Below are positions 1-64,000 of a stretch of DNA of 64,000 nt, piece after piece. The DNA comes from Escherichia phage EP335. Each line of letters starts with the position of its first letter. The first letter of the stretch is position 1. Both the position numbers and the translations under genes were made by a program. The stretch lies in the sequence record MG748548; one strand, given 5' to 3'. Below the pieces are notes generated by a model. That model was not told where the DNA came from. It ran no database searches and saw only the letters and a list, made by a program, of their open reading frames with translations.

Positions 1-144
1 ATAACCCTTAAGACTTACCACAGAGTTCACAGTGGGGTTCCTTCTTTTGCTAGTAATGAAAAAGAAGGGGTTGTTGATGGAGAACCTGTTGACATTCCAG
101 AGGGCCGTTGGGTAGATCTTCGTGTAGAGATGCCAACCGAGTAA
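1..144 (+). CDS. 3' end of an upstream gene (partial, product unknown)
   Basis: Frame 1 is open from the window edge to TAA at 142-144; a hairpin follows immediately. Confidence 0.35.
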   Translation: MTLKTYHRVHSGVPSFASNEKEGVVDGEPVDIPEGRWVDLRVEMPTE

Positions 145-153
145 ATAATATAT

Positions 154-174
154 GCTCCCTTCGGGGAGCTTTAA
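154..174 (+). terminator. Hairpin terminator (GCTCCC-TTCG-GGGAGC then TTTAA)
   Basis: Perfect 6-bp stem with TTCG tetraloop directly after the upstream stop codon; T-run is weak. Confidence 0.45.
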
Positions 175-184
175 GGAGATTTTA

Positions 185-2374
185 ATGTCTAGAGAATTAA
201 TGCCCAAATCTGGCATAATGATGCCTCATGTTGTTATTAACCGAGATGCTGCGGTGGTGGGTGTCTCAACTGTTGATGGTGTTGCTGGTGCGGTTAATCT
301 GACTGATAAATATTTACAGAAAACAGATGCAGCTTCTACTTATTTAACTAGAGCCGAAGGTGCTACTAAAACTTTTGTAACAGATGCAATTGGACCTATC
401 ATGTCTGGTGCACTGTTTAAAGATGACCCTGTTGTTGCAAATGATGTAGCTTTCCGTTCAGGTGGAGCTAATGGTGTAGAATCTGTGGATATGATTAAAG
501 TCACTCCAGAGAATACTATCAAACTTGGTAGTTATGCATCTTCTGTTCAGGGAGTAGAGATTCACTCAGCTGGTCGTCTTCAGGTTGTTGATCAGAATGA
601 CAGTGGTGTAGAAACTAAATACCCTGTTTATTCTAAACGGTATCGTCCTGAGATTGAAGATTTACCTTTTGCTGCAATTGGGTCTTATGTTAAGGATTCT
701 AAAGGTCGTACTATTGGTGTTACTCGTACTGGTATCAACTCTGATATCAAACAGCTTACACAGAAAGTCACATTTACTCAGCCTGTAACTGTAGCAGATG
801 GTGTTGGGGACTACGATGCTGTAACAATGAGGCAGCTGCGTAATAGTGGTGGTGGCTCTGGTGGTCCTACCATGAGTGGTATTTCTAACTTTGGTATTGG
901 TGATTTTCACCTACGTGACAGTCGTGCTTTCATCCCCGCTTTTGAGGTAGTCTCTGACGGGCAGCTTTTGAATCGCGCTGACTACCCTGATTTATGGGCT
1001 TATGCTCAACTCTTAACTCCAATCAGTGACGCTGCTTGGTTGGCGGATGCACAGCAGAGAGGTAAATACTCTACTGGTGATGGTACAACCACTTTCAGGG
1101 TTCCGGATAGAAACGGCGTACAAGCAGGATCTCTTAAAGAACTGTTTGCCCGTGGTGACGGTGGTAATTCTTCTAATAACGGTATGATGTATGATGCAGC
1201 TCTTCCTAATATCGTGGGCTATACCGCACATACTCTGCTAACAGCGTCTAGCTCTCAAGGACAGGTGGCAACTGATGGAGCTTTCACTTCAACCACATCA
1301 ACCCAAGGTGTATGGCCTGTTAGTGGGGGGGGTGGTCTTTATACTAACATTCGTTTTGATGCTAATCAATCTGATCCTACCTATGGTAGATATGGAATTA
1401 CATCAAACGTAATACCTCGTAACTTTATAGGTGTTTGGACTATTCGTGCGCATGGTGGTTTTACTGCTGCTAATACTTCTTGGTCTGTTATTGATAGTGA
1501 CTCGACAGAGCCTGCATCCGGAACAGTTGTTAGGGGCGGTAGTGTCAAATCTGAATACAAGATTGGTACAAGCCCAAAATATCAAGCATATCTTCAGGCA
1601 TATGGGAAAATTGGTGGGTTAGCAATTGACCGAGGTGCAGTTCTATCAAACGGGGTACAGGAGTGGTTCTTTAATCAAGATGGGACTTTGTATTTCCCAG
1701 ACGCAGAGACGCAAATTGGTACATTAAGGTCTGATGGCGCGTTACATATTAGCGCATACGTCAGGCCAAAGGATGTCGTTGTAAATCCATTAAACTCTGT
1801 TGGGGTTGCAGCTTCAGAAAGAAACGCCGTCAGAATGATCAACTACGCAAATGTACCAGAAGGGGGTTATATTAACTCAGTTGGTGGCGACTGGTATGAT
1901 GGGAATTGGATGCTCGGCGGAGTCAGAAGTGGCACAACAGCATTGGACCGTGCGCAACTTAACATTTTGAATGGCATTGGCAGCAGCGCCTCGTATATAT
2001 TTGGCTCTGATGGTATAGCAAGATGTCAAGAATGGAGAAGTACATCTGATGAACGGATTAAAAGCAATATTGAGCGTATCAGTGATCCACTCTCCAAGAT
2101 GAAAAACATCAAGGGGGTTACGTGGGTTCTGGAAACCAACGGCTCGGTAGGGTACGGATTCATCGCACAGGACGTAGAGAAGGATTTTCCTGAAGCTGTA
2201 TCAGAAATAAAGGCTTCACCAGTCACTCTGCGAGACGGGTCTGTGTTGGACAATGTAAAGTCAGTTAACACCTCGGGAGTTGCTGCTGCGTTGCACCATG
2301 AAGCTATTCTTGAACTTATGAAGCAGGTTGAAGATCTTAAGAAAGAGGTGTCAGAGCTTAAGTCTAGTAAGTAA
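185..2374 (+). CDS. Tail fibre protein with phage tail-collar domain and C-terminal intramolecular chaperone (peptidase S74-like) domain
   Basis: AAGGAG at 174-179 then ATG at 185 (the track start at 152 lies inside the hairpin). Collar-like motif DYPDLWAYAQ...GDGTTTFRVPDRNG; C-terminal TSDERIKSNIERI...GVTWVLETNG...GFIAQDVEKDFPEAV typical of self-cleaving tail-fibre chaperone domains. Confidence 0.85.
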   Translation: MSRELMPKSGIMMPHVVINRDAAVVGVSTVDGVAGAVNLTDKYLQKTDAASTYLTRAEGATKTFVTDAIGPIMSGALFKDDPVVANDVAFRSGGANGVESVDMIKVTPENTIKLGSYASSVQGVEIHSAGRLQVVDQNDSGVETKYPVYSKRYRPEIEDLPFAAIGSYVKDSKGRTIGVTRTGINSDIKQLTQKVTFTQPVTVADGVGDYDAVTMRQLRNSGGGSGGPTMSGISNFGIGDFHLRDSRAFIPAFEVVSDGQLLNRADYPDLWAYAQLLTPISDAAWLADAQQRGKYSTGDGTTTFRVPDRNGVQAGSLKELFARGDGGNSSNNGMMYDAALPNIVGYTAHTLLTASSSQGQVATDGAFTSTTSTQGVWPVSGGGGLYTNIRFDANQSDPTYGRYGITSNVIPRNFIGVWTIRAHGGFTAANTSWSVIDSDSTEPASGTVVRGGSVKSEYKIGTSPKYQAYLQAYGKIGGLAIDRGAVLSNGVQEWFFNQDGTLYFPDAETQIGTLRSDGALHISAYVRPKDVVVNPLNSVGVAASERNAVRMINYANVPEGGYINSVGGDWYDGNWMLGGVRSGTTALDRAQLNILNGIGSSASYIFGSDGIARCQEWRSTSDERIKSNIERISDPLSKMKNIKGVTWVLETNGSVGYGFIAQDVEKDFPEAVSEIKASPVTLRDGSVLDNVKSVNTSGVAAALHHEAILELMKQVEDLKKEVSELKSSK
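2048..2371 (+). other. Intramolecular chaperone / autoproteolytic domain of the tail fibre (predicted cleavage before DERIK)
   Basis: Last ~108 codons carry the S/DERxK motif and conserved downstream block seen in T5 pb1 and K1F endosialidase C-terminal chaperone domains. Confidence 0.65.
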
Positions 2375-2380
2375 TCTAGT

Positions 2381-2400
2381 AGCCCCTTCGGGGGCTTTAG
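2381..2400 (+). terminator. Hairpin terminator (AGCCCC-TTCG-GGGGCT)
   Basis: Perfect stem with TTCG tetraloop 7 nt after the tail-fibre stop; short T tract. Confidence 0.5.
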
Positions 2401-2468
2401 TAGTAAGTATGTTCAAGAAGTAATGAAACTACTATATCACAAAAGGAATACACATAGGAGATACGAAG

Positions 2469-2687
2469 ATGAAAATGATGAAACAAATCAGTTATGGGTT
2501 AGCTTGTGTTGCTACCGGTTTTGCTGTGTCAGTGGCTGTTCCTGTTAACGCAGTGCATCCTCTGGTAACACACCCTGCACCAATTGAGAAGTTAAGTGCA
2601 TCTTGTAAGCAGCGTACAATTCAGAATAATCTTGTGGTTATTTGTCCAGACTCTGATTCTAGTGCTCTGAGAAACATGCTTCAGTAA
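2469..2687 (+). CDS. Small protein with N-terminal signal peptide / TM segment (possible holin, antiholin or lipoprotein)
   Basis: AGGAGA RBS; 20-residue hydrophobic N-terminus with L-A-C lipobox-like triplet; sits immediately upstream of the endolysin. Confidence 0.5.
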   Translation: MKMMKQISYGLACVATGFAVSVAVPVNAVHPLVTHPAPIEKLSASCKQRTIQNNLVVICPDSDSSALRNMLQ

Positions 2688-2718
2688 TTTAGGGCTAACT
2701 GGGAAGGGAGGTGAAAAA

Positions 2719-3210
2719 ATGGATAATGTCGCATTGCCACCGATACAGCTGAGCTTAAGCCCAGACGGGATGGAATTCATCATGAAGCATGAAGGTATGA
2801 GAACTCGTGCTTACCAAGATTCCGCAGGTATCTGGACGATATGTGTTGGGGCTACGCGCGATATGAATGGGTATCCAGTTAGACAGGGATTAACGTATTC
2901 TATAGAGGATTGTCTAGCTCTGCTAGATAGAGACACACAAGACTCTGTTCGTGCCACTCAGAAAAATATTAGGGTTCCTTTGTTAACCCACGAGTTTGAT
3001 GCTCTCACCTCTTTCAACTTCAACGTTGGTGGTGGGGCTTTATCAACTTCTAAACTTAGGAAAGTTATTAACGGAGATGTAAAGGGTGATGTTTATTCTG
3101 AGTTCCTCCGTTGGGATAAAATTACAGTTAAAGGTAAGAAGATTAGCAGTCCGGGATTGAAGAATCGTAGAACTGCTGAAGCTGACCTTTACACTGAAGG
3201 TAAATACTAA
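2719..3210 (+). CDS. Endolysin, glycoside hydrolase family 24 lysozyme
   Basis: GGAGG RBS; motif HEGMRTRAYQDSAGIWTICVGAT matches the E-x8-D-x5-T catalytic region of P22 gp19 / lambda R-type lysozymes. Confidence 0.85.
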   Translation: MDNVALPPIQLSLSPDGMEFIMKHEGMRTRAYQDSAGIWTICVGATRDMNGYPVRQGLTYSIEDCLALLDRDTQDSVRATQKNIRVPLLTHEFDALTSFNFNVGGGALSTSKLRKVINGDVKGDVYSEFLRWDKITVKGKKISSPGLKNRRTAEADLYTEGKY

Positions 3211-3221
3211 AAGGAGTTGTC

Positions 3222-4025
3222 ATGGCAGTAGAAACTAATGCTAACACAATTAATGACCTCAACCCCCTGTACCCTCGTGACAGGGATTATCTTTACGAAG
3301 GGGCGGCTCAGATTCGCCTCGTTAAACAAGTATTGCAGAACACTTTTCCAAACGTAACAGAACCAGTTCAATTGGACTCAGACTCTCTCAATATTCTGGC
3401 TAGCAAAGTTACTTTTACTGGTGACTCTATGGATGTTGGTGGGTTGATGATCAAGAATGCAACTCCGGGTACAGGTGATAGAGATGTTGTCACTAAAGGC
3501 CAGATGGAAGCTTTCATGCAGAACTGGATGGCTAACAAAGTATTCAGGATTGGTTCTTACTATATCACTGAAGAAGATATTAACCCCGGTGATAGTTCTT
3601 CTCTTGGTTTTGGCTCTTGGGCTAAAGTGACTGGTGTTATTATGGGTTCTGGTGTAGTAAACCCTGACGGTTCTGTTCCTAATGCTCAGCGTGTTGAATT
3701 CCAAGCAGGTGGTACAGGTGGTCGTGTGTTTAACACTATCCGTGCTGATAACCTACCTCTTGTAACTATCAATGGCTCAAGCTTCTCTGTATCTAGTAAC
3801 ACTCACGGTCACAACATGGTGTTTGGTCGTGGTGACGCAAGTGGTCATAACAGCTCCCCTAACTGGTATAGTCCGGGTGGTGGTTATAGTCAGAGAACTG
3901 AAAATGATACACACTCTCACACAATCTCTGGTTCTGTATCTTTTGGTCGTGATGATGTTTCTCGTCAGCCAATTAATACTTTACCACCTTTCCGATCTGC
4001 ACACATCTGGAGACGTATTAGCTAA
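3222..4025 (+). CDS. Tail fibre / receptor-binding-like protein with His-x-His motifs
   Basis: Position in the tail module; C-terminal THGHN, SGHN, THSHT motifs resemble metal-binding HxH repeats of fibre tips. Confidence 0.55.
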   Translation: MAVETNANTINDLNPLYPRDRDYLYEGAAQIRLVKQVLQNTFPNVTEPVQLDSDSLNILASKVTFTGDSMDVGGLMIKNATPGTGDRDVVTKGQMEAFMQNWMANKVFRIGSYYITEEDINPGDSSSLGFGSWAKVTGVIMGSGVVNPDGSVPNAQRVEFQAGGTGGRVFNTIRADNLPLVTINGSSFSVSSNTHGHNMVFGRGDASGHNSSPNWYSPGGGYSQRTENDTHSHTISGSVSFGRDDVSRQPINTLPPFRSAHIWRRIS

Positions 4026-4034
4026 GGAGGAATT

Positions 4035-7000
4035 ATGGCGTTATACCCTATAAAATCACTTGGGGCTGTCGGTGTTATCGCTGATCAGGCACCAACTGAT
4101 TTAGCACCTAACGCTTTCACCAACGCTATGAACGCTCGGTTTGTTGAGCAGAGAGTTTTTAAGACGGGGGGCAATGCCCCTCTTTCTTACGTGGAAGAAG
4201 ACAAAGATCTGACTCCACTCTCTTTTGTCTCCATGCCTTTCGATTATTATAGCGCAGGAAATAGCTTCCTTGTAGTAGGTACAGATAAGAAGTTATATAA
4301 ACTGACAGATGAAAGCTTAACTGATATCAGTCGTAAAGTTGCTACGGTAACTAAGAAAGCTTCTGCTATCATAAAGATTTATCCAGTGGTCTCAAGGATT
4401 GTTCCTAAAGAGAGTACTATCACAATGAACTTTAACCAGACAAAAGAGTTAGAAGTTCAGGTTTTTCCAGAGGATGCTAATAATGCTAATCTGACTTGGG
4501 AAGTAAGTAACCCTTCTTATGCCAGTATTGCAGTAAATCCTACAGATTCTAAAAAAGCCACCCTCACTACATTATCTACAGAAGGAACACTGTCCATTAC
4601 TGTTTCCATTGAAGATGAATCTGTGACAGCTCAAATCTCCGTTAACATTGTTGATGGGGATACGGGTATCTTCTTGAGTCAAGACACAATCACAATTCGA
4701 AGAGGTGGTACAACAACTCTTACTGCTATCTCAGGTAAGACTCCTATCACTTGGATTAGTAGCAATGGTGGTGCTTTGTCTGTGACACCCAATGCCAATA
4801 CACTAACTGCTGTTCTCAATGCCATGGGAGAAGGAACTTTTACTGTTACAGCTGATAATGGCTCTAAGTCTGCTACCTGTACAGTTAATGTGATACCTCA
4901 GATTGATTCTATTTCTCTGAGTCAGACAGATGTTCAGATGGATAGAGGGACTCAGTATGTTCTAACTGCAACAGTCAACCCTGCTGATGCTCCTAATAAA
5001 GCAATCACTTGGACTTCTTCCAATCCTAATATTGCTACAGTATCAGGGACAAGCACAGAGGCTACAATTACTGGACTTCTGGCTGGGTTTACAGAGATTA
5101 CAGCAGTAACAGAGGAAGGTAGTCGTTCAGCTGTTTGTACTGTTCGTGTCAACCTAGCAGGTAGAATGCTAAATACCAGAAGCCTAGCGATGGCTGCTAG
5201 TGCACCTCTAGTGGAAGAGTTCAAAGAGGAAGAAGAACCAGTTGTGCAGAATGAAGAAGTTGTTTACTTCATGTCTGACTCTATGGGAATTGATACCTCT
5301 GGCATGGCTGAAGGCAATAACTTCTTTGACTACTCTAACGTATTTGATATGGAAGGTTTTGCTCGTGCTGCGGAGAACTCAAGAGCTGCTCCTCTGACAA
5401 ATGTGACACTAGATATTGTTGAAGCTTCTCTAGATGTAGGTGAAGAAATTGTCATAACTGCTACAGCAGCTCCAGAAGGGGATTACTCCTATCAGTGGGT
5501 TGTTGACAAGAGTGGTTATGTTTCTACTACCTCAACAACTGGAAGATCTTTGAAACTTACAGCTGTTCGTAAAGGCGAGATTAAAGTTACATGTACGGCG
5601 AGTCAGATGACTCAAAGAGACTACGATGCTTTTGATGATTACCCTTGGTATCATGCAGTAATCTCTAACTGTGCAGTAGCGACAACTCACTATGAAACTC
5701 CTCAGGTTAAAGAATTCGAATCTGAATACTTTACAGACCTTCCGGGCTGGGGTGAACAAACAATTGTTGATGGTGATGGGAACCCTTCTGTTCGTAAGTT
5801 TAACTGGAAGTGCGAAAGGGTTAGAGCTTTTAACAACAGATTGTTTGCTCTGAATATGAGGGAATCTAATGCCTCTGGTGTTACCACTCACTATCCTTTA
5901 CGTCTTCGCTGGTCTAACTTTGCGAACGAGAACAAGGCTCCTACTTTGTGGGATGATTATGCTTACGATCGACTGACAACTTCTGATCTTTCAGCGAACA
6001 TTGTTGGGCAGACTGAAGCTCTTGAGAATGGTTATGCAGGGTATATTGATCTGGCTGACTCTAACGGTAGTTTGATTGATGTTCTCCCTTTGAAAGATTA
6101 CTTATTTGTTTACACCGAGTTTGAAACCTACATCGGTTCTCCTACTAACAACACATACCAGCCTCTGATGTTTAAGAAGCTGTTTAACGATTCAGGTATT
6201 CTTGCTCCTGAGTGTGTGGTTGAAGTAGAGGGTGGTCACTTTGTTGTAACACAGAACGATGTGATTCTTCATAACGGTGCATCTAAGAAATCTATTGCAT
6301 CTAACCGTGTCAAGAACATGCTTATTAATGAAGTGTGTTTGGTAAACCCTCTAGCTACTAGAGTTCACTTGCACCAAGATAAGAAAGAAGTTTGGGTCAT
6401 GTATGTTGGGCCGGGAGAGCCGAAAGAAAGTTTTGCTTGTACGAAGGCTGCGGTCTGGAATTACGAGTTTGATACTTGGTCTTTCCGTACTATCCCGTAT
6501 GCTCAATGTATTGGTCTTGTTGATCCTCCTGTTCTCGAAAGAGGTCCAGTGTGGACTGACTTCCAAACTATCACTTGGGACGACCCTGCTATTGATAAAC
6601 TGGTGTGGAGAAAGGATGCAACTAACTTCCGTCAGAGAATTACTATCGTAGGCTCTTTCTTAAGGGGTTTCTATCAAGTAGATGTTGGTGCTTTGGATTA
6701 TTTCTATGACAGAGCGAATGACAAAATAATAGAGCGCCCTCTGGAAATGAGGTTAGAGAGAACAGGGATTGATTTTGATAACGTCACTAACGAATGGAAT
6801 CAAAAACACATCAACCGGTTCAGACCTCAGACTACAGGTTCTGGTACGTATATCTTTGAAGCTGGAGGTAGTCAATTCTCTAACGAGTATGGTCACAACC
6901 ACACAACTAAGAGTTATACGATTGGAGTTGATAGGCACGTAGCTGTGAGACTGAACCATCCATACCTATTCTATAATGTTATAGATAATGATGTTAACAG

Positions 7001-7055
7001 TAACGCAGCCATAAATGGGCTGACAATAGAGTTTAATGTTGGCGGTCGAAGATAA
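4035..7055 (+). CDS. Large virion protein with tandem bacterial Ig-like (Big_2) domains
   Basis: Several ~80-aa repeats of the form ITWxSSNxxxATV...TxTxxxxG (Big_2-like) in the N-terminal half; 1006 aa; RBS AAGGAGG. Confidence 0.7.
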   Translation: MALYPIKSLGAVGVIADQAPTDLAPNAFTNAMNARFVEQRVFKTGGNAPLSYVEEDKDLTPLSFVSMPFDYYSAGNSFLVVGTDKKLYKLTDESLTDISRKVATVTKKASAIIKIYPVVSRIVPKESTITMNFNQTKELEVQVFPEDANNANLTWEVSNPSYASIAVNPTDSKKATLTTLSTEGTLSITVSIEDESVTAQISVNIVDGDTGIFLSQDTITIRRGGTTTLTAISGKTPITWISSNGGALSVTPNANTLTAVLNAMGEGTFTVTADNGSKSATCTVNVIPQIDSISLSQTDVQMDRGTQYVLTATVNPADAPNKAITWTSSNPNIATVSGTSTEATITGLLAGFTEITAVTEEGSRSAVCTVRVNLAGRMLNTRSLAMAASAPLVEEFKEEEEPVVQNEEVVYFMSDSMGIDTSGMAEGNNFFDYSNVFDMEGFARAAENSRAAPLTNVTLDIVEASLDVGEEIVITATAAPEGDYSYQWVVDKSGYVSTTSTTGRSLKLTAVRKGEIKVTCTASQMTQRDYDAFDDYPWYHAVISNCAVATTHYETPQVKEFESEYFTDLPGWGEQTIVDGDGNPSVRKFNWKCERVRAFNNRLFALNMRESNASGVTTHYPLRLRWSNFANENKAPTLWDDYAYDRLTTSDLSANIVGQTEALENGYAGYIDLADSNGSLIDVLPLKDYLFVYTEFETYIGSPTNNTYQPLMFKKLFNDSGILAPECVVEVEGGHFVVTQNDVILHNGASKKSIASNRVKNMLINEVCLVNPLATRVHLHQDKKEVWVMYVGPGEPKESFACTKAAVWNYEFDTWSFRTIPYAQCIGLVDPPVLERGPVWTDFQTITWDDPAIDKLVWRKDATNFRQRITIVGSFLRGFYQVDVGALDYFYDRANDKIIERPLEMRLERTGIDFDNVTNEWNQKHINRFRPQTTGSGTYIFEAGGSQFSNEYGHNHTTKSYTIGVDRHVAVRLNHPYLFYNVIDNDVNSNAAINGLTIEFNVGGRR

Positions 7056-7060
7056 CAACT

Positions 7061-7090
7061 AAGGGGCTTCGGCCCCTTTTCTTGTTTTTA
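7061..7090 (+). terminator. Rho-independent terminator (AAGGGGC-TTCG-GCCCCTT then T-run)
   Basis: GC-rich 7-bp stem, TTCG loop, TTTTCTTGTTTTT tail directly after the 1006-aa gene stop. Confidence 0.65.
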
Positions 7091-7106
7091 AACTTTGGAG
7101 GTACTT

Positions 7107-8117
7107 ATGGGTGCTGGAGGTTTTCGTAAGAATACTGGACGTAACAACACCACACTTCCCTACAACGTTGGGTTTCTCAACAGGGTAGAGGATACAGAAA
7201 CGTATAACACTGCTGTCTATGATGAATTACAGAAAGTCAGTACAGCGACTAACCAAATGTTCCAAGCAATCGACGAGATTCATGATGAGATTGATGTTCG
7301 TATCAAAGCTCTTAACGCAATGAATCTCCAGTTCGATGAGCTTGAGAATCGAATTACTACAGAGATTGAAACAGCTATTGCAGACATTCAAACTCAAATG
7401 GGCAATCTATCTACGGATGATATTTGGGATAACTCAACGAATCCTCCTACTAAATTGAACGGTACGGTAGCTGGTATTAAAACTAGCATTGAAGGTAATG
7501 ATTTAAAGATTCAAACTGTTCAAGGCATTGTGAATGAGCAAGGACAAGAGATTGCTTTAGTTCAAACAGAACTTACAACTCAAGGTCAGAAGATTGTGGA
7601 TGTTGATGGAAGGGTTACAACTGTACAGAACTCTCTTTCTCAATATATGAAGCTTACCGAATATGAAGCTACTTGGGGTGTGAACTCAAGTGTTAACGGT
7701 CGGTATGCAGGAGTTAAGTTAACTAACAACGGAACGAACAGTGCTTTCCAAGTAACTGCTCAGAAGTTTATTGTCGGTGATGGTAGCTCTGGTAACACCC
7801 CTTTCGTCTTTGAGAATGGTAGGGCTAGAATGGAGTTCGCTGATATAAAGAATGTCAACATCACAACTGCCATGATTGCTAATGCTCGTATCCAGTTTGC
7901 TCAGATTGATAATGTATGGATTCAAGATGGTCAGATTGCTAACCTAACAGCTAACAAGATTACTGCTGGTAGTATGTCCGGCTCTAACTGGAGACTTACA
8001 GTAGGTGGGGATTTTGTAATGGGCGGAACAGGTGGGGCACAGCTTTGGATGAATGGAAACAGAATTGATTTCTATGATGGGAGTGGTGCTTTGAGAATTA
8101 GAATAGGGAGTTGGTGA
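7107..8117 (+). CDS. Coiled-coil tail fibre-like structural protein
   Basis: GGAGG RBS then ATG at 7107 (track start at 7095 is TTG); heptad-rich central region; Gly-rich C-terminus. Confidence 0.55.
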   Translation: MGAGGFRKNTGRNNTTLPYNVGFLNRVEDTETYNTAVYDELQKVSTATNQMFQAIDEIHDEIDVRIKALNAMNLQFDELENRITTEIETAIADIQTQMGNLSTDDIWDNSTNPPTKLNGTVAGIKTSIEGNDLKIQTVQGIVNEQGQEIALVQTELTTQGQKIVDVDGRVTTVQNSLSQYMKLTEYEATWGVNSSVNGRYAGVKLTNNGTNSAFQVTAQKFIVGDGSSGNTPFVFENGRARMEFADIKNVNITTAMIANARIQFAQIDNVWIQDGQIANLTANKITAGSMSGSNWRLTVGGDFVMGGTGGAQLWMNGNRIDFYDGSGALRIRIGSW

Positions 8118-8118
8118 T

Positions 8119-9150
8119 ATGGCATATGGAATTTGGGCACAACCTGTAGGGCCGGGGCCAGCTGCCCCTGCTCCTCTCTTTATAGATAGCGGGAGTACTT
8201 TCCCTCAGATAAAGAATACCATAAGTGGTAGTTTCAACTTTAACGGCGGTGGGAGATCTTTCCCTATTAGTGGGTGGGATGGTTCAGGTCAGATTGTTAT
8301 TGTCCCAACAGGATCTCTTTGTTGGCAATGGGAAGTCCCACCTAACCTAGTACCAGATGTTTATTGTGTAAACAATATCTACGTAGAGAACACCACATCA
8401 TTTCGTGTCAACCTTAACCAGAACCCCGGAAGCAACCCTCTTTTCGATTGTGGTTTTAACGTTTACCAAATCTGGCCCAGAGCTGATAGGAACTACGGTA
8501 TAACCTTTTCTAACACAGCGGATTACTTCTCTATCTCTGATGCTGGAGTTGTTGGTCAGTGTGTTTGGGCTTGGCAAGGAACAATAAACAATGCTTTACA
8601 AATTCCAGATATCGGTGGATTCTACATGCCTAACGCTGTGGTTTTTGCTAACTGGTCTGATGGTGGTTTAGGTCTATCTTACACTTCTGGTGACAGGGTT
8701 ATACGTGTTTATCAAAACCGTCCATATATTAATGGAAACACTAACGAAGGTGGTTCTGTCTTTGCTAGGGTTGCTGTGTTTTGTAATGGTGCTGGAGTTC
8801 CTGAGCACAATGGTGGTTTGAATATTTACTCACCGGGAACTGCACAGTGTGTATTCTCGACAAATAGGACACCTTTTACCATCGACAATTTTATAGGCTC
8901 TGGTGGGGGTAACACTGGAATGGCTTACCCTATGATACCTCTTTCCTCTGGTATTGGGGCTATAAAGGGTCAAGGAAGTGGTTGGAGATATCAGCAGATG
9001 AGATCTCATACAATGTCCGGTTCTAGTGTAGGAACGGGTTATGGGAGATATCTTTTCCAGTGGGATCAGAATTATGATTTAGGGTCTGATACTGTGGTCA
9101 ATTTATCTATACCTGTAATTAATGCAGCTAAAGTTTTTGCTGGTTTATAA
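8119..9150 (+). CDS. Virion structural protein (function unknown)
   Basis: Start tightly coupled to the upstream stop; 343-aa Gly/Asn-rich protein within the structural operon. Confidence 0.5.
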   Translation: MAYGIWAQPVGPGPAAPAPLFIDSGSTFPQIKNTISGSFNFNGGGRSFPISGWDGSGQIVIVPTGSLCWQWEVPPNLVPDVYCVNNIYVENTTSFRVNLNQNPGSNPLFDCGFNVYQIWPRADRNYGITFSNTADYFSISDAGVVGQCVWAWQGTINNALQIPDIGGFYMPNAVVFANWSDGGLGLSYTSGDRVIRVYQNRPYINGNTNEGGSVFARVAVFCNGAGVPEHNGGLNIYSPGTAQCVFSTNRTPFTIDNFIGSGGGNTGMAYPMIPLSSGIGAIKGQGSGWRYQQMRSHTMSGSSVGTGYGRYLFQWDQNYDLGSDTVVNLSIPVINAAKVFAGL

Positions 9151-9162
9151 CAAGGAGAGATT

Positions 9163-9957
9163 ATGGATAGGATTTTAGGAGTTTCAGAACTAGACCCACT
9201 GGTTCAACAAGCTGCTAAGAAGTATGGTATTCCTGCTGCTCTTGTTCATGCGGTCATTCAGAGGGAATCTAGTGGTAAGCCCTCTGCCGCTTCAGGAACA
9301 GGGCCAGTAGGGCTAATGCAGATTAGTAAAAGTTTGGCTAAAGATTATGGTTACAAACTAGAAGACCGTCTAGACCCAGCTAAGAATATTGACATGGGTG
9401 CTAGATATATCAAGGACAACTTAAAAGCATTTAATGGTGATGTAAGAAAGGCAATGGTAGGTTATTCAGAAGGGACTGGTGGTGCTAAGCAAATGTTTGC
9501 TGGTAAGAAAGGGTTCACCCCTCAAGCACTAGACTCCATGAACAACAAACACTTCCTCCCTTTCTTCAACCCTAATGATGCAGCAAGACAGACAGCAAAC
9601 CCTGTAGGAGCTTTACAGGAGGCTCAAGTTGTAGATCAATACAATCCATCAACACTAACTCGTGAGGGTGCTGCAAACGCTCCTACACAGGCTGAGGTGA
9701 TGGCTAGTAAGACAGGCGCTCTTGGTGGGAAACCTGCCGAGTTCTACGCTGAAGAAGTACAAGGTCAAGATCAACAAAGACCTCAGAACTTTGGGAATGC
9801 TGCACTTGCTGCTGCTGCAATGTTGGCTGGTAAAGTTCCTAACTCACAGACTGTTCAAAGAGCACATGCACCTACTGGAGCTTCCTCTAATTACAGTTCT
9901 CAAACTCAAGCGGTGCTCAGACGTTTAGCAAGCATCGGTACAGACATTTACAGGTAA
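9163..9957 (+). CDS. Lytic transglycosylase (SLT domain), probably virion-associated
   Basis: Motif VIQRESSGKPSAASGTGPVGLMQIS (catalytic Glu in the E-S motif plus GLMQ) typical of soluble lytic transglycosylases; RBS AAGGAGAG. Confidence 0.8.
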   Translation: MDRILGVSELDPLVQQAAKKYGIPAALVHAVIQRESSGKPSAASGTGPVGLMQISKSLAKDYGYKLEDRLDPAKNIDMGARYIKDNLKAFNGDVRKAMVGYSEGTGGAKQMFAGKKGFTPQALDSMNNKHFLPFFNPNDAARQTANPVGALQEAQVVDQYNPSTLTREGAANAPTQAEVMASKTGALGGKPAEFYAEEVQGQDQQRPQNFGNAALAAAAMLAGKVPNSQTVQRAHAPTGASSNYSSQTQAVLRRLASIGTDIYR

Positions 9958-9966
9958 GGAGGTTCT

Positions 9967-11013
9967 ATGTCTCTCTTCGGTTCTTCGGCTAAATCTAAAG
10001 TTACAGTATCGCCTTCTTCTCAAGTGGATGCTCTGTTACGTCAGATTGTTTCCAACGCTCAAGGAATGAATAAAGGTCAATTTGTTGGTCGTGAAATGGC
10101 AGGATTCAATCAGAATCAAAGTGCTGCTCTCTCAGGTTTGGCTAACTCTGATGTACAGAAACAATTGGCTGCTCTTTATACGCCTCGTACTCAGCAAGGC
10201 TTAGACCAGATGAATACTCTGGCCCAGCGATATCAGAGTATGGCAAACGGTGGTGGTGTTACTGGTCAAGCTGTTAATGATTATAGCAAATCCCTGAATA
10301 ACTCGGCTCTTGCACAAGCCACAGGTAAAGCAGCTTCTAATGTATCTCTTGGCAATGGCTCTGATTCTGGTTCACTCCGTCGTGCTAGTGCTCAAGGTGC
10401 TGCTCTGGCTAGTGCAAACACTAACCTCTCTCGTAGTATAGATGGTAAGAACATGGGGATTAATAACCTCCAGAACAATGAAGCTTTCCAACGTGGTATC
10501 CTAGGTGCTCAGACAGGTCTGGCTGGTCAGAATCTTAACTTGGGTGCACAAGGTGTTCAGGCTACTCAGCAAGCCATTCAGAATCAGCTCTTGGCTGGTA
10601 ATCTGCAACAGCAGCAAGATCAGACTCAGGCTAACCTTAATTGGGAGAATGCTATTGGTAATCAACAGTTCGGTTGGAATCAACTCAACAACCAGCTTAA
10701 TGTACTTAACTCAGTAAGTCCTATGGCTGGGTACACAATCAAGAATGCACAACCCGGTGTTAGTCAAGGGCAGCAACTGCTTGGTGCAGGTATGACTGGA
10801 CTAGGTATTGCAGGTCGCTTAGGTGCTTTCACTCCTAATGCTCAGACTCAGAATGCTTGGAACTCTTACAACGCTTCTGGTGGACAATCCGGTATGGCTG
10901 GTCCTATGATTGGTGGGTCTAACCTTTCTAATCAACAGAGTCAAAACAACTGGCTATCTACCGCAGGTAATAATATTTTAGGTGGTGTTCTTGGAGCATT
11001 CGGGGCTAACTAA
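9967..11013 (+). CDS. Gln/Asn/Gly-rich virion protein
   Basis: RBS AAGGAGG; low-complexity Q/N/G-rich composition; adjacent to the transglycosylase. Confidence 0.5.
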   Translation: MSLFGSSAKSKVTVSPSSQVDALLRQIVSNAQGMNKGQFVGREMAGFNQNQSAALSGLANSDVQKQLAALYTPRTQQGLDQMNTLAQRYQSMANGGGVTGQAVNDYSKSLNNSALAQATGKAASNVSLGNGSDSGSLRRASAQGAALASANTNLSRSIDGKNMGINNLQNNEAFQRGILGAQTGLAGQNLNLGAQGVQATQQAIQNQLLAGNLQQQQDQTQANLNWENAIGNQQFGWNQLNNQLNVLNSVSPMAGYTIKNAQPGVSQGQQLLGAGMTGLGIAGRLGAFTPNAQTQNAWNSYNASGGQSGMAGPMIGGSNLSNQQSQNNWLSTAGNNILGGVLGAFGAN

Positions 11014-11025
11014 GGAGAAAACTTT

Positions 11026-11994
11026 ATGGCTTTATTCGGTGGTGGGGGTGGTTCTACTACCTCCAAAATGACAAGACCTGACTATATTCAGAGTTACATT
11101 GATCAATTAGTTAATCAAGTAAACAACACAAGTTCAGGCGATTATGTTTATCGAGAGAATGTAGGGTTTAATAATAACCAGAACCAAGCTCTTAACGATC
11201 TTGCTCAATCTGGTGCCCTAGGTGCTCTCTCTTCTCAATATATGGATGCAGCTGGTCAAGGGTTAGGTTATATGGATAATGCCTACCAAGGCTTTAATAA
11301 CCTCTCCGGACAGGGGCCTATCTCAGCAGAACAGATTGGTGCTCTTGCTGGTGAACTCTACGACGATTCTGCTGTACAAGCAGCTATTACTGCTAACAAC
11401 GAACAAACTCAACAGAGTCTGGCACGTAATGCTCTTCCTCAACTGGCTCAGCAATATGCTGGTCAACAAGGTTCTGGTGCTCGTATGGCTAAATCTTTTG
11501 CTCAGGGTGATGCTCTGAATCAGATGCAGAATACAGCAACCAACATTACTAACAGTGCTTATGACTCTGCTTTAGGACAAGCTCAGAACATCCTCTCTGG
11601 AAACAGACAGAACCAAGCAGCTGCTCTTAGTGGACTCTCTAACATTGGTGGTAACTTGGCAGGCCTTGGTCAGCAAGGTGCTCAGTTGTCACAACAGCAA
11701 TTAACTAATCAATGGGGTGCTGGTTTGCAGCAACAGCAACAGCAACAAGCCGGTTTGGATAATGCTTATCAGAATGCTCAGAACGCAGCTAATTGGGGAT
11801 GGCAAGATATTAATAATCAACTAGGTGCAGCAGGCGTCCTTAATGGTGCTCTCGGAACGACTACAACTACTAAAACAACTGGTGGCGGCGGTGGTTTCCT
11901 TGGTGGGGCAGCAAGTGGTGCAGCAGCTGGTTCAGCGTTTGGACCTTGGGGTGCATTAGCTGGTGGTGTTATTGGTGGCTTATCCTCTACCTAA
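11026..11994 (+). CDS. Gln/Gly-rich virion protein with C-terminal glycine-zipper hydrophobic segment
   Basis: RBS AAGGAGA; C-terminus GGGGGFLGGAASGAAAGSAFGPWGALAGGVIGG resembles a membrane-inserting glycine zipper. Confidence 0.5.
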   Translation: MALFGGGGGSTTSKMTRPDYIQSYIDQLVNQVNNTSSGDYVYRENVGFNNNQNQALNDLAQSGALGALSSQYMDAAGQGLGYMDNAYQGFNNLSGQGPISAEQIGALAGELYDDSAVQAAITANNEQTQQSLARNALPQLAQQYAGQQGSGARMAKSFAQGDALNQMQNTATNITNSAYDSALGQAQNILSGNRQNQAAALSGLSNIGGNLAGLGQQGAQLSQQQLTNQWGAGLQQQQQQQAGLDNAYQNAQNAANWGWQDINNQLGAAGVLNGALGTTTTTKTTGGGGGFLGGAASGAAAGSAFGPWGALAGGVIGGLSST

Positions 11995-12008
11995 CTAGGA
12001 GATTAATT

Positions 12009-13673
12009 ATGCAACAAACTTCATATGCGTACCTCCGTAGTCGAGACCCACGCAATCAGATTTATGGTGTAAGTCAGGGAGGGGCACAAGCCTCTCCTTA
12101 TGTTCCTCGTCCTGCTTACCCACAAGCAGATATGTCTGTTTATACCCGTCCTAATATGGCTCCTGCTGGATTAGCTGGATTGGTTTCTCAGGCTAATGAA
12201 GATCAAGAAGCAATGCTTGGTCCAAACAAACAAGTTGTTCAGGGTGCTAATATCCAACCTGATATTCCTAACGAAACTCCTGTAGCAGCCTCTCAGTCAG
12301 CTTCTCCGTTTGCTAACGATGAAAGCATGGTTGCTGCTGGCCTTTCTCCAGAAACTGCTTCTCAAGAGTTCTCAGACCCTCTACCGGTAAGTGTTCCTCC
12401 TAAACCGTTGGAACCTACTGATACAGAGTTTACTCAAGACCAAGTTAAACAGGCACAACAGGTTATGTCAACCCTTTCTTCCGGCTTACCTGAAGCTGAA
12501 GGTATGGCAGGTGCTTCTCGTAGCGCTGATCAAGAACGTGTTAACAAGGATTTAATGGAAGTGGCTAAGGCTAAGAACCCGATGGAAGAGTGGGGTAAGT
12601 TACAGAAACAACCTTTCTATCAGAACTCTAGCTTCTATACAGGTTTGATGGGTGTAGGTCTTTCTATTATGTCAGGTAAGTCTCCTATTGAAGCTTTCCA
12701 GATTGGTTCTGGTATGGCTGCACAGGATGAGACTAAGAACCAACTTGAAGCTAACCGCGAATCTCTTATTGAACAGGGTTACTCTCCAGACTCAGTTGCT
12801 GCTGCAATTGCTACTGGTGACCCTTCTGCTCTGAAGATGCGTCAGATTAGTCCTCAAGAGAAACTTGCTTTGTCTGCTATCGAAGATGAGAGAGCTAACC
12901 GTGAATGGGACAGACGCCAACAGGTTAGTGAGCAGTCTATGAGTCGTAGGATGGATGCAACTCGCCAAGCTGCTGAACAACGTGCACAAGAACAGTTTGC
13001 TCGTCAGAAAGAGTTGATTGGGTATCGTGATCAAGTGAAAGCTGATCGTGCTGAACAAGCTGCTAAGAGTTTTAATTTTAACCCGAAAGAAGTTCGTCTT
13101 GCTCAGAACACAGCTGAAGGTACAGTTGCTAAGCAGTGGGCAGAGAAAGGTGGTCTGTTTAACCAGTCCCATAAAGACTTGGACTTGGCAGATCAGGCAG
13201 TTAAAGATAAAGACTACCAGACAGCTCGTTCTGCTTACATGCAGGCTATCATGAACTCCGCAAGGGCTGAAATCGGTGCTACTCGTTCTCTGACTGAAGA
13301 AGACTTACGTCACTTTGCAGAAGACCCCTCAATCTTTGTTAAGGTTGGTAATACTTGGTCTCTGAAAGGTGGGTATCGTCCTACTGATGCTGCTCTTGCT
13401 TATGCTCGTAAGCAGGCAACCGTTGGTGCTACTTCAGCAATGAAGGGTGTTAAGGATGCTAAGAAAGCAACCATTGAAGCTTACGTTGGTTCTGGTATGG
13501 ATAAGAAACGTGCTACTGCACTTGTTAACCGTGCGATACCTTCTGGTGGTTTCTATGACCCGTTAGGTACTTTTGAATCACAGGCTGAGGAAGAGGTTGG
13601 TGGTGCTGCTACTAATCCACGCCTGAATGGTGCTCTTTCAGCTTCTGAAGATACTAGCTGGTTCACTCAATAA
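12009..13673 (+). CDS. Virion protein (function unknown)
   Basis: AGGAG RBS then ATG at 12009 (track start at 11946 lies inside the upstream gene); 554 aa. Confidence 0.5.
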   Translation: MQQTSYAYLRSRDPRNQIYGVSQGGAQASPYVPRPAYPQADMSVYTRPNMAPAGLAGLVSQANEDQEAMLGPNKQVVQGANIQPDIPNETPVAASQSASPFANDESMVAAGLSPETASQEFSDPLPVSVPPKPLEPTDTEFTQDQVKQAQQVMSTLSSGLPEAEGMAGASRSADQERVNKDLMEVAKAKNPMEEWGKLQKQPFYQNSSFYTGLMGVGLSIMSGKSPIEAFQIGSGMAAQDETKNQLEANRESLIEQGYSPDSVAAAIATGDPSALKMRQISPQEKLALSAIEDERANREWDRRQQVSEQSMSRRMDATRQAAEQRAQEQFARQKELIGYRDQVKADRAEQAAKSFNFNPKEVRLAQNTAEGTVAKQWAEKGGLFNQSHKDLDLADQAVKDKDYQTARSAYMQAIMNSARAEIGATRSLTEEDLRHFAEDPSIFVKVGNTWSLKGGYRPTDAALAYARKQATVGATSAMKGVKDAKKATIEAYVGSGMDKKRATALVNRAIPSGGFYDPLGTFESQAEEEVGGAATNPRLNGALSASEDTSWFTQ

Positions 13674-13693
13674 GACCTAAGTCCTGCCTTCTA

Positions 13694-13702
13694 TAATGTA
13701 TA
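13694..13702 (+). promoter_or_regulatory. TAATGTATA promoter-like element upstream of the 1473-aa gene
   Basis: Exact TAATGTATA about 37 nt before ATG 13739, in the loop of a hairpin (13681-13716); the same 9-mer recurs upstream of other genes. Confidence 0.4.
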
Positions 13703-13738
13703 TAGGGGGTAGGACATTTTTATTTATAAGGAGACGTT

Positions 13739-16700
13739 ATGGCTAACATTAAATCTTGGGAAGAAGCATCGAAAAGCCCCAAGTATATGAACGCAACTCC
13801 TGAGCAACAAGCTCAGTTGAGAGAGCAATACAAAGCGGCAGGTGGTACAATCCCTGAAGATAAGCCAGTACAACCACAACAAGAAGAGCGTGGCTTAGTT
13901 GGTGAGTTCGCTCAGGGCGTATCTAATGCTATCGAATCTGGTGGAGCTAATATTGCAGCTAGTACCGCTCGTGGTTTAGGTGGTCTGGTTGAAATGGGTG
14001 AGAACGTTCTCGGTTCCCAAACAAGTTATGGTAAAAGAATTCAAGATAACGCAAAACAAGTATTAGAAAAGCGTATGGCTGGTATCGAGGATGGCTTTGG
14101 TAAGACTGCTGGGCAGTATGCTGGAGTGGCTGCTGATATTGGTTTGACGGTTGCTAACCCAGCTTTGGCTGCTGGTGTTATTGCGGGACGTGAAGCAGGT
14201 CGAGCTTATGCAGACCAGACCCCAGAAGAGGGAGAAGACAAGTCAGTGTTAGATGCTGCTCTTGTTGGTGGTGCTAACTTTGCAGCTCAGAAGATTCTTC
14301 CGGGTTTTACAGGAACAGCTGAATCTACTTTAGGTCGTATTGGTCAGAGTGCTGCTTCTAACGCCGTGGCTGGCGCTAAGGGTGGTGCTCTCGTAGGTGC
14401 TGCTGAAGCTCAGAATAAGTATGGTGATGACACTACACTTGCCAATGTACTAGAAGGTGCAATTGATGAAGGTGTTGCTGGTGCTGCTTATGGTGGAGCT
14501 ATCGGTGGTGTTCATGGTGCAATTAGTCGCCCTAGTCCTCAAGTGTTTGATAAGACTCCTGAGAATGTTAAGACTGATATCTCCGCTGAAGATGAAGCAA
14601 TTCGTAGTGCGAAGAATGCTGATGAACTCCGTGAAGCTTACTCTCAAGCCGATACTGCTAACACAGCTTCCGCTCTTAACCTGCTAGACCAGAACGATTT
14701 CCGTATTACAGATGCTGTGGCTATGGATTCTCCTGCTGCCCAACGTATCCTTAATACTGACCAGACTCGTGCTGAGAAAGCTGCTTCCTCTCTTACAGAG
14801 CGTTCTAATATTCCGGGTCTTAATCCTCTTGTTTCTCCAAGTAAGGTCAAGGGTAAAGCTTTTGCGGATAACGAACATAACCAGAAGCAAGCCGTAGCAA
14901 TGAAAGATGCAATGGCTGACTACACTAAAGACAACACCAAGGCTCTTAATGATGTTCTTGATAACCTAGACCGAGAGTTGAACGACCTTCGTGTTCGTGG
15001 TGACTTTACTGGTAGTGCTATTGACATTAAGAATCAGACTCGTAACGATCGTGATTTCATTGATGCTTACAAGAACTTCTATACTGAAGCAAACAGATTC
15101 AAAGCTCGTGATGGCGAAGACTTTAATAACTTTGTAGAGAAAGCTACTGAACTACAGAAACTTGCTGACAATGTTTCTCCAGAGATGAAGCAAGCTATTG
15201 GCGGTTTGAAGAAACTCAAAGGTATGCCTGAAGGTTTCAACCCTATCCAAGATGCCTTTACTCTGAACAACACAGCTAAACTAATGAGTAATCAAGACCG
15301 TGGTTGGACGACACTGACAGATGATGGTTTCCGTGAAGCCTCTTCTCCAAGCTTTGTTATGAACACCCTAGGTGCTGCTAAGTATGCTCTGAACCGCTTC
15401 TCTTCAGAGAGGGCTAGATCTCAACGTGCTCGACAGCAGGACTCAAACAGTGAAGCAATTCGCTCTTTGGCTCGTGGTGATTTAGAGGTTGCTCGTGCTC
15501 GAAGAGCAGCAGCAAAAGCACGCGAAGAAATGGAAGCCGAACCGGTTGTTGATGACGTCCAATTTAAGACGCAAGCTGATGACCAAAATCAGGCTGGTTC
15601 TGAACCTTCTTCTCCAGCTACTGTGACGGAAGATTTCTCTCCTTCTCCAGCTCCTTTAACTGCTCGTGATTTGGTTGCTCAAAGACGTGCCATCCGACAG
15701 GCGGAACAACGCCGTGCAGAGGAAGAAGCGCAAGCTGCTCAGAATGCTCCAGTTGAACCAGAAGCTCCAGCAGAAACTTTACCTACGCGTAACCCTCTTG
15801 AGGAACGTAGAGTGCAAGAAGCTGAGATGGAACAACAGCGTGCAGCAGAAGAGGCTGCTAAAGCTCCTGAGACGCCCGTAGAAGAGTCTACAGCTAAAGC
15901 TGAGCCATTACCTGCTCGTGCTCCTAAAGCTCCTAAGGAAGCTGCTCCTGAGGTTAAACCGGCTACTGGTGTAGAACGTCTTGCTGCTATGTCAACAGCT
16001 GCTCGTCAGGCTACTAAAAACCGTGCTGAACGTTTTGCTCGTTCTCTGTATACTGCTGGTGCTAAAGCTAAAGCTACTGCGGAAAACTTCTTGGCTTACA
16101 AAGGGGACCCGAAAGAGTTAATGCGTCGTATCCGTCAGGAAGACCAAGCGAACAATGCTGCTCGTCATGAAGAGATGGCTCGCAACCAATTAACTTCTCA
16201 GCAAGGTATTGCAGCTGCTAAGTCTAACCGAGTTCGTTCTGCATTCTCCGATTGGGTTAAAGAACGTGGACTACCTTCTGAAATCGCCTCTAAAGCCCTG
16301 CGTGCTGAAGAACGTGGATTGGATGGTAACGTGTCAAGTCTAGACTCTCTGAAGCGTAGAGCTGAGCGTATGTATCAGAAAGAACGTGATGATGAGTTTG
16401 ATAGAATGTATCGTGAAGCTCTGGAAGAAAACAAAGCTTTCGATAAGAACGATGCACCTAAGCTGAAAGACCAGAAGGCTGAGTTCCAGTCAGAGATTGA
16501 TTCTCTGCTTGAGAGCGAACCTCTTCGTCCTGCTCAGAAAGATGCAATGCGTAAGATGATGAGTGATTTTGTTGATGGGAAGTTTAAAGCGGCTGAGAAA
16601 GCTGGAAGGGAAGAAGCTTTAGAGGTTGGTCAAATGAAGGATTTGTGGGATGGGTTTATTAATACCTACAATCGTGAAGTTGGCATGTTCAATAAAGCTA

Positions 16701-18160
16701 ACAAGAACTCTCAGTATGAAGCAGCAGCTAAACATCTACAGGCTCGTGAAGAACGTCTTACCTCTTTACGTAACAGAGCAGAAGCTCGTGCTCAAGCGAA
16801 AGCTACAGCAGAAGCTGAACGTCAGTCACTCGAAGCGATTGCTGGTCAGAAGACTGAGATAGAGAAGATGTTTGATGAGTTACCTAAACCTGTCCGCGAG
16901 GCTCAGGAAAGTCGTACTCTGAAACAGCTTGCAGCTCACCATGATAAGAACTCCCCTGTTCCTCCAGAACGTTTCCGTAGTATTATCGAACGTATCCATA
17001 ACGCAGAGTCAGACTACCTTGATCGTAAGCGTCGTCTCACTGATGCAGAGGAAGATGCTCGTGAAGCTAAGTGGAACAAGATGTATGAACAAGCAGAGGA
17101 GATGAACCGTAAGTTCGATATAGATGCTCGTGTATCCCGTGATAAGAGCCTCAAAGAAGCTCAGGAGCGACAGAATGATCTCATGGCAGTACAACGCCAA
17201 CGTGATGACATTCATAGCCGTCTGGTGCGTTCTATCGAAGATAAGGGCATCCCTAAAGCTGATGCTGAAGCATTTGCTGGTTCTTATATGGATAACCGTT
17301 ATGCTCTTCTTGAAAAACCTATGACCCCTACCGAACACCAGAATGCTCGTGCACGTATTGAGTCCGATGTAGAGAAGTTTGCTAAGAAGTATGAAAGCTT
17401 GTCTCCTATTGAGAAAGACGTGGTTAAGATTACTGGTGATGTGGAAGGTAAACTGGATGGGTTGGATGCTGAGACTGTGAAGGCAGTTGAGGAAGCTAGG
17501 AAGGTTGACTCTGATATTAAGAAACTTCAGGACGAAGAGTTGGAAATGGAGAAAATCCGTTCAGCTTTACCTGATGATGAAAAGTCTCAGGCAAATTCCG
17601 ACATTCTGGAAAGCATCAAAAAGCAAGAAGATGAGTTTGCAGGGAAGGTTGAGAAGGCATTCTTGGAAGGCAAGGACTTGAAGGAACTGGCTAGTGTTGC
17701 AGAGGTTCTGGATAGGGTTCATGGTGCTGACAAGGCTGGGAACAACCGTAGATTTGTTCGTGCTCTACAGACTGCTGCTGACAACAAGAAGAAGTATGGG
17801 GATAATCCGGTAGCTTGGTTTAGTGCTGATGATTACTCTGCTATTGCTAAACTTGGTGCTGCATCAGCGGGCGGTAACAAATCGAGAGCGTTGGAGAAGA
17901 TCTTTGGTTCTACAGCAGATCAAGCTAAGGCTAAGCTTTTGGGGAGAGATGATGTAGCGAAGATGAGACGTGTGATTGAAGCGAATCCTGAAGTCAAGAT
18001 TCCTTCTTACAAGACTACTACTCGTCAAGAGTATTTACAGTTCTTGGAGAAGTATAATGATGAGGGAGTGTTGAAAGTCAAACGTGGTTCTCTGTCTGAC
18101 AAATTAGAAAGGAATAAGCGTCAAGCTAAACTCCGTGTTAGAGTTCGCTCGAAAGAGTAA
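13739..18160 (+). CDS. Very large coiled-coil/charged virion protein (candidate internal ejection protein)
   Basis: RBS AAGGAGA; 1473 aa; Gly/Ala-rich hydrophobic N-terminal segments followed by an A/E/K/R-rich helical region; last gene of the + block. Confidence 0.6.
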   Translation: MANIKSWEEASKSPKYMNATPEQQAQLREQYKAAGGTIPEDKPVQPQQEERGLVGEFAQGVSNAIESGGANIAASTARGLGGLVEMGENVLGSQTSYGKRIQDNAKQVLEKRMAGIEDGFGKTAGQYAGVAADIGLTVANPALAAGVIAGREAGRAYADQTPEEGEDKSVLDAALVGGANFAAQKILPGFTGTAESTLGRIGQSAASNAVAGAKGGALVGAAEAQNKYGDDTTLANVLEGAIDEGVAGAAYGGAIGGVHGAISRPSPQVFDKTPENVKTDISAEDEAIRSAKNADELREAYSQADTANTASALNLLDQNDFRITDAVAMDSPAAQRILNTDQTRAEKAASSLTERSNIPGLNPLVSPSKVKGKAFADNEHNQKQAVAMKDAMADYTKDNTKALNDVLDNLDRELNDLRVRGDFTGSAIDIKNQTRNDRDFIDAYKNFYTEANRFKARDGEDFNNFVEKATELQKLADNVSPEMKQAIGGLKKLKGMPEGFNPIQDAFTLNNTAKLMSNQDRGWTTLTDDGFREASSPSFVMNTLGAAKYALNRFSSERARSQRARQQDSNSEAIRSLARGDLEVARARRAAAKAREEMEAEPVVDDVQFKTQADDQNQAGSEPSSPATVTEDFSPSPAPLTARDLVAQRRAIRQAEQRRAEEEAQAAQNAPVEPEAPAETLPTRNPLEERRVQEAEMEQQRAAEEAAKAPETPVEESTAKAEPLPARAPKAPKEAAPEVKPATGVERLAAMSTAARQATKNRAERFARSLYTAGAKAKATAENFLAYKGDPKELMRRIRQEDQANNAARHEEMARNQLTSQQGIAAAKSNRVRSAFSDWVKERGLPSEIASKALRAEERGLDGNVSSLDSLKRRAERMYQKERDDEFDRMYREALEENKAFDKNDAPKLKDQKAEFQSEIDSLLESEPLRPAQKDAMRKMMSDFVDGKFKAAEKAGREEALEVGQMKDLWDGFINTYNREVGMFNKANKNSQYEAAAKHLQAREERLTSLRNRAEARAQAKATAEAERQSLEAIAGQKTEIEKMFDELPKPVREAQESRTLKQLAAHHDKNSPVPPERFRSIIERIHNAESDYLDRKRRLTDAEEDAREAKWNKMYEQAEEMNRKFDIDARVSRDKSLKEAQERQNDLMAVQRQRDDIHSRLVRSIEDKGIPKADAEAFAGSYMDNRYALLEKPMTPTEHQNARARIESDVEKFAKKYESLSPIEKDVVKITGDVEGKLDGLDAETVKAVEEARKVDSDIKKLQDEELEMEKIRSALPDDEKSQANSDILESIKKQEDEFAGKVEKAFLEGKDLKELASVAEVLDRVHGADKAGNNRRFVRALQTAADNKKKYGDNPVAWFSADDYSAIAKLGAASAGGNKSRALEKIFGSTADQAKAKLLGRDDVAKMRRVIEANPEVKIPSYKTTTRQEYLQFLEKYNDEGVLKVKRGSLSDKLERNKRQAKLRVRVRSKE

Positions 18161-18165
18161 ACAAG

Positions 18166-18202
18166 AAAAGCCCCAACCGAAAGGAAGGGGCTTTATTTTT
18201 AT
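18166..18202 (+). terminator. Rho-independent terminator (AAAGCCCC ... GGGGCTTT then T-run)
   Basis: 8-bp stem followed by ATTTTTA, 6 nt after the stop; lies in the convergent junction between the + and - blocks. Confidence 0.65.
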
Positions 18203-18263
18203 CTAAATTTTAGAAACCATCAAATTCGTCATACATCCCAATTTTCTTCATTCATACAACCTC

Positions 18264-18518
18264 CTAGATTAAGTCGTAATATTGAATAATATCTTTCAGA
18301 GCAAAGTCACGAATCTGATCTTTCTCTGTATCATAGGCTGTCATAATCCAGCAAGGATTCCCGTCATTGTGATAAACGGAAACACCAACTGAAGTTCGGA
18401 TAGGAATAACGGCGCGGTCTGCAACCTCACCTCTCCAATTACGATAGCGAAAGCGAAGAATTTGTTTCGTAGAGACTGGAGCATCAGTTGTTTCCTTTTT
18501 TAAATTGTTTTCTAGCAT
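18264..18518 (-). CDS. Hypothetical protein (start uncertain; overlaps 3' end of the HNH gene)
   Basis: Track ORF 18264..18632 overlaps the HNH gene by 149 nt; the most internal Met gives 18518, still overlapping by 35 nt. Confidence 0.35.
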   Translation of the reverse strand: MLENNLKKETTDAPVSTKQILRFRYRNWRGEVADRAVIPIRTSVGVSVYHNDGNPCWIMTAYDTEKDQIRDFALKDIIQYYDLI

Positions 18519-18885
18519 TATTTTCTTCTTGAGTTTTAGTCTTGTGACAAGGTTCTTTACAAAGCACTTGGAATCCGTGTTTCTCAACAAGTGCTCTCTG
18601 AATAATTTCATCCCAAGTAGCTTCATGGTCAATAGGGACCAGAGGTTCTATATGGTCAATAGCCATTTCTTTAACAGGGTGATCGTTGCCACACATAGCA
18701 CATTGATAGTGCATTGCCAGCTTCCCTGTCTTGGGGTTTATCTTGCGTTCTGTTTGAGCATCTTTAAGAGCATCGAACATAGGCTTCCACTTCCTAGTCA
18801 GAGAACGAATCCCTGACTTGATGAAGGAATTGTATCGAGCTTCTGTCCAAGTGCCACTACAGCGAGTCTTCTCAACCTTCGCCAT
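18484..18885 (-). CDS. HNH endonuclease
   Basis: Cys/His motif CAMCGNDHPVKEMAIDHIEPL...LCKEPCHKTK matches the HNH zinc-binding nuclease core. Confidence 0.75.
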   Translation of the reverse strand: MAKVEKTRCSGTWTEARYNSFIKSGIRSLTRKWKPMFDALKDAQTERKINPKTGKLAMHYQCAMCGNDHPVKEMAIDHIEPLVPIDHEATWDEIIQRALVEKHGFQVLCKEPCHKTKTQEENNARKQFKKGNN

Positions 18886-19066
18886 AACCTACATCCATAT
18901 CATCCTCCTGCCAGACTCGTTTGTTAACACGGTGACTAACCTTGTCAGCTTTAGGGATACGACCAGTACGTTGATCAAACAGTTGGTGTTTAATCTTCTG
19001 ATCTTTACGAGTTTCACGGTTAGGTGAAGTTTCATCATAAGTACGGTAGTTGAATTTATTACCCAT
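18872..19066 (-). CDS. Small basic protein
   Basis: AAGGA RBS before internal ATG at 19066; Lys/Arg-rich 64 aa. Confidence 0.4.
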   Translation of the reverse strand: MGNKFNYRTYDETSPNRETRKDQKIKHQLFDQRTGRIPKADKVSHRVNKRVWQEDDMDVGYGEG

Positions 19067-19898
19067 TATCAATATCCTTATTCCAAATTTTATCAAGCCA
19101 TGACCACTCGAAGAGGTCTTCTGGTGTTTGACCTACGAATAGGAGACGAGCATTCTCAAGCATCTTCTCTTCCCATTCTGTATCAAACTTCTTATAATAT
19201 TCCATTCGCACTATATGATAAAGAGTCCACTTATCACTTACACCTTGTAAAAGGTTGATAGCGGCTTTCTTTCCAACCCCTTGACGACGGAGTTGTAACT
19301 TACCTCCCCACATAACTTCCTCACGTTCGCCACAACCGGGAATGTTATCTGTTCCATCACCAATGAGCATTTGATAAAAGAAGTTTTGCCAAGCAACCTC
19401 ATCTGATACATAGTGAGGAGGAACCTCTTTCTGCCTTTCTCCACATGCCCACCGATAATGCCAACCGGGAGTTATCAGTAAATCTTTGTCTCGTGTACAG
19501 ATGATGGTGTTCTTGTCAGTTCGCTGCCTTTCTGCTAATGCGTCATCAGCCTCTCTTCCGTAAACATCTATATACTCATAATTGTTTTTAATGTAATCAC
19601 CAACGTTCTGCCAGTGGAAAGGTCTTTCTCCCGGAGGTCGGTTGGCTTTGTATCCTTGCTGCTTTGCTACATCAAAACGGAAGTTACCGCCTTCACTGAA
19701 ATAGAAGACTGTCTTTCGACAGCCAGCGCGAGCAATGATTGTATCAAGTTTGTTTTGAAGTCGTTCAATTAGAAATCCATAATCTACTGGTGTACGTCCT
19801 GTATCTAGGAAAGGATGCTCCTGAGTCAGAGCACCCACTTCGTATCGGAGAACATCAGCATCCACTAAAGCTACTTCAGGATACTTAACGTCTTCCAT
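19059..19898 (-). CDS. 5'-3' exonuclease / flap endonuclease (FEN family)
   Basis: Motifs GYKANR, GREADDALA, CTRDKDLL and GDGTDNIPG match the metal-binding motifs of T5 D15 / Pol I 5' nuclease family; RBS GGGGAG. Confidence 0.85.
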   Translation of the reverse strand: MEDVKYPEVALVDADVLRYEVGALTQEHPFLDTGRTPVDYGFLIERLQNKLDTIIARAGCRKTVFYFSEGGNFRFDVAKQQGYKANRPPGERPFHWQNVGDYIKNNYEYIDVYGREADDALAERQRTDKNTIICTRDKDLLITPGWHYRWACGERQKEVPPHYVSDEVAWQNFFYQMLIGDGTDNIPGCGEREEVMWGGKLQLRRQGVGKKAAINLLQGVSDKWTLYHIVRMEYYKKFDTEWEEKMLENARLLFVGQTPEDLFEWSWLDKIWNKDIDNG

Positions 19899-19899
19899 A

Positions 19900-20491
19900 T
19901 TACTCCCCTAAAAGTTTACGAACTTCTTTCTTGAATGTTTCATACTCTTCAGGGTATTCAAACCCACACTCTAGCATTGCGTAGTGAACAACCTTAAGCA
20001 AGTCTTGAACCTTGTTCTTATCTTTGTGACGATAAGCATACTTAATCATGTTGCATTGCTGGAAATTGAGCTGAGGGTTATTTGCATAGAACATACTTAA
20101 TCATGTTGCATTGCTGGAAATTGAGCTGAGGGTTATTTGCATAGAACTCAATAGGTTGAATTTTCTTAGAGTCAGGGTCGTAGTGAGCACCACCAACCAT
20201 AACATCTAGTGCTGGACTTCTTTTGCTGGTTTGTTCAGTTGTATTCTTAAAACTGACCACAGGAACAGAAGAGTAAACTATATACTCTTCCCCTACTGGT
20301 GGTTTTACTCTTAGTCCACGCATGGCATATTCAATCTTTATGTCAGCGGAACCTGAAGCGACCTCTTCAATAGATTTTCGATAGCTGTCAATAACTGCTC
20401 TTAGCATAGAGATTGTTTTGGTCATATCTTTTACTTTCTCATTCAGTACAACAATCTCTGATTCTTTGAAATCGAACAAATTCATTTCCAC
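19900..20491 (-). pseudogene. DUF3310-like gene interrupted by a 55-bp tandem duplication (two ORFs 19900..20094 and 20078..20491)
   Basis: Both ORFs contain FYANNPQLNFQQCNMIKY; removing one repeat copy restores a single ~178-aa frame with an HY...NxIKY...R..K DUF3310-like core. Confidence 0.6.
20037..20146. repeat. Perfect 55-bp direct tandem duplication (2 copies)
   Basis: 20037-20091 and 20092-20146 are identical: catacttaatcatgttgcattgctggaaattgagctgagggttatttgcatagaa. Confidence 0.9.
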
Positions 20492-20874
20492 TCTCCAATG
20501 ATTTCCATATCAAATTTATCTCCTTTCTTCGTAAGGAGTATTGCCGGTTTATCTTTACTTTTCATGTACTCAAACATATGCAGAGAGCCTCTTGACTCTC
20601 CATCCCAGAAGACTATCGCTGAGTCAGCATACTCTCCCATGTCTACGTTTCGAAGGATACCAGCTTTCTTTCCTAAGGTTGTCCAAGAAGGGATAAACCT
20701 TTTAATACCAAGGCCGTTATGCTTAGCAATAACCTCTCCATGAGAGTCTGGCCCTTTTGCTCCCCCTGATACAACTTCAGTGAAGAGCTTAGGTATCTCT
20801 TTCGGGAGTAAATCCCACATCTGAATAAAAGAAGGCCAGTCAATAGACCGGCTTCCTGCTATAATCACTTTCAT
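20482..20874 (-). CDS. DUF2493 / SLOG-family protein
   Basis: Pattern IIAGSR...VVSGGAKGPDSHGE...GKKAGILRN...IVFWDGESRGS matches the DUF2493 (LOG/Smf-like Rossmann) family. Confidence 0.65.
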   Translation of the reverse strand: MKVIIAGSRSIDWPSFIQMWDLLPKEIPKLFTEVVSGGAKGPDSHGEVIAKHNGLGIKRFIPSWTTLGKKAGILRNVDMGEYADSAIVFWDGESRGSLHMFEYMKSKDKPAILLTKKGDKFDMEIIGEWK

Positions 20875-20875
20875 A

Positions 20876-21517
20876 TTAAGACCCTTGGAATTCTTCCTTG
20901 TCGAAGTGCTTCTCTACCACATACTCATACAGATCTTTATACTCTGCATAACGCCGATAGAAAGTCCCGTGTGAGATGCCTAGCTCTTTCTGAATAGAAT
21001 CATGAGGGATACCTAAGAAGAGCATTGAGAACATGCTTGCGAGCTTCTGTGTGTCCATTGTATCACTCAAATCTTGGAAGAAGTAGAAGATACGAGATTC
21101 CATGAAAGGGTCCCCAACTGAATCATGCTTATTAACTGCATATTCCAGAGGACCTTCTGAGTAAATGTCAGGGTTGTTAAACATATCTGCTTCTGGAATA
21201 GCATAGATACGTCGATCACCAACTGTCTGTCGATTAGAACGGATAGACCAGATGATATTCTTCACACGATAGGTCATGTGCTCAATCTCTACTTCACCTT
21301 CCAGTAGAAGCTCTTCTTGCTTGGAATAGATAAAACGCCAAACATTAAGCAACACCTCTTGAGCTACATCCTCTGCTTCATGATAGTCACGAATGTCATA
21401 CATAAAGAATTTGTGAACCACTTTCCAGTTCACCTTATAGAACTCATCGAAGGTTGGGAAGTATTTGATTGGAATACCGTGAATACGATATCGAGTAGGT
21501 GTTGTTTTCTTAGCCAC
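20876..21517 (-). CDS. Phage sigma factor (ECF-like, sigma-70 regions 2 and 4)
   Basis: Region-2-like [15 protein letters not shown] and C-terminal [19 protein letters not shown]; no phage RNA polymerase gene is seen in the window. Confidence 0.6.
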
Positions 21518-21547
21518 AAGTTATCCTTAACTTTGTTGGTTTTAAAT

Positions 21548-21754
21548 TTATACGCTGATCAAGTAAATAGCTGTTTCTGGGTTTGGTGTGTGTTGTTGTG
21601 GTGTTCCGGGGATACGAATCCACTCATCGTTTTCTGGTTCGTAATACAACCAAGCATCTGTGAATTTGAAAGTTCTTCCAAACACTTTATTATCATGTTC
21701 CCAAATTACGTGAACATTCCTAGTATCAGGTAATACTGTTTGCGCTCTAATCAT
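21548..21754 (-). CDS. Hypothetical protein
   Basis: 68-aa ORF in the - strand gene chain. Confidence 0.4.
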   Translation of the reverse strand: MIRAQTVLPDTRNVHVIWEHDNKVFGRTFKFTDAWLYYEPENDEWIRIPGTPQQHTPNPETAIYLISV

Positions 21755-22011
21755 TGGATACCTCTTTCTTTTAGAGCCTCTATTAACCCGTTGTGGTTAG
21801 CAGCACACTCTGTATATTGGTCTTGATACCACTCTAGTGTCGTTGATAGTGCAACACCTTGTGGGCCTTCTAGCATCGGTAAATCTACCCTACACTCAGC
21901 TTTTAGGTTTGCTGGTAAGGGCATTAATTGCCTGCTGTTGTCGCTCATTGAACAGCTTGACGTACTTATCACTAGCGCAAACATTATAAAAAACTGGCTT
22001 AGTCTTTTCAT
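21751..22011 (-). CDS. o-spanin-like outer-membrane lipoprotein (Rz1-like)
   Basis: Signal peptide plus lipobox-like ISTSSC, Pro-rich mature region; overlaps the 3' end of the i-spanin-like gene in another frame. Confidence 0.55.
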   Translation of the reverse strand: MKRLSQFFIMFALVISTSSCSMSDNSRQLMPLPANLKAECRVDLPMLEGPQGVALSTTLEWYQDQYTECAANHNGLIEALKERGIQ

Positions 22012-22246
22012 AGTGCATCTCTTTGTAAACTGTCTCAGTGTTCTTCTTCCAATCTGATAGACCGTTGAGAACTCTCATAGCAACCTCATCAGCTGCTTTG
22101 TTTCTCTCTATCTCTAATTCTTGCTGATGTTTCTCTTTGTCCAGATTATTACTATCTGTTTGATATTCGTTAAACTTCATACCACCAAAGAACACAAGAG
22201 CTGAAAAGACGATGAACCCTAAGTTATCACTTAACGTGTTTTGCAT
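21896..22246 (-). CDS. i-spanin-like protein (Rz-like; N-terminal TM, periplasmic coiled coil)
   Basis: ATG at 22246 with GGAGATAAT RBS; N-terminal TM LGFIVFSALVFFGG then charged helical region. Confidence 0.55.
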   Translation of the reverse strand: MQNTLSDNLGFIVFSALVFFGGMKFNEYQTDSNNLDKEKHQQELEIERNKAADEVAMRVLNGLSDWKKNTETVYKEMHYEKTKPVFYNVCASDKYVKLFNERQQQAINALTSKPKS

Positions 22247-22257
22247 ATTATCTCCAA

Positions 22258-22282
22258 CGAAAAAAGCCACCCGAAGGTGGCT
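22258..22282 (-). terminator. Rho-independent terminator (AGCCACC-UUCG-GGUGGCU then U-run) downstream of the SSB-like gene
   Basis: Perfect 7-bp stem with tetraloop; A6 on the + strand gives a U-tract on the - strand transcript. Confidence 0.6.
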
Positions 22283-22304
22283 AAACTATTACAAGGAGAG
22301 ATAC

Positions 22305-23045
22305 TTAGAATGGAGATTCGTCTTCTTCAAAAGTAGACTCAGGCTCACGATCGATAGTAGGGATAGAAGCAACCGGCTCTTTCTGCTCGTTCTCAGAAGC
22401 CTTAGTGACTTCACGACCAGCGAGAGGAATGTTCTTAGCGTCATTAGCTTGGGTAAGCAGGTTACGCTGGAATGGGAAGATTACCTGATAAGCAGCTACG
22501 TTATCATCTGTTTCAGCATACGGTTCGAAGAAGACCAGAGGACTGCGAGCAGCAGCAACAGCTTCACGATACTTGGTAGGAATCGGAGTAATCTGTTTGA
22601 TAGAGTTCTTAACTTCACCAGCTTTGTTGGTGTAAGAGTTGATTAGAACGTTTACAGGCTGACCTAACAGCATTTCTTTAAACCAAGCCAAATCACCTTT
22701 CAGTGCTTGGATGCTAGGGTCAACCATCTTAATTAGGTTGAGAATACCAGAGTTCTTAGCTCGTGGGTTTACATCGAAGCTCTTAAACTGACATGCAGGG
22801 CGCGGGTCAAGAGCATTGCCTTCAGAGTCCTTACCGGTTGCATCAACACCAATCAGCTCAAACGCCAAGTCCATACGGAAAGCTGGGTTCTTAGGAGTAA
22901 CTGCTTTAGTCTTAGGGTCAACCCAAGGGTCACGATTGTGAACACCAAGACCAACAACACGAACGATACGAGCTTCGTACTCACCATCAGGGATTACGTC
23001 GTAGTTGGATTTACGGGAAACGGACATAGTTGGGATAGAAGACAT
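22305..23045 (-). CDS. Putative single-stranded DNA-binding protein
   Basis: 246-aa protein ending in acidic tail EEDESPF (terminal Phe, as in SSB C-termini); weakly supported. Confidence 0.45.
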   Translation of the reverse strand: MSSIPTMSVSRKSNYDVIPDGEYEARIVRVVGLGVHNRDPWVDPKTKAVTPKNPAFRMDLAFELIGVDATGKDSEGNALDPRPACQFKSFDVNPRAKNSGILNLIKMVDPSIQALKGDLAWFKEMLLGQPVNVLINSYTNKAGEVKNSIKQITPIPTKYREAVAAARSPLVFFEPYAETDDNVAAYQVIFPFQRNLLTQANDAKNIPLAGREVTKASENEQKEPVASIPTIDREPESTFEEDESPF

Positions 23046-23102
23046 ATTTTAATTTCCTTATTTAATTTAAGATTGTTGCTCACTTTGAGCGGTTATGTAT
23101 AG

Positions 23103-23111
23103 TATACATTA
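23103..23111 (-). promoter_or_regulatory. TAATGTATA promoter-like element upstream of the SSB-like gene
   Basis: Reverse complement of 23103-23111 is TAATGTATA, about 60 nt upstream of the start at 23045; a second copy in + orientation lies at 23175-23183. Confidence 0.4.
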
Positions 23112-23590
23112 CACCTATACCGATAAGGGTGCTATATAGTATAAGCAGTAGTGGTAGTAGATATTGACTACTAGTAATGTATATATTGTATAGATGATAA
23201 TTCTATTGCAGGCTTGTATATTGGGCAATTCTCAGAATCCCTTGCAAGTACCGAAGGGCAGGAGACACCTGCGAGATAAAAATAGAGAATTAAGGAATCC
23301 TTGATTTAGGTTGTAGGGACTCCTAGGGACTTTGATTCTCTATTTAAAAGAAATATTAATTACTTACTACCTAAATAGTTAACTAACTTACTTAAAACCT
23401 TTTCAATAAGAATTGCTAAAAGGATAATTCCTAAGAAAGCTAATAAGAGAAAGGCATAAGTTACCATTCCATCATTCCTTTTAATCTAGATTCTTCTACT
23501 ATTCGCTGATAGAGTAAGTTAGACTCAGCTTGATCTTTTAACATTTTACTGTATTGATCTCTGAGACTATCTTTATAAACAACAGGTGGT

Positions 23591-24097
23591 TTAAATAGTG
23601 ATGATACTTTGTTCTTTTCTTCTTTCATCAAAAGTCTTCCTAATCTCTTGCAGAGATACAGCTTTAAAGTTGATTTGTTCCATCGAGGTACAGAAGTATC
23701 TCCAATCATCAATCACATGATTGTGAGTATGAGCATAGATGTTGAACTTCCCTCTCATTTCATCAGCGTGAATGGGAATGTGAGTCACCCAAAACTCTTT
23801 GTACTTGAAGTCACCTGATACAGTTCTGAACACTTTCATAATCTGTGGTAACAAATCCAGTCTGTCATGATTCCCTAAGACAAGATGCTTCTCGCCTTTA
23901 ATCTCATAGATGATATCCAGTGCATATGGTTCAAACACCCAATCACCAGTGAAGAAAGTCTTATCTCGTTTAGTCACATGGTCAAACGCTGAAAGAACTG
24001 CTTTATCGTGCTCTTCAATACTACCAAACTGTTTACGAAACTTGCAGATATTACGATGACCTAAGTGACCATCTCCTGCGAAATATACTTCAGCCAT
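23591..24097 (-). CDS. Metallophosphoesterase (calcineurin-like phosphatase)
   Basis: Motifs GDGHLGH, GDWVF, GNHD and HTH match the MPP signature D-x-H...GD...GNH[DE]. Confidence 0.8.
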   Translation of the reverse strand: MAEVYFAGDGHLGHRNICKFRKQFGSIEEHDKAVLSAFDHVTKRDKTFFTGDWVFEPYALDIIYEIKGEKHLVLGNHDRLDLLPQIMKVFRTVSGDFKYKEFWVTHIPIHADEMRGKFNIYAHTHNHVIDDWRYFCTSMEQINFKAVSLQEIRKTFDERRKEQSIITI

Positions 24098-24106
24098 AAA
24101 GACCTC

Positions 24107-24328
24107 TTAGATTGTGCAACCATCACACACGAAATCCCCACTCAGGGATTCTTGTAATAAACGACTTTGTTCATCAGAGACTAACTGATTAACAACTTTC
24201 TGTAACTCTAACAGTTGATCAAAATCTATATATCCCCCTTCCTCAAGAACGTTAGTTTCAATCCCCCATAAAGGTGATGGCATGTTTCTGCTTGCATTAA
24301 AAATCATCGTATGTTTCCTTATGTCCAA
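24107..24328 (-). CDS. Hypothetical protein
   Basis: 73-aa ORF directly downstream of the phosphatase gene. Confidence 0.4.
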   Translation of the reverse strand: MDIRKHTMIFNASRNMPSPLWGIETNVLEEGGYIDFDQLLELQKVVNQLVSDEQSRLLQESLSGDFVCDGCTI

Positions 24329-24458
24329 GATTTAGCTTTTACTTCAACGTAGGTTTTAACTTCACCTTTCAGAACCTCTTGAGAAGCGATAGCGCTTTCT
24401 TCAGAGTGGTGTACAACAGTAATTACTTTCTTCCCAATCTTATAAGTATGAACCCAAA

Positions 24459-24665
24459 TCATTTAACTTCCTCAATATCAACTAGTTCAAAACTTCCTAT
24501 TTCTTCAAGCTGGATAATCTCTTTAACCTTCTCAACAGCTTTAATAGGGTTTTCTTCTTCTACAACTTTACACCCTGACACTTCGAGACTGCCTGTTCCA
24601 CGAAGGTATAGATTTAACTTATAGATCACTTTGTAATATTTCATCGTATTCCCAATTTCTTTCAT
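24459..24665 (-). CDS. Hypothetical protein
   Basis: 68-aa ORF; start uncertain. Confidence 0.35.
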   Translation of the reverse strand: MKEIGNTMKYYKVIYKLNLYLRGTGSLEVSGCKVVEEENPIKAVEKVKEIIQLEEIGSFELVDIEEVK

Positions 24666-24798
24666 AATATCCAGAGTTGTAGTTTAGGGCGCATTTCTCA
24701 GCCTCTTCTATGTCATCTGTGTTTAGGATATTAACCCAACCACCAACTTCATCAAAACCCTCTTCTTCTTCATTAAACCATACGCTGTATTTCTTCAT
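24619..24798 (-). CDS. Hypothetical acidic protein
   Basis: Internal Met of track ORF 24619..24819, coupled to the stop of an upstream small gene. Confidence 0.35.
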   Translation of the reverse strand: MKKYSVWFNEEEEGFDEVGGWVNILNTDDIEEAEKCALNYNSGYYERNWEYDEILQSDL

Positions 24799-24974
24799 CT
24801 TGATAAGACTCTTCCCCAATCCTTGATGTAACAGCGACCATCAACCCACTTGGTCTCTGATTTAAACTCTTGAGAGATTCTTGTTTCACAGTCTTCTTTA
24901 CTGTAATCACCAAGCATCTCCATCACACAAATAAACAGAGCTATACCAATGGCCCACAGAATTAATTTCTTCAT
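24798..24974 (-). CDS. Small membrane protein (59 aa, not in ORF track)
   Basis: My own translation MKKLILWAIGIALFICVMEML...; stop overlaps the next start (ATGA). Confidence 0.35.
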
Positions 24975-25363
24975 CGAATCACCAAAGGCTCATCAGAATA
25001 CACAGGAGCTGCTATTTCTACAGGAGGTGCTGCTCTGAGGTCATTAAGTCTTACACCTTTTAGCATTCCATCTAGATGGTCCATTTTAGGAATTCCAACA
25101 GGGAAGTCGTCAATCCAAATATCTACAAAGAAACCAAGCTGACGACACACATCATCCTTCTGTACGCCGTTACAAAAGATAATAGGAATCTGCAAGCACT
25201 CTGCATCAATCTTAATGTCGTGGTTGTCGTACCCATTAGGCTCTGCAAAGCGATAAGTTACGAATCGTACATCATAACCCTTCGACTGCATTAATGCTAC
25301 CACAGAACGCCACAACTCTTTATCAGAGGTGTAGGTATCATCGTAATCTAAACCAATGTTCAT
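24971..25363 (-). CDS. HAD-like hydrolase (possible nucleotidase)
   Basis: N-terminal IGLDYDDTYT resembles HAD motif I (DxDxT); later IWIDDFP resembles motif IV. Confidence 0.5.
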   Translation of the reverse strand: MNIGLDYDDTYTSDKELWRSVVALMQSKGYDVRFVTYRFAEPNGYDNHDIKIDAECLQIPIIFCNGVQKDDVCRQLGFFVDIWIDDFPVGIPKMDHLDGMLKGVRLNDLRAAPPVEIAAPVYSDEPLVIR

Positions 25364-25379
25364 ATCTAATCCTTAGACA

Positions 25380-25406
25380 AGAAAAGCCGCCCGAAGGCAG
25401 CTTTTT
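25380..25406 (-). terminator. Terminator-like hairpin (AGCCGCC-CGAA-GGCAGCT) with flanking A/T runs
   Basis: 6/7-bp stem, tetraloop, T5 on one side and A4 on the other. Confidence 0.45.
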
Positions 25407-25409
25407 AGT

Positions 25410-25607
25410 TTATGCTTCTTGTTCTTCTGGCTCTTCAGCATTCAGCTGTTCCAGCCGATCATTCTCAATACTCAGATCGATAACTACACCAGTAAGCTCT
25501 ACTACAGCCTGACGCAGTGCATCTTTACCCATCGAGTTAACTTGGGTCAGGAAGAATGCTTTACCTTCTTCGGTGGATAGGGTTTCTTTAAGTTCAATAG
25601 GGGTCAT
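25410..25607 (-). CDS. Hypothetical acidic protein
   Basis: 65-aa ORF; start coupled to the stop of an upstream small ORF. Confidence 0.4.
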   Translation of the reverse strand: MTPIELKETLSTEEGKAFFLTQVNSMGKDALRQAVVELTGVVIDLSIENDRLEQLNAEEPEEQEA

Positions 25608-25954
25608 TTATTATCTCTCATAAATTCGGGTTACTGTACCACCCGCAGCTTCTACTTGAGCTACGAATGAATCACGCTCTTCGTCTGTATAAACCAGCTC
25701 ATTCAGGAACGTCCCTTCAGAGTCTTGGTACAGGATGTTCCACTTAGGCAGGGGCTTACGAATCAAGTCCATCATTCTTTATCCTCCCGTTCTTTCCACA
25801 GTTGGGCTAGTTCTAAATAATACTCAGCTTCTTCAGTGCGTCCTTGTTCTTTACAGACACTGTACTGACGGAAGCACCAATCTGAAGGTTGCTCTTCCAC
25901 TTCCTTGTCTCCTTGAGAAGTAATCAATAAGACTACTTCATTTGTTTTTCCAAT

Positions 25955-26146
25955 TCACTCTGCCATTTGAGGAATCTCTAGATGCTTTATAGAGAAACTT
26001 TTATTTGGGAAAGTCTTTATTAGCCAAGCTGCTTCTTGGATAGCTTTGTTTTCTTTCTCGTAAATACAAAGCCTAGCATCCAAGGAAACAATTCTCCCGG
26101 TTTCACTGACGACTACCCATGTTTTATATGTGTAAGTAGGTGTCAT
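25955..26146 (-). CDS. Hypothetical protein
   Basis: 63-aa ORF. Confidence 0.4.
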   Translation of the reverse strand: MTPTYTYKTWVVVSETGRIVSLDARLCIYEKENKAIQEAAWLIKTFPNKSFSIKHLEIPQMAE

Positions 26147-26518
26147 TTATTTCTCCAACACTGAGATACTGTACCAATTGTGTAAGGTTTTTCTAACCCA
26201 AGCAATGCGTTTAGGGTTTTTGTGATGAGAGCCTGTGTAACGTTCTCTGTGGTATGTGTCACAACCGAAAGGGTATACCGGGTCCTCAAACCCTTCGTGT
26301 TCAAACATATACGTCAGGTCATTAAAGTCTATATGTTTTGTGAAGAAGTAATAGCTTTTATAACAACGGTAGTTGAAACACAAACCGTGCTCAGGACTGA
26401 ACCATTTTGGGTATTCGTCTGTCTGAGAGATGTTATAATACTGGAGGAGGAAATCCTCCATCCCCCTTTCTTTGGCAATACATCTTAGTGTTCGGTACAT
26501 AATGTTACTCTGCTTCAT
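26147..26518 (-). CDS. Hypothetical protein
   Basis: 123-aa ORF immediately downstream of the polymerase gene. Confidence 0.45.
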   Translation of the reverse strand: MKQSNIMYRTLRCIAKERGMEDFLLQYYNISQTDEYPKWFSPEHGLCFNYRCYKSYYFFTKHIDFNDLTYMFEHEGFEDPVYPFGCDTYHRERYTGSHHKNPKRIAWVRKTLHNWYSISVLEK

Positions 26519-26527
26519 TGTGAATTC

Positions 26528-28375
26528 TCAGTGTGTGTGATTCCAGTTTAATCCAATCTGACAATCAGATGCCAGAGGGCATTCCATCTTGAGATACTCA
26601 CCAGCTTTCTTAACACAAAGCTCTGTAAGTTCTTTTAGTTTTTGTGCATCATTACGGTGAACAGAGAACTGCCCTTCATCGTGCATGTCAATAACCTTCG
26701 CACAACGAACACTATCACGCTCAATCCACTTGTTAAGGAAAAGCATGGCATACTTCATAACAATCGCACCAGCACTCTGTAAGAGTGTATTCAGTGCTTT
26801 ATGAACCATAACCTTACCTGTTGCGTCACGTCTCATTGTAATACGACGACCATCAACACCCAAGATATAACCTTGAGCTGCTTTCTCTGTCATACGCTCA
26901 ATAAGAATTGCAATACAAGGATTCTCTGCCAAGAAACGTGTTCTCATTACTGAACCTTCTTCAGAGCCTCCACCAACAATAGAACCAAGCTTAGCATCAC
27001 CTGCTCCGTAGTTGAACGCATAGATAAACGTCTTAGCGTTGTCACGAGTAGGAAGACCAGCAAGTCTCTGGTTGTGGGAGTGGATATCACCTTCTAATAG
27101 AATGTCACGATACATAACAGCAGAAGCTAAACCACGTTCAGCTAATGCTTTCTTACCAGCGTTACCTTCTGCAATTGCTTCAGCAAGCATGTCTCTACAC
27201 TCTTTAATGAGGTAGTGAGCAAGCATACGAAGTTCTAATCCAGAACCATCATAACCTAGGAAGAGTTCTCTACCAGCTGGTACATAATACTTATACAGCC
27301 CTACTGGTTTGTCTTTCTTTCCGGGTTTTCCACGTTCGTAGATAACGTTTGTATTTTTTCGTAAGTAACACCCATCAGGGATATTGTTGGTAATGATGAA
27401 AGGATAGTTATGACTATCATCTGTGGAGTAGTTAGATTGAAATAAACTCCTACACTCGTGACCAAACAGACCGCGAGAAGGAATATTAACAACAATGCGA
27501 TGTTTAAAACGAAATGTCGGAGTAGCGCAGCTATTAGCTTCCGCTGAGAGTTTACCATCTGGACGTTCCTTATCAATCAGTCCATTAATCAAGCCTAGTC
27601 TGTGAGCCGCTACAACACGTCTCTTAAGCAGACTTCCCACTTTACCTAGATCACCCTCAAGACCTTCTTCAAGAGTCTCTTCGAGGTTTGTAGGAGCTGT
27701 GGGCCACTTGTTCGAAGTAGCTAATGCTCTCTTAATTTCATCAAAGGTTACAGGTTTCTTCCTGTTAGGGTTTAAACCTAAACCAAAGACATAAGCCTTC
27801 ATGTAGTTGACAGTTTTGTGACGAAAGTGCTTATCCAAGAACTTCTTGATATCAGCATCAACCATCTGAGCTGTCTGTCGCTCTTTCTCATTGCCACGCA
27901 TCCAAGAGTTGTACCATTCTTGATACGTTCCACACTTACGCATGGCTCGCTTAATCTCAAATGTGTTCCAAGGCTTCTTAGATGTATTAAATTCTGGAGG
28001 AAGAAAACCTTCATCCATCAGTGCTTCTTTAACTCGTGCATCCTTTGATGGGTCAAAGTCAACATACTCAACACAAGTAAAAGCTCCACCAATATCTTCT
28101 CTCTTTAACCCCACTCTGTCGCAATATAATTGAGGCCACTTCTGAAGAGCACCAGTCTTCTTAAAGGGTTTCATGTAAGTAGAACCATCAACCCTCATCT
28201 TAGGTAACAGAGGAATCAGCTCTCTGTCGATGTTAACGATAATCTCTCTGAGAAGGTGAACATACCACCGTGCATTCCTCCGATTAAAGTTGACACCACT
28301 CTTCGCTTGCTTTGAAATTATATCAGCGACAGTCATCTCCGTTAAGAACGGAAGTACATCAGGGTTCTCCATCAC
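26528..28375 (-). CDS. DNA polymerase, family A (T7 gp5-like), polymerase domain only
   Basis: Motif A DGSGLELRMLAHY, motif B RDNAKTFIYAFNYGAG, motif C VIDMHDE; C-terminal half aligns by eye with the T7 gp5 C-terminus; no 3'-5' exonuclease motifs in this ORF. Confidence 0.9.
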   Translation of the reverse strand: MMENPDVLPFLTEMTVADIISKQAKSGVNFNRRNARWYVHLLREIIVNIDRELIPLLPKMRVDGSTYMKPFKKTGALQKWPQLYCDRVGLKREDIGGAFTCVEYVDFDPSKDARVKEALMDEGFLPPEFNTSKKPWNTFEIKRAMRKCGTYQEWYNSWMRGNEKERQTAQMVDADIKKFLDKHFRHKTVNYMKAYVFGLGLNPNRKKPVTFDEIKRALATSNKWPTAPTNLEETLEEGLEGDLGKVGSLLKRRVVAAHRLGLINGLIDKERPDGKLSAEANSCATPTFRFKHRIVVNIPSRGLFGHECRSLFQSNYSTDDSHNYPFIITNNIPDGCYLRKNTNVIYERGKPGKKDKPVGLYKYYVPAGRELFLGYDGSGLELRMLAHYLIKECRDMLAEAIAEGNAGKKALAERGLASAVMYRDILLEGDIHSHNQRLAGLPTRDNAKTFIYAFNYGAGDAKLGSIVGGGSEEGSVMRTRFLAENPCIAILIERMTEKAAQGYILGVDGRRITMRRDATGKVMVHKALNTLLQSAGAIVMKYAMLFLNKWIERDSVRCAKVIDMHDEGQFSVHRNDAQKLKELTELCVKKAGEYLKMECPLASDCQIGLNWNHTH

Positions 28376-28387
28376 CCTCTCCTTTTA

Positions 28388-28765
28388 TTATCGGTATAGT
28401 AAATCTGTAAACGCTTGGTTGTCTGCTATTACGTCCAAAGCCTCATCCGTGCTAGGAACTTCAGTTTCTTCCACTTGGTACGCAACCTCACGTACACGGA
28501 AAGCTCTTGCAGGAACCCTAAAGCCAGCATGTCTCTCCATAACATCTTTCTGAACCTGTGCAAGCTTCATACCCCACACTTCTTCATAAAGCTCTGGATG
28601 TTTATTACTAATAACTACATACTGACGATGTACGGACTTCGACTCTCTGACCTTAGCTAATAACTCATTAAACAAGTCTAACTCTTCTTCAGAGAGCGCA
28701 TCTACAACGTCTTCCCACTTCTCTACACAGAAGCGGTGGGCATGTCTGATAGGAAGTGACATCAT
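28388..28765 (-). CDS. Hypothetical protein
   Basis: 125-aa ORF immediately upstream of the polymerase-domain gene. Confidence 0.45.
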   Translation of the reverse strand: MMSLPIRHAHRFCVEKWEDVVDALSEEELDLFNELLAKVRESKSVHRQYVVISNKHPELYEEVWGMKLAQVQKDVMERHAGFRVPARAFRVREVAYQVEETEVPSTDEALDVIADNQAFTDLLYR

Positions 28766-29020
28766 TTACCCCTTAGGAAAAGGAAGAAGATTCTCTACTG
28801 CAACACGATAAACCTTTTCTACGTTTTTGTTTTTATAGGAGATGAACTTGCCATCAGCACCACGAAGGATTACATTAGTGCGAGCAGTCTTCGGGTTCTG
28901 GGAAATCTGACCAGCAATGATAGATGCATTAAGTGCGTTCTCAGCGTAGTTAGTAAACTTCCACTTAACAAGTTTATTGGCAATTGAATCGATAATGGTT
29001 ACAGTTTTTACGATAGACAT
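28766..29020 (-). CDS. Hypothetical protein
   Basis: 84-aa ORF. Confidence 0.45.
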   Translation of the reverse strand: MSIVKTVTIIDSIANKLVKWKFTNYAENALNASIIAGQISQNPKTARTNVILRGADGKFISYKNKNVEKVYRVAVENLLPFPKG

Positions 29021-29049
29021 AATTTCTTACCTAAGAAGTTTAATTTGGT

Positions 29050-29085
29050 TTATATAAAAGAAAAGGCCACCCAAACGGGTAGCCT
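29050..29085 (-). terminator. Rho-independent terminator (AGGCUACCC-GUUU-GGGUGGCCU then U-run)
   Basis: 9-bp stem with one G-U pair followed by UUUCUUUUAU on the - strand, just downstream of the stop at 29090. Confidence 0.6.
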
Positions 29086-29089
29086 CTGA

Positions 29090-29404
29090 TTAACTAGAGC
29101 TTAAAGCTCCTTTGCGACCGCCAGCTGATTTTCCAGCGCGATCTCCACTTTTGCCGCCAGCTGAACGATTTCCGCTGACTGTCTCAACACGTAAATTGCT
29201 TGACGCATTAGAGCCTCCTGATTTAATGGCTCGTTTGTGTCCGACATCTTTACCTTTGAGTGCAGATTTTCCAACGCGTTTTTCAACGATGCGACGTGCA
29301 CGGTGGCGCTGAGCATCTCCGCTCTTACTTCCAATTCCCGTTTCACCTCTTGCGATGGCTGTACGTCTTTCTTGTGCATAATCTCTTTTAGCCTTATCAG
29401 TCAT
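29090..29404 (-). CDS. Highly basic Gly/Ser/Arg/Lys-rich protein
   Basis: Strong RBS AAGGAG 7 nt before ATG 29404 and an upstream TAATGTATA motif; an alternative-frame ORF (29101..29379) is embedded. Confidence 0.45.
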   Translation of the reverse strand: MTDKAKRDYAQERRTAIARGETGIGSKSGDAQRHRARRIVEKRVGKSALKGKDVGHKRAIKSGGSNASSNLRVETVSGNRSAGGKSGDRAGKSAGGRKGALSSS

Positions 29405-29440
29405 TTACAACTCCTTAATATATCAGTGTACACTAAGGAG

Positions 29441-29449
29441 TATACATTA
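29441..29449 (-). promoter_or_regulatory. TAATGTATA promoter-like element upstream of the basic-protein gene
   Basis: Reverse complement of 29441-29449 is TAATGTATA, about 40 nt upstream of ATG 29404. Confidence 0.4.
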
Positions 29450-29462
29450 TGAGAGGGTAGCT

Positions 29463-30203
29463 TTAGTTGCCATCCTTCTCCATAGCTTTAACGATTGCTT
29501 TACAGAAACCAGAACGAACAATATCATCCGAGTCACCATCAACAATATCAGCGAACTCATACAGATCGTGCTCGTCAATGAACTCGGTAGCCCAAGTAAG
29601 ACCACTCTCTCGACCTTTCATATCGTGCTGGTTAGTGTCACCCATGCAGAACAGCTGGGATGTTTCACCCAAGCGAGTCATAATAGAGAATGCTTCATCT
29701 TTGGTTGTATTCTGGAACTCATCCACAATAACAATGGCATCATTGAAAGAGCGACCACGGAGATATTCCAGAGGTACGAACTCAATATTACCGTTACCAA
29801 GCTGGCATTCATAGAAACCTTTACCATACCGCTGAGTGATTACATCAACAATAGGCATTAGGTACGGTTCGAACTTATCACGAAGCCCACCCGGAAGTAG
29901 TCCAAGAGAGTTACCCATGCCAACAGAAGGTCGGCTAATGATAATCTTTTGAATCTTACCGCTCTTCAGTGCATCAATGACAGTAGAGGTGATGACGAAC
30001 GTCTTACCACAGCCCGCAGGAGCGTCTGTGAACACCACTTGTTTAGTCTTGATAGCATTGAGCAGCTCAGATTGAAACTGATTCTGAGGGACCACTGGCT
30101 TCGCTAAAACAACCTCTTCATATTCACGCTTACCCTTCTTGGTGACTAAGGCTTCACGACGTAAATCTTTACGAGACTCTCTACGGGACTGTCTACGGCT
30201 CAT
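29463..30203 (-). CDS. phoH: PhoH-like ATPase
   Basis: Walker A DAPAGCGKTF, Walker B IVIVDEFQN and overall PhoH-like layout. Confidence 0.8.
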   Translation of the reverse strand: MSRRQSRRESRKDLRREALVTKKGKREYEEVVLAKPVVPQNQFQSELLNAIKTKQVVFTDAPAGCGKTFVITSTVIDALKSGKIQKIIISRPSVGMGNSLGLLPGGLRDKFEPYLMPIVDVITQRYGKGFYECQLGNGNIEFVPLEYLRGRSFNDAIVIVDEFQNTTKDEAFSIMTRLGETSQLFCMGDTNQHDMKGRESGLTWATEFIDEHDLYEFADIVDGDSDDIVRSGFCKAIVKAMEKDGN

Positions 30204-30385
30204 TTGCGCTCTCCTAGCTCTTCGTAATTAAATACAGAGGTTCGACAATCTTTACATGTTGTTGTATAGACCCGAACATTAATGAACTTCTTGTTCTTCC
30301 CTTTGGTGGGTGAGCCTTTAGCAAGCTCACTAATAACCTTAGAACTCAGGTTTAGGTTTGTGCCCTCGCATTTAGAGCACTTCAC
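30200..30385 (-). CDS. Small zinc-ribbon protein
   Basis: Two CxxC pairs (CSKC...CKDC); GTG start overlapping the upstream stop (GTGA). Confidence 0.45.
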   Translation of the reverse strand: MKCSKCEGTNLNLSSKVISELAKGSPTKGKNKKFINVRVYTTTCKDCRTSVFNYEELGERK

Positions 30386-30548
30386 TCAGGCTCACCAACA
30401 GTAACTTCCCATACAACTTGAGAGATGATATTGTTGATCTGTTTGATTTGCTCGTGAGTCAGTTGCATGCCTTTCATTTTCCGAGAGGCATTACTTCGTG
30501 CTCTTCGCTGACGGTAGAAGTTATTCTTCTTAACAGAGTGTAAGCTAC

Positions 30549-30794
30549 TCATTTCACAAGCTCCACTTCTTCAATGCTGTACCCTTCATAATCCCACTCA
30601 TCTCCCCAATAACTCTCCTTACCTTCGAGAAGTGATTCAATAACTCGCTCACGGTGTTTATCTGGAATAGGAAGACTTTCTAAATCCTTGCGTTCAGGGG
30701 GTGATAGAAAAACTTTGACAGCATAGGAGTAATCAGAACTCCCTTCCATCTCTCCTGCAAGTTTTGTTAAGACGAAACATTTAGATGCAGTCAT
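30549..30794 (-). CDS. Hypothetical acidic protein
   Basis: 81-aa ORF. Confidence 0.4.
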   Translation of the reverse strand: MTASKCFVLTKLAGEMEGSSDYSYAVKVFLSPPERKDLESLPIPDKHRERVIESLLEGKESYWGDEWDYEGYSIEEVELVK

Positions 30795-30976
30795 TTCACA
30801 ACCTTAAACTTAAATGTTGTTGGGTGGTAGTAGTGTAACCTGTTTATTGTATGCTTAGTCTCATGATACAGGATACAAGAGTGGCACATTGAATGGTGCA
30901 AACAGGTTACTGGATTACGTTTGAAATTGGCAATAAGCTTCCGCTTGTTACAGAAGCTACATGTTTTGTGTAAGTC
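30791..30976 (-). CDS. Cys/His-rich small protein (zinc-finger-like)
   Basis: Internal ATG immediately after the ThyX-like stop; CSFC...CLHHSMCHSC. Confidence 0.4.
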   Translation of the reverse strand, partial: DLHKTCSFCNKRKLIANFKRNPVTCLHHSMCHSCILYHETKHTINRLHYYHPTTFKFKVVK

Positions 30977-30978
30977 CA

Positions 30979-31635
30979 TTAACTCTCCAGAGTTTTCCTT
31001 AGAGCTGACCAAGAAATTGGGTAGAGTTTAGCCATCTCTTCATCTAATGACTGAGCAAACAGTCGAACTTCATACTGAGCATGGGATGATAGTCGTTGAC
31101 GACACAATTCAAACCAGCCATACAAACTACCAGTCCATACCCACTCAGTAATCATCCCCTGAGGAAGAACAAAGCGAGCTTGCTCTGGTGCAACAAATTC
31201 AATTAATTTGTCATAGGCTGCCAGTGAAGCCTCATACGCATTATTGATTAGCATTAATGCTTCGGCTCGTTCTCCGTTGACAAGCTGTGTCCCTGAACCT
31301 GCATGGAGGTCCGAAGGTCTCGCAAAAATCTCTTTAGGGATGAAGACTTCAACTGCTCCATCTTTATACCGCCGGGACATTTCGTTCCACGAGAATCCAA
31401 CCTGATGTTTTTGTAGTTGACGAGCTATTGCAATTGGAGCTTTACATCGAAAAGATACTTGAGGGTGTCTGAACGGAGTACAGTGTTTCTCTCTGGCAAG
31501 AAAGTTGATTAATCGAGTATCACGATCATTCAAATCACCCTCTCGCACAACACCGAAAGAAACTCTTGCAGCATTAACAACTGTTTTATCACTACCCATA
31601 GCTTCAATCAATGTTGCCTTCAATTGTTCATTCAT
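30979..31635 (-). CDS. thyX: ThyX-like protein (flavin-dependent thymidylate synthase family; RHR motif replaced by KHQ)
   Basis: FRHPQVSFRC and QLQKHQVGFSWNEMSRRY align with ThyX FEHVSF and QLVRHRxxSxxxxSxRY blocks. Confidence 0.65.
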   Translation of the reverse strand: MNEQLKATLIEAMGSDKTVVNAARVSFGVVREGDLNDRDTRLINFLAREKHCTPFRHPQVSFRCKAPIAIARQLQKHQVGFSWNEMSRRYKDGAVEVFIPKEIFARPSDLHAGSGTQLVNGERAEALMLINNAYEASLAAYDKLIEFVAPEQARFVLPQGMITEWVWTGSLYGWFELCRQRLSSHAQYEVRLFAQSLDEEMAKLYPISWSALRKTLES

Positions 31636-32110
31636 ACTTCAACTTCTCCTTGTTATAAGCAATCTCTGCTTCCTCTGGAGTGTGGAAAGTTCCCAAATGT
31701 TTAGTCTTTCCGCCAACTCCGATGATAGCTCTGAATTTTGTACCACTCGCCGTCTCTCTGATATAGACACCCATTGGGAGCTTTCCAGCTTTTCCGGCTC
31801 TGTTATATTGTTTCCTGTTATGACAGTTTGTAGATGGGTCAACATCTCTTAGGTTTTTAAGAGAGTCATCCAGTTTAATCTGGTTGATATGATCAATCTC
31901 AAACTCAGGCATCTTTCCATAAGAGAAAAACCAAGCTAAACGACAAGCTCTGTAAGATTTTCCTTCGTAATAAATATACCTGTAACCTAGTGTAGAGATA
32001 CACCCAGCAATATTCCCAGCCACCCGTCTACCTTTGGTATTCTTCCACCGAAAGATTCCAGTTTCAGGGTCATAAGACAGGTCTTCTTTTATCTTGTCAG
32101 TTAATATCAA
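31628..32110 (-). CDS. HNH homing endonuclease with AP2-type DNA-binding domain
   Basis: HNH core EIDHINQIKLDDSLKNLR plus AP2-like GVYIRETASGTKFRAIIGVGGKTKHLGTFHTPEEAEIAYN. Confidence 0.75.
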   Translation of the reverse strand: MILTDKIKEDLSYDPETGIFRWKNTKGRRVAGNIAGCISTLGYRYIYYEGKSYRACRLAWFFSYGKMPEFEIDHINQIKLDDSLKNLRDVDPSTNCHNRKQYNRAGKAGKLPMGVYIRETASGTKFRAIIGVGGKTKHLGTFHTPEEAEIAYNKEKLKYE

Positions 32111-32372
32111 AAGCTGTTACCAAGAAAGATTTCAGGTTTGCTTCAGTCTGCATACCAGATAAGCTATAATGTGCACCGCTGTTACGGTTAGGTACGATGA
32201 AAGCAGGAATACTTCGTACACCGTATTCGATAGCTCGATCACGACCATTGCCTTCGAGGATGTTAACCTCTTCAACTTCTAGGTTAAGCTCTTCAGCTAA
32301 TTTGTTGAGGGTAGGGGCCATTGCTTTGCAAGGAGCACACTGATTACTATAAAACTTAATAACTTTATTCAT
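32097..32372 (-). CDS. Thioredoxin
   Basis: Active-site CAPC in the expected position of an ~90-aa thioredoxin fold. Confidence 0.7.
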   Translation of the reverse strand: MNKVIKFYSNQCAPCKAMAPTLNKLAEELNLEVEEVNILEGNGRDRAIEYGVRSIPAFIVPNRNSGAHYSLSGMQTEANLKSFLVTAFDIN

Positions 32373-32552
32373 TCACTCTTCCCATTTACAAACAGCTCAA
32401 GATGTCGCTTGGTAGTGGGGACTACGATATAGTCCTTGTAGCCATGAGACTTAGCAAGCTCTTCTGCTATCTTTTTGGTAGCACCTAATGCTACTACACA
32501 TCGGCACACGATGATTGTGTGCGCTTTGTATTCATCTTTGTTCATAAAAACC

Positions 32553-32738
32553 TTAAGCAGTGATCAGGTGGAGGATAAACGGGATGACTACAGAGATGAT
32601 AACCCAAGCAACAGATGCGATTTGAATTTCAGCTTTCTTGTCAGGAGTTTCTTCAATAAGTTTCTTGCTACCATAATAAACACCTCCGCCAATGAGAAGT
32701 GCCCAAATACTCCAAATGATTGCTGATAACATATTCAA
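32553..32738 (-). CDS. Small membrane protein with two TM segments (holin-like topology)
   Basis: Two hydrophobic helices separated by a charged loop. Confidence 0.4.
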   Translation of the reverse strand: MNMLSAIIWSIWALLIGGGVYYGSKKLIEETPDKKAEIQIASVAWVIISVVIPFILHLITA

Positions 32739-32790
32739 TTCCTTATAAATAAGTTCGCCCTACCTCGGATTAGGAGACAGGGCGGAGGTT

Positions 32791-33378
32791 TTAGTATGAG
32801 ACGTCACTAGAGTGTGACATGTTACTTTTAACGAAGTAGCAATACTTGCCTAACCCTTCGTTGATTTCTTGGAGCATGCTCTGGTCAACTGGATACTCGC
32901 TCAAACATCCATCGAACTCATCCATTTTGTCAATCATGCACATTAAAGACATGCACATATCAGAGAGCATACCATCCATATCTAGGTCTGCATTTCCTTC
33001 AGAGAACCAAGAGTGTGATAGGTAGTTAGAAGCAGTTGCATCCACCTTAATACAGTGGAAACGCATACGTTCAGCTATCCGATCACCTGTCTCACGAGCA
33101 TAATCTTCAAGCTCATCAAACATTCCATGAACACCCTGAAATCCTGCACCAGATACGTTCCAGTGATAATTCTTAGCTTTGATATGCAAGAGTTCTAAAT
33201 TAGCTTGAATACCGCATAGAATGTGTTCTAGGCTGTTTCCACTAATCATCCCTTGCATACGCTCTAAACGGGAGATAGAAGAGTCTGTTTCACGTAATAC
33301 ATCACGGAAAGAAGTCTCTTTTGTTAGAGTTGGTAGGTCGAAAACATTGTGATTAGGCATTAGGATTCTCTCCATCAA
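32791..33378 (-). CDS. Dps/ferritin-like protein
   Basis: NYHWNVSGAGFQGVHGMFDELEDYARETGDRIAERM matches the Dps ferroxidase-centre region (HWN..G..F...H..F.E...........AER). Confidence 0.6.
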   Translation of the reverse strand: MMERILMPNHNVFDLPTLTKETSFRDVLRETDSSISRLERMQGMISGNSLEHILCGIQANLELLHIKAKNYHWNVSGAGFQGVHGMFDELEDYARETGDRIAERMRFHCIKVDATASNYLSHSWFSEGNADLDMDGMLSDMCMSLMCMIDKMDEFDGCLSEYPVDQSMLQEINEGLGKYCYFVKSNMSHSSDVSY

Positions 33379-33682
33379 GTTCTACTGAGTTCGCAACATT
33401 GCGTGTAATGTTATCCATTACCTGTTGGGTGATAACGATGCAGTTCTGTGGGTCAACCGACTTAGAACGTCCCATCTCAGGGTCATACACTTTAACGCGC
33501 TTTGCTGTAGAACCAGTTACCTGTAACACCTTGAGAAGATAACCCTGATTCCCGATAGACCATGCAACAACATCACGATTCTTGATGAATCGACCAAGCA
33601 TATCACGATGATAGAACTGCTGCATAACCTTTGATTTATTAATCTCTTCGGCTGGCGGAGCCACTTTACTCAAATCTAACAT
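33353..33682 (-). CDS. Hypothetical protein
   Basis: 109-aa ORF; AAATGTATATA motif 40 nt upstream. Confidence 0.45.
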   Translation of the reverse strand: MLDLSKVAPPAEEINKSKVMQQFYHRDMLGRFIKNRDVVAWSIGNQGYLLKVLQVTGSTAKRVKVYDPEMGRSKSVDPQNCIVITQQVMDNITRNVANSVELDGENPNA

Positions 33683-33754
33683 TTCACTCTCTCCTGTTCA
33701 ATACAATATTCTTATACTGTATATACATTTGAGAGTGATCATATCTACTACCAA

Positions 33755-33961
33755 CTAGTAGAAAACTGCTTTGGATATAAAAGAGCCAGTATTAGGGTCC
33801 TCATGCCATCGATGCATAGTGACTTTTGAGATAACCTTGCAAGCTTTCAAGTTTTTCTTGGTGAGACGAGCTTCTTCTCTGGTGTTGAATAACTTGATGG
33901 TATCTTTACCCACACGCTCTTCTACTCTCCACACTATTCGTATAGCCCACATCTTTTTCAT
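33755..33961 (-). CDS. Small protein, member 1 of a tandem paralog triplet
   Basis: MKKMWAIRIVWRVEE..., similar in length and pattern to the next two genes. Confidence 0.45.
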   Translation of the reverse strand: MKKMWAIRIVWRVEERVGKDTIKLFNTREEARLTKKNLKACKVISKVTMHRWHEDPNTGSFISKAVFY

Positions 33962-34176
33962 TAGTAATGTACCTTTCCGCTGATATAAATACGGCCTGAG
34001 GTATACTCATAGCCCTTGAGGATTTTGACAGAGGAAACACTATTCATCCCACTGAGAGATTTCTTAAGATTACGTGAACCCTCTCGTGTTTTCTGATAGG
34101 TCATGGTTGTATTACCATTATCCCACTCTATCTTAACTATCCAAATTCTTTTCATAAGACCTGCTCTCTTTACCAT
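33961..34176 (-). CDS. Small protein, member 2 of the tandem paralog triplet
   Basis: MVKRAGLMKRIWIVKIEWDNG...; stop/start coupled to neighbours. Confidence 0.45.
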   Translation of the reverse strand: MVKRAGLMKRIWIVKIEWDNGNTTMTYQKTREGSRNLKKSLSGMNSVSSVKILKGYEYTSGRIYISGKVHY

Positions 34177-34373
34177 TAGTAGTACACCTTGCTATTGGCG
34201 AAAAAAGCACCTTCGCTATTCACAATAGCTTTTCCTAATGTAACCTTGTTAAGTCTAAAAGTAGACTTGTATTGATTTTTGACCCTACGTGCGTGATCTC
34301 GAGTCTTAACAAAATCTACAGCTACCAAGTCTCCAGTCATGTTATCATGTACACGAACAATCCACTTTTTCAT
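34176..34373 (-). CDS. Small protein, member 3 of the tandem paralog triplet
   Basis: MKKWIVRVHDNMTGDLVAVDF...; ends in YY like member 1. Confidence 0.45.
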   Translation of the reverse strand: MKKWIVRVHDNMTGDLVAVDFVKTRDHARRVKNQYKSTFRLNKVTLGKAIVNSEGAFFANSKVYY

Positions 34374-34907
34374 TTACACACCCTTAGAAGCAACAACACC
34401 TTCGCTACCATTGTAGCGACCTTTAACTGCATAGGAATGCTCACCAGCATGTGAATGCTCAAACATCACCATCTGACCGACACGCATACCAGCACGAACC
34501 CGTAAGCTGTGGTGCTTGGTTACGTTATGGAACTCAAATGTCAGCTTGCTATTGTTAAACCCAGCGTCTGCCCAACCAGCGTGCAAGTGGTTCAAGCCAC
34601 AACGAGCCATTGAAGATCGTAGAACAAACAAGCTGGAGATGTTATCTGGGAGGTTGAACTCTTCCATTGAGTGAGCCAAGAAGAATTGTCCCGGAGTGAT
34701 GATAATGCCATCTTCAGGGATTTTTACTTCTTTCCACTTGAGGTTTTCTTTCGCATCAATGTCAACAATCCCATCAGCCTGTTCTTCAATAAGGATAGTA
34801 TCACCAACACGGATATCCACACTAGCAGCGTTAACATACTTATGCTCCGCATCCAGAAAACCGTTGTCGATAACGTCGTGTAATTCCATGCTTCCTAATA
34901 AACTCAT
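34374..34907 (-). CDS. dcd: dCTP deaminase (dUTPase-fold)
   Basis: SVDIRVGD, PGQFFLAHSMEEFNLPDN, RSSMARCGL and AGWADAGF align with E. coli Dcd TVDVRLG, PGELALAVTLESVTLPAD, RSSLARLGL, PGWSG. Confidence 0.8.
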   Translation of the reverse strand: MSLLGSMELHDVIDNGFLDAEHKYVNAASVDIRVGDTILIEEQADGIVDIDAKENLKWKEVKIPEDGIIITPGQFFLAHSMEEFNLPDNISSLFVLRSSMARCGLNHLHAGWADAGFNNSKLTFEFHNVTKHHSLRVRAGMRVGQMVMFEHSHAGEHSYAVKGRYNGSEGVVASKGV

Positions 34908-34921
34908 TCTTATTCCTTATG

Positions 34922-36202
34922 TTAATCTGCGATACTGTCGCTTTCGTCCATCCAGACTGGACTGTTAACCTGTCCTAGACGACGAGCTGATGTTTCGTTA
35001 ATAGAGTTAACCCCTGCTGTGCGAGGGTTTGTGTACCACGGTCGAGCTATGGTGCCCTCTCGAATCACTTGGTTCGTTTCGACATGCCATCTGTTTGATA
35101 CCGTGTTGGCTCCGAAGTTACCACCCGCCCCACCACTAACAGGTACAGCTTGAGCTGGTTGGTTTACTCGGTTAGTTCCTGCCCCAAAGGCTGCTGCAAA
35201 TTCAGACACACGTGCATCAAATGAAGAACGAACACGCTGAGTAGGTGATATATCATTTCGTGTATCTACTGCACGAGGCATAGCCCAAGTATCATCTGTT
35301 GAGATATCAGGGGTAGGCTCTTGCTCTAGAGGTTGAAGATTAGCTGTCCATTGACTATTCAGTATACGATAGAAATCTGCACCATAACCACTTCGGATAA
35401 CATCCTCTCTGACACCAAAGAAGCGACTGATATCCCCACCGATTCGGGCTAGTTTGTCATTGTATGCAGGTATGATTATTCCACCCTCTGTCACTAAATC
35501 AGAGACACGACTTGTTGTAAGTGGTGAAGTGATCCAACAATAATAATCAGTAATGTGACCATCGTATCCGAAGAATGCAATCTCTGCATCAGGCCATTTC
35601 TTGTGGACATATGCCACTTCACGGTTAGAACAAACAGGGATTGCACCTGTTTCAGTCATTGCATAGAAGCCGTCAGAAGAGAACCAAAGTGAATCTAGTG
35701 CTAAGAATCCACGACACACGCTCGGGAAAGTAGCAGCCAGCGCCCCAAGTGAGGTAGGTTCATTGAACATTAACTGAATCTTTGCACCCTGATAATTAAT
35801 CTCTAGGATATCTACAAAATTCAAAGAAGACCCAGGGGCATATTGATTATTACTTCGTCCAATATCCTGCTCAATGAGAAGAGATCTTGTTTCAACACCA
35901 TGAGCCTCTGCCCACTCTTTGAAATCTTCAAGGAACAAGCGAGCCTTAGCTCGCCACATCGACCGATCAATTACAGACTGTCTCGGCAATCCACCCTCTG
36001 TAGTGATGAGAAAGATATCAATGTCGTGAGGTTCACGCGTCTGAAAGATTGCATCCCTAACAGCACCACCTGCAATGATAGGGTACACACCATCAGGGAT
36101 TAAACGGTTTGCAATCAACTCGTTAATTAACGTAAGACCAGACACAAGCTGCGGACTATCATCAATCCGTCGACGAATTAGTGCATTAGGGATATTATAC
36201 AT
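34922..36202 (-). CDS. Pol-beta superfamily nucleotidyltransferase (CCA-adding-enzyme-like head domain) with long Gly/Asn-rich C-terminal region
   Basis: IIAGGAVRDAIFQTREPHDIDIFLI matches the GG-x-R-D ... D-x-D nucleotidyltransferase motif of class II CCA-adding / poly(A) polymerase enzymes. Confidence 0.55.
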   Translation of the reverse strand: MYNIPNALIRRRIDDSPQLVSGLTLINELIANRLIPDGVYPIIAGGAVRDAIFQTREPHDIDIFLITTEGGLPRQSVIDRSMWRAKARLFLEDFKEWAEAHGVETRSLLIEQDIGRSNNQYAPGSSLNFVDILEINYQGAKIQLMFNEPTSLGALAATFPSVCRGFLALDSLWFSSDGFYAMTETGAIPVCSNREVAYVHKKWPDAEIAFFGYDGHITDYYCWITSPLTTSRVSDLVTEGGIIIPAYNDKLARIGGDISRFFGVREDVIRSGYGADFYRILNSQWTANLQPLEQEPTPDISTDDTWAMPRAVDTRNDISPTQRVRSSFDARVSEFAAAFGAGTNRVNQPAQAVPVSGGAGGNFGANTVSNRWHVETNQVIREGTIARPWYTNPRTAGVNSINETSARRLGQVNSPVWMDESDSIAD

Positions 36203-36751
36203 TTACATTTTCCAATATAAAGATGGGGGGTCATTTGGGTCAAAGTTTGCAATATGACAAAGATATTTATAAACCTTAACCGTTAAGTTTACGTCCTGTT
36301 CACAATAAGTAAACATGTCCTCTGTAAAGGCATCCCATGCTTCTTCCTGTTCACCGTAATCGCCCTTAAGCTCTTCTAAGAACTCACCCCATTGCTTTAA
36401 GCCATGACCTCTTGGGCCATGTCTAGGGTCGCCTTTCGGATACTCAGGACTGTCACCAATACGGTCAGGTTTAAGATACCGACTCAGACATAAAGTGTCT
36501 AGGACGTTGAATTTGTATTTGATTAATTTCGGATATACTTTCTTCAGAGCTGGAAGGTCGAAGTCAATAATATTATGACCTACAACAATATCAGCCTCTG
36601 TAAGTTTCTTGATACCCTCTTCAATCTGGTGAGGACGAAATCCCCACCGTTCACCAGTTGCTATATCGAAGATAAAGATACACCATACGTTTGTGATATT
36701 GTCGTACAGTGCATCACTCTCAATATCAAATGCGTAGACTTTCTTTACCAC
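36203..36751 (-). CDS. DNA polymerase family A, 3'-5' exonuclease domain (T7 gp5 N-terminal-like), separate gene
   Basis: Exo I AFDIESD, Exo [13 protein letters not shown], Exo [12 protein letters not shown]; [11 protein letters not shown] and [19 protein letters not shown] resemble T7 gp5 N-terminal blocks; stop after ~182 aa. Confidence 0.85.
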
Positions 36752-38535
36752 GGGCTTTTCTCTCCATCTTGAGCAAGAAGTGATGCTGCATCCTCTCCAT
36801 TTGTCAGCGAGAATGGATTTTCTTCATCAATTTCATGATCTTCACGCTCAAGCAACCGTCCCGTCTCTCCTACATACTTCGTATAGCACACCCCTGTTTG
36901 TCCATAGTTACGCTCTTTGAGGAGTCGTATAATGGATAGGTTCTTAGCCAGACCATCTGCTTGTTTGTCACGTTCAAAACCGATGATACATTGACACCAA
37001 CGCATAAGAGAACGAGAACCAGTAAACTGTACCTCTCGAACCTGACCACCTTCTTCATGAGGTGCACCACCTGCCGGAGCATTAAGATGAGATAGCACGA
37101 ATGCTGTGAAGTTTAATTCTTGACACATACCAGCAAGCTCTGAAGCAATCTTACTGATTTCAGTGTTAATCTCTGAAGGTGTTAAATGGGATACCAGAGC
37201 GGTAATGTTATCAAGGATGATAAACTTACACTGGTTTTCAACAACCCAGAAACGGATACACTGTTTAATGTCGGCCCATTCATTCTGACCAAAGTTATCA
37301 TAGAGGAAGAATTTATCTGCATATCGAAGAGCTTCGTTACGCAATGTATCTTCATCATACTCAACATCAGGTCTGTGGAAAGGAATAGATGCTGACTTAC
37401 CTGCAATATTCTTAACGGACATTCCGACCTTCTCTTCCAAGAAGAATCCACCACCATTAAAACCATGCTCAAGACAAAGCCAAGCAACCAGTTCATGTGC
37501 AATCAATGTTTTACCAGAGCCTACACCTCCACCAATTGCTACCATCTCTCCCCAACGAATACCGTAGGTCATCTCATTAAGAGTCTTCCACGGATATGGG
37601 ATACCCCACTCTGCTTTCTTCAGAGCATCATCTAAGCAATCAAAAACAGTTACAGCACCAGCTGGGGATTCCCGCTTCGCTGAATATTTAAGAATGTTAA
37701 ACAACTCCTGACCACGACCAGAGAGGAGCATATCATTCGCATCTTTAAGCTCTTTCTCAACACCGTTGTACTGGAAAGAACCTTTAGGAATACGAGCAAA
37801 CTTCACATGGGGGAACAGAGCACGCCCTTTGGTAAGAGCAATCTCACCAGCATCATCGTTGTCCATACAGAGAACAACCTCTTCAAAACCATTCAAGAAC
37901 TCACGGTTGCGAGATAAAACGGAAGAGATTGACCCTGCACCGAAGGGTAAAGAGACGCACGCTGGTTTAATATTTGTTGCATTTGTAAAAGCTGTAAGAA
38001 CATGGAAACCAGACATGCAAGACAAAGGGTCTTCAAAGATGAAGAGCTTCTTATTGTACACATCTCCACGTTTAGCCTGTGCCATACCAAACAAATCAGC
38101 TTCTTTCACACTACCGATGTAATAAAACTTTTTACTATCAAGTAGTTTAACCTCATAACCAACAATGTTTCCATCACGTTCACGAGGGAAGAAGTAACTG
38201 TCTGGTGTCTGACCATCAGTTTGACTGAGACCGATACGACATTCAAAACGCTCTGATACAGCTTTAGGGATTAATCGACGAGTGAGTTCTCCTTGAGGTA
38301 ACTCCAAGCAATCATCCAAGACTTCTCGAAGTTCTTCAGGGGACAGCTCTTTCTTTTCGTTTGGTGTAGGTGTCGTGCCTTTCTCAAAGACTTCGTAATT
38401 ACCACACCGGTTACAACTACCCCACTCTTCACCGGATTCCTCATTACGGAAGAGAATCATGTGATTGTGGGTTTTATCACGACCATGAGAGATGCACTCT
38501 TTACAGCCTGTATCTCCCAAAATGATCTTTGACAT
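36745..38535 (-). CDS. Primase-helicase (T7 gp4-like)
   Basis: N-terminal zinc-binding Cys cluster, [15 protein letters not shown], DnaB-family Walker [10 protein letters not shown]. Confidence 0.9.
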
Positions 38536-38572
38536 GCTCTATCCTCCTTGGATTCTCCTTGAGCAAACTACC

Positions 38573-38782
38573 TTACTTATAAAAACTTCGAATCATGTCC
38601 CAGATTTCTTCCTGCTGGACCCTAAAGAAAGCTAAACGTGTCGATGTACGTTCAATAAATTCTTCACTATGCTTTTCTCTATCTAGCATACTGACAAGCT
38701 TTTCATATTTATTGATCTTCCATCGCATTTTTAAATAGTCTGATTCCAGTGTCCTTAACCTCTGACACTCAATCAAACCCAT
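38573..38782 (-). CDS. Hypothetical protein
   Basis: 69-aa ORF. Confidence 0.4.
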   Translation of the reverse strand: MGLIECQRLRTLESDYLKMRWKINKYEKLVSMLDREKHSEEFIERTSTRLAFFRVQQEEIWDMIRSFYK

Positions 38783-39201
38783 TAGTTATCCTCTGACAGA
38801 TAAAGAGACCAGTCACCAGATTCAACCAGCTCATCCTGCTCTTCATCGATGTGATAAATCCAAGCAGTGATAGTTTCACCACTATCCATTACAACTTCGA
38901 TAGGAGTACGCTTATAGAAAGTGTGTGGGTTGTCATTACCGCGATGCCCTTCCAGCATATCATAAGCACCCTCAACACCATCCATATCCGTCTTAAATAC
39001 TTCAACACGAACAGGTTTACCGTTGCTGTTGTGTTCCAGAGAAACACTTGGGAAGTATGAACCACCGTAGCGGTACAAGTTGTAGTTTTCTTTAGTGAAG
39101 CCTTCACCAATTGATTCAGCACCTGCACGAGCATTCACTCGGAAGTTGGCCTGACCAGTGCGAAGAGAACCGTAAGTTGCTACATAAATTACTTCTGACA
39201 T
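38782..39201 (-). CDS. Gamma-glutamyl cyclotransferase-like (AIG2/GGCT family) protein
   Basis: N-terminal VATYGSLRTGQ (YGSL motif) and downstream AYDMLEG with conserved Glu. Confidence 0.6.
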   Translation of the reverse strand: MSEVIYVATYGSLRTGQANFRVNARAGAESIGEGFTKENYNLYRYGGSYFPSVSLEHNSNGKPVRVEVFKTDMDGVEGAYDMLEGHRGNDNPHTFYKRTPIEVVMDSGETITAWIYHIDEEQDELVESGDWSLYLSEDN

Positions 39202-39202
39202 T

Positions 39203-39412
39203 TTAAATACCTTTCCAATCGTTCATGATTTTTTCAATATAAGCACACTGTTGATCAGTGGCACCTGTTACAAATATTTCACACCCTAACTGTTCACAGA
39301 AAGGATTGAGTATTAAGATTTGAGATTTACCATATGAGTGATGCTCTCTGTAAATAACACAACCAGCATCCCAAACTGAATCTAATGCCTTACTTAACCT
39401 TTTGTGTTTCAT
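39203..39412 (-). CDS. Hypothetical protein
   Basis: 69-aa ORF. Confidence 0.4.
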   Translation of the reverse strand: MKHKRLSKALDSVWDAGCVIYREHHSYGKSQILILNPFCEQLGCEIFVTGATDQQCAYIEKIMNDWKGI

Positions 39413-39468
39413 ACAGTCTCCAGTTAATCCGAACTAGCCTCCTCTTTCGAAGAAGCTAGAGCAGATTG

Positions 39469-39651
39469 CTATGCTGTGAAGTTTTTGATTACACCGCAAA
39501 TAACATCTGTTTCAAACGTACCCACCAGAACATCGTCTCGGTAGAAATTAATCGCTTTACCATCTCGGTTAAAGTGATCTGCTTCAATGAGCATAGATTG
39601 TACCTGACCATCTGGGGTGGAGGTTCGAAAGATGACGTTATACTGACTCAT
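39469..39651 (-). CDS. Hypothetical protein
   Basis: 60-aa ORF. Confidence 0.35.
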   Translation of the reverse strand: MSQYNVIFRTSTPDGQVQSMLIEADHFNRDGKAINFYRDDVLVGTFETDVICGVIKNFTA

Positions 39652-39890
39652 AAAGAAGTTACTCCCTTATCTTCTTGAGCGATAGAGATGATACGACTCA
39701 CACACTGCATTGAGTACTCATCACCACGCTTTAGGAACGTTACGATAGCAGAGAATTGATTACCAATCATCCGCTCATTTGTAATACCGAACTCTTTGCA
39801 GAGTTCTTTCAGTTTGCTACGAGAACCAATAATCAGAGGTTCTTTTTCTTCAGTCATTCCACGACTAATCAAATCTTCAATAGACAACAT
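39648..39890 (-). CDS. Hypothetical protein
   Basis: 80-aa ORF; start coupled to neighbours. Confidence 0.4.
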   Translation of the reverse strand: MLSIEDLISRGMTEEKEPLIIGSRSKLKELCKEFGITNERMIGNQFSAIVTFLKRGDEYSMQCVSRIISIAQEDKGVTSL

Positions 39891-39913
39891 AATTCCATTC
39901 CTTGGGGGTTTAA

Positions 39914-41131
39914 TTAAAAGTTTACTGCTTCACCATCAACGGTAGTTACTGATGCAAGACGACGAACACGGCCAATCTGTTCACGACTGATTGGAGTATT
40001 CCAACCAGAGCGATAGAAGTTGCGACCACAGAAGAACACAACAACATTAGAAGCAATCCGTCCGTAGTTACGATCAGGGTGATTGATGTTAGCAAGATAA
40101 TAACCACGGGTCAAGTTTGCATTTTCGTTGATATGCCGAGCATTTGGTGCAGTTGTTTCAGCTTGCATCATTTCAGGAACATCTTCTACGATAGGCTCAA
40201 CCGTAGGTTCATCACCAGCTAAAGCAAAGTTCTCATCAGCAGCCTCTTCTGCATCATCTTCCAGCTCCACAGTTTCCTGAATAACTGGCAGAGGGTATGC
40301 TACACGATACTCAGGGTTTTGACCACGGAGAGATTCAACATACTGCAAGAAGTTGTGCTGGTAAGTTTCCAGAGTTGTACCAGTCAGGCCCGGAGCGGTA
40401 TTAACTTCTAACACCCACGCTTCCTCACCTTTACTGATAAGATCAACAGCACCAAAGTTAAGACCGAGTGCTTGTACTGCTTTGTGCGCTTGAATTAGAA
40501 CCTGATCAGGTGGTGAATCATTAAAAGAGTTGGAATAAACCCAACCAGTGTGGTGATTACGAACATCTTCACGATAGTCAGGGTTATCACGATACCCATT
40601 ACGACGAATCTTCTTCTGGACGTAAGTAATAACACCTTCAAAAACATGCACACGCCATTCACGACGTGGACCAGTGATTGCTTTTGTATACAGAGGAGCC
40701 TCAGCAACACCCTCACGAGGAAGACGAACAGTGATGCCTTCACCAGAGTGACCATTAAGTACACCACGTTCGTAAACAATACTGTTTTGGTTCCAGTTAA
40801 GTGCTTCATCTCGGTTAGTGGTATACTCAACAGTCTTGACTTCCGCAAGACGCATGGCATTGAAAGCTGCAACCTTGTTAGCCGCACGATTCAATGCTGC
40901 TACGTTGTTCAGAACCGTTGCACCTTCGAAGAAGGATTCTTGATAACGACGGTTTCCATAGTTGATAATCACGTCACCAGAACGAGCACGGAATCGGCTG
41001 GTTCCATCAGACAGAAGAGCCATTGCGTTGGCATTGATTCGGTTGTCACGGAGATGTTGATTCAAGCTGGATACCAGAGCATTAACAGAATCAGAAGGGC
41101 CATAAGGGAGAACACGGATACGAGTAGTCAT
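39914..41131 (-). CDS. ATP-grasp domain ligase
   Basis: WVLEVNTAPGL matches the ATP-grasp E-x-N-x-x-PG loop; 405 aa. Confidence 0.7.
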   Translation of the reverse strand: MTTRIRVLPYGPSDSVNALVSSLNQHLRDNRINANAMALLSDGTSRFRARSGDVIINYGNRRYQESFFEGATVLNNVAALNRAANKVAAFNAMRLAEVKTVEYTTNRDEALNWNQNSIVYERGVLNGHSGEGITVRLPREGVAEAPLYTKAITGPRREWRVHVFEGVITYVQKKIRRNGYRDNPDYREDVRNHHTGWVYSNSFNDSPPDQVLIQAHKAVQALGLNFGAVDLISKGEEAWVLEVNTAPGLTGTTLETYQHNFLQYVESLRGQNPEYRVAYPLPVIQETVELEDDAEEAADENFALAGDEPTVEPIVEDVPEMMQAETTAPNARHINENANLTRGYYLANINHPDRNYGRIASNVVVFFCGRNFYRSGWNTPISREQIGRVRRLASVTTVDGEAVNF

Positions 41132-41133
41132 TT

Positions 41134-41367
41134 TTAGATACCTTTAAGTTTAAGAATTTCGTTGCGAGTACGTTGGATACGTTCTTCAAGAGTATGATAA
41201 TCAAAGATGCACATCTCTTCTGCTTCATCAGAAGGTGCATCCATTAAACCCATAGCAATCGGATACACCTTTCGCTGTTCCGTTGTCATGTCCTGTAGCC
41301 GGAGTCGTTGATACTCCAGCAGGGTAATTTTCGGCTTGTTAGTTTCCTTGCTTGACATGAGGCTCAA
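41134..41367 (-). CDS. Hypothetical protein
   Basis: 77-aa ORF. Confidence 0.4.
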   Translation of the reverse strand: MSLMSSKETNKPKITLLEYQRLRLQDMTTEQRKVYPIAMGLMDAPSDEAEEMCIFDYHTLEERIQRTRNEILKLKGI

Positions 41368-41572
41368 CCTTGATACCTTTCAGTTTCACATAGTCAGCCA
41401 GCACGTTGTTAATAACTGTTGGGAAAGGAATCTCAACAGGTGCATTAACTAACCCACCAATACCCTCTTGCATCCACTTCTGGATTGCACGAAGGTTATC
41501 ACATCCTGTGCTTGTCATTGGAATACGGCGAGTGGTTACAACGTTATCCAACATCATCTTACGAATTTCCAT
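41339..41572 (-). CDS. Hypothetical protein
   Basis: 77-aa ORF. Confidence 0.4.
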   Translation of the reverse strand: MEIRKMMLDNVVTTRRIPMTSTGCDNLRAIQKWMQEGIGGLVNAPVEIPFPTVINNVLADYVKLKGIKVEPHVKQGN

Positions 41573-41582
41573 AATACACCTC

Positions 41583-43601
41583 TTAATTATGACCTTTACA
41601 GTGCACTGAATCGCACACCACTTGATTGGTATTGTTTAGTGTGCAGAGTTCTGCATCACGCCACGGAATCTTTTTAAAACAGACTGCACAAAACCCAAGA
41701 GTAGACCAGAGGGCTTTTGTGAAGGTTGCTGATCGGTTTCCATCGAAGGACGCAACTGTTCTGGTAATTGAGACTTTTGACTCACGAAAGGTTTCCGCTG
41801 CTGGAGCGGGTTCCTCCTTTGGGGTAGTCACTGCAATAGCATAAACACCACCCCAACGCTTCTCAATGTAAGCACCGAACACATCTTCCAGAGTGATTTC
41901 ACTCTTACGTTTGGTTGAGGATTCCATGACAATCATGTTGTCCAGAATCTTTTGATCAACACGAAGAGCTACTTCAGGACGTCGAGCACTTGTTGTATCA
42001 ACATACTTGGTCCAAACATAACCCTCTTTCAGAGTGACTTGAGTTGCTTGCTTCTTTGCTTTATTAGCACAGATTTTACAAACATCGTCACCACGAAGTT
42101 TACTGAACTCTTCATCAAATTCAAAGTCAGACTTCACTTCGCCGCACACTGAACAAACGCCGATAGGAATCTCATCCTCTTCAACGTCTTCCACTTGCTT
42201 CTGGATAGAATCAAAACAAGCTTTATGCCAATATGCTTGGTATGCGAAGATCGCACTTGGTGCTTCTTTCCAGTCAATGTGCTTATCACATCCACCACAA
42301 TCACCGTGGGAATGGGCTTCCCAGAACTTACGAGTGATAGTCACCCCATTCTTGCTGACAAAACTATCCTCTGCATCAAAAGGGATATCATCATCGAAAT
42401 CAGCTGTAGTGCTTTCCGGCTCCTTTTTCGACAAGTCAAAGAAGTGACCAGAGATCAACACCAAACGAATCATGCTATTAACTTCAGAGATACAGCCAAC
42501 CGTACCACGGTAAACCATATGCTTGTTCTTAAGAGCAGCTTCGTAATCAGTTTGCAGGATGTTATGAACATCACCCTCAATATACTCTTGAGCTTTGTCA
42601 TCATAAATATAACCAACCATCTTACCGCGATCGGTATCTTTATAACAAACAAACTCGTGAGGAATAATATCAACCTGCATATCACGACGGACATCAACAC
42701 CTTTGTCAGAGGCGATCTTGTTTTGTTTCAAGATTGCTTCACGACGACGTACATCACCTGCGGTTACGCCGGGCTTTCTTTGCTCGTCGCTGTTCCCGTT
42801 TACGTAACTTTTTGTCACGCTTGAGTGATTGTTGCTGTAGCTGTTCGAGTAATAACTTCCCCAACGCGTTGCTACCGTAAAAACCGGGAGTTCATGTACG
42901 ACCTCCTCTACCAAAGTCATCTTGTTGTCAGAAACATCAAAGATGTACTCTGTACCGACTTTACACTCAAAGTGCTCATCAATTCGGTTCTTGTGGCTCT
43001 TAGAACGCTGAAGAATCCACATTAGCATCGCTTCTTCTGAAGCACCAAACCATGAAGTTCCCAGACGGGCCAGATGGAAAGGACGTTCATCGTTACGAAT
43101 GATGTGAAGACGGTTATCACTTGCATCATGCCAGATTAGAGTGAATGCACCATCCAACTTCTGAATAGTCTCTGCTGCACCAATCTTGTTAATAGAGTGG
43201 CAGATGTTCTCACTATCAACCTCAAAAGCCTTACTGTCAGGCAGAAGGTCTTGATCAACTAAGGTTCCGTTATGAACCAGAGTAATATTTCCGTGAGAGA
43301 ATGGGTGAGCGTTACGTGAGTTAATAGCGCCTTTCGTAGCATGTCGGCTGTGACCAACAATCCATGAAGGAGGCACTGTGTAATTAGTAAGGCCAGTTGT
43401 CAGCTCGGTGTACTCTTTCTGTAACATGAAAGCATAGGAAGGCAGTGCTTCTTTGTAAGAGAACACAGATCTTTCGCTTTTACGCTGACCGAAAATACCA
43501 GTTGAGTGTTGACCACGAAATACACCAGCATAAAGAAGCTGGTTGTAAATATCTAAGTCATAACTTGAGAGGCTTCCACCTGCTAATACGATACCACAAA
43601 T
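41583..43601 (-). CDS. Class II (Ntn-hydrolase) glutamine amidotransferase domain protein with Cys-rich C-terminal extension; probable non-canonical ATT start
   Basis: Frame stays open 45 codons above the track start; first codons after the in-frame TAG are AAA ATT TGT GGT ATC (K-I-CGIV..., classic Ntn Cys1 context); AGGTGG sits 8 nt upstream of ATT; GHSRHATKG...NAHPF...LVHNG follows. Confidence 0.65.
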   Translation of the reverse strand: MCGIVLAGGSLSSYDLDIYNQLLYAGVFRGQHSTGIFGQRKSERSVFSYKEALPSYAFMLQKEYTELTTGLTNYTVPPSWIVGHSRHATKGAINSRNAHPFSHGNITLVHNGTLVDQDLLPDSKAFEVDSENICHSINKIGAAETIQKLDGAFTLIWHDASDNRLHIIRNDERPFHLARLGTSWFGASEEAMLMWILQRSKSHKNRIDEHFECKVGTEYIFDVSDNKMTLVEEVVHELPVFTVATRWGSYYSNSYSNNHSSVTKSYVNGNSDEQRKPGVTAGDVRRREAILKQNKIASDKGVDVRRDMQVDIIPHEFVCYKDTDRGKMVGYIYDDKAQEYIEGDVHNILQTDYEAALKNKHMVYRGTVGCISEVNSMIRLVLISGHFFDLSKKEPESTTADFDDDIPFDAEDSFVSKNGVTITRKFWEAHSHGDCGGCDKHIDWKEAPSAIFAYQAYWHKACFDSIQKQVEDVEEDEIPIGVCSVCGEVKSDFEFDEEFSKLRGDDVCKICANKAKKQATQVTLKEGYVWTKYVDTTSARRPEVALRVDQKILDNMIVMESSTKRKSEITLEDVFGAYIEKRWGGVYAIAVTTPKEEPAPAAETFRESKVSITRTVASFDGNRSATFTKALWSTLGFCAVCFKKIPWRDAELCTLNNTNQVVCDSVHCKGHN

Positions 43602-43675
43602 TTTCTAATCCACCTGAAGGGTAAACCCTTTCATCTAATTAACCTTTAGTTGTGCCCCTTTCGAGGCACCCATTG

Positions 43676-44776
43676 TTACAGCAGTCGTTCTAACTGAATT
43701 TCCAAGTGATCTGGAATATATTCAGTGACGTTGTTATCGGAGACGCCAGATTCACGCATCATGTTGAGCATGCTACGAATCTGTCCTTCTGTTGCTTCAC
43801 GAGTTTCACTAATCTCTGTTTCATACAGAGCCATGATCTCGTTATGAACATCTTGAGCATTACCACGGACATATCCGAGGAAGCCATAGAAGTCAGACAT
43901 ATCACGAAGGGATACAACTACCGACCCACTATTATCAAGAGTTTGTAAACGAATACGCCCAACCTGACGGACAGAACGATTACGACAGAACAGGATATCA
44001 CGAGCCAGACGATAACCACTATCAAGATCTTCGTGTCTTGGGGTGTAGTCTAGAGGTAGGTGAGGGAGCATAGGGTCAAAACGAACCCTGTTAAGCATCT
44101 CAACAAACTCTTCATTGTCCATCTCTGCATTTTCAACTGCTAATTTCTTAAGAACCAAGAAGCGGTTTACCAGATTTAACAGCTGACCTTTCTTCCACTT
44201 AGGCTCTGAGATACGGAACTCAACAGAACCGAACTGAGCCAGAGGAAGTAGGTTAAGTGATGTGTACTTATCCCAACGATCAACAATGTGTCGGAAGAAG
44301 TTCTCACCTTCGTAGTTAAATGCTTCAGAAGCATTCATTACTTGAGCCTGCACTACCGCAAAAGCAGGACAGAAATTACTACGGTAACGGTGATAACCAG
44401 AGCACTTAAACATCAATGCTTCATAGAAAGTCCACCCAAGGATAACTTTCTTAACGATATTGCTATCAGCATCTCGCATATCCATATGAACGTGAGTGGA
44501 ACAGCGCCAAGTCCCTTCTGCTTCGGACTCCATCACTGCCTCACTCAGATTGTTGATAGCGTCAAACAGTTCTACACCATTGTAAGGGCGAGAACAGACC
44601 ATTTCACATCCGTTGCGAAGCGAGCCATCCTCTGTACATTCCCACATATCTGCTTCGATATGATCGTCACCTTCAAGCTCCAGCTCAATACCAATACCGC
44701 ATTGGAATGCGATACTCGGATGTGCTTCACTCAGACGATTACTACGGTATCCAAAAGCTTGCGCTACAGTTGTCAT
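43676..44776 (-). CDS. Amidoligase (GCS2/YbdK-like carboxylate-amine ligase family)
   Basis: N-terminal GIGIELELEG and later STHVHMD resemble GCS2-type amidoligase blocks. Confidence 0.55.
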   Translation of the reverse strand: MTTVAQAFGYRSNRLSEAHPSIAFQCGIGIELELEGDDHIEADMWECTEDGSLRNGCEMVCSRPYNGVELFDAINNLSEAVMESEAEGTWRCSTHVHMDMRDADSNIVKKVILGWTFYEALMFKCSGYHRYRSNFCPAFAVVQAQVMNASEAFNYEGENFFRHIVDRWDKYTSLNLLPLAQFGSVEFRISEPKWKKGQLLNLVNRFLVLKKLAVENAEMDNEEFVEMLNRVRFDPMLPHLPLDYTPRHEDLDSGYRLARDILFCRNRSVRQVGRIRLQTLDNSGSVVVSLRDMSDFYGFLGYVRGNAQDVHNEIMALYETEISETREATEGQIRSMLNMMRESGVSDNNVTEYIPDHLEIQLERLL

Positions 44777-45387
44777 AACGACTCCACTAACTCCACAGTG
44801 TATTGGTTAAAATCACTTTGAATATGCTTGAACACATCAAGCAGTTGTACGGTCTGACGACCACGGCTGTCATGTCCAGCACCGAGAAGCACGCGACCAA
44901 CGTGTGCTCCTTTATAATAAACAAGACCATCGGAAGGGTTGATGAAGATAAAGCGAGTCAACAAACCTTCAAAAGATGGATTAAACAGGTTATAAACCAT
45001 CTCACCGGAGATGTTACGACCAAGAGAAGTTACGCCACGGAGTTTGTTACCCATCAACCCCTTAGCTCGCTGACGAACTGGATTGATATGGGTCCAACTT
45101 ACCATGTTACGACCATGTTGAAGATAACCAACATCAGGGGATTCCAGAATCAGGTTAGGGTTGAACACTCCAATCTGAACTGTTGTACGGTTAAACCCTG
45201 AGTCTGTTTTAACCCAACGCTCTGCTTCGAACATCAAAGCCATCTCTGCTTCGTGAGAGAAGTCATCACGAGAGAACTCGCCTTGTTGGAATACGTTCAT
45301 AACAAACAATGGGATGTTTAAGTTCCCACGTCTTTCAGCAATCCATGTCCCACAATAGTAATGAGAGAAGTCAGTTACTAAGCTCAC
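44773..45387 (-). CDS. Hypothetical protein inside the amidoligase cluster
   Basis: 204-aa ORF coupled to both neighbours. Confidence 0.45.
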   Translation of the reverse strand: MSLVTDFSHYYCGTWIAERRGNLNIPLFVMNVFQQGEFSRDDFSHEAEMALMFEAERWVKTDSGFNRTTVQIGVFNPNLILESPDVGYLQHGRNMVSWTHINPVRQRAKGLMGNKLRGVTSLGRNISGEMVYNLFNPSFEGLLTRFIFINPSDGLVYYKGAHVGRVLLGAGHDSRGRQTVQLLDVFKHIQSDFNQYTVELVESL

Positions 45388-45396
45388 GATAACCCC

Positions 45397-46284
45397 TTAC
45401 GCTACCTGTAAACGTTTCAAGAACACATCTGCTTCACGAACATCGTTGGTGTTGATGATCTGGTGCAGCTTTTCAATCGGAAGGCGAGAGTGGAGGCCCA
45501 TCAAGAACTCCATGTCGCTGTTTTGTACAACCTTGTCAACTTGATCATACACAAATTGACGATCTTCTTTCTTGCCAATCCAGAAGTTTGACAGAGAGCG
45601 ATACTCAATGCCATAAGGTTTGTAACGGATTGCGGATGCTTTACCGTATAGCTCTTTACGACGAGCATCACCGTCCATCAGAACAGCAGGCAATGACAGG
45701 AAGTAATCACACAGAACGCCCAGCATCATCTGAACCTTCTTATTCACATCCAGAGAGCCAGTGACACCGATATGCACATGACCGCCTGCTGTACGCAAGC
45801 CCTTGTTCTCTGAAGTTGGGGAAGCATTCTTTTGACCAGTGAATGCGTTGAAGTCTGGAGTACAACCAAACACGAAAGCGGACGGATGGAATGATTCCAA
45901 TTCTTCTTTAGAGAAGATATGAGAACTTACACCCAGAGCCGCTTCCATGTCCTGTTTCTTCAGAACTTCGTTGGTAAGATCAATACCACGCTGAACGTTG
46001 TCATTAAACGCTTCAAAACCTTGTTGTGGGTTGATATCAAATTCAGCAAGAACGTTGTCTTCTTGGAGACGAACATCCTTAGCCAGATCGATTTTATTTT
46101 CTTTAGAACAGCCCAGCTTTCCAGCAACAGAGGTGATGATGCCAGAAGAAGTACGAACAAACATTTCAGGGTCAGTGCCGATTAAAAAGATGCGCTTAGT
46201 CATTGTAGTATTCCACCAATTCTTTAAAGAGGGATGTGATTGTTTCTTTGTTGCTCTCTGTACTAGAGTCACAACGACTTTCAA
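45397..46284 (-). CDS. Second amidoligase-like protein (GCS2-like)
   Basis: IGTDPEMFV and GGHVHIGV in positions analogous to the first amidoligase. Confidence 0.5.
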   Translation of the reverse strand: MKVVVTLVQRATKKQSHPSLKNWWNTTMTKRIFLIGTDPEMFVRTSSGIITSVAGKLGCSKENKIDLAKDVRLQEDNVLAEFDINPQQGFEAFNDNVQRGIDLTNEVLKKQDMEAALGVSSHIFSKEELESFHPSAFVFGCTPDFNAFTGQKNASPTSENKGLRTAGGHVHIGVTGSLDVNKKVQMMLGVLCDYFLSLPAVLMDGDARRKELYGKASAIRYKPYGIEYRSLSNFWIGKKEDRQFVYDQVDKVVQNSDMEFLMGLHSRLPIEKLHQIINTNDVREADVFLKRLQVA

Positions 46285-47125
46285 TACGTTCTAAGAAACC
46301 ATTTACACTGATGTTAGAAATCTTTTCATCAAGAGATGAACGTTTCCAACCAGTGCTCATAGACCAAACTCTCAAAAAGGTACTCATTGAAGAGTACATC
46401 TCTGCGTTTTGGTTTCGACGACGAGCAATACGACGAAGGGCTGCACGGTCATGGTTTCGGATATACCCTGATGTGTTATCACCTTCTCCAACTTTGTTTT
46501 GCAACCAAACATCGGTTGAAAACTCATCTGTATTGCAAATGATCGGAAGAAATGCAAATGCTGGTAAGTCGTGCGGTAAGTAGATAGATGTTGATTCATC
46601 AGTGGAATCATTAACTCTATCAAAGTTAAGCTCCCCAAAGAAATCCTTACTTACCCCAGCAAGAGCTAGAGCTAATCCAACACGACGACGGAATAGCCAT
46701 TCTTCTCTATCATCAACTCCCTCTGAAAGAAAATCCATAGATTCATACTCGCAATCGAGATAACTACGGAAAGTCATTAGTCCTGTAAAAACTTTATCTG
46801 CTGCGTGTTCACGAAGATCAACCTCTACACTATTAGCAGAAGTGATTGTGAACATATCTTTGTACATAGAACAGGAGTTTAGTACATCAGCAGTATCCAA
46901 CAAATGAGACTCAATCTCATCCATGTTGCAGTGAGGCCAGTAGTTAATCTTACCCATGTGTGCTGTGAAGTTATCTAAGCTGGTTCGATTACTCAGGCCA
47001 TTAATATCACGAGTGCTGAAGTTGTGCATAGAGTTGTGGATACCGAAACAGACTCGGCTCGTAAAACTCTGCTCACCCACCATATCACTAACTTCTACAG
47101 GAGCTAATGTTGTGGAAATTGCCAT
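46196..47125 (-). CDS. Hypothetical protein
   Basis: 309-aa ORF; 5' end overlaps the preceding gene, start uncertain. Confidence 0.45.
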   Translation of the reverse strand: MAISTTLAPVEVSDMVGEQSFTSRVCFGIHNSMHNFSTRDINGLSNRTSLDNFTAHMGKINYWPHCNMDEIESHLLDTADVLNSCSMYKDMFTITSANSVEVDLREHAADKVFTGLMTFRSYLDCEYESMDFLSEGVDDREEWLFRRRVGLALALAGVSKDFFGELNFDRVNDSTDESTSIYLPHDLPAFAFLPIICNTDEFSTDVWLQNKVGEGDNTSGYIRNHDRAALRRIARRRNQNAEMYSSMSTFLRVWSMSTGWKRSSLDEKISNISVNGFLERIESRCDSSTESNKETITSLFKELVEYYND

Positions 47126-47137
47126 TGTCTTTAACCT

Positions 47138-48331
47138 TTAATTTCCTAAGAAAAGTTTCGTGAGAATTGAATCCCACTCCGTACTAGGCAGTACATCAAA
47201 ACTGCTATTATTTGACAGATTCGACTGTTGAAAGTGGCGAATCATTGTGTAAGTATTAACACGGTCATTGCCAAATCGAGTATACAACAACTCATTTCGA
47301 GTCTTGTCTGATAGGGAAATAGCTTTGGCAAAAGCTACAATCAGCATAGGCTCTTTGAGGGCACGATCTTGAAGGGCTTCCGGTTGAAGAATAGGTAAGA
47401 ACATTGAGTTGTTTACATACAGCTCATGCTCTTCGTGTCCGGGAACGTCATACCAAACACTCGAATAGTCTTCATCACGGAAATGTCCTTCACCAGCCAT
47501 ATATGACGGTTGACGCCACGCAGTCTGGCGAGGTTCTGCCATATTAGCTCCGATGCCCACTGTGTACAGTGTTACAGGGAACAGGCAGTTATCGTATTCA
47601 TTACCAGTAAAGGCAACTCGTACTTCGCCAAACAGATTCTCTTTTGCGTTAATCAATCGAGAATAGGCAAGAGCTTGTAACGGAGACCAATCGTCCATAA
47701 AGAGCTTATCAAGGAAAGTCCACACATTTGCTTGCTCATCTTCTTGATAAAACAGACGATTAACCATAAGATAGAACAGGCAACGATCAGCAGGCACTGG
47801 TTCAGATACATCTTCTGTTACCACACCCATAAAACCTTTTTCATGCCAAACAAGACATGAAGGACGATCTTTATCCATGAAAGCTTCAAGTGCTTCCATA
47901 ACTGACTTGACAGTTACATCAGGTCGTTCACGATATTCAGCCCAAAGCTCAACTGCGTTCTTAGGCTTTTCATCCCCTACATCAGCGTGATAGAAAGCAT
48001 ATTGGAAGGAGATGATGTTGTTGCTCCCATCCTTTCCACGCATAGGGATATGGGTTCCAGAGTTCCAGATAATACGAATATCTTCCATTGACATTAAACT
48101 GCTTAGGAGTTCATCGCTGCCAGAGCTTTGCATCAAGCTATAGCTGCTATCCCAAACATGGACATACTGCGTCCAGCCTTCATTGGCTTCGTAGGTAATG
48201 GGGTCGTAATAATCACTATCTTCGTCACAATCATCACCACCGTGGTAGTTGCTGTGCTGAAGAAAGCCATAGCAAGGAGGCCAGACTGTTACTACATTGT
48301 CCTGCTTATCCTGCAATGTTACTGGAAACAT
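47138..48331 (-). CDS. Hypothetical protein
   Basis: 397-aa ORF. Confidence 0.5.
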   Translation of the reverse strand: MFPVTLQDKQDNVVTVWPPCYGFLQHSNYHGGDDCDEDSDYYDPITYEANEGWTQYVHVWDSSYSLMQSSGSDELLSSLMSMEDIRIIWNSGTHIPMRGKDGSNNIISFQYAFYHADVGDEKPKNAVELWAEYRERPDVTVKSVMEALEAFMDKDRPSCLVWHEKGFMGVVTEDVSEPVPADRCLFYLMVNRLFYQEDEQANVWTFLDKLFMDDWSPLQALAYSRLINAKENLFGEVRVAFTGNEYDNCLFPVTLYTVGIGANMAEPRQTAWRQPSYMAGEGHFRDEDYSSVWYDVPGHEEHELYVNNSMFLPILQPEALQDRALKEPMLIVAFAKAISLSDKTRNELLYTRFGNDRVNTYTMIRHFQQSNLSNNSSFDVLPSTEWDSILTKLFLGN

Positions 48332-48342
48332 TTTGAAACCTC

Positions 48343-48705
48343 TTATTGTTGTTTGATCAACTCAACGGACTTACGGATGTAAAGAATATCACGGAAGTTA
48401 CGGTAGTTGTTCATGAATTGATGCTTCTGGAACTCCGCTTCAAGCAGAGATTCTTTGGCACTTTCATAACTCTTACGGGCAAGATACACAACCCGCTCTG
48501 GTAATACGTTTGCACGACGGATGATATACTTGTGAGCTTTCATATTGCTCTGCTCACGAGATATCTTACTTTTCGCTACCGTAATGCCATTTGCAAGCCA
48601 AACAAGCTCTTGCTCAAGCTCTTCGTTGGACATTCCACCGAGGTTTGATGCAACCTTGTTCAGAGTTTCAATGTTAACGTTGCCCTTGATGGGACGTGTA
48701 TTCAT
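48343..48705 (-). CDS. Hypothetical protein
   Basis: 120-aa ORF. Confidence 0.45.
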   Translation of the reverse strand: MNTRPIKGNVNIETLNKVASNLGGMSNEELEQELVWLANGITVAKSKISREQSNMKAHKYIIRRANVLPERVVYLARKSYESAKESLLEAEFQKHQFMNNYRNFRDILYIRKSVELIKQQ

Positions 48706-49096
48706 ACCTACTCCTGTTGTTTACACTCACCAATAACCCACTGATAAGAAGTGGATTGACCTGAAAAGAAACACTGAATAAATCCAGACGTTCTCTGCGT
48801 TACCAGTGCTAGTGCACATATCACTACCGCTGCTGCTAGCAGTTTCATATCTAATTTAGACATATTTCCTCTCTTTGAATTTAAAAAAGGACTCTCCGAA
48901 AAGAGCCAAGCTTTAAATACAAAAAGATATTACCCAATATCTGTGGATAACCTGCTCTTAAAATATCTATCCGACGGATGTTCGAGGATTGTTCCTCTCC
49001 CTAGCATCGGCCCCATACGGGAAATATATTAAGATTAGGTTAGTTGAGTCAGAATGACTCACATAGCCCTCCGAAGGGAAGGCTATAAATGTCACT

Positions 49097-49339
49097 CTAT
49101 TTATCCCCACCAAAGGCGAGGTAGGCATCTCTGATTTCAGTAACCTGTGAATCAGGTTTGAATGCAGACAAATGTCCTGTGTTCAGGTTAACTGCGTTGG
49201 CAGGGATGATGCAACCCTCTACTTTAGTATCAGGGATTTTCATGTAGTAACTTGAAAAGTGCTCTGCTGAGAAAACTTCTCCAACAGTGATATCACTAAT
49301 CTTCGCTAGAACATCCTTAGCTGGTTGCCCTATTTTCAT
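49097..49339 (-). CDS. Small-paralog-family protein A
   Basis: Family motif ISDITVGEVF...YYMKI...AVNLNTG shared with ten other small genes. Confidence 0.55.
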   Translation of the reverse strand: MKIGQPAKDVLAKISDITVGEVFSAEHFSSYYMKIPDTKVEGCIIPANAVNLNTGHLSAFKPDSQVTEIRDAYLAFGGDK

Positions 49340-49572
49340 TACTCACCTTTCTTAGCACGGTCTTTGGCAGTTTTACCAGTGCGGATACGATGGGAAACGT
49401 TAACCAGAGTGCCACCTTCAATAATGGTAACGCTCTTGTTCTTGGCAATGTCAAACACAGACTTCTCTGTGCCACCCAAGCGAATCTGCTTAGGCTCGCT
49501 GAAGGTTTGAGTGGACTTGGATTGGATGTTGAACGGCTGACGGATTGCATCGATTGCGCTTACTTTACTCAT
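49339..49572 (-). CDS. Hypothetical basic protein
   Basis: Internal ATG at 49572 with AGGAG upstream; alternative-frame ORF 49317..49550 considered less likely. Confidence 0.4.
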   Translation of the reverse strand: MSKVSAIDAIRQPFNIQSKSTQTFSEPKQIRLGGTEKSVFDIAKNKSVTIIEGGTLVNVSHRIRTGKTAKDRAKKGE

Positions 49573-49805
49573 AGGGGAATAGCTCCTAAAAATCATGACT
49601 GCGCAGAGGGAATTCCCTACGCAAAAACGACGCTAAAAGAAGCGTCACAGTAGTTGAAAAGAGGTACAGAAACAGGGGTTATTTAGCTACCTTTTTCTGA
49701 CCGTTTACGAACCAGATAATTGAACCGTCAGGCTGTCGTTGACCGAAGCCTTTCATGGTTAGCATGTCTTCCGAAAACTCTTTAAAAGTAATCACTTACT
49801 TACCC

Positions 49806-50051
49806 TTACATTGGAGTTAATATAATCTCTGCTTTGGCATACTTAACACCGACTTCAAGATTGTCAGCAACAGGACGAGGTTTGCCTGTACCCAAATTAA
49901 CTGCTCTGCGATATCCTCCGGATACAGTCATCATCAAATAGATGGTGCTGCTGTCATCTTCTTTTAAAGTGAAGATATCAGCGGTTGACAGATCTTTAAC
50001 AAAGAGTTTCTTTTCTTCTTCGTGACGAACCTTGATATGTATTGTGCTCAT
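49806..50051 (-). CDS. Small-paralog-family protein B
   Basis: VKDLSTADIF...YLMMTV...AVNLGTG. Confidence 0.5.
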   Translation of the reverse strand: MSTIHIKVRHEEEKKLFVKDLSTADIFTLKEDDSSTIYLMMTVSGGYRRAVNLGTGKPRPVADNLEVGVKYAKAEIILTPM

Positions 50052-50053
50052 AC

Positions 50054-50305
50054 CTACTCCTGAACCACGGACATACGAATCATTTCTACCGGAGTGTCAC
50101 CCTTCATAACACCCAGCACGCCAGTCAGAAGGTTAACTGTAGTAATCCAGTCTTTTTCTACAGAGATTTTGCTGGATACATTGGCAACACGCATATGATA
50201 CTGAGGTGATGCTGAACCTCGCTGAATTACGAAAGGGTTTCCGGGGATGATAGTATCCAGTGGATAAGTGTTATCTTTAACCTTGGGGATAATTTTCATT
50301 AGCAA
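50054..50305 (-). CDS. Small-paralog-family protein C (divergent)
   Basis: PLDTIIPGNPF...YHMRV...TVNLLTG. Confidence 0.45.
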   Translation of the reverse strand: MLMKIIPKVKDNTYPLDTIIPGNPFVIQRGSASPQYHMRVANVSSKISVEKDWITTVNLLTGVLGVMKGDTPVEMIRMSVVQE

Positions 50306-50568
50306 CCACTCACTAAAAGTTCAGCTGATACAGGGACAACATGGCACGTAGAATCTGGTGCTGTTACCAATCCATCACACAGACGAAGGGCTAAGGTACG
50401 TCCACTTTTTACGGACACATTAGGAGTATTGTGAACAAAGCCTTTAACATAGAGGGTGTCGCTGTCTGGGTGCTTGAACACCGCTCCATTTTCTAAGGAC
50501 TCGAGTCGGACACGATCTGTTCTGTTGGTAATTTTCACATTAACCCTTAACAACCTTAGCTTCAACAT
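50299..50568 (-). CDS. Small-paralog-family protein D
   Basis: LESLENGAVF...LYVKG...NVSVKSG. Confidence 0.5.
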   Translation of the reverse strand: MLKLRLLRVNVKITNRTDRVRLESLENGAVFKHPDSDTLYVKGFVHNTPNVSVKSGRTLALRLCDGLVTAPDSTCHVVPVSAELLVSGC

Positions 50569-50785
50569 TGACAGGATAAACCTTCATGCCATCAACAGGG
50601 GCACTCAGTTCGCCATTTTCCAGTTTAACACACACAATACGACCGAGAGGTGGCTCAATCCAAGACGTCTTATCTGTTGTACATACCATGTGAATAGGTC
50701 CACATGACTCTTTTCTGAAGGTGTCTCCGCTTTTTAACTCGGACAGCTTTACAGTTTTAGTAGGACTAACATCATTAACTTTCAT
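50540..50785 (-). CDS. Small-paralog-family protein E
   Basis: Internal start MKVNDV...; LSELKSGDTF...IHMVCT...VKLENG. Confidence 0.5.
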   Translation of the reverse strand: MKVNDVSPTKTVKLSELKSGDTFRKESCGPIHMVCTTDKTSWIEPPLGRIVCVKLENGELSAPVDGMKVYPVNVEAKVVKG

Positions 50786-50786
50786 A

Positions 50787-51017
50787 TTATTTACCCTGAA
50801 TAATAAGTTTAGACTCGAACATCTCAACAGTATTGGATTGAGGGACTGGATAGAAAATTTCTTTGGAGTTCTGAACACCCATTGCAGAGTGGTCTCCTAT
50901 TTTCATCCAGAACTTAGGGGCTATGCTGTCACCAGTAAAACGGAAAACATCTCCATTCTCTAAGTCAGAGAAGGTCTTGGAGGGTTCTTTGCTTTTTGGT
51001 ACTTGCTCAAAGTTCAT
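50787..51017 (-). CDS. Small-paralog-family protein F
   Basis: FSDLENGDVF...FWMKI...GVQNSKE. Confidence 0.55.
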   Translation of the reverse strand: MNFEQVPKSKEPSKTFSDLENGDVFRFTGDSIAPKFWMKIGDHSAMGVQNSKEIFYPVPQSNTVEMFESKLIIQGK

Positions 51018-51025
51018 CTTGATTC

Positions 51026-51349
51026 CTATTTAAGTTTAAGGCTGATATTAAGGTGCATACACGCCCTGTTCTGTACAGCGGCATAACTTCTACCGAGCAT
51101 GTCTGCCATTCTCTGAATAGGCATGAATCCAGCATTACGAATAACAAACTGATCTTCTTCTTCCGTCCACTTGACACGTAGAGTAGCTCTGGAAATTTTG
51201 AATTTAGTACAAGCTGTGTTAACAGCATTCTCTGTAACATTCATAATCAAAGCTATCTCAGGGATAGAGTATTCTTTGATCAACCGTCTAAGATTCTCGA
51301 TTTGCATCGGAGTCCATATGGTTCTTCTGGCTTTCATCTCACCACCCAT
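51026..51349 (-). CDS. DNA-binding protein with two Myb/SANT-like helix-turn-helix repeats
   Basis: Two ~45-aa repeats each beginning W-T and containing a basic recognition-helix-like segment. Confidence 0.45.
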   Translation of the reverse strand: MGGEMKARRTIWTPMQIENLRRLIKEYSIPEIALIMNVTENAVNTACTKFKISRATLRVKWTEEEDQFVIRNAGFMPIQRMADMLGRSYAAVQNRACMHLNISLKLK

Positions 51350-51560
51350 GTCTACTTTTAACTAGGATGCCATCAATTATTAGATAGTGGGAATGGTTAA
51401 TCATATCCGAAGACAAATCTCCGTGAGAGCTATTCCATTTAAGGAAGTTCATATTTTCCCAATCGGTGTAGTGCTTCTTGGCCTCTTCCTCTACCTGACT
51501 AAGAGTTACCCTTCTGAAAGGATAAGGACTGTACTTGATAAGCATTTCACATTTTGTCAT
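51339..51560 (-). CDS. Hypothetical protein
   Basis: Internal ATG with GGAGGA RBS; the track start at 51641 lies in a hairpin. Confidence 0.4.
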   Translation of the reverse strand: MTKCEMLIKYSPYPFRRVTLSQVEEEAKKHYTDWENMNFLKWNSSHGDLSSDMINHSHYLIIDGILVKSRHGW

Positions 51561-51989
51561 ACATCCTCCAATTAAACATTTATGTAAGACTTGCTTAGAT
51601 AAAGATTCAATAAAATAGGGGGAGGGGACGAATCCTCCCATATCCTATTAATTAATTTTGCATGTAAGATCTAACAATCGGCTGCCTTTGTAGGATAAGC
51701 GTTATGCTTTTCCAGCACTAAACTCCCGCCCCCTTAGTGGGCTGGGTTATTAAAGGGTAACGCCCTTGTAGGCTAGTTACGTGAATGTTAGTTTGATAGG
51801 AGATCTGAAGTCCTATCTCAAAGGACTCTCGTAAGAATCCTTCACGATATTACTTATTCATTTTTCGTCGGCTATCTCTCCAAGCCAACCAAGTGTAGGT
51901 TTTCAACTCTTCAAAATCTTCTGGAGAGAATAGATATTCTTTGAAGGTGTCACCAAACCACTCTAAAAACTCTTTAGTCATAAATACCC

Positions 51990-52238
51990 CTACTCCTTTT
52001 TAGGGAGAATGAAACCCCACAGCCCTGCCCACAAGCAAAGGGATATAAACATCACAGCAACAATGGGCCATAGAAAAACCATAATTGCTATCTTTGATAG
52101 GTTTGGTTCGTTACCCCATCCTCTGAACTCGACACTACCTTTTACGTCAAGGATTTTTATCAGGGCTGAAGATAACACCATACCTATCAGATAAACGATT
52201 AACACACTAACAAGACTCATCGCAAGGTTGGTCTCCAC
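51990..52238 (-). CDS. Small membrane protein (two TM segments)
   Basis: Two hydrophobic helices; start uncertain. Confidence 0.4.
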   Translation of the reverse strand: METNLAMSLVSVLIVYLIGMVLSSALIKILDVKGSVEFRGWGNEPNLSKIAIMVFLWPIVAVMFISLCLWAGLWGFILPKKE

Positions 52239-52389
52239 ATGTTTTACAAATCACTGGCGAATAACTACAGGCAGGATATACTGACACACCATCCCACGTC
52301 TCACATCCACAGTCAGGGCATTCACCGTTGGATTCCATGTCATCATCGTCACACACTTCACCGCCACCATAACAGCTCATGTGAACTCC

Positions 52390-52611
52390 TTAGTAAACTA
52401 AACCTACAACCTTTGCATCAGGCTGAGGTACTACTTGTGCATTAGGGCGATAACCATCTACTGAACCATTCCAAATATTGATGCAGGTTATATACCCGTC
52501 ATTTACAGTATCTGTTTTAATCCAGAAATGTTTATCGTGCCCAAAAACATCCCCGTTAGAGAGGGAGGACAGTTCAACAGTTTTAAGGCACTGTTTAGAA
52601 TTCAGTTTCAT
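52390..52611 (-). CDS. Small-paralog-family protein G
   Basis: LSSLSNGDVF...FWIKT...CINIWNG. Confidence 0.55.
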   Translation of the reverse strand: MKLNSKQCLKTVELSSLSNGDVFGHDKHFWIKTDTVNDGYITCINIWNGSVDGYRPNAQVVPQPDAKVVGLVY

Positions 52612-52623
52612 GATAACCTCTGA

Positions 52624-52845
52624 TTAATAAGTGACACCAGTTAATGTAGCTTCAGGCATATGGACCACTTTAACTCCTGCTGCGAACCCATCCATATCAC
52701 CGTTGTGCAGGTTGACTGCTTTATAGTAACCGGACAAGAAACTAGAGGTCTTTACCCAAAAGCCATTATTCCATTTGAATACAGACCCACCTTTGAGAGT
52801 GGAAATCTCAACTGTAGTCTCACTGTTTGTTGCATCAATAATCAT
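52624..52845 (-). CDS. Small-paralog-family protein H
   Basis: ISTLKGGSVF...FWVKT...AVNLHNG; internal start assumed. Confidence 0.5.
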   Translation of the reverse strand: MIIDATNSETTVEISTLKGGSVFKWNNGFWVKTSSFLSGYYKAVNLHNGDMDGFAAGVKVVHMPEATLTGVTY

Positions 52846-53080
52846 AATCAGTGTTCCAATGTTCGTAGTTAATATGACTTCTAGGACGACCATACATAAT
52901 GAAGTGGGTCTTATTAATCCTTTCTTTCAAGGTATAATAAAGATCGCTATCGAAATTACCAATCTTTACTTGCCATCTAAGAGAGCGGGCATCCATTCGA
53001 AGCATTGATATCATCTGATTATGACTCTGACTACTCATTGCTTCCAGAAGCTTCTTCGTATTCCAATAATGAGTTGTCAT
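52835..53080 (-). CDS. Hypothetical protein
   Basis: 81-aa ORF. Confidence 0.4.
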   Translation of the reverse strand: MTTHYWNTKKLLEAMSSQSHNQMISMLRMDARSLRWQVKIGNFDSDLYYTLKERINKTHFIMYGRPRSHINYEHWNTDYDY

Positions 53081-53081
53081 A

Positions 53082-53369
53082 TTACCACTCCTTACCAGAT
53101 GTTGTTACAGAACCACTGCACCACTGTGCATTCGACAGTGTTTTAGTTTCTTCATCAACAGATGCACCATTAAGGCAAGAGATTCCATTATAGCGCATAT
53201 CAATCTCACCACTAGGAACCTTGTTCCCTGAATGCCAGCGAGATACGCACACACCTTCAACAGACACTGCACACCATCCATCAGGACGGCTCTGTACACA
53301 GCCTGTAAGGACCACACAAGCGATGAAGATACAGATTAAGGATATTACACCACCCCAACTCATAGGCAC
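53082..53369 (-). CDS. Cys-rich lipoprotein
   Basis: Signal peptide with lipobox VLTGC and five further Cys in the mature part. Confidence 0.5.
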   Translation of the reverse strand: MPMSWGGVISLICIFIACVVLTGCVQSRPDGWCAVSVEGVCVSRWHSGNKVPSGEIDMRYNGISCLNGASVDEETKTLSNAQWCSGSVTTSGKEW

Positions 53370-53503
53370 CTCCTAATTAAAGTGGTGGACTATCTGGAAT
53401 CGAACCAGAAGCTCACTAAGAAAGCAATTCCCACTGTTATAAAAGCACTTGCCTCAACAGGGATACACTAACTTTGGTGCCGTACCCATACTAGCCCTAA
53501 ATG

Positions 53504-53579
53504 TGGTGCGCCCTACAGGATTCGAACCTGTAACCAATAGCTTAGAAGGCTACTGCTCTATCCGTTGAGCTAAGAGCGC
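53504..53579 (-). tRNA. tRNA-Arg (anticodon UCU), CCA encoded
   Basis: Reverse complement folds as a canonical cloverleaf: acceptor GCGCTCT/AGGGCGC, D-arm GCTC-AACGGATA-GAGC, anticodon arm GTAGC-CTTCTAA-GCTAT, T-arm ACAGG-TTCGAAT-CCTGT, then A-CCA. Confidence 0.9.
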
Positions 53580-53938
53580 AGAATTATTTAAATCATGTCA
53601 CGCTTGGTAACATGACCACACACTTTACACTGCATAACATAGCGAAGACCTTTGTGCTTTGTCTCACCGTAATCGTCAGTAATCCTCAGTGTATATTTTT
53701 CAAGGATTACCCAATCATGCAGATGCACAAGACGTTTAAACCATTTGAACATAGTCAGGAACCTTTAACAGAAAAGGATATAGCTTCATTTAGAGAACGA
53801 AACCGTCCAACATACTGACCTGCGGCAGAAGTTACAACAAACCACTGACCTACAAAAGAGATTCCAGCAATCCGTCGGTTGTCATCATCAGCTACTCTCC
53901 AGTAGTCTTTATGAATTTGTTTTACTTTCACATCAACC

Positions 53939-54190
53939 TCAAGCACATGCAGGGAGTGTAACGATCTCAGGTTTACCTTCGAACTCTTCAAACAAACCCA
54001 AGAACGTCGGGCTATACGTACCAGTACAAACAAACTCATCAAAGAGTTCATTGTACGAAGGCTTAATCTTCCAAGCCCACACATAGCCCATCTTATCAAT
54101 CGCAATGTGACGAGTGTTCAGAGGAACAGCCATCATCACATCACCTACTGCAATAACTTTGGTTATCGGTGCAGCTTGGAAGTTTTTCAT
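53939..54190 (-). CDS. Hypothetical protein (possible distant member of the small-paralog family)
   Basis: 83-aa ORF; VIAVGDVMM...YVWAWKIK loosely resembles the family motif. Confidence 0.4.
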   Translation of the reverse strand: MKNFQAAPITKVIAVGDVMMAVPLNTRHIAIDKMGYVWAWKIKPSYNELFDEFVCTGTYSPTFLGLFEEFEGKPEIVTLPACA

Positions 54191-54362
54191 ACTTTACCTT
54201 TGATTCGCACGTTGTTGATGTAACAGGAAGGACAAGGACGAACAACTTCCCCGCCTTCTTTGATTATCTTAATCTCACTACGAGTGATATTCACACGAGC
54301 ACCACAACAAGGAGAATTAACGTAAGAGTAACCAGATTGGGTATGTTTGATGATTTGCTTGT

Positions 54363-54626
54363 TCATATTACACCTCTTTCGGAGATTTCAGCAACAAACC
54401 AGACTTGTGGAGTGTGTTGATAAACTTCATACGACTTGACTACGGATAAGCAGTATTCTAAGAAACCTTTCACAAGAATTGTTGTTTTCTCTACAGGGAT
54501 TTCTGAAATGTCAACACCAAAGATTTCCATAACAACCTCACCCTTTTGGATGATGCGAACATTCATATCAGTACCTCTTGTTAGTTTAAGTAAGAGTTGG
54601 CCCTTAATTAAAACAACAAAGGCCAC
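54363..54626 (-). CDS. Hypothetical protein
   Basis: 87-aa track ORF; start uncertain. Confidence 0.35.
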   Translation of the reverse strand: MAFVVLIKGQLLLKLTRGTDMNVRIIQKGEVVMEIFGVDISEIPVEKTTILVKGFLEYCLSVVKSYEVYQHTPQVWFVAEISERGVI

Positions 54627-54639
54627 CCGAAGGTAGCCT
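54605..54639 (-). terminator. Rho-independent terminator (AGGCUACC-UUCG-GGUGGCCU then U-run)
   Basis: 8-bp stem, UUCG tetraloop, then UUUGUUGUUUUAAUU on the - strand just downstream of the stop at 54647. Confidence 0.65.
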
Positions 54640-54646
54640 TATTTGA

Positions 54647-54868
54647 TCAGTTTTGCTTTAAGCCGAGCAGTCTGTTCTGTAAGAACTCATCCTCTGCATT
54701 GTACAGGAAAGCGAACAACAACTCTTTAGCCATATCTCGTGAGCAGTTAAGGCACTTAGAGATTTGAGTCAGTTGGAGATTTCGATCATCGTGTTCAACT
54801 ACAGCAATGCGAATGATCTCTCGCATACCGAACACATGAGTTGACTTAGCCGCCATAAGACCAATCAC
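54647..54868 (-). CDS. Hypothetical protein
   Basis: 73-aa ORF followed by a strong terminator. Confidence 0.45.
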   Translation of the reverse strand: MIGLMAAKSTHVFGMREIIRIAVVEHDDRNLQLTQISKCLNCSRDMAKELLFAFLYNAEDEFLQNRLLGLKQN

Positions 54869-55344
54869 CTTGACGTTTACGGATGTTACCAGTCAGACGC
54901 AGCATGGCAGACTCAATCTTCAGAGCACCATTTGCTACTGCATCCATACGCTCAGGACGGTTCATACGCTTGGTTGACTTCTTCATAACGTTCTCTCTTT
55001 GTTAGTGGAGGCATTATTGCCAGTTGATATAAGGGATAGCCCTAGTCAGGAGGCTAATTCTGACCGCGTACTCATTGCCGACCTTCTCTGCCTAAGAGTT
55101 CAGGTTCTAGAGCTATCTCTTATTCCAACTGGTGAAGACCTCCTACCCCTAGGAGATCTCCCAAATCCCAAACCAATACGTACCCCTACGTAGTGGAAAG
55201 TCTACCGAAATTGAACAGGTTTTAGTCTAACACCGGATGTTCGAGCAAGCTCTCCCTAGCGGTGCGGCATATGCCTGATTGATATATTTAATGAGGAACA
55301 CCCTCACATAGCCCTCTGATAAACACAAGGGCTATAAGTCGGTG

Positions 55345-55563
55345 TTACTTTTGGGATAAACACAGATCAGGACGTGGCATAACAGTGGTTGATAGACCGA
55401 AGACTTCAACAGAACCGCTGTTCAGATCGGCGGCCTTACACAAACCATCAGGAGTTTTATCTTCTAACATCAGCCAGAAACGTCTATCGTAAGAGAAAAC
55501 ATCACCACCTTTAACATCTTCTGCATTTGCATATTTAGGATAATCCACTACTTTAATTTCCAT
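55345..55563 (-). CDS. Small-paralog-family protein I
   Basis: AEDVKGGDVF...FWLML...AADLNSG. Confidence 0.55.
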   Translation of the reverse strand: MEIKVVDYPKYANAEDVKGGDVFSYDRRFWLMLEDKTPDGLCKAADLNSGSVEVFGLSTTVMPRPDLCLSQK

Positions 55564-55818
55564 CTACTTACCTTTATTAGTAACTACTGCATCAGGAATA
55601 AGGACTACAGGAATATCTGAAGCGAGCTTCATGACCTGATTGATGTTTAAATTGATCACCACACAACCCGCACTAGGCTTAACTTCGGCTACGTGTGGAG
55701 TGAAGAGTTGAACAACCATGTAATAACTTATACCGGTGTTTTTAACTTGGAACACATCGCCTAGTTTCAGATCACTCAACTTAAGTTCTGGATTCTTCCA
55801 CTCAAGATCAATCTTCAT
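55564..55818 (-). CDS. Small-paralog-family protein J
   Basis: LSDLKLGDVF...YYMVV...VINLNIN. Confidence 0.55.
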   Translation of the reverse strand: MKIDLEWKNPELKLSDLKLGDVFQVKNTGISYYMVVQLFTPHVAEVKPSAGCVVINLNINQVMKLASDIPVVLIPDAVVTNKGK

Positions 55819-56065
55819 CTTTAACCTCTATATTGGTTATGTGGAGATCATTGCGCACTTGGCAGATTTCATTTCTACTGATAGCGACAAGCACCCCTGA
55901 TACTACACTAACACAGTTTACGTGATAGTCAGTTGTTGAACCTGTTCTGATAAAAAGTTTATCTCGGAAAGAAAATAAAACCCCTGGCTTCATATTGCCC
56001 AAACGGAGTATCGTACCATCAGATTTAATATTAACCTTCACTGTTGATCTCCTGTTGCTTGGCAA
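55808..56065 (-). CDS. Small-paralog-family protein K (divergent)
   Basis: ILRLGNMKPGVLF...LFIRTG...VSVVSG. Confidence 0.45.
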   Translation of the reverse strand: MPSNRRSTVKVNIKSDGTILRLGNMKPGVLFSFRDKLFIRTGSTTDYHVNCVSVVSGVLVAISRNEICQVRNDLHITNIEVKDED

Positions 56066-56336
56066 TAGCTACTCGCAAGTCTTCATTAGCACGAGCAAGG
56101 CGTTTAACTTCATGATCAAGGCTGATAAGGCGCTTATTTCTATCTTCAACCTGTTCAACCAGATCAAAAAGCTCAACTCTCACCTTTTCTGTATACATCT
56201 CCTCTACTTTAACCAGACTGTTATAGCGACGTTCCCAGCTGGCTGCTTTATTGCGTAGCATAATAAAACCTAACACAGCAACAGTTAACAGCAATACAAG
56301 TAAGAATTTATATACTTCAATACTCATCTTATTCAC
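56031..56336 (-). CDS. Membrane-anchored coiled-coil protein
   Basis: N-terminal TM FLLVLLLTVAVLGFIM followed by a charged heptad region. Confidence 0.45.
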   Translation of the reverse strand: MNKMSIEVYKFLLVLLLTVAVLGFIMLRNKAASWERRYNSLVKVEEMYTEKVRVELFDLVEQVEDRNKRLISLDHEVKRLARANEDLRVAIAKQQEINSEG

Positions 56337-56525
56337 CTTTAAAGTAAGTTATTATAAGAAATATTATTTAGAATTATTATTTTCTAAACATAATTTCTAT
56401 AATCTTTTTCAGAGGTCTATATACAGTCATTACCCCTAGTTCCAAATTGCTTCCACTTTTCAGCGACTATTTTCTAAGTGGTTGGTTTATAAGGGAATTT
56501 AGTTTGTCAATTCTGGCACCTATGA

Positions 56526-56912
56526 TTATTCATGAGCATCATTATTGAACACTAAATCACCACAATACATCGGATTGGTATACCACTTTGGCACCCCCTC
56601 GCTCTTACTCTGAAAGTAGGTTCCACTATACAGAGGAACATAATTCTTCTTGAGAGCACGTCTAGCAAGCTGTTCGCTTTCCCTTATGGCTTGTTTAGTC
56701 ATAGGATTATCATCACGAATCAACTTTACATAACGCTTAAAAGGTTTCTCCTTTCTAAGTAATACAGGAATCCACTCAAACTGGTTCTTTTGTCTTATCA
56801 CCTGTTCAGCGGTCAGTTTTCGTTGTGACATTCTGTTTATTACGGTATCCGCAACTAGTGCTTTACATGCGGTTGGCTGATTCCCTGCCTCATAATAAAT
56901 AGTCAATGTCAA
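56526..56912 (-). CDS. Cell-wall hydrolase (SleB-like, Hydrolase_2 family)
   Basis: TIYYEAGNQP...ACKALVADTVINRM resembles the SleB-type motif AR.IYAEARGE...AVA.VVLNRV. Confidence 0.55.
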   Translation of the reverse strand: MTLTIYYEAGNQPTACKALVADTVINRMSQRKLTAEQVIRQKNQFEWIPVLLRKEKPFKRYVKLIRDDNPMTKQAIRESEQLARRALKKNYVPLYSGTYFQSKSEGVPKWYTNPMYCGDLVFNNDAHE

Positions 56913-57301
56913 AAGTAGCTGGGCCGTTGTTATCAGAACTTACTACCCCCTATTCTATGGGTACAAAAAAGCCCCAGCCGTAGCCGGGGCAAACCTGAAA
57001 GCAATACATGACTATTGCAGTAAATGCACTCGTAAATGCGCTTACGGCAACGACAAAAGCCGCTCAAAGGCGGCTATGTGGAAGCTTCAAATGGGGAGAG
57101 GGCACGACGCTACAGAAAGAGCGTCATAGTACTAAAAAGAGAGGCTATTGGAGAGGTTACTTATTGCCTTCCTTAATGCCTTGTTTTCTTGTTTAACCAA
57201 TTCGTTTTCTTCTTGCAAGGATGCTACCAGATGGACCAGAACATCAACTACTGCATCACCTTGCCGCATCTCTCTGACTTTATTTAGAATCTCTGAATAA
57301 A

Positions 57302-57745
57302 TCATTTTACCCTCGCCTCTTTGATGGGGTCAATGTATTTTTCAACTCCCCATTTGTGTTTACTATCTGCGTAGAAAACATCAGGTGCACACTGGCTTGT
57401 CTTAGGAAAGGCTTGCGGGTCTTTTGTGCTACCTTTAAACTTCTGCTTACCGCGAGTGCGACCGTTACAAAAGATTTCTAACTTCTTCTCGTCTTCTGTT
57501 TTAGCGCCCCCGCTCTGTAACAAAGAACGCTTATGATCAGCTAACAGCAAGGCATCAGCACGATGGGTACGATGGCCTACACGCTTAGGCACACTAGAAG
57601 GAATATGAGATTCAGCTTCAGCCTTTGCAGCACGACGTTTTAAACTACGCTTGCTGACGTGATTGGTTGCTTTTGGTTTCTCTTTTTCCAGTTCAGAGAT
57701 AGAGAAACAGCGCCCGCCCTTCATGCTGATTTTAGATTTAGCCAT
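57302..57745 (-). CDS. Basic protein (function unknown)
   Basis: 147-aa Lys/Arg-rich ORF. Confidence 0.45.
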   Translation of the reverse strand: MAKSKISMKGGRCFSISELEKEKPKATNHVSKRSLKRRAAKAEAESHIPSSVPKRVGHRTHRADALLLADHKRSLLQSGGAKTEDEKKLEIFCNGRTRGKQKFKGSTKDPQAFPKTSQCAPDVFYADSKHKWGVEKYIDPIKEARVK

Positions 57746-58020
57746 TATCTTATTCCTTTCAGTGATAAGTTATATCGGGCAAGCCCATCAAGGTGACAGG
57801 CTTGAACAAACAACTCAATCAAGTAAACTAAATGATTTCCAACTACGCAACAAAACTGTTCCGTCATCCATCGCTACGCTTAACTGTAGTAGCTTCTTAT
57901 TAATACTACTTACCGTTAAAATCCGTCCAGTTGTAGCTTTACCTTTATTACTATAAAGATACACTACACGACGACTCAATAAACGAGATGGCGCTTTCTT
58001 AAATTCAGATATATTAGTTA

Positions 58021-58245
58021 TCATGATGCTTGATACCTTTGAATATGTTCGATACGGGTGGATTGAGCAAAAGACGCTTTAACAGCCATTTCTTTAACTT
58101 CTTCTTTACGCTGATTAGCGTGTACAGTATCCCAATGTTTATGGTCACGACGTCGCTGTAATATCTTACTACATTTGCGATGGTTTCCACTGCTTCGATG
58201 TTTCTCACAAATAGGACACTTACCAAAATTACTACTAAAGATCAT
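58021..58245 (-). CDS. Small Cys/His-rich basic protein
   Basis: CPICEKHRSSGNHRKC...H...H; zinc-binding-like. Confidence 0.4.
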   Translation of the reverse strand: MIFSSNFGKCPICEKHRSSGNHRKCSKILQRRRDHKHWDTVHANQRKEEVKEMAVKASFAQSTRIEHIQRYQAS

Positions 58246-58469
58246 TTTCTCAATCCCAGCTTGCGTAATACACGGCCTAACATTGTTTCTTGTGTTATGG
58301 TGTAGCTAATTGCTTCACGTTCTAGCATCTCAATTTTCATTGGCGACGGATACCATTCACCGGTAAGCATACATTTGCACTCGACACCATATTTTTTAGA
58401 TAGGCGGTAATGTTGACCGTTGCGAAGGTTTCTATAAACCGTGGTATGTGTAGTTAACATAATCGTCAC
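58242..58469 (-). CDS. Hypothetical protein
   Basis: 75-aa ORF coupled to the downstream gene. Confidence 0.4.
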   Translation of the reverse strand: MTIMLTTHTTVYRNLRNGQHYRLSKKYGVECKCMLTGEWYPSPMKIEMLEREAISYTITQETMLGRVLRKLGLRK

Positions 58470-58569
58470 CTTTGATTAGATTCTTTGATTAGCACACTGA
58501 ATCAATGCACTGATAAAAGAAAAGGCGCTACCCGTTAAGATAGCGCCTTATGTTGTTTATATTGTGGTG

Positions 58570-59481
58570 TTATGCTGCATTTTGACGTGCTGCCATAATC
58601 TCAGCCGCTTTCCGCAAGATCTCTTCTTGCTCAGCCGCCGCCGCTTGTTCTGTACGGATTGCAACCGTTGAAGAGATACGACCGCGCAGATTATCTAACT
58701 TCTCCTGCATTTTTGTGATGGTTGATTCCATTTCATCGGCATAAGAATCCAGTGATTCCAATTCCTTGCTTGATGCGTTCATCAAGTAGTCATCAGAGAT
58801 CGCTACGGTTGAAGCCGTTACTTTCTTAATCAGTGAATCGAAGGACTTCTTAACCTTGCCCACTTCTTCACTAAGGGCAATAGTGTTATCACTGGTAGCG
58901 CCGTTACGTTCATCAGCCAATAATTTGGCTTCAATACGGATTGCATTTAAGCGTTCTACCAGATTGTAAATATCCTGATTAAAATCTTCTTTAACTTTCG
59001 CCGGGATTTGCAGGTGTGCCGCTACGTTATCGTTACAACCTTTGAAGAAGTTAGGATTATCTACTTCGATTTCATCACCTTTGGCGAATTTTTCGAAAGA
59101 GTTAGACCAACGAGCGCGGTTTTGTTCCATTTTCGCCTTAATTTGCGCTTCTTTCGCATCTTCTTTCGCTTTCGCTTCACCTTCCAGATTAATCCACTTT
59201 TTACGACCATTTGCCGCATCAGTGTTATATTTGATAGGAGTTAAGAAAGTAATTGCAGTGGCGATCACATCCATATCGCGGAAACGTTCGGTTAACAGGA
59301 AGTCAACCGCCGCCTGCAATACGTCCAACTTCTTACCGTTGCTACGGAAGTGCTGCAAATGTCCTAACAGGAAGTTAGAAACATCTTGTTTGATCGCCGC
59401 GTTGTTGCTACGAATGTTGTTAGCCAGTGCATTAAAACCAGATTCGTTAACCAGATTAAAGATTTTAGCCATGATATTCAC
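58570..59481 (-). CDS. Hypothetical protein (first gene leftward of the long non-coding region)
   Basis: 303-aa helical, Ala/Lys/Glu-rich ORF; its 5' third (GCCGCCGCCGC) is more GC-rich than the surroundings. Confidence 0.5.
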   Translation of the reverse strand: MNIMAKIFNLVNESGFNALANNIRSNNAAIKQDVSNFLLGHLQHFRSNGKKLDVLQAAVDFLLTERFRDMDVIATAITFLTPIKYNTDAANGRKKWINLEGEAKAKEDAKEAQIKAKMEQNRARWSNSFEKFAKGDEIEVDNPNFFKGCNDNVAAHLQIPAKVKEDFNQDIYNLVERLNAIRIEAKLLADERNGATSDNTIALSEEVGKVKKSFDSLIKKVTASTVAISDDYLMNASSKELESLDSYADEMESTITKMQEKLDNLRGRISSTVAIRTEQAAAAEQEEILRKAAEIMAARQNAA

Positions 59482-60391
59482 CTTTCAATTGTAAGGGCGC
59501 TATTGCCCCGCTCTCTATGAGCTTTTTTAAGTCACTATTGACTTATCGATAACCACTCATTTTTAAGTAGTTATTGATAAGTAAGGGAGTCTTATCAGGA
59601 ATTAACCTTGCTCCCTTATTATCTGCGATGTTTCATCCGGTATCTTTAATTAGTCGCTATAAACTAAGCCGACCTGATAGCGATGATCAATCATCACAAT
59701 AAGGCAGTGTGCCCGACTCTAATTAGTTACTTTATTGTAACCGTCGGTAATATCGTTTACTCTGTTTTCGCTCCCGCCTATCCTTTTGTACCGACTCTTA
59801 ATCGCTAACCATCGCCCACTACGGGAGGTTATTACGAGAAAGTCATCAGCCGTCTAATACATTGACGTTTTATATCTTTCAGCAGGTTTACTACATAAAC
59901 TGACTATGTACGCCATCAATAGTGACCTCAAATCATTCACTTCGTAAACGTTCACACTAAACCTTATTGTTAAATAGCAATTTGCTACTCTTTAACCACT
60001 CCCCGCCGCTCGCAATTGAGCTTGTATTCGTCGGAATTGCCTACCCTGATTAACTTCTTTCACCGTAGCGCCTTGTTAGCGATGACCGCCGCTACCCTTA
60101 ACCGTGGGCGATTAGCTTAAGTCTTTGCGTGCACTCGATGAATCTGCTTATCAGTGGTGACGTTTCCAGTAAGGGATTGTAAGATTGTTTACTCTGATAA
60201 CTTAGAGAATCTTACACCGTTTTATCTGGTATGCTATCCGATGGTTATTATCATCTAGCATATTCAACCGATATAGGAGAATGTTTAAATTGTTAAAGAG
60301 CGGTAAATCTATCAGTGTGCTTTCTCACACTATGCAACTGTTAGCCGTTGTTACGCTGTTCACTTCGCGGTGATTTGCTTAGTGAGTGCTC

Positions 60392-60420
60392 ATTATGAAT
60401 CATGTTGTTTTAGCTGTCAA
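60392..60420 (-). promoter_or_regulatory. Sigma-70-like promoter candidate (TTGACA-17 bp-CATAAT) directing leftward transcription
   Basis: Reverse complement of 60415-60420 is TTGACA and of 60392-60397 is CATAAT, with exactly 17 bp between. Confidence 0.4.
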
Positions 60421-61347
60421 CCGCTTTTTAATCTTTTTCGTCGTTCCCTTTATTGGGAGGAGATATCAATCAGCTATATTTGATTGAAGATTAAGCGGTA
60501 ATGCTTAACTTATGATTCATATTTTTAAAGAGCGGTTACTACACTTTCAGCTTAACACATCGTGTTAGCTTGTCAACCTCTTTTTTATCATCTTCTTTTA
60601 ATTCCGTTCCCTTATCTCGCGTGAATCTTTGCGAAAGGGCAAGACGATAAGTCTGATTTGTCTTTTAGGAATCTAGTGCGCTTTCAAGCATCGACCATTT
60701 GAAAGTATCGAACAAATGAGGCTTATTTTGTTGCTCATCGTCCGCCTGTTTCACGTATGAATCAGGAATCAATTCTAGCGGTCAACTAAGCGCCTTATAG
60801 TAATGACGTTACCGCCACCTGTAAGACAAATCATATTTTTAAAGAGCGTAGCACTTCGTTGTGCGTCTTACCATCGGTATTCCTACCGCTCCCCCGTTGA
60901 AGCCTTTTACCGTGATGCTAATCACCTATCAGGGAGTCTTGTTGCTTGTTGCTTACTGCTTACTACGGGATTCATATTAATATACAGGAAAATTATGTCA
61001 ATACCCTTTTTTCAAATTATTTTACATCTCATTGATTTATAAAGGTTTTTATTTTACTTCACTCTGGAACTAGCAACGATTTATAGGCTGGCAGTGTTAT
61101 AAAGTAACATAAAAAGTATCATAATCGTGACGTAATAGACCACGCGCGGGATAACATACGCAAAACAGGCTGTAAAGCAGTTTCTAACGTCCTGTAAGCC
61201 ATTCTAACGAGCTAAAAGGGGGCAAGGCATACAATCACCCTATAAATGAAAAAAGCCTCATAGAGAGGCTTATAGGAAGGATTTAAAGTATTAGATAGAT
61301 TATGACCATAGGCATGACTACGGCACAATACAGGAGAAAGATTAATC

Positions 61348-61725
61348 CTATGGATTTACACATTGACCGTTACCGGATGCCACTTCATTCATAGACTCAT
61401 CGAACAAGGTTAGGGATGAGCGTAACAGGTGATCAATCATGATTTGCTTGCCAGTGGTTTCATTTACCAGTTGAATAGTTTTATCGAATGATAATACCTG
61501 ATCGAAATCACCAACGTGTAAAATAATAACCTTCGGTGATTGTTTACCAGTATCATAATTTTCTATGAGATAGGTACATTGCAAGCCTTCGATAGTCTTA
61601 GGTGTGAATGTTGCAGCCTTAACACTACCCATAGACGATAGGAGAACACCCAGCAGGAGAACAACCAGAAAGAAGCCTACGAACACTTTTACCACAAATT
61701 TGATAATACCCATGATGATAATCAC
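61348..61725 (-). CDS. Membrane-anchored protein
   Basis: Strongly hydrophobic N-terminus FVVKVFVGFFLVVLLLGVLL followed by a soluble domain. Confidence 0.45.
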   Translation of the reverse strand: MIIIMGIIKFVVKVFVGFFLVVLLLGVLLSSMGSVKAATFTPKTIEGLQCTYLIENYDTGKQSPKVIILHVGDFDQVLSFDKTIQLVNETTGKQIMIDHLLRSSLTLFDESMNEVASGNGQCVNP

Positions 61726-61807
61726 CTATAGTTAGAGAATGTAAGAATAAAGCATATCAGCGACGAATAACGCCACTGTAGCAACGAACAAGCAACGCCA
61801 AAAATAA

Positions 61808-62089
61808 TCATGAATCATCGTTGCCATCCTCGCCAAAAAAGGATATACTGATTTGTTCCACTTCTTCCAGCGACAACAAAATCCCACGTTGGGCTAAATA
61901 CTTCCCAACAGTCAGATAGTCCTGCACTAAACAGACAACAGGAAAGCGGATAGTCTGTATCTCACCTTTAGAAAGAAAAGACAAATAACCAACGTCACTT
62001 GACTCATCAAAGGATAAAGTAACGCCACCGTAATTATGCGTATCAATTAACGCGATAGTTTCATTTCCCATAATGTTTCCAATCCTCAT
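61808..62089 (-). CDS. Hypothetical protein
   Basis: 93-aa ORF coupled to the upstream gene. Confidence 0.45.
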   Translation of the reverse strand: MRIGNIMGNETIALIDTHNYGGVTLSFDESSDVGYLSFLSKGEIQTIRFPVVCLVQDYLTVGKYLAQRGILLSLEEVEQISISFFGEDGNDDS

Positions 62090-62961
62090 TATTGTTTAGC
62101 ACTGATACAATCAGCCAGATTAAAATGAATGGTGTACATCGCATTATTTTCGCTATTGTAAACCGTGGTAGCGAGCATTGATTCATTCATCGGGCCATAG
62201 CTGACCAGATTAGTGACAGCTTTCGCATGGCTGTAACGTTGTACAGTACCAAATGTGACTAGTTCGGGATCATTATCAGTACGCTTTAATAACAGATCTT
62301 CATTGCCCTGATTATCTAGTGTTTTGGTACTAACGACCAGACCATCACGGGAAACATTACTAAATTTAACCTTTAAAACGACCTGATTGGTGTCACTATC
62401 CGCACCATTACAGACTAGCCATTGCTTAGGTGCAACCTTAACGAATAGATTAGCGGCATCACTAGCAACAGGAGCAGGACTAGCAATAGCGTTATCAGAG
62501 ATAGCACCAACGACAGCACTGACACCGATAGCTGCAACCAGTGCATAACTTGCAAGGTTGACAGACTTCATAATCTTACCTGCAATAGAAGGCTTGCTAT
62601 CTTTCTTCTTCATGTTCTGGATAGCTTCAACCATAGCAGACAAGCGGGATAATAATGCGTTAACATCACGGCAAGATTCAGGCCAATCGTTTTGAGTCCA
62701 ACTATCTAAGTTAGCCTGAATGTAACAGTTAATAGCGTCCTGCATATCGGTAAAACCATTCTCTTTGAATGACTCACTATCTTCACACTGTAAAGCGTTC
62801 GCAGCAGAATCGATGATAAGACAAGCCAGAATAATAGAGTTTTTAAAGCTGGTACGGGCTTGCTGGTTATCCATCCATTGAGTAGGCACACCAACGGAAA
62901 GACCTAACGGGGAAAGTTTTTCATTTGCTTGATTCAGATGTTTGATTGCTAACTTTGACAT
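62089..62961 (-). CDS. Hypothetical protein (most upstream gene of the leftward block in this window)
   Basis: 290-aa ORF directly left of the non-coding region 62962-63830. Confidence 0.5.
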   Translation of the reverse strand: MSKLAIKHLNQANEKLSPLGLSVGVPTQWMDNQQARTSFKNSIILACLIIDSAANALQCEDSESFKENGFTDMQDAINCYIQANLDSWTQNDWPESCRDVNALLSRLSAMVEAIQNMKKKDSKPSIAGKIMKSVNLASYALVAAIGVSAVVGAISDNAIASPAPVASDAANLFVKVAPKQWLVCNGADSDTNQVVLKVKFSNVSRDGLVVSTKTLDNQGNEDLLLKRTDNDPELVTFGTVQRYSHAKAVTNLVSYGPMNESMLATTVYNSENNAMYTIHFNLADCISAKQ

Positions 62962-63165
62962 TTTCGCTAATCCTTTCGGTTGATGTGAACTACAAACTAC
63001 ACTCGCAACTATATATTAAAGGAAAAAACTGTCAACTATTTATTTTCTAACTTTCTTATAACTCACTGAATCATAAAGGAATTTAATTTACTAAACTTTC
63101 TCATTCAGGGCATAGCTTACTACTCTTATTGTTACTTTATAACATAACGCCAGACCAACGGGGAG

Positions 63166-63236
63166 AACGTGCCGCATAAACAGATCTACGGGGCAACGGT
63201 ACAACGCAACCAGCACGGGGGAGTATAAACGGGTAA
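63166..63236. repeat. Cluster of four ACGGGG-type short repeats
   Basis: caACGGGGag, ctACGGGGca, gcACGGGGga, aaACGGGtaa at ~20-27-bp spacing. Confidence 0.5.
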
Positions 63237-63600
63237 CATATAATGTATGTTGTTACATGATGCTATTGTTAGCGGCTTGCGGAAGTAATATACCAATCAA
63301 ATATTTCGCTACTGACGTAGCTCATATGCTTCACTCATCAAACTATCACGCACTGCGTGCAACGCTGAAAAAGAAAAGATTAAAAGAATAACATAAAGAA
63401 ACAATTAAAAGAATAATAATAACATCAATTATTAAATCCAATCTAATTAATACATACATCATTAATCCACTCATAATCATCACACTAATCATTATTTACA
63501 TTCAAACTATGGGGCGATGTGATTGTTACTATCCGGTATTATTAGTCATGAAATGGTGTGCCCTGTACAGTGCTGGCCTCTCATACCCTCCCAATTAATG

Positions 63601-63707
63601 AATGAAATAAACGGGGCAAAAGTAATGGGTACTATATTACACGGGGTAATGATTGCACGGGATAGGACACGGGGGGAGGTTAGGCATTCAGGCACGTTCA
63701 CGGGGAA
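63601..63707. repeat. Cluster of five (C)ACGGGG-type short repeats
   Basis: ACGGGGc, acACGGGGt, gcACGGGat, acACGGGGgg, tcACGGGGaa at ~13-30-bp spacing. Confidence 0.5.
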
Positions 63708-63830
63708 GTAAGGAAGTGAGGGAATAGCCATAAAATAAATGAGGACTCCCCCTTTTTGGGAAACGCGCGCGAGGCGGCTAGGCACACTCGGTCAAATCAG
63801 AATTTTAAACTGTTATATATAAGGTTGAAT

Positions 63831-63977
63831 ATGAATCTCGATACTAAAGAGTTTATTAAAATTGCAATAGAAGATAACTTAAAGAAGATTGGTGATATTT
63901 CTTTATCAGATAGAGAACGGGTGGAATCAGCTCAGATGCTAGTGTTACTAACCAAAGCTTTACGGGAGGTGGAATGA
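63831..63977 (+). CDS. Small protein, first rightward gene after the strand switch (49 aa)
   Basis: Internal ATG of track ORF 63756..63977 (MNLDTKEF...); the stop overlaps the next start (GGAATGA). Confidence 0.4.
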   Translation: MNLDTKEFIKIAIEDNLKKIGDISLSDRERVESAQMLVLLTKALREVE

Positions 63978-64000
63978 ATCTAGTTAAAGTGTTTAGACGG

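Follow-up and report, generated by a model that had tools for sequence, protein, structure and literature searches.

The eleven small ORFs encoded on the minus strand of the window analyzed here, i.e., a 64,000-nucleotide stretch of Escherichia phage EP335 corresponding to a Kuravirus (phiEco32-like) genome, constitute one family of homologous genes that extends far beyond this phage: at least nine anonymous PHROG families, along with proteins of phages N4, LUZ24/PaP3, phiEco32 and 7-11, are merged into a single domain family with a predicted fold and a cellular relative. The explanation that we favor, to which we give about an even chance, is that these are early Kuravirus genes carrying an old SH3-like domain, whose products would act as non-toxic, paralogue-specific binding modules. 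All eleven ORFs were found where the original prediction had placed them, and the three arrays that it described are actually a singleton plus clusters of five, two and three genes. The genes are listed below with their leave-one-out E-values, PHROG matches, gene-wide dN/dS (omega) and the occurrence of their orthogroups in ten sampled Kuraviruses.

49097..49339, minus strand: m01, 80 aa, singleton; leave-one-out E 3.6e-10; phrog_12612 at 2.9e-28; accessory orthogroup, 2/10 (the window and KBNP1711).
49806..50051, minus strand: m02, 81 aa; leave-one-out E 0.0042; phrog_12612 at 3.7e-36; omega 0.18; universal orthogroup, 10/10.
50054..50299, minus strand: m03, 81 aa; phrog_7431 at 8.6e-31; omega 0.22; universal orthogroup; start corrected from the ORF end at 50305 to the ATG at 50299 (MKIIPK), the orthologue P0069 also beginning MKIIPK.
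50299..50568, minus strand: m04, probably starting at the GTG at 50538 (79 aa), the alternative ATG at 50568 giving 89 aa; leave-one-out E 2.5e-5; omega 0.22; orthogroup 5/10.
50540..50785, minus strand: m05, 81 aa; leave-one-out E 9e-10; phrog_7832 at 7e-17; omega 0.14; orthogroup 7/10.
50787..51017, minus strand: m06, 76 aa; leave-one-out E 1.9e-7; phrog_10911 at 4e-32 and phrog_6570 at 3e-4; orthogroup 3/10.
52390..52611, minus strand: m07, 73 aa, the most consensus-like member; leave-one-out E 4e-17; AlphaFold pLDDT 83, five strands; universal orthogroup, present twice in the window, Bas89 and KBNP1711.
52624..52845, minus strand: m08, 73 aa, tandem partner of m07 (phmmer E 1e-16 between them); omega 0.19; begins at an internal ATG of the ORF 52624..52893.
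55345..55563, minus strand: m09, 72 aa; phrog_6570 at 7.5e-32; omega 0.22; orthogroup 9/10.
55564..55818, minus strand: m10, 84 aa; phrog_9955 at 2e-35, with cross-matches to other family PHROGs; omega 0.18; universal orthogroup; strand 2-3 loop long.
55808..56041, minus strand: m11, 77 aa; AlphaFold pLDDT 87, same topology; orthogroup 9/10; start corrected from the TTG at 56065 to the GTG at 56041, which lies behind an AGGAGA Shine-Dalgarno sequence.

The homology of all eleven ORFs, as originally proposed, was confirmed by leave-one-out profiles and by cross-matches among PHROGs. When profiles of ten members were searched against the 648 six-frame ORFs of the window, the omitted member was the best non-training match in 11 of 11 cases, outranking all 637 other ORFs, with E-values of 4e-17 to 0.044 for the omitted members and never below 0.17 for the best non-member; no twelfth member was found in the window with either a narrow or a broad profile. 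Every member displayed one strong PHROG match together with weaker ones to other PHROGs of the family. Homology of the three weakest members (m02, m03 and m11) was supported independently, as m02 and m01 both match phrog_12612, phrog_7431 is matched by m03 and also by m01, and the AlphaFold model of m11 retrieves orthologues of m07. The core motif reported earlier is broadly right, but its sole invariant residue is the Phe of G-[DE]-V-F, the Gly being present in 10 of the 11 sequences. The eleven ORFs are real coding genes: omega values lie between 0.05 and 0.22, the starts carry Shine-Dalgarno sequences, and the genes are co-oriented and tightly packed, with neighbors that abut or overlap by 1-12 nt.

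A shared small fold had also been anticipated, with a small beta-barrel as the expected AlphaFold outcome, and the models agree. For two of the eleven members that are distant from each other, m07 and m11, AlphaFold and DSSP predict an SH3-like barrel of five to six strands; the strands of m07 and m11 follow one order, and the two match each other in BFVD, where the m11 model matches the m07 orthologue K4ICI6 (TM 0.74-0.78) and models of other Kuravirus paralogues also match (TM 0.64-0.85). The predicted fold class of the family is, in consequence of these models, the SH3-like small beta-barrel with five or six antiparallel strands. The hydrophobic core is common to all, whereas the length of the strand 2-3 loop differs by paralogue and the conserved surface is paralogue-specific. 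Charge is not uniform either (pI 4.7 to 9.3): four window members are basic (pI 8.5-9.3), the family at large is mostly acidic (median pI 5.1; net negative charge in 76%), and K32 alone among basic residues is widely conserved. Two conserved segments, MKI at the N-terminus and A-x-L-x-I at the C-terminus, are positioned with low confidence in the monomer models (pLDDT 52-71).

The original prediction proposed database searches, and these revealed a very large phage family beyond EP335. An exhaustive profile search yielded about 3,300 cluster representatives (3,296 at E<=1e-3), with top matches that were mostly single-domain proteins of 67-90 aa; natural two-domain fusions and one five-repeat protein also exist. 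Among the members are N4 gp21 (E 3.5e-17), PaP3 ORF.65 (7e-9), LUZ24 gp7 (2e-10) and phage 7-11 gp112, gp131 and gp133, and distant members sit among small phage genes that all run in one direction. The domain occurs widely across the early regions of virulent phages and is not specific to EP335. In PHROGs, the family is kept as separate, unannotated groups, being split over at least nine (phrog_6570, 7832, 7431, 8365, 16423, 12612, 9955, 10911 and 34455), all labelled "unknown function", although phrog_6570 is matched by 129 of 136 diverse family members. Searches of Pfam-A and NCBIfam with the window members and these 136 relatives gave chance matches only, all below threshold and with no family common to more than two of the 136; no member matched Pfam, including several of its anti-defence families, and neither the window members nor the relatives matched the PADLOC defence-system models. 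In the catalogues and the accessible literature, we found no work uniting these PHROGs, describing the fold or noting the Kuravirus expansion; the primary phiEco32 papers may mention the paralogy. Some candidates were discarded: the long multi-repeat matches P0121, P0126 and P0171 are repeat-inflated artefacts with at most 10 bits per repeat, and PaP3 gp70.1, an early protein known to inhibit the host, was rejected as a family member. Two further approaches were of little use, namely a tblastn search of phage records with a distant member, which was too insensitive, and a degenerate DNA pattern for GDVF...NAVNL..G, whose five genome matches were all false by HMM and which matched no viral contig, leaving it uninformative on distribution.

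The cellular relative is the C-terminal domain of Bacteroidota SprT-like metalloproteases, to which the family is homologous as judged from profile alignments (hhalign 97.3%, E 2.1e-11, over 54 columns; 97.0%, E 1.2e-10, with a second family alignment); a word-index search with a short SprT repeat profile gave no match. Both share the core motifs L-x-x-G-S-x-F, F-K-K and Y-x-C-x-x-L-x-x-G-x-x-Y-L-F-x-x-x-x-x-V. SprT-like proteins (about 200 aa) carry the barrel fused to an N-terminal metalloprotease, the only part covered by PF10263, their genes have a chromosomal housekeeping setting, and their C-terminal domain bears a conserved basic loop, KKGEKRRTRY. In contrast, the phage members are stand-alone and mostly acidic, with a variable, non-basic loop at that position; the window members (72-89 aa) have no Pfam domain, no protease fusion and no KKGEKRRTRY loop. 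The best matches among solved structures (Foldseek) were EF-P/eIF5A domain I, FeoA and SH3 domains, at E >= 0.03 and TMq of about 0.5, a likeness of common small beta-barrel topology at fold level only. Homology to EF-P, suggested by Foldseek and by eye, was rejected (hhalign against E. coli EF-P domain I, 0.2%); no EFP_N or KOW Pfam match occurred among the 136 members, and the PGKG loop is absent from the alignment. PDB searches with two profiles for a solved relative by sequence likewise gave chance matches only, such as antibodies.

The copy number is unusually high, in agreement with the original prediction: 11 in the window and 7-9 in other Kuraviruses, against 1-4 in the examined stretches of N4, LUZ24/PaP3, phage 7-11 and metagenomic contigs, with a single copy in those of N4, LUZ24, PaP3, L003, L008 and L026. 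The ten Kuraviruses carry 7-11 copies each, the window having the most, in conserved order and distributed over at least 14 syntenic orthogroups, four of which are present in all ten genomes (the core being counted as four to six paralogues) and eight of which are patchy among close relatives. Column identity is 0.6-1.0 inside orthogroups, and only the core columns are common between them. These paralogues are old syntenic lineages, each conserved, and a recent or lineage-private expansion is not supported. Nor is the proposed diversifying selection supported as an ongoing process, since the orthologues are under purifying selection: gene-wide omega (NG86) was 0.05-0.22 in nine orthogroups, eight of them with a window copy, and the same range was obtained for neighboring non-family genes, while spurious overlapping ORFs gave 1.3-2.5. 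A housekeeping role in the phage would account for the four to six slow-evolving core paralogues no less well than host interaction.

The early-region placement was upheld, as the corresponding region belongs to the early class or cluster in phiEco32-like phages (PMC8948821, PMC9965538, PMC4281155) and strong sigma70-like promoter sequences lie upstream of the family genes:

60392..63035, minus strand: zone with three near-consensus sigma70-type promoter matches (63035-63008, 61001-60974 and 60420-60392), from a consensus scan with 10-11 of 12 hexamer positions matching.

Their location is in accord with that of the early promoters published for phiEco32 and SU10 (PMC8948821, PMC4281155), and the three matches are likely early promoters, their function being predicted. 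Because terminator-like hairpins (58549-58522 and 56990-56971) separate the putative early promoters from the family genes, the early timing in EP335 is drawn from its relatives. No family member is listed in the proteomics of SU10 virion preparations, which are uninformative for early proteins.

LUZ24 gp7, PaP3 ORF.65 and N4 gp21 are likewise uncharacterized early-region proteins, with one copy per examined stretch as opposed to the 11 of the window, and their BFVD models match the family fold (TM 0.65-0.75); annotated sigma70 promoters lie upstream of LUZ24 gp7. This protein was among 13 early proteins expressed in Pseudomonas aeruginosa, was not one of the four growth inhibitors, and caused no biofilm inhibition (PMC4635203), which argues against a host-shutoff toxin and is compatible with an anti-defence role. 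It constitutes the sole experimental datum that we found for any member of the family.

With the integration of these findings, the family would most likely serve, by analogy with other SH3-like barrels, as non-toxic binding modules whose specificity differs by paralogue. Each of the eleven genes encodes a single copy of the old domain (about 70-85 aa); in the Kuravirus lineage, ancient tandem duplication and dispersal led to the present 7-11 copies, each paralogue now being a separate syntenic lineage under purifying selection, with four universal and the others gained and lost. The copies would be made from early promoters soon after infection, and the variable loops of each non-enzymatic module may recognize a different host or phage macromolecule.

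Three alternative roles deserve consideration. That the paralogues are anti-defence or host-takeover effectors engaged in an arms race, each with a different host target and under diversifying selection, was the original suggestion, and we regard it as having a minor though real chance of being correct: the location in the early region, the paralogue-specific surfaces and the patchiness of eight of the 14 orthogroups, which is typical of accessory counter-defence genes, are consistent with it, as is the non-toxic LUZ24 member, but omega is not above that of neighboring genes, four to six paralogues occur universally and in synteny, and no likeness to a known Pfam, NCBIfam or PADLOC family was detected. 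We are more doubtful that these proteins are small barrels that bind nucleic acids much as KOW, Sm or cold-shock domains do, e.g., RNA chaperones or regulators of translation or transcription, with RNA or DNA of the phage or of the host as their target. The matches to EF-P/eIF5A domain I, FeoA and SH3 domains point in this direction, as do the four basic window members and the fusion of the homologous cellular domain, with its conserved basic loop, to SprT-like proteases, whose eukaryotic relatives need a DNA-binding subdomain; nevertheless, the fold matches are weak, the EF-P comparison failed, most members are acidic, and the phage proteins lack the SprT basic loop, K32 being their sole widely conserved basic residue. 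Improbable, in our judgment, is an expansion of machine parts, in which the paralogues would be subunits of one hetero-oligomeric assembly, side by side like Sm/Hfq rings. It is favored by the fixed core of four to six paralogues, whose order is the same in every Kuravirus, by the natural fusions and five-repeat protein, and by the conserved terminal segments ill-placed in monomer models. Against it, a single copy is common in the non-Kuravirus stretches examined, the accessory paralogues differ freely from one genome to another, and Pfam revealed no Sm or LSM signature. Finally, chance similarity or non-coding ORFs, a reading that could invoke several weak pairwise E-values among members (0.1-2) and the single invariant column, retains a vanishingly small probability, having already been refuted by the leave-one-out ranks, PHROG cross-matches, purifying selection and identical predicted folds.

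Phage genomes have no part less well understood than their early-region ORFans, and a cultivable coliphage group with eleven diverged copies, represented in the BASEL collection, offers a tractable test set. If the partners of the paralogues are distinct, the family would provide a natural library of small host-factor binders; if they are not, the strict retention of four to six paralogues would still need explaining. A bolder and rather unlikely proposal is that the family represents a general phage "adaptor scaffold" of the same stock as the SprT targeting domain, each Kuravirus paralogue neutralizing or redirecting a different host factor, such as immune sensors. Were this true, one unnamed domain with thousands of variants in virulent phages would amount to a large untapped reservoir of counter-defence or host-control functions.

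The eleven ORFs of the family at 49097-56065, designated m01-m11, are all located on the minus strand, and their MAFFT alignment (n = 11) displays the pattern MKI, [FL]-x-x-L-x-x-G-[DE]-V-F, [YW]-[MI]-K, N-A-V-N-L-x-x-G and V; the motif of the original prediction is seen in this alignment, with a Phe as the sole invariant residue. A profile of all eleven, run against the window's 648 six-frame ORFs, retrieved the eleven at E values of 1e-21 to 1e-29 and nothing further below E 0.6. In leave-one-out profiles, the omitted member always ranked first after the ten training sequences (E 4e-17 to 0.044), while unrelated ORFs of the window reached E 0.17 at best. Furthermore, ten members scanned singly each matched their own PHROG at 1e-15 to 1e-36, and most of them also matched the PHROGs of other members. 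Alignment, profile, leave-one-out and PHROG cross-matches all bear out the earlier claim of eleven homologous ORFs sharing a motif, and a 136-sequence profile found no twelfth member in the window (next ORF at E 0.38). Regarding gene starts, m11 begins at a GTG (56041) seven bases past AGGAGA, its orthologues beginning MKVNIK, while m03 begins at an ATG (50299) and m04 probably at a GTG (50538). Family genes lie end to end or share 1-12 nt, the pattern expected of one operon.

The small beta-barrel anticipated for these proteins agrees with the AlphaFold2 models of m07 (76-sequence alignment, pLDDT 83, five strands) and m11 (pLDDT 87, the strands of m07 plus a short N-terminal strand), the latter being one of those whose membership is least supported by sequence. 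Even the best PDB matches in Foldseek, to FeoA, to SH3 domains and to domain I of EF-P and eIF5A, were weak (E >= 0.03, TMq about 0.5); the predicted structure is a small barrel of the generic SH3-like kind. Homology to EF-P was rejected because hhalign against domain I of E. coli EF-P gave only 0.2%, and PDB sequence searches found no solved structure related to the family. In BFVD, one and the same group of phage proteins, uncharacterised and 70-85 aa long, was retrieved by both models, and the m11 model found the m07 orthologue K4ICI6 (TM 0.74-0.78). The m11 orthologue of Escherichia phage vB_EcoP_EcoN5 (A0A7L4XW47, 77 aa, 75% identity) carries the UniProt label 'Endolysin', almost certainly in error, given that this 77-aa protein belongs to the barrel family described here.

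When 1.84 billion cluster representatives were searched exhaustively with HMMER, 3,296 proteins matched at E <= 1e-3, an upper bound because per-domain scores exposed three long repeat proteins among the best matches as artefacts; the same scores showed that true two-domain fusions exist. Among the best 150 of the 3,296 matches, nearly every protein was single-domain, 67-90 aa long and began with MKI. No model for the family was found in Pfam, NCBIfam or PADLOC, and PHROGs divides it among nine or more families, all of unknown function; one of these, phrog_6570, was matched by 129 of 136 members. The family includes N4 gp21 (E 3.5e-17), PaP3 ORF.65 (E 7e-9), LUZ24 gp7 (E 2e-10) and gp112, gp131 and gp133 of phage 7-11, with further members in BFVD from Klebsiella, Proteus, Yersinia, Erwinia, Vibrio and Serratia phages. 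Metagenomic members lie within long co-directional runs of small genes adjoining phage replication genes. In two contigs (L003 2835-3179; L008 1967-2308), a toxin of the PemK family and a DUF8033 protein are encoded in the same run as a single family member, and in an 87-kb phage-like contig with one member (L026) the run ends with a reverse transcriptase gene (RVT_1, 18399-19661).

A cellular relative was also found. The profile-search match P0123 is an SprT-like protein encoded on a Bacteroidota chromosome, its protease domain followed by five tandem repeats; ordinary Bacteroidota SprT-like proteins (about 200 aa) have one such C-terminal domain each. Thirteen of these C-terminal domains aligned against the phage profile with 97.3% probability (E 2e-11, 54 columns), and the five P0123 repeats alone with 97.0%. 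The Bacteroidota domain displays a conserved basic loop (KKGEKRRTRY) at precisely the position where loop variability peaks in the phage proteins. As far as could be checked, this link has not been described before.

Copy numbers were obtained by running a broad profile on the early regions of ten Kuraviruses, Bas89 and Bas91 of the BASEL collection among them.

Family copies per genome
Window: 11 copies
phiEco32: 9 copies
ES17: 9 copies
KBNP1711: 9 copies
SU10: 9 copies
CHD5UKE1: 9 copies
Paul: 8 copies
WFI101126: 8 copies
Bas91: 8 copies
Bas89: 7 copies

In all ten, the copies occupy the same ~7 kb stretch in unchanged order. Phage 7-11, a distant relative, carries 3-4 copies, which are dispersed; N4, PaP3 and LUZ24 have one each in the stretches examined, and metagenomic contigs 1-3. 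Kuraviruses hold 7 to 11 copies against 1-4 in the stretches examined elsewhere, which marks high copy number as an old and retained feature of their lineage. Clustering gave at least 14 orthogroups (syntenic lineages), four universal, two in 9 of the 10 genomes and eight patchy; among these genomes, the m01 orthogroup is confined to the window and KBNP1711, and that of m06 to the window, phiEco32 and ES17. Within orthogroups all columns are 0.6-1.0 identical, and between them agreement is restricted to core columns (M1, G20, F23, L47, G50, V61); the conserved surface thus differs from paralogue to paralogue. Members also vary in charge: pI spans 4.7 to 9.3 among those of the window, and distant members have a median of 5.1. 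In the window, m03, m04, m05 and m11 are basic, and m01 and m09 acidic.

By megablast, 135 phage records match 49000-56100, nearly all of them phiEco32-like coliphages (Kuravirus and relatives, Gordonclarkvirinae). The closest, Escherichia phage KarlSchell_Bas89, aligns at 92% identity over just 65% of the stretch, and the region is therefore mosaic even between close relatives. In phiEco32-like phages, the rightward part of the genome constitutes the early class, with sigma70 promoters at the far end of this part driving leftward transcription (PMC8948821; PMC9965538; PMC4281155). Candidate signals in the window are as follows.

63035-63008, minus strand: near-consensus sigma70 match 1, upstream of the family genes
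61001-60974, minus strand: near-consensus sigma70 match 2, upstream of the family genes
60420-60392, minus strand: near-consensus sigma70 match 3, upstream of the family genes
58549-58522, minus strand: strong terminator-like hairpin, downstream of the putative early promoters (60.4-63.0 kb) and ahead of the family genes
56990-56971, minus strand: strong terminator-like hairpin, likewise between the putative early promoters and the family genes
54640-54619: terminator-like hairpin
49648-49599: terminator-like hairpin

The function of these putative promoters and the presumed timing of family expression in EP335 are extrapolated from the relatives, and the hairpins at 58549-58522 and 56990-56971 would imply either read-through or antitermination, or else further promoters.

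Other genes are interspersed with the family. Immediately upstream of the five-gene cluster (m02-m06), 51026-51349 (minus strand) encodes a 107-aa protein with a sigma70 region-4-like HTH and a weak Myb-like repeat, annotated in relatives as 'D5-like transcriptional regulator'. A tRNA-Arg gene (anticodon TCT; 53504-53579, minus strand) separates the second and third clusters, a site where the relatives Paul and Bas91 additionally have genes for HNH or homing endonucleases. A phage lipoprotein gene (53082-53369, minus strand; PF24052, E 4e-36) lies two genes upstream of m08, and in N4 (L019 8256-9379) the sole member, gp21, directly follows lipoprotein gene gp20 and membrane protein gene gp19; the shared neighbour may be a coincidence. 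A block of amidoligase, glutamine amidotransferase, COOH-NH2 ligase and gamma-glutamyl cyclotransferase genes, at 40-48 kb in the window, adjoins the early region and is common to phiEco32-like phages, 7-11 (L029) and PaP3 (L018)/LUZ24, pointing to a common genome architecture despite their different families.

Gene-wide dN/dS (NG86, orthologues from the ten Kuraviruses) was 0.14-0.22 for family orthologues, 0.05 for a gp109-type family lineage missing from the window, and 0.04-0.42 for non-family neighbours. Surely spurious overlapping-frame ORFs, such as 51007-51240 (minus strand), gave 1.3-2.5 and served as an internal control; several of these are conserved across Kuraviruses yet evidently non-coding, being another frame of real genes. 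The family ORFs are real genes under purifying selection, and the diversifying selection originally proposed finds no gene-wide support in orthologue values of 0.05-0.22.

The sole experimental datum found for the family concerns LUZ24 gp7: of the thirteen early proteins, gp7 included, that were expressed in P. aeruginosa, four inhibited growth, and gp7 was not one of these (PMC4635203). This non-toxicity, the early gene position, the lack of a catalytic signature, the conserved core with lineage-specific surfaces, the concentration of indels in the strand 2-3 loop and the use of the domain as a protease appendage jointly suggest, by analogy, that the paralogues may be binding modules, each specific to its paralogue, the likeliest role in our assessment, with about an even chance of being correct. 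Alternatively, they could bind nucleic acids or be parts of a single hetero-oligomeric assembly. The arms-race effectors of the original prediction would be a special case of binding modules, but its diversifying-selection component is weakened by the present data.

Large lytic phages are already known to carry small early proteins in multi-copy families. The early multi-copy family described here is not a new kind of system; it is a real, well-delimited and experimentally tractable portion of phage dark matter.

What the first reader, a model, noticed from the sequence alone, without database searches (positions are those of the whole stretch)
55228..55345. Conserved ~130-bp non-coding element, copy 2 (downstream of paralog I)
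Second copy of the element described at 48955-49095: GGATGTTCGAGcaagCTCTCCCTAGCggtgCGGC...CACATAGCCCTctgataaacacaaGGGCTATAAG. It is embedded in a 340-bp non-coding stretch (55000-55345) that is long for this compact genome, so it may carry additional regulatory or RNA-coding content.
Basis: seen in the sequence. Interest (0 to 1): 0.5.

Follow-up and report, generated by a model that had tools for sequence, protein, structure and literature searches.

The report
Conserved folded RNA in phage early operon
The flagged stretch is one of two copies of an undescribed, strongly conserved folded RNA domain, read from the gene-sense (minus) strand of the early operon of a phiEco32-like coliphage; its function is untested, and it most likely binds a protein that controls what happens to the early transcript.

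Summary
The window is a phiEco32-like Kuravirus. Coordinates 55228-55345 hold the 5' part of a 358-nt intergenic region (54987-55344), and a second copy of the element lies at 48948-49088. Genes here run on the minus strand, and the element folds on that strand as RNA.

The shared core is two hairpins after a stop codon (H1, H2), a small hairpin (H3), and a helix (P4) enclosing a 7x7 internal loop (CUAGGGA/GAACAUC) capped by a short helix (P5).
- Between the two copies, and across more than 100 phages, the helices change by compensatory substitutions while the loops stay fixed.
- The element also occurs in the 7-11 group (a different phage family) and in an unrelated metagenomic contig.
- It matches no Rfam family. 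It is not a tRNA, not coding, and not a consensus promoter or terminator.

Copy 1 is followed by a conserved intrinsic terminator. Copy 2 is followed by G-loop hairpins and a ~25-bp hairpin carrying a 61-nt module shared with P22-like gene-24 leaders.

Function is inferred only. My best guess is a protein-recognised RNA that controls read-through or processing of the early transcript. A stable trans-acting RNA is almost equally likely. I rate it a new RNA family of a known general kind, of moderate interest.

The parts
55307..55337 (-). Copy 2, H1: a 10-bp hairpin (UAUAGCCCUU...GAGGGCUAUG) starting 8 nt after the stop codon of ORF 55345-55563.
   Evidence: (100% of cells paired in 19 distinct sequences). 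No U tract follows, so it is not an intrinsic terminator.
55293..55305 (-). Copy 2, H2: a small hairpin, GAGG-GUGUU-CCUC.
   Evidence: The equivalent hairpin in copy 1 (GAGUCA/UGACUC) varies by compensatory changes in relatives, for example GAGCUA/UGGCUC and GAGUUA/UAACUC.
55276..55292 (-). Copy 2, A/U-rich linker between H2 and H3.
   Evidence: It contains -10-like hexamers but no consensus promoter.
55266..55275 (-). Copy 2, H3: a hairpin GGC-AUAU-GCC. The C-RUAU-G centre is invariant and the closing pairs vary.
   Evidence: Variants seen are CCC/GGG, GCC/GGC, GGC/GCC, and ACCC/GGG(A) in L138.
55231..55264 (-). Copy 2, core: helix P4 (CACCG/CGGUG), a 7x7 internal loop (5' strand CUAGGGA at 55253-55259; 3' strand GAACAUC at 55236-55242), and helix P5 (GAGC-UU-GCUC).
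   Evidence: 4 of 6 P4 pairs show changes on both sides, 96-99% of cells are paired, and slid controls give 30-46%; 12 of 14 loop bases are invariant. The remaining two bases covary as A..G (19 sequences), C..A (11) and A..A (2), and never as C..G.
55197..55230 (-). Copy 2, conserved single-stranded linker UUAGACUAAAACCUGUU...
   Evidence: UAGACUAAAACCUG is invariant in 19 distinct sequences.
55173..55196 (-). Copy 2, H6: a 10-bp hairpin with a GGGG loop. It is homologous to 48925-48942 of copy 1, which has a GGGU loop.
   Evidence: 9 pairs, 2 with changes on both sides, and G-U intermediates such as C-G / U-G / U-A.
55134..55162 (-). Copy 2, H7: a 12-bp hairpin with a GGGG loop. It is preceded by the invariant sequence UUUGGGAU (within the 55163-55172 linker).
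   Evidence: (5 pairs with changes on both sides).
55020..55132 (-). Copy 2, H8: a long irregular hairpin of about 25 bp, the length of an RNase III substrate.
   Evidence: 17 pairs, 7 with changes on both sides; z-score -4.2.
55046..55106 (-). A 61-nt module inserted at the tip of H8. It is shared with the leader between nutL and gene 24 of the P22-like phages SE1, ST64T and S149, including the 22-nt identical stretch UCGGCAAUGAGUACGCGGUCAG.
   Evidence: It is absent from SU7, Bas87, EK010, LAMP, PE006 and NJ01. P22 itself carries a different module at that place.
54984..55021 (-). Copy 2, H9 (a small hairpin within GGCAAUAAUGCC), followed by UCCACUAACAAAGAGAGA and the AUG of the 46-aa ORF 54846-54986 (the phi32_112 homologue).
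48948..49088 (-). Copy 1 of the element: H1 49062-49088; H2 49046-49060; outer helices P1 (49037-42 with 48948-53) and P2 (49029-34 with 48956-61); H3 49012-49021; P4 / internal loop / P5 48971-49010.
   Evidence: (z-score -5.1). Support for P2 is only moderate. P1 never varies, so it is untested.
48880..48942 (-). Copy 1, 3' part: H6 (48925-48942, GGGU loop), then an A-tract, the hairpin GGCUCUUUUCGGAGAGUC and a U6 run. This is an intrinsic terminator; the hairpin and its C+U6 tail span 48907-48883. The AUG of the next gene lies about 20 nt further on.
   Evidence: The terminator is conserved in Kuravirus, Suseptimavirus and the 7-11 group, and is annotated as a terminator in 7-11, SU7 and 4E8.
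55345..55563 (-). The upstream 72-aa gene (phi32_113 homologue), a member of a small-protein family with nine paralogs in the window.
   Evidence: The AlphaFold model has pLDDT 88 and is an SH3-like barrel.

Best explanation
SHOWN. The element is a folded RNA domain, not a DNA signal, a gene or a decaying duplicate. It is transcribed as part of the leftward (minus-strand) early transcript.

Its core is H3 plus helix P4, a 7x7 internal loop, and helix P5. This core is held constant in three unrelated phage lineages, while the helices drift through compensatory changes. The fixed loop bases, and the covarying non-Watson-Crick A.G / C.A / A.A pair next to P5, look like a docking surface for a partner.

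INFERRED, and my commitment. The partner is a protein, either host RNA polymerase or an elongation factor, or a phage early protein. The RNA acts in cis on the transcript that carries it, in the manner of nut, put or LoaP-leader elements. It lets the polymerase pass, or sets how often it passes, the intrinsic terminators that follow:
- 48907-48890, directly after copy 1;
- 54640-54619, about 590 nt after the core of copy 2.

As a by-product, it would leave a very stable RNA piece bounded by the UUCG-type hairpin H1 and by the terminator (copy 1) or by the RNase III-type hairpin H8 (copy 2).

The confidence given (0.35) is for this inferred mechanism. That the element is a conserved, sense-strand folded RNA domain I hold at about 0.9.
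For: RNA-level structure on the sense strand:
- In the core, 96-99% of cells are paired, 4 of 6 P4 pairs change on both sides, and slid controls give 30-46%.
- H6, H7 and H8 have 2, 5 and 7 pairs with changes on both sides, and many G-U cells.
- The consensus fold energy is -86 kcal/mol on the sense strand against -56 on the antisense strand. For copy 1 the values are -57 and -38.
- A divergent contig (L138) folds on its own into the same H3 / P4 / loop / P5 arrangement.

Selection:
- The proteins encoded upstream of the two copies have diverged to about 21-26% identity, yet three blocks of the element remain identical.
- The intergenic region is 93-98% identical in Kuraviruses, while the surrounding 3 kb is about 80% identical.

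Link to termination:
- The copy-1 element and a canonical terminator stay together across Kuravirus, Suseptimavirus and Moazamivirus.
- The next gene starts about 20 nt after the terminator.
- The published descriptions place sigma-70 early promoters only at the far right end: promoter positions reported in the SU10 genome paper for SU10, described there as like phiEco32 (PMC4281155), and primer-extension validation in 7-11 (PMC8948821). Read-through is therefore needed to express some 20-40 downstream genes.
- The window shows strong promoter-like sites at 63035, 61001 and 60420, and sense-strand terminators at 54640 and 48907.

Weaker hints:
- The hairpin after copy 2 carries a module shared with the nutL-gene 24 leader of P22-like phages.
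- The adjacent paralog family has an SH3 / KOW / Tudor-like fold, a fold that includes RNA-binding and polymerase-binding domains.
Against: - No experiment bears on the function.
- There is no sequence similarity to HK022 putL/putR, and no boxA/boxB.
- Both copies lie 5-11 kb from the known promoters. Three strong sense-strand terminators (61271, 58549, 56990) lie upstream of copy 2 with no such element before them, so read-through apparently happens without it.
- No alternative antiterminator pairing is conserved. AAGAGC:GCUCUU exists only in Kuraviruses (sequences).
- L138 has no convincing terminator downstream.
- The conserved RNA of copy 2 is about 350 nt, far larger than known nut or put sites.
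- Invariance of the loop is partly built in, because several sequences were collected with a pattern that fixes those bases.
Confidence: 0.35

Rival explanations
1. A stable trans-acting non-coding RNA, in two sibling copies. The RNA is released from the early transcript, with its 3' end set by the terminator for copy 1 and by RNase III cleavage in H8 for copy 2. It would titrate or guide a host or phage factor through the invariant internal loop and the GGG(G) loops, in the way CsrB/RsmZ-type sponges or sibling small RNAs do.
For: - Copy 1 has the layout of an RNA gene: a structured body, an A/U-rich stretch, a terminator hairpin and U6. This layout is conserved as a unit across phage families.
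- Very stable end hairpins are present (UUCG-capped H1 in phiEco32-type copies).
- The two copies keep the same loops while their helices differ, as sibling RNAs that share a partner do.
- About 350 nt of copy 2, linkers included, are 93-98% conserved.
- The downstream genes differ between lineages: a 51-aa membrane protein, an endolysin, a 46-aa protein. That argues against control of one particular gene.
Against: - No own promoter could be shown.
- The 5' end is undefined.
- Neither copy 2 nor L138 has a terminator.
- The G-rich loops do not fit the CsrA GGA consensus in many variants (AGGGC, GGGG).
- No complementary targets were found in the phage, and nothing similar was found in E. coli genomes.
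Confidence: 0.3
2. Passive punctuation of the polycistronic early mRNA. On this view the hairpins merely protect the 3' ends of upstream cistrons and provide RNase III/RNase E processing sites, as the intercistronic RNase III sites of T7 early RNA do.
For: - H1 starts 8-14 nt after a stop codon and is very stable.
- H8 is a duplex of about 25 bp, the length of an RNase III substrate.
- The matching region in P22-like phages lies in the leader of the N-like gene 24. By my own knowledge, the equivalent leader in lambda is cut by RNase III.
Against: - Stability hairpins do not need 12 invariant bases in an internal loop, a covarying non-canonical pair, or conserved single-stranded linkers.
- P4 (5-7 bp) and P5 (3-5 bp) are too short for RNase III.
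- Other intergenic hairpins in this operon do not carry the motif.
Confidence: 0.13
3. A ligand- or protein-responsive leader (riboswitch-like or autoregulatory) that controls expression of the gene immediately downstream. The same sensor domain would be joined to different expression platforms: a terminator in copy 1 and hairpins before the ribosome-binding site in copy 2 and L138.
For: - The pattern is aptamer-like: invariant loop and junction bases with covarying helices.
- In copy 1 the core is closed by outer helices into a multi-branch domain, followed by a terminator.
- The same core sits in front of three different 3' arrangements.
Against: - There is no Rfam riboswitch match, even at E = 10.
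- There is no conserved, mutually exclusive terminator/antiterminator pairing.
- The outer helices P1 and P2 are absent from copy 2 and only weakly supported.
- The downstream genes are unrelated to one another.
Confidence: 0.1
4. A DNA-level signal: a promoter (with H1/H2 insulating upstream transcription and the RNA starting near H3), or a replication or single-strand initiation site made of DNA hairpins.
For: - A -10-like hexamer lies 1-9 nt upstream of H3 in most variants: TATATT, TATAAT, TTTAAT, AACAAT.
- G-T wobbles would also be tolerated in single-stranded DNA hairpins.
Against: - The promoter scans found nothing in copy 2 and only a 9/12 match in copy 1, which is within the chance expectation.
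- The -35 regions are poor.
- In copy-1-type sequences a start about 7 nt after the hexamer would cut off the 5' arm of H3, yet H3 keeps pairing through compensatory changes.
- The gp36 promoter motif TAATGTATA is absent.
- The published descriptions place no early promoter here.
Confidence: 0.06
5. A neutral remnant of a local gene-plus-flank duplication, with no function.
For: Both copies follow members of one paralog family.
Against: - The paralogous proteins are about 21-26% identical, yet blocks of the element are identical.
- The helices changed only in compensatory fashion.
- The element is conserved across phage families, and in a contig with no detectable protein homology to this phage.
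Confidence: 0.02

Closest known systems
HK022 putL/putR (polymerase-utilisation RNAs)
   Same: - Folded RNA elements in phage early transcripts, present twice per genome.
- Irregular stems with functionally important internal loops.
- They act (put) or may act (this element) on terminators downstream of them (PMC9378689).
   Different: - No sequence similarity.
- put is about 70 nt with two stems and lies close to PL/PR. This element has a different architecture (H3 plus P4 / 7x7 loop / P5), is embedded in 210-350 nt of conserved structure, and lies 5-11 kb from the known promoters.
- Binding to RNA polymerase has not been tested.
Lambda/P22 nut sites and the leader of N / gene 24
   Same: - Part of the copy-2 intergenic region (55046-55106) is homologous to the SE1/ST64T leader between nutL and gene 24.
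- In both phages it sits at the tip of a hairpin of about 25 bp.
   Different: - The flagged core has no boxA or boxB.
- The shared module is downstream of nutL, is optional in both phage groups, and lies outside the repeated element.
LoaP (NusG paralog) with its leader RNA hairpin; RfaH/ops
   Same: A small beta-barrel (KOW-type) protein working together with a cis element to allow read-through of terminators in long operons. This is an analogy, from my own knowledge. The neighbouring paralog family here is SH3 / KOW / Tudor-like.
   Different: - No NGN domain is present.
- No evidence of binding exists.
- The paralog is not always adjacent to the element.
T7 early-mRNA RNase III processing sites
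   Same: Conserved intercistronic hairpins with internal loops in a phage early polycistronic RNA. H8 has a suitable length.
   Different: The repeated core has helices of only 3-7 bp and a symmetric 7x7 loop with invariant sequence, so it is not a duplex substrate of about 20 bp.
Terminator-ended (3'-UTR-derived) small RNAs and sibling or sponge RNAs such as CsrB/RsmZ
   Same: - Copy 1 ends in a hairpin plus U6 preceded by an A/U-rich stretch.
- Several hairpins display G-rich loops.
- The two sibling copies have the same loops.
   Different: - No own promoter was found.
- The loops are GGGG/GGGU rather than ANGGA.
- Copy 2 runs straight into the next gene.
Transcriptional riboswitches
   Same: A conserved sensor-like core with covarying helices, followed in copy 1 by an intrinsic terminator.
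   Different: - No match to any Rfam class.
- No conserved alternative pairing.
- The outer closing helices are not shared by copy 2.

Membership tests
Any Rfam 15 family | A match to a curated covariance model | tested here: not met
   At gathering thresholds, the whole window yields only tRNA-Arg at 53507-53579. For 54900-55450 at E up to 10 there are no matches.
HK022 put RNA | Sequence or structure similarity to putL/putR | tested here: not met
   blastn-short of both copies against HK022 22.0-33.0 kb (the PL/PR region) gives only exact words of 8-11 nt and near-exact matches of up to 15 nt, at chance level.
HK022 put RNA | Position shortly downstream of an early promoter | tested here: not met
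   The strong promoter-like sites are at 63035, 61001 and 60420. The early promoter positions described for SU10, and there said to be as in phiEco32, are also only at that end (PMC4281155). The two copies lie 5 and 11 kb further on.
HK022 put RNA | Protein-independent antitermination through the beta' zinc-binding domain | not testable with these tools
   This needs in vitro transcription or genetics.
Lambdoid nut site | boxA (CGCUCUUUAAC-like) followed by a boxB hairpin | tested here: not met
   Reading the sequences shows only a loose resemblance, UGCUCGAACA, and this is base-paired within P5. By contrast, SE1 shows a clear boxA and boxB upstream of the shared module.
Intrinsic terminator | A G+C-rich hairpin followed directly by a U tract | tested here: not met
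   For the flagged hairpin H1 of copy 2, the scan of 54800-55600 finds no terminator. The feature is met only by the separate hairpin 48907-48890 plus U6 after copy 1.
Sigma-70 promoter | -35 and -10 hexamers at 16-18 nt spacing | tested here: inconclusive
   No hit in copy 2. One 9/12 hit in copy 1 (CTGACT-18-TATATT), within the chance expectation. A -10-like hexamer recurs before H3, but the implied start would remove part of the conserved H3.
phiEco32 gp36 (phage sigma) promoter | The single element tAATGTAtA 6-8 nt upstream of the start (PMC8948821) | tested here: not met
   With up to 1 mismatch there is no site in 48880-49100 or in 54984-55345.
tRNA / tmRNA | A cloverleaf recognised by ARAGORN | tested here: not met
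   The only gene found is tRNA-Arg(UCU) at 53504-53579.
Transcriptional riboswitch | A conserved aptamer together with a conserved, mutually exclusive terminator/antiterminator pairing | tested here: not met
   The core has aptamer-like conservation. However, the only candidate antiterminator (AAGAGC:GCUCUU) is confined to Kuraviruses and is missing in 7-11, pSal01 and L205 (sequences). Copy 2 and L138 have no terminator.
RNase III processing site | About two turns (20 bp or more) of mostly double-stranded RNA | tested here: inconclusive
   H8 (55020-55132) meets this structurally. The repeated core (P4 5-7 bp, P5 3-5 bp) does not. Cleavage itself cannot be tested here.
Type III toxin-antitoxin (RNA repeats, terminator, toxin gene) | Tandem RNA repeats upstream of a ToxN/AbiQ-type endoribonuclease gene | tested here: not met
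   There is a single unit at each locus. The downstream genes are a 51-aa protein and a 46-aa protein with no Pfam match at or above the curated cut-off (the 46-aa protein has only a sub-threshold DUF7799 hit).
Protein-coding gene | A conserved open reading frame | tested here: not met
   Sense-strand ORFs are 33 aa or shorter and start with TTG. Relatives differ by indels of 1-61 nt. The ORFs annotated inside the region in Bas87 are not open in this window.

The most novel reading that the evidence does not exclude
The core (H3 plus P4 / 7x7 loop / P5) may define a new class of phage RNA that reprogrammes the host transcription or RNA-decay machinery. It could be a processive antiterminator unrelated to nut and put, working alone or with the neighbouring SH3/KOW-like small proteins. 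Alternatively, it could be a decoy that captures a host factor.

The class would be spread across unrelated phage families. It would be accompanied by a 61-nt RNA module that moves between the tips of long leader hairpins of podoviruses as different as phiEco32-like and P22-like phages.
Probability: 0.25. Interest if true: 0.75.

Novelty: new member of a known kind. Interest (0 to 1): 0.55.

Why it matters
phiEco32-like phages are a model for takeover of host RNA polymerase by a phage sigma factor (gp36) and an inhibitor (gp79). It is still not explained how their early operon of about 20 kb, studded with strong terminators, is transcribed from promoters at one end only.

This element is a candidate piece of that puzzle. 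It is a folded RNA that is better conserved than the genes around it. It is retained twice per genome and is shared with the 7-11 group and with an unrelated metagenomic phage. It can be tested directly with a handful of point mutations in a 14-base internal loop.

There is also a practical gain. Several GenBank records annotate short ORFs across this region that are probably not genes.

Tried and rejected
- Rfam, at gathering thresholds and at E up to 10: nothing.
- ARAGORN: only the nearby tRNA-Arg.
- Comparison with the HK022 put region: only chance words.
- Search of 5,426 complete E. coli genomes with the whole intergenic region: no match. The RNA therefore does not copy a host sequence at blastn sensitivity.
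- Pattern scan of genome contigs with too loose a pattern: 120 or more chance hits. After filtering with the covariance model, one true homologue remained, L138.
- Pattern scans of viral and metagenome contigs: only phiEco32-like and 7-11-like phages, plus chance hits.
- Search for complementary target sites of the loops and linkers inside the phage: only the trivial opposite strand and chance-level matches. Two partial complements of GAACAUCC lie in paralog coding regions at unrelated positions.
- Outer helices P1 and P2 of copy 1. P1 never varies. P2 is better than shuffles in Kuraviruses (p about 0.01) but not in the 7-11 group. I keep them as tentative. No equivalent could be found in copy 2.
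- A G-quadruplex formed from the G tracts of copy 2: rejected, because SU7-type sequences lack the fourth tract.
- A CsrA-type GGA sponge: rejected as a membership claim, because many loops read GGGG or GGGC.
- The idea that the upstream paralog is always the partner of the RNA: weakened, because in phiEco32 copy 1 and in L138 the adjacent gene belongs to no such family.
- My first attempt to add three IMG/VR sequences to the copy-2 alignment used wrong coordinates (rows x1-x3). It was redone.
Full report
WHAT THE WINDOW IS

The region 54000-57000 matches about 100 phiEco32-like coliphages (Gordonclarkvirinae, Kuravirus). The closest is KarlSchell_Bas89. All genes around the finding run on the minus strand.

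In phiEco32 coordinates, the finding lies between phi32_113 and phi32_112. The other copy lies between phi32_91 and phi32_90. Both are inside the cluster of small genes that the literature classes as early (PMC8948821; PMC4281155).

OBSERVATION

The quoted sequence is at 55228-55345 and the first copy at 48955-49095. Read on the minus strand, the two copies align in blocks:
- UAUAGCC...GGGCUAUGUGAG;
- an A/U-rich stretch;
- a short G+C hairpin;
- GCUAGGGAGAG, a variable loop, then CUCGAACAUCCG.

Each exact block occurs only at these two sites in 64 kb. The hairpin pattern TATAGCC-N(4-24)-GGCTAT occurs twice, against 0.03 expected. A covariance model of the core gives 81.6 and 62.5 bits at the two copies, and the next best hit scores 12.4 bits.

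The non-coding stretch is 54987-55344. On the sense strand it holds only TTG-started ORFs of 33 aa or less.

WHICH STRAND, AND DNA OR RNA?

The conserved helices contain many G-U pairs. Some pairs pass through G-U intermediates, for example C-G / U-G / U-A in H6. These would be C-A mismatches on the other strand.

The consensus fold energy of 19 distinct copy-2 sequences is -86.2 kcal/mol on the minus strand and -56.3 on the plus strand. For 13 copy-1 sequences the values are -57.5 and -38.0.

The folded species therefore has the sense of the genes. It is either the early transcript or, formally, the same strand as single-stranded DNA.

ANATOMY (coordinates)

Copy 2, in 5' to 3' order on the minus strand:
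- H1 (55307-55337), starting 8 nt after the stop codon of the 72-aa gene;
- H2 (55293-55305);
- an A/U linker;
- H3 (55266-55275), with an invariant C-RUAU-G centre;
- helix P4 enclosing a symmetric 7x7 internal loop (CUAGGGA / GAACAUC), capped by helix P5 (55231-55264);
- a conserved linker;
- H6 (55173-55196, GGGG loop);
- the invariant sequence UUUGGGAU;
- H7 (55134-55162, GGGG loop);
- a long hairpin H8 of about 25 bp (55020-55132);
- a small hairpin H9;
- the ribosome-binding site of the 46-aa gene.

Copy 1 has the same H1, H2, H3, P4 / loop / P5 and H6 (GGGU loop). It differs in three ways. The core may be closed by two outer helices, P1 and P2. H6 is followed by an A-tract, the hairpin GGCUCUUUUCGGAGAGUC and U6, which is a textbook intrinsic terminator. 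The next gene starts about 20 nt later.

STATISTICAL SUPPORT

On 32 distinct core sequences, 96.2% of cells form standard pairs, against 31-46% when partners are slid by 1-3 columns. Five pairs show changes on both sides, four of them in P4. On a MAFFT alignment not fitted to the structure, P4 and P5 are 99.4% paired.

Between the two copies of this window alone, the helices have changed as follows:
- P4: CCGAUG/CGUCGG in copy 1, CACCG/CGGUG in copy 2;
- H3: CCC/GGG in copy 1, GGC/GCC in copy 2;
- P5: GAGG/CCUC in copy 1, GAGC/GCUC in copy 2;
- H2: GAGUCA/UGACUC in copy 1, GAGG/CCUC in copy 2.

In the internal loop, 12 of 14 bases never vary. The two bases next to P5 covary as A..G (19 sequences), C..A (11) and A..A (2), and never as C..G. 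That is what a non-Watson-Crick (sheared-type) pair would show.

One caveat applies. Several sequences were collected with patterns that fix the loop bases, so loop invariance is partly by construction. It also holds, however, in the sequences found by whole-region BLAST.

H6, H7 and H8 have 2, 5 and 7 pairs with changes on both sides. P1 never varies. P2 is only moderately supported.

DISTRIBUTION

The copy-2 intergenic region is found in 124 phage records. It is 93-98% identical in Kuraviruses, whose surrounding 3 kb is only about 80% identical: phiEco32 97.8% against 81.5%, SU10 94.1% against 81.3%.

Copy 1, terminator included, is also present in Suseptimavirus and, at 68-77% identity, in Salmonella phages 7-11, SE131 and pSal-SNUABM-01 (Grimontviridae). 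The 7-11 paper reports little protein homology between 7-11 and phiEco32, and far less homology between the two subgroups than within the Kuraviruses (PMC8948821). 7-11 has one copy only.

A pattern scan filtered with the covariance model found one further homologue. It lies in a 48.7-kb contig binned as a Flavobacterium MAG (L138, 63.8 bits).
- The contig's ORFs share no detectable similarity with this phage.
- On its own, the sequence folds into H3, P4 (AAUAGCG/CGCUAUU), the 7x7 loop and P5. Two hairpins precede this core, and a hairpin with GGGG in its loop follows it.

Nothing similar exists in complete E. coli genomes.

CONTEXT

Both copies follow members of one small-protein family. The 80-aa protein hits phrog_12612 and also phrog_6570, the family of the 72-aa protein. 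An HMM of the family finds nine members in the window. The homologous position in 7-11, pSal01, SU7 and 4E8 also has a member, but phiEco32 copy 1 and L138 do not.

Promoter scans found no consensus promoter in copy 2 and one 9/12 match in copy 1, within chance. The gp36 promoter motif is absent.

Strong promoter-like sites lie at 63035, 61001 and 60420. Strong sense-strand terminators lie at 61271, 58549, 56990, 54640 and 48907. The SU10 genome paper places the early promoters at that far end, as in phiEco32. In 7-11, only the promoters in front of gene 151 were validated.

Genes downstream of the copy-1 terminator therefore depend on read-through, or on promoters not yet found.

THE REST OF THE 340-BP STRETCH

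Positions 55046-55106 match, at 79% over 67 nt with 22 identical in a row, the leader between nutL (clear boxA and boxB) and the N-like gene 24 of the P22-like phages SE1, ST64T and S149.

In both phage groups the shared piece sits at the tip of a hairpin of about 25 bp, and it is optional in both. It is missing from SU7, Bas87, EK010, LAMP, PE006 and NJ01, where H8 ends in a 5-7-nt loop. P22 itself carries a different apical segment.

It behaves like an exchangeable module and is not part of the repeated element.

HOW IT MOST LIKELY WORKS

Shown:
- it is a sense-strand folded RNA domain under strong purifying selection;
- its helices are interchangeable, while a 14-base internal loop, the H3 loop and G-rich loops are fixed.

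Inferred:
- Fixed, unpaired or non-canonically paired bases on a covarying scaffold are the signature of a docking site.
- The partner must be common to E. coli and Salmonella phages of different families, and to an unrelated phage. That points to conserved host machinery or to a small phage protein that travels with the RNA.
- The strongest positional clue is that core and terminator stay together in copy 1 across families, with no room for a promoter before the next gene.

I therefore commit, at about 0.35, to a cis-acting, protein-recognised element that governs read-through and processing of the early transcript. It would work like nut, put or the LoaP leader, without being a member of any of these families.

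The main weaknesses are:
- upstream terminators that lack the element;
- the long distance from the promoters;
- the absence of a conserved antiterminator pairing;
- the size of the conserved RNA.

These weaknesses favour the main rival (about 0.30): a stable, terminator- or RNase III-bounded non-coding RNA in two sibling copies that binds a factor in trans. The other readings are:
- passive mRNA punctuation (0.13);
- a riboswitch-like leader (0.10);
- a DNA-level signal (0.06);
- a neutral duplication remnant (0.02, contradicted by the covariation).

COMPARISON WITH WHAT IS KNOWN

No Rfam family matches. It is not a tRNA. There is no similarity to put, no boxA/boxB, no gp36 promoter and no conserved ORF.

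The papers I could search on phiEco32, SU10 and 7-11 describe promoters, terminators and one GTTCGG hairpin before the sigma gene. They do not mention this element. The primary phiEco32 transcription paper (Pavlova et al. 2012) was not available to me.

VERDICT

The element is best filed as a new family of phage structured RNA, that is, a new member of the general kind 'cis-regulatory or non-coding RNA of phage early operons'. Its function is unknown.

Interest is 0.55. The element is well supported, testable and relevant to an open question: how these phages transcribe a terminator-rich early operon. No mechanism has yet been shown.

Noticed in passing
window 55046-55106 (minus strand); L002 2501-2567 (Salmonella phage SE1): A 61-nt module at the tip of hairpin H8 is shared with the nutL-gene 24 leader of the P22-like phages SE1, ST64T and S149 (79% identity, 22 nt identical). 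It is optional in both phage groups. It is absent from SU7-, LAMP- and NJ01-type Kuraviruses, and P22 itself has a different segment there. It looks like an exchangeable RNA cassette that sits at the tips of long leader hairpins.
   Followed up: partly
[not shown]
   Followed up: partly
window, minus strand: 61271-61253, 58549-58522, 56990-56971, 54640-54619, 48907-48890: Five strong intrinsic-terminator-like hairpins lie in the sense orientation inside the early operon. Strong sigma-70-like promoters are seen only at 63035, 61001 and 60420. How the polymerase gets through is not explained by the papers I could read.
   Followed up: no
window 54987-55344 compared with 54000-57000: The intergenic region is much better conserved among Kuraviruses (93-98%) than the protein-coding DNA around it (about 80%).
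   Followed up: yes
window 55253 and 55242 (copy 2); 48993 and 48982 (copy 1): The internal-loop bases next to P5 covary as A..G, C..A or A..A, and never as C..G, in 32 distinct sequences. This suggests a non-Watson-Crick (sheared-type) pair.
   Followed up: partly
L138 (JBOFGJ010000684.1, 'Flavobacterium sp.' MAG contig of 48.7 kb), 3007-3257 and nearby ORFs: This contig carries a divergent copy of the RNA core. It consists of many small ORFs, at least four of which end in (D/E)EENE and start with a K-G-D-I/V motif, which suggests another small-barrel paralog family. It looks like a phage contig binned with a bacterial MAG.
   Followed up: partly
L177 175-342 and 324-443 (phage AnnaHegner_Bas87); KarlSchell_Bas89 66969-67342: Some GenBank records annotate short hypothetical proteins inside this intergenic region. 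These frames are not open in the window, and the region evolves like an RNA, so they are probably false gene calls.
   Followed up: partly
L182 24135-24845 (Salmonella phage 7-11, record 82134-82844): A 711-bp stretch with no annotated gene lies downstream of the 7-11 homologue of phi32_112. It does not contain the motif. It may hold other non-coding RNA.
   Followed up: no
window 53504-53579 (minus strand): tRNA-Arg(UCU) lies in the early operon, 1.4 kb downstream of copy 2.
   Followed up: no

What the first reader, a model, noticed from the sequence alone, without database searches (positions are those of the whole stretch)
59482..61347. 1.87-kb region without ORFs containing three copies of a TTTTAAAGAGCG motif and a consensus sigma-70-like promoter
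No ORF of 60 aa or more occurs on either strand across 1866 bp, exceptional for this genome. It contains three direct copies of a ~12-18-nt motif (60293-60303 TTAAAGAGCGG; 60524-60538 and 60833-60848 sharing TCATATTTTTAAAGAGCG) spaced ~240 and ~310 bp apart, and a leftward TTGACA-N17-CATAAT promoter candidate at 60392-60420. It could be the early promoter/regulatory region, a replication origin, a cluster of non-coding RNA genes or a genome-terminus region.
Basis: seen in the sequence. Interest (0 to 1): 0.55.

Follow-up and report, generated by a model that had tools for sequence, protein, structure and literature searches.

The report
Phage early promoters, boxA, structured RNA
The "empty" 1.9 kb of this phiEco32-like coliphage is its main early promoter cluster. 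Each host-type promoter is followed by a copy of the ribosomal-RNA antitermination signal boxA, and the cluster drives an undescribed, roughly 0.8-kb, intricately folded non-coding RNA ahead of an early gene.

Summary
The window is a phiEco32-like (Kuravirus) coliphage. The finding covers the spacer between the homologues of phiEco32 genes 125 and 124, both on the minus strand.

The observation mostly holds, and three points are settled:
- **Repeat motif.** Read on the transcribed strand it is CGCTCTTTAA(A/C)AAT. This is a perfect match to the gamma-proteobacterial boxA consensus GYTCTTTAANA and up to 19/19 identical to the E. coli rrn leader. Across 27 related spacers there are 106 matches on the transcribed strand and none on the other. 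Each promoter is followed by one.
- **Structured RNA.** The roughly 810 nt between the last boxA and gene 124 is non-coding but evolves about 2.4 times slower than 4-fold sites. It folds into a multi-domain structure with 75 covarying pairs. That structure also holds in five held-out divergent relatives. It matches no Rfam family.

Best reading: an rRNA-operon-like unit. Strong promoters and boxA (NusB/S10 loading) would give Rho-resistant transcription of a long untranslated structured RNA that continues into gene 124. The RNA's own function is unknown. Nothing supports an origin or a genome terminus.

The parts
61243..61271 (-). Intrinsic terminator ending the upstream early unit (gene 128-125 homologues): stem-loop AAGCCTCTCTATGAGGCTT followed by a T-run
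   Evidence: SU10 annotates a terminator at the same place, and the SU10 paper describes a 'putative terminator downstream of CDS121'.
60974..61001 (-). P1, a sigma-70-type promoter: TTGACA-16-TAATAT, with an A/T-rich upstream stretch
   Evidence: It is present in 9 of 22 relatives. The module is absent or replaced in the others.
60837..60847 (-). boxA copy C (GCTCTTTAAAA; extended CGCTCTTTAAAAAT), about +120 from the P1 start
   Evidence: Perfect match to GYTCTTTAANA. Its flanks look like a fusion of two phiEco32 copies, with the promoter between them deleted.
60549..60576 (-). P2, a sigma-70-type promoter: TTGACA-16-TAAGCT
   Evidence: Homologous to the SU10 published early promoter '73668 ttgacaagctaacacgatgtgttaagctg'.
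60523..60533 (-). boxA copy B (GCTCTTTAAAA), about +9 from the P2 start
60392..60420 (-). P3, a sigma-70-type promoter: TTGACA-17-CATAAT.
   Evidence: 11 of 12 consensus positions. Homologous to the SU10 published promoter '73511 ttgacagcgaaaacaacatgattcataatgagcaca'. Conserved in nearly all relatives.
60314..60331 (-). boxB-like hairpin AGTGTG-AGAAAG-CACACT, 12 nt 5' of boxA copy A
   Evidence: Compensatory changes in relatives: AACGTG/CACGTT and AGCGTG/CACGCT. It has the same order as the rrn leader, where the hairpin precedes boxA.
60291..60301 (-). boxA copy A (GCTCTTTAACA; GCTCTTTAACAATTTA is 16/16 identical to the E. coli rrnH leader), about +85 from the P3 start
   Evidence: It is invariant in all 26 aligned phages except at the consensus 'N' position.
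59991..60289 (-). Structured RNA, domain I. It is closed by a long-range helix (60289-60276 with 60004-59991) and contains covarying helices 4, 7, 8, 9, 10, 12 and 15.
59972..59990 (-). Conserved hairpin GT(A/G)GC-AAAT-TGCTAT, leading into the invariant TTTAACAATAAGG. This is the boxA-like fourth repeat copy, which carries A instead of C at consensus position 4.
   Evidence: family D1; helix 16.
59696..59970 (-). Structured RNA, domain II. It is closed by helices 17 and 18 (59970-59953 with 59711-59696). In inner helix 22 (59886-59881 with 59778-59773) all six pairs covary.
59494..59695 (-). Structured RNA, 3' series of hairpins (helices 30, 31, 33-38). Several have multiple compensatory changes, for example 59617-59611 with 59589-59583.
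58570..59472 (-). Gene 124 homologue: a 300-aa, mostly helical protein of unknown function (phrog_13018). It lies immediately downstream of the RNA and has the same phylogenetic distribution.
58522..58549 (-). Strong intrinsic terminator after gene 124 (12-bp stem followed by a T-run). It probably marks the end of the P1-P3 primary transcript, or is a partial read-through point.
   Evidence: A terminator is annotated at this place in WFI101126, 4E8 and SU7.

Best explanation
The region is a leftward, rRNA-operon-like early transcription unit.

1. Host sigma-70 RNA polymerase starts at three tandem near-consensus promoters (P1-P3). This is shown by sequence, and P2 and P3 match published promoter predictions.
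2. Within 9-120 nt of each start the nascent RNA carries an rrn-type boxA, and copy A is preceded by a boxB-like hairpin. I infer that NusB-S10 binds these sites. Together with NusA, NusG and SuhB it would convert the polymerase into a Rho-resistant, fast elongation complex that also chaperones RNA folding, as on rRNA operons and CRISPR arrays.
3. This complex would transcribe about 810 nt of untranslated RNA. That RNA folds into a conserved three-part structure (shown by covariation). Without such protection a long untranslated transcript is a typical Rho target.
4. Transcription then continues into gene 124 and reaches the terminator at 58522-58549.

The RNA belongs to an RNA family not found in Rfam. 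What it does is not known. My working guess is that it acts as an RNA early in infection. It could act in cis as the leader of the gene-124 mRNA, or after processing, possibly together with gp124, with which it is always found.
For: Identity and promoters:
- The window is 91% identical to phiEco32 at 72714-74783, the spacer between genes 124 and 125.
- P2 and P3 match the SU10 published early promoters. P1 and P3 are the two best sigma-70 matches in the 4-kb scan.

boxA:
- The published consensus is GYTCTTTAANA. The window has three perfect matches in the region, all on the minus strand, and only one elsewhere in 64 kb.
- Identity to the E. coli rrnH leader is 16/16 in the window and 19/19 in Bas88.
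- In 27 spacers (67 kb) there are 106 matches on the transcribed strand and 0 on the opposite strand. The extended logo is C-GCTCTTTAA-N-AAT.
- The copies alternate with promoters in every phage examined.
- Copy A is invariant in 26 phages except at the consensus N position. The hairpin upstream of it covaries.

Structured RNA:
- Leader divergence averages 14%, against 34% at 4-fold sites of gene 124.
- RNAalifold predicts 237 pairs, of which 75 show compensatory changes.
- 98.9% of cells are paired. The slid controls give only 9-11 covarying pairs, and 0 of 500 shuffles reach the observed values.
- In five held-out divergent contigs 72-81% of the pairs are kept, against 31-50% when slid. Each contig has 47-55 compensatory pairs, against 11-27.
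- G-U cells number 620 against 15 A-C cells, and the transcribed strand folds better than its complement.
- The RNA has a G-over-C skew of +0.14.

Non-coding.

Role of boxA on long untranslated RNAs: Stringer 2020 and Baniulyte 2017.
Against: - No experiment is available here. Nus binding, the transcription start sites, the RNA ends and RNA abundance are all inferred.
- No consistent boxC-like GU-rich element follows the copies.
- From my own knowledge, rrn-type antitermination acts mainly on Rho and only weakly on intrinsic terminators. It therefore does not by itself explain read-through into the rest of the early operon.
- The structure was predicted by RNAalifold on sequence-based alignments. 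Two predicted long-range helices (boxA with 59649-59643, and 59641-59632 with 59460-59450) have no covariation and are probably wrong.
- The two primary phiEco32 papers (Savalia 2008, Pavlova 2012) could not be read. Part of this may already be described there.
Confidence: 0.72

Rival explanations
1. Transcription-primed replication origin, of the T7 primary-origin or ColE1 RNA II type. The tandem promoters would make a structured RNA that forms an R-loop and primes leading-strand synthesis.
For: - The region has tandem strong promoters followed by a long untranslated, structure-constrained and somewhat G-rich RNA.
- From my own knowledge, ColE1 RNA II is also a folded primer RNA of about 550 nt.
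- The phiEco32 origin is not described in the papers I could read.
Against: - There is no AT-rich unwinding element downstream. GC content is 0.38-0.44 across the leader.
- There are no DnaA or IHF sites and no clustered iterons.
- The GC skew only follows gene orientation and has no inflection here.
- The RNA runs straight into a ribosome-binding site and gene 124.
- boxA is a transcription-elongation signal, not a replication signal.
Confidence: 0.08
2. Nus-factor decoy. The many boxA copies on very abundant early RNA would mainly serve to titrate NusB/S10/SuhB away from host rRNA operons, helping host shut-off. They would not serve to antiterminate phage transcription.
For: - There are 3-6 consensus boxA copies per phage behind consensus promoters.
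- phiEco32 is known to shut off host transcription.
Against: - Every copy sits just downstream of a promoter and upstream of long untranslated RNA. This is the geometry of cis antitermination.
- The most conserved copy (A) is the one directly in front of the structured RNA.
- A decoy would not need strict pairing with promoters.
Confidence: 0.08
3. The leader is simply a very long regulatory 5' UTR of gene 124, controlling translation or mRNA stability (riboswitch-, thermosensor- or RNase-processing-type control). It would have no function of its own.
For: - The RNA is contiguous with the gene-124 ribosome-binding site, with no terminator between them.
- RNA and gene are always found together.
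- A hairpin lies just 5' of the ribosome-binding site, at 59509-59494.
Against: - About 810 nt, with three domains and long-range covarying helices, is far more than known cis-regulatory leaders need.
- No Rfam riboswitch or leader family matches.
- Many unpaired stretches are invariant across divergent relatives. This suggests tertiary contacts or partner binding.
Confidence: 0.12

Closest known systems
E. coli rRNA operon leader (P1-P2 tandem promoters, boxB-boxA-boxC, rrn antitermination complex of NusA/B/E/G, SuhB and S4)
   Same: - Tandem strong sigma-70 promoters.
- boxA within tens of nucleotides of the start, identical over 16-19 nt to the rrnH leader.
- A hairpin precedes boxA.
- A long, untranslated, highly structured RNA follows.
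   Different: - The product is a phage RNA with no similarity to rRNA.
- There are three to six promoter-boxA modules instead of one leader boxA plus one spacer boxA.
- There is no clear boxC.
- A protein gene follows on the same transcript.
boxA upstream of CRISPR arrays (Stringer et al. 2020) and in the suhB 5' UTR (Baniulyte et al. 2017)
   Same: A consensus boxA is placed in front of an unusually long untranslated transcript to block Rho.
   Different: Those are single copies in bacterial chromosomes. Here the element is carried in multiple copies by a virulent phage.
Lambda nutL/nutR with N protein
   Same: A phage uses boxA and host Nus factors for processive antitermination of early transcripts (abstracts).
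   Different: - From my own knowledge, lambda boxA is the weaker CGCTCTTA, it lies 5' of boxB, and it needs the phage N protein.
- Here the boxA is the full rrn type, the hairpin is 5' of boxA, and no N-like protein has been identified.
T7 early promoters A1, A2 and A3
   Same: Three tandem strong host-polymerase promoters near the genome end drive the first wave of phage transcription (from my own knowledge).
   Different: As far as I know, T7 has no boxA and no long structured untranslated RNA behind these promoters.
Large ornate phage-associated ncRNAs (GOLLD, ROOL)
   Same: They are of comparable size (about 0.6-0.8 kb), have a multi-domain covarying structure, are encoded by phages, and have no known function (from my own knowledge).
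   Different: - There is no match to these Rfam families or to any other.
- This RNA is restricted to E. coli Gordonclarkvirinae and close relatives.
- It lies in the 5' leader of a protein gene and carries boxA.

Membership tests
boxA (NusB-NusE binding site, gamma-proteobacterial type) | Sequence matches the consensus GYTCTTTAANA (Baniulyte 2017) | tested here: met
   Three perfect matches at 60301->60291, 60533->60523 and 60847->60837. There are 106 matches in 27 related spacers.
boxA (NusB-NusE binding site, gamma-proteobacterial type) | Lies on the transcribed strand, downstream of a promoter, so that it appears in the nascent RNA | tested here: met
   All copies are on the strand of the flanking genes, with 0 of 106 on the opposite strand. 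Each is 9-120 nt downstream of a TTGACA-type promoter.
boxA (NusB-NusE binding site, gamma-proteobacterial type) | Binds NusB-S10 and recruits SuhB/NusA/NusG; mutation of the core positions abolishes the effect | not testable with these tools
   This needs ChIP, EMSA and mutant reporters.
rrn-type antiterminator (boxB-boxA-boxC) | Hairpin (boxB) immediately 5' of boxA | tested here: met
   For copy A only: the hairpin at 60331->60314 has compensatory changes. Copy B lies too close to the P2 start for a hairpin in P2 transcripts.
rrn-type antiterminator (boxB-boxA-boxC) | GU-rich boxC (UGUGUGGG-like) about 10-15 nt 3' of boxA | tested here: not met
   No such element follows copies A or B. Copy C has only a weak GGTGGCGG, while the PJNS034 copy does have a GU-rich stretch. 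From my own knowledge, boxA alone is reported to be sufficient.
Sigma-70 early promoters of phiEco32-like phages | -35 and -10 hexamers with 16-18 nt spacing; homologous to the promoters reported for phiEco32 and SU10 | tested here: met
   Activity in vivo was not tested here.
Any described RNA family (Rfam 15) | Covariance-model match | tested here: not met
   No hit at E <= 1 on 58500-62500, either strand. ARAGORN finds no tRNA or tmRNA here.
Structured non-coding RNA (general) | Compensatory base changes above controls, strand asymmetry of G-U pairs, and no coding signal | tested here: met
Replication origin | Initiator boxes or iterons, an AT-rich unwinding element, and a skew inflection | tested here: not met
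   Transcription-primed origins without such marks cannot be excluded by sequence alone.
Genome terminus / terminal repeat | Lies at the physical end of the virion DNA, within the direct terminal repeat | tested here: not met
   The homologous stretch is internal in phiEco32 (72796-74728 of 77554) and in SU10. SU10 has 193-bp terminal repeats at its ends.

The most novel reading that the evidence does not exclude
The roughly 0.8-kb leader is a new class of large, complex-folded phage RNA. The phage makes it in quantity by borrowing the host's rRNA transcription machinery (consensus promoters plus rrn-type boxA). It then acts in trans early in infection, for instance as a ribonucleoprotein with gp124 or as a decoy for a host RNA-binding factor or defence system. 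It would not be a mere mRNA leader.
Probability: 0.35. Interest if true: 0.85.

Novelty: new variant of a known kind. Interest (0 to 1): 0.72.

Why it matters
- Large RNAs with extensive covariation and no known function are rare, and they have repeatedly led to new biochemistry. This one sits in an isolated, culturable coliphage family (the BASEL collection and phiEco32 itself), so it can be studied directly.
- I found no report of rrn-type boxA elements in a virulent phage. If they work as inferred, these phages take over the host's rRNA elongation machinery as well as its sigma factor. That would explain how an 0.8-1.5 kb untranslated early transcript escapes Rho.
- It gives a testable prediction: these phages should depend on host NusB, NusE and SuhB.
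- It corrects annotation practice. Several GenBank records place spurious ORFs in this spacer.

Tried and rejected
- **Known RNA families.** Rfam at a permissive threshold found nothing. ARAGORN found nothing in the region.
- **Coding.** Rejected. There is no codon periodicity and no conserved ORF. The 79-aa + strand ORF is broken in relatives.
- **Origin or terminus.** There are no DnaA or IHF sites and no gp36-type (TAATGTATA) promoters in the region, and the skew shows no inflection.
- **Iterons or a protein-binding array.** The repeat spacing of 232-323 bp and the absolute strand bias fit an RNA signal, not DNA iterons.
- **Similarity to E. coli DNA.** None was detectable by blastn.
- **gp124 function.**
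  - Pfam gave only sub-threshold coiled-coil-like hits, and PHROGs gave a family of unknown function.
  - The AlphaFold model had a mean pLDDT of 58, too poor for a fold search.
- **Wider distribution.**
  - tblastn of gp124 against the phage records found only the same 96 records, and the metagenome scan found only close relatives.
  - The right-end leader of Salmonella phage 7-11 has no boxA.
  - An IMG/VR pattern scan for boxA-N-GTTGACA gave only 5 hits, probably by chance, because the pattern was too strict.
- **Literature.**
  - The two primary phiEco32 papers are not held.
  - One literature search was wasted on a badly posed min_terms query.
Full report
**Identity of the window**

The stretch 59400-61400 is 91% identical to Escherichia phage phiEco32 at 72714-74783. 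About 96 Kuravirus-like coliphage records hold it. In phiEco32 and SU10 the matching stretch is the unannotated spacer between genes 124 and 125 (SU10 genes 120 and 121). Both genes lie on the minus strand, and the spacer ends about 2.8 kb from the right end of the linear genome.

**Checking the observation**

- TTAAAGAGCG occurs three times exactly, and only in this region of the 64 kb.
- The 18-mer TCATATTTTTAAAGAGCG lies at 60517-60534 and 60831-60848.
- TTGACA-17-CATAAT lies at 60420->60392 and is the best sigma-70 match in a 4-kb scan.
- A 79-aa ORF does exist at 60803-61042 on the plus strand, but stops and frameshifts break it in close relatives.
- Gene 124 starts at the ATG at 59472, as annotated in all relatives, not at the GTG at 59481.
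- Variable alignment columns in the downstream ~840 nt (boxA copy A to the gene-124 start) are spread 126/125/125 over the three phases. No ORF is conserved there. The upstream part was not tested in this way, but it varies by whole-module insertions and deletions. So the region is non-coding.

**What was already known**

[quoted passage not shown] It also states that there are three sigma-70 promoters in the spacer between genes 120 and 121. Its Table S2 lists 'ttgacaagctaacacgatgtgttaagctg' and 'ttgacagcgaaaacaacatgattcataatgagcaca'. So 'early promoter region' is correct and published. A further consensus-like promoter, P1 (61001->60974, TTGACA-16-TAATAT), and the terminator at 61271->61253 complete the picture.

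**The repeat is boxA**

Read on the transcribed (minus) strand, the motif is CGCTCTTTAA(A/C)AAT.

- Baniulyte et al. 2017 derived the gamma-proteobacterial boxA consensus GYTCTTTAANA. The window has three perfect matches here, all on the minus strand, and one other in 64 kb.
- The E. coli rrnH leader reads TGCTCTTTAACAATTTATCAG. Window copy A shares GCTCTTTAACAATTTA (16/16) with it, and phage Bas88 shares 19/19.
- In 23 related phages, three to six copies alternate with TTGACA-type promoters.
- In 27 spacers (67 kb) there are 106 consensus matches on the transcribed strand and none on the other.
- Copy A is invariant in 26 phages except at the consensus N position.
- Twelve nucleotides 5' of copy A lies a hairpin that keeps pairing through compensatory changes. 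This is the rrn order, with boxB before boxA.
- A boxC-like GU-rich element is not consistently present.

Each promoter start is followed by a boxA at about +120 (P1), +9 (P2) and +85 (P3).

The window lacks one promoter-boxA module that phiEco32 has. The flanks of copy C look like a fusion of two phiEco32 copies. This suggests that recombination between boxA repeats reshuffles the modules.

**The downstream 0.8 kb is a structured RNA**

The upstream half of the spacer (about 60600-61250) varies by whole-module insertions and deletions. The stretch from P2 to gene 124 is conserved in all relatives.

*Conservation.* Leader divergence from the window averages 14%, against 34% at 4-fold degenerate sites of the adjacent gene.

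*Consensus folding.* Sliding-window consensus folding gives structure conservation indices of 0.7-0.9. The energies are better on the transcribed strand than on its complement.

*Covariation in the 23-phage alignment A1.*
- RNAalifold predicts 237 pairs, 75 of them with compensatory double changes.
- 98.9% of cells are paired.
- The controls with slid partners give only 9-11 covarying pairs.
- None of 500 shuffles reaches the observed values.

*Long-range helices supported by covariation.* The helices listed here define the domains.
- 60289-60276 with 60004-59991.
- 60161-60131 with 60071-60039.
- 59957-59944 with 59760-59707.
- 59886-59881 with 59778-59773, where all six pairs covary.
- Together they define domain I (60289-59991), a hairpin (59990-59972), domain II (59970-59696) and a 3' hairpin series down to 59494.
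- Two predicted helices without covariation are probably artefacts: boxA with 59649-59643, and 59641-59632 with the start of the coding sequence.

*Strand.* G-U cells outnumber A-C cells 620 to 15. This points to the minus-strand RNA as the folded molecule.

*Independent test.*
- A protein search with gp124 found homologues at 67-70% identity, carried on contigs of up to 96 kb. Upstream of the gene these contigs have 1.4-3.4 kb without any called gene.
- They carry promoters and the same boxA (GCTCTTTAACAATTTAAAC) at -870 to -919. Their leader is 64-76% identical to the window's.
- The structure derived only from the 23 close phages holds in these five held-out sequences. Between 72% and 81% of pairs are kept, against 31-50% when slid. 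Each sequence has 47-55 compensatory pairs, against 11-27.

*Known families.* No Rfam family matches at E <= 1, and ARAGORN finds nothing. E. coli genomes hold nothing similar.

**How it most likely works**

Shown by sequence:
- consensus sigma-70 promoters;
- consensus boxA in the nascent RNA;
- a long, untranslated, structured RNA running without a terminator into the ribosome-binding site of gene 124;
- a strong terminator after gene 124, at 58549->58522.

Inferred from established knowledge of rrn operons and of boxA at CRISPR arrays and suhB:
- NusB-S10 binds boxA.
- It nucleates a Nus/SuhB-modified elongation complex that resists Rho.
- Rho would otherwise terminate a long untranslated transcript.
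- From my own knowledge, the same complex speeds elongation and assists co-transcriptional folding on rRNA.

The RNA's own role is unknown. RNA and gp124 have the same narrow distribution. A 65.7-kb phage, PJNS034, shares the promoter-boxA array but has neither the RNA nor gp124. So the RNA and gp124 form one unit, and the promoter-boxA cassette is a separable module.

gp124 has no informative family. Its AlphaFold model is too poor for fold comparison, with a pLDDT of 58.

**Rivals**

- **Transcription-primed origin.** It cannot be strictly excluded, but it has no positive support: no AT-rich element, no initiator sites and no skew inflection.
- **Nus-factor decoy.** It fits the copy number but not the strict promoter-boxA-untranslated-RNA geometry.
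- **Plain regulatory 5' UTR.** It is possible, but about 810 nt in three domains, with many invariant unpaired stretches, exceeds known leaders.
- **Genome terminus.** It is refuted by the position in complete genomes.

**Novelty**

- The promoters are known.
- I found no paper that links boxA with phiEco32-like phages, or that describes rrn-type boxA in a virulent phage.
- The papers on these phages that I could read (SU10, 7-11, BASEL) do not mention a structured RNA or a non-coding region here.
- The two primary phiEco32 papers could not be read, so priority is uncertain.
- I rate the whole as a new variant of a known kind. It is rrn-style antitermination carried by a virulent phage, in front of a new large structured RNA family.

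Noticed in passing
window 61348-61713 (-): The gene-125 homologue is labelled 'terminase' in many records. The label rests only on phrog_13168. The 121-aa protein has no Pfam hit and begins with a long hydrophobic stretch, so it looks like a small membrane or secreted protein and the label is probably wrong.
   Followed up: partly
L026 (Escherichia phage PJNS034, PP391266.1) 1873-3694: A different 65.7-kb coliphage has its own 1.8-kb annotation-free divergent spacer. On the early-gene strand it carries a promoter-boxA-promoter-boxA-promoter array and shares about 190 nt with window 60661-60849. It lacks the leader RNA and gp124. The promoter-boxA cassette is therefore mobile between phage groups.
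   Followed up: partly
window 60831-60848 compared with L001 (phiEco32): The window has three promoter-boxA modules where phiEco32 has four. boxA copy C has the 5' flank of one phiEco32 copy and the 3' flank of the next. This looks like a deletion by recombination between boxA repeats.
   Followed up: partly
L036 983-4000 and L038 563-4000 (Logan contigs of 96 kb and 87 kb): Divergent relatives (gp124 about 70% identical) have 3.0-3.4 kb without any called gene upstream of the gp124 homologue. Only the last ~0.9 kb corresponds to the RNA described here. The content of the rest was not examined.
   Followed up: no
window 59966-59978 (-): An invariant boxA-like sequence, GCTATTTAACAAT (A instead of C at consensus position 4), lies inside the RNA between domains I and II. 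Part of it is paired in a hairpin. It could be a degenerate second boxA or a purely structural element.
   Followed up: no
window 60803-61042 (+); also annotated CDSs in Paul, MN05, NJ01, SU7 and CHD5UKE1: Several GenBank records annotate short hypothetical proteins inside the spacer, on either strand; one is even called 'cathepsin L-like'. They disagree with one another, and the window's 79-aa ORF is not conserved, so these look like over-annotation.
   Followed up: partly
L045 (Salmonella phage 7-11) 4865-5917: Phage 7-11 also has about 1 kb without genes upstream of its first early gene, but no boxA consensus on the transcribed strand. Its authors note that its antitermination strategy is still undefined.
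   Followed up: partly
L027 (Escherichia phage EC22.5-2, OR845139.1) 2501-2598: An unverified 42-kb record shares 99 nt (80% identity) with window 60849-60947, the stretch between P1 and boxA copy C. It has TTGACA promoters nearby but no boxA consensus.
   Followed up: no
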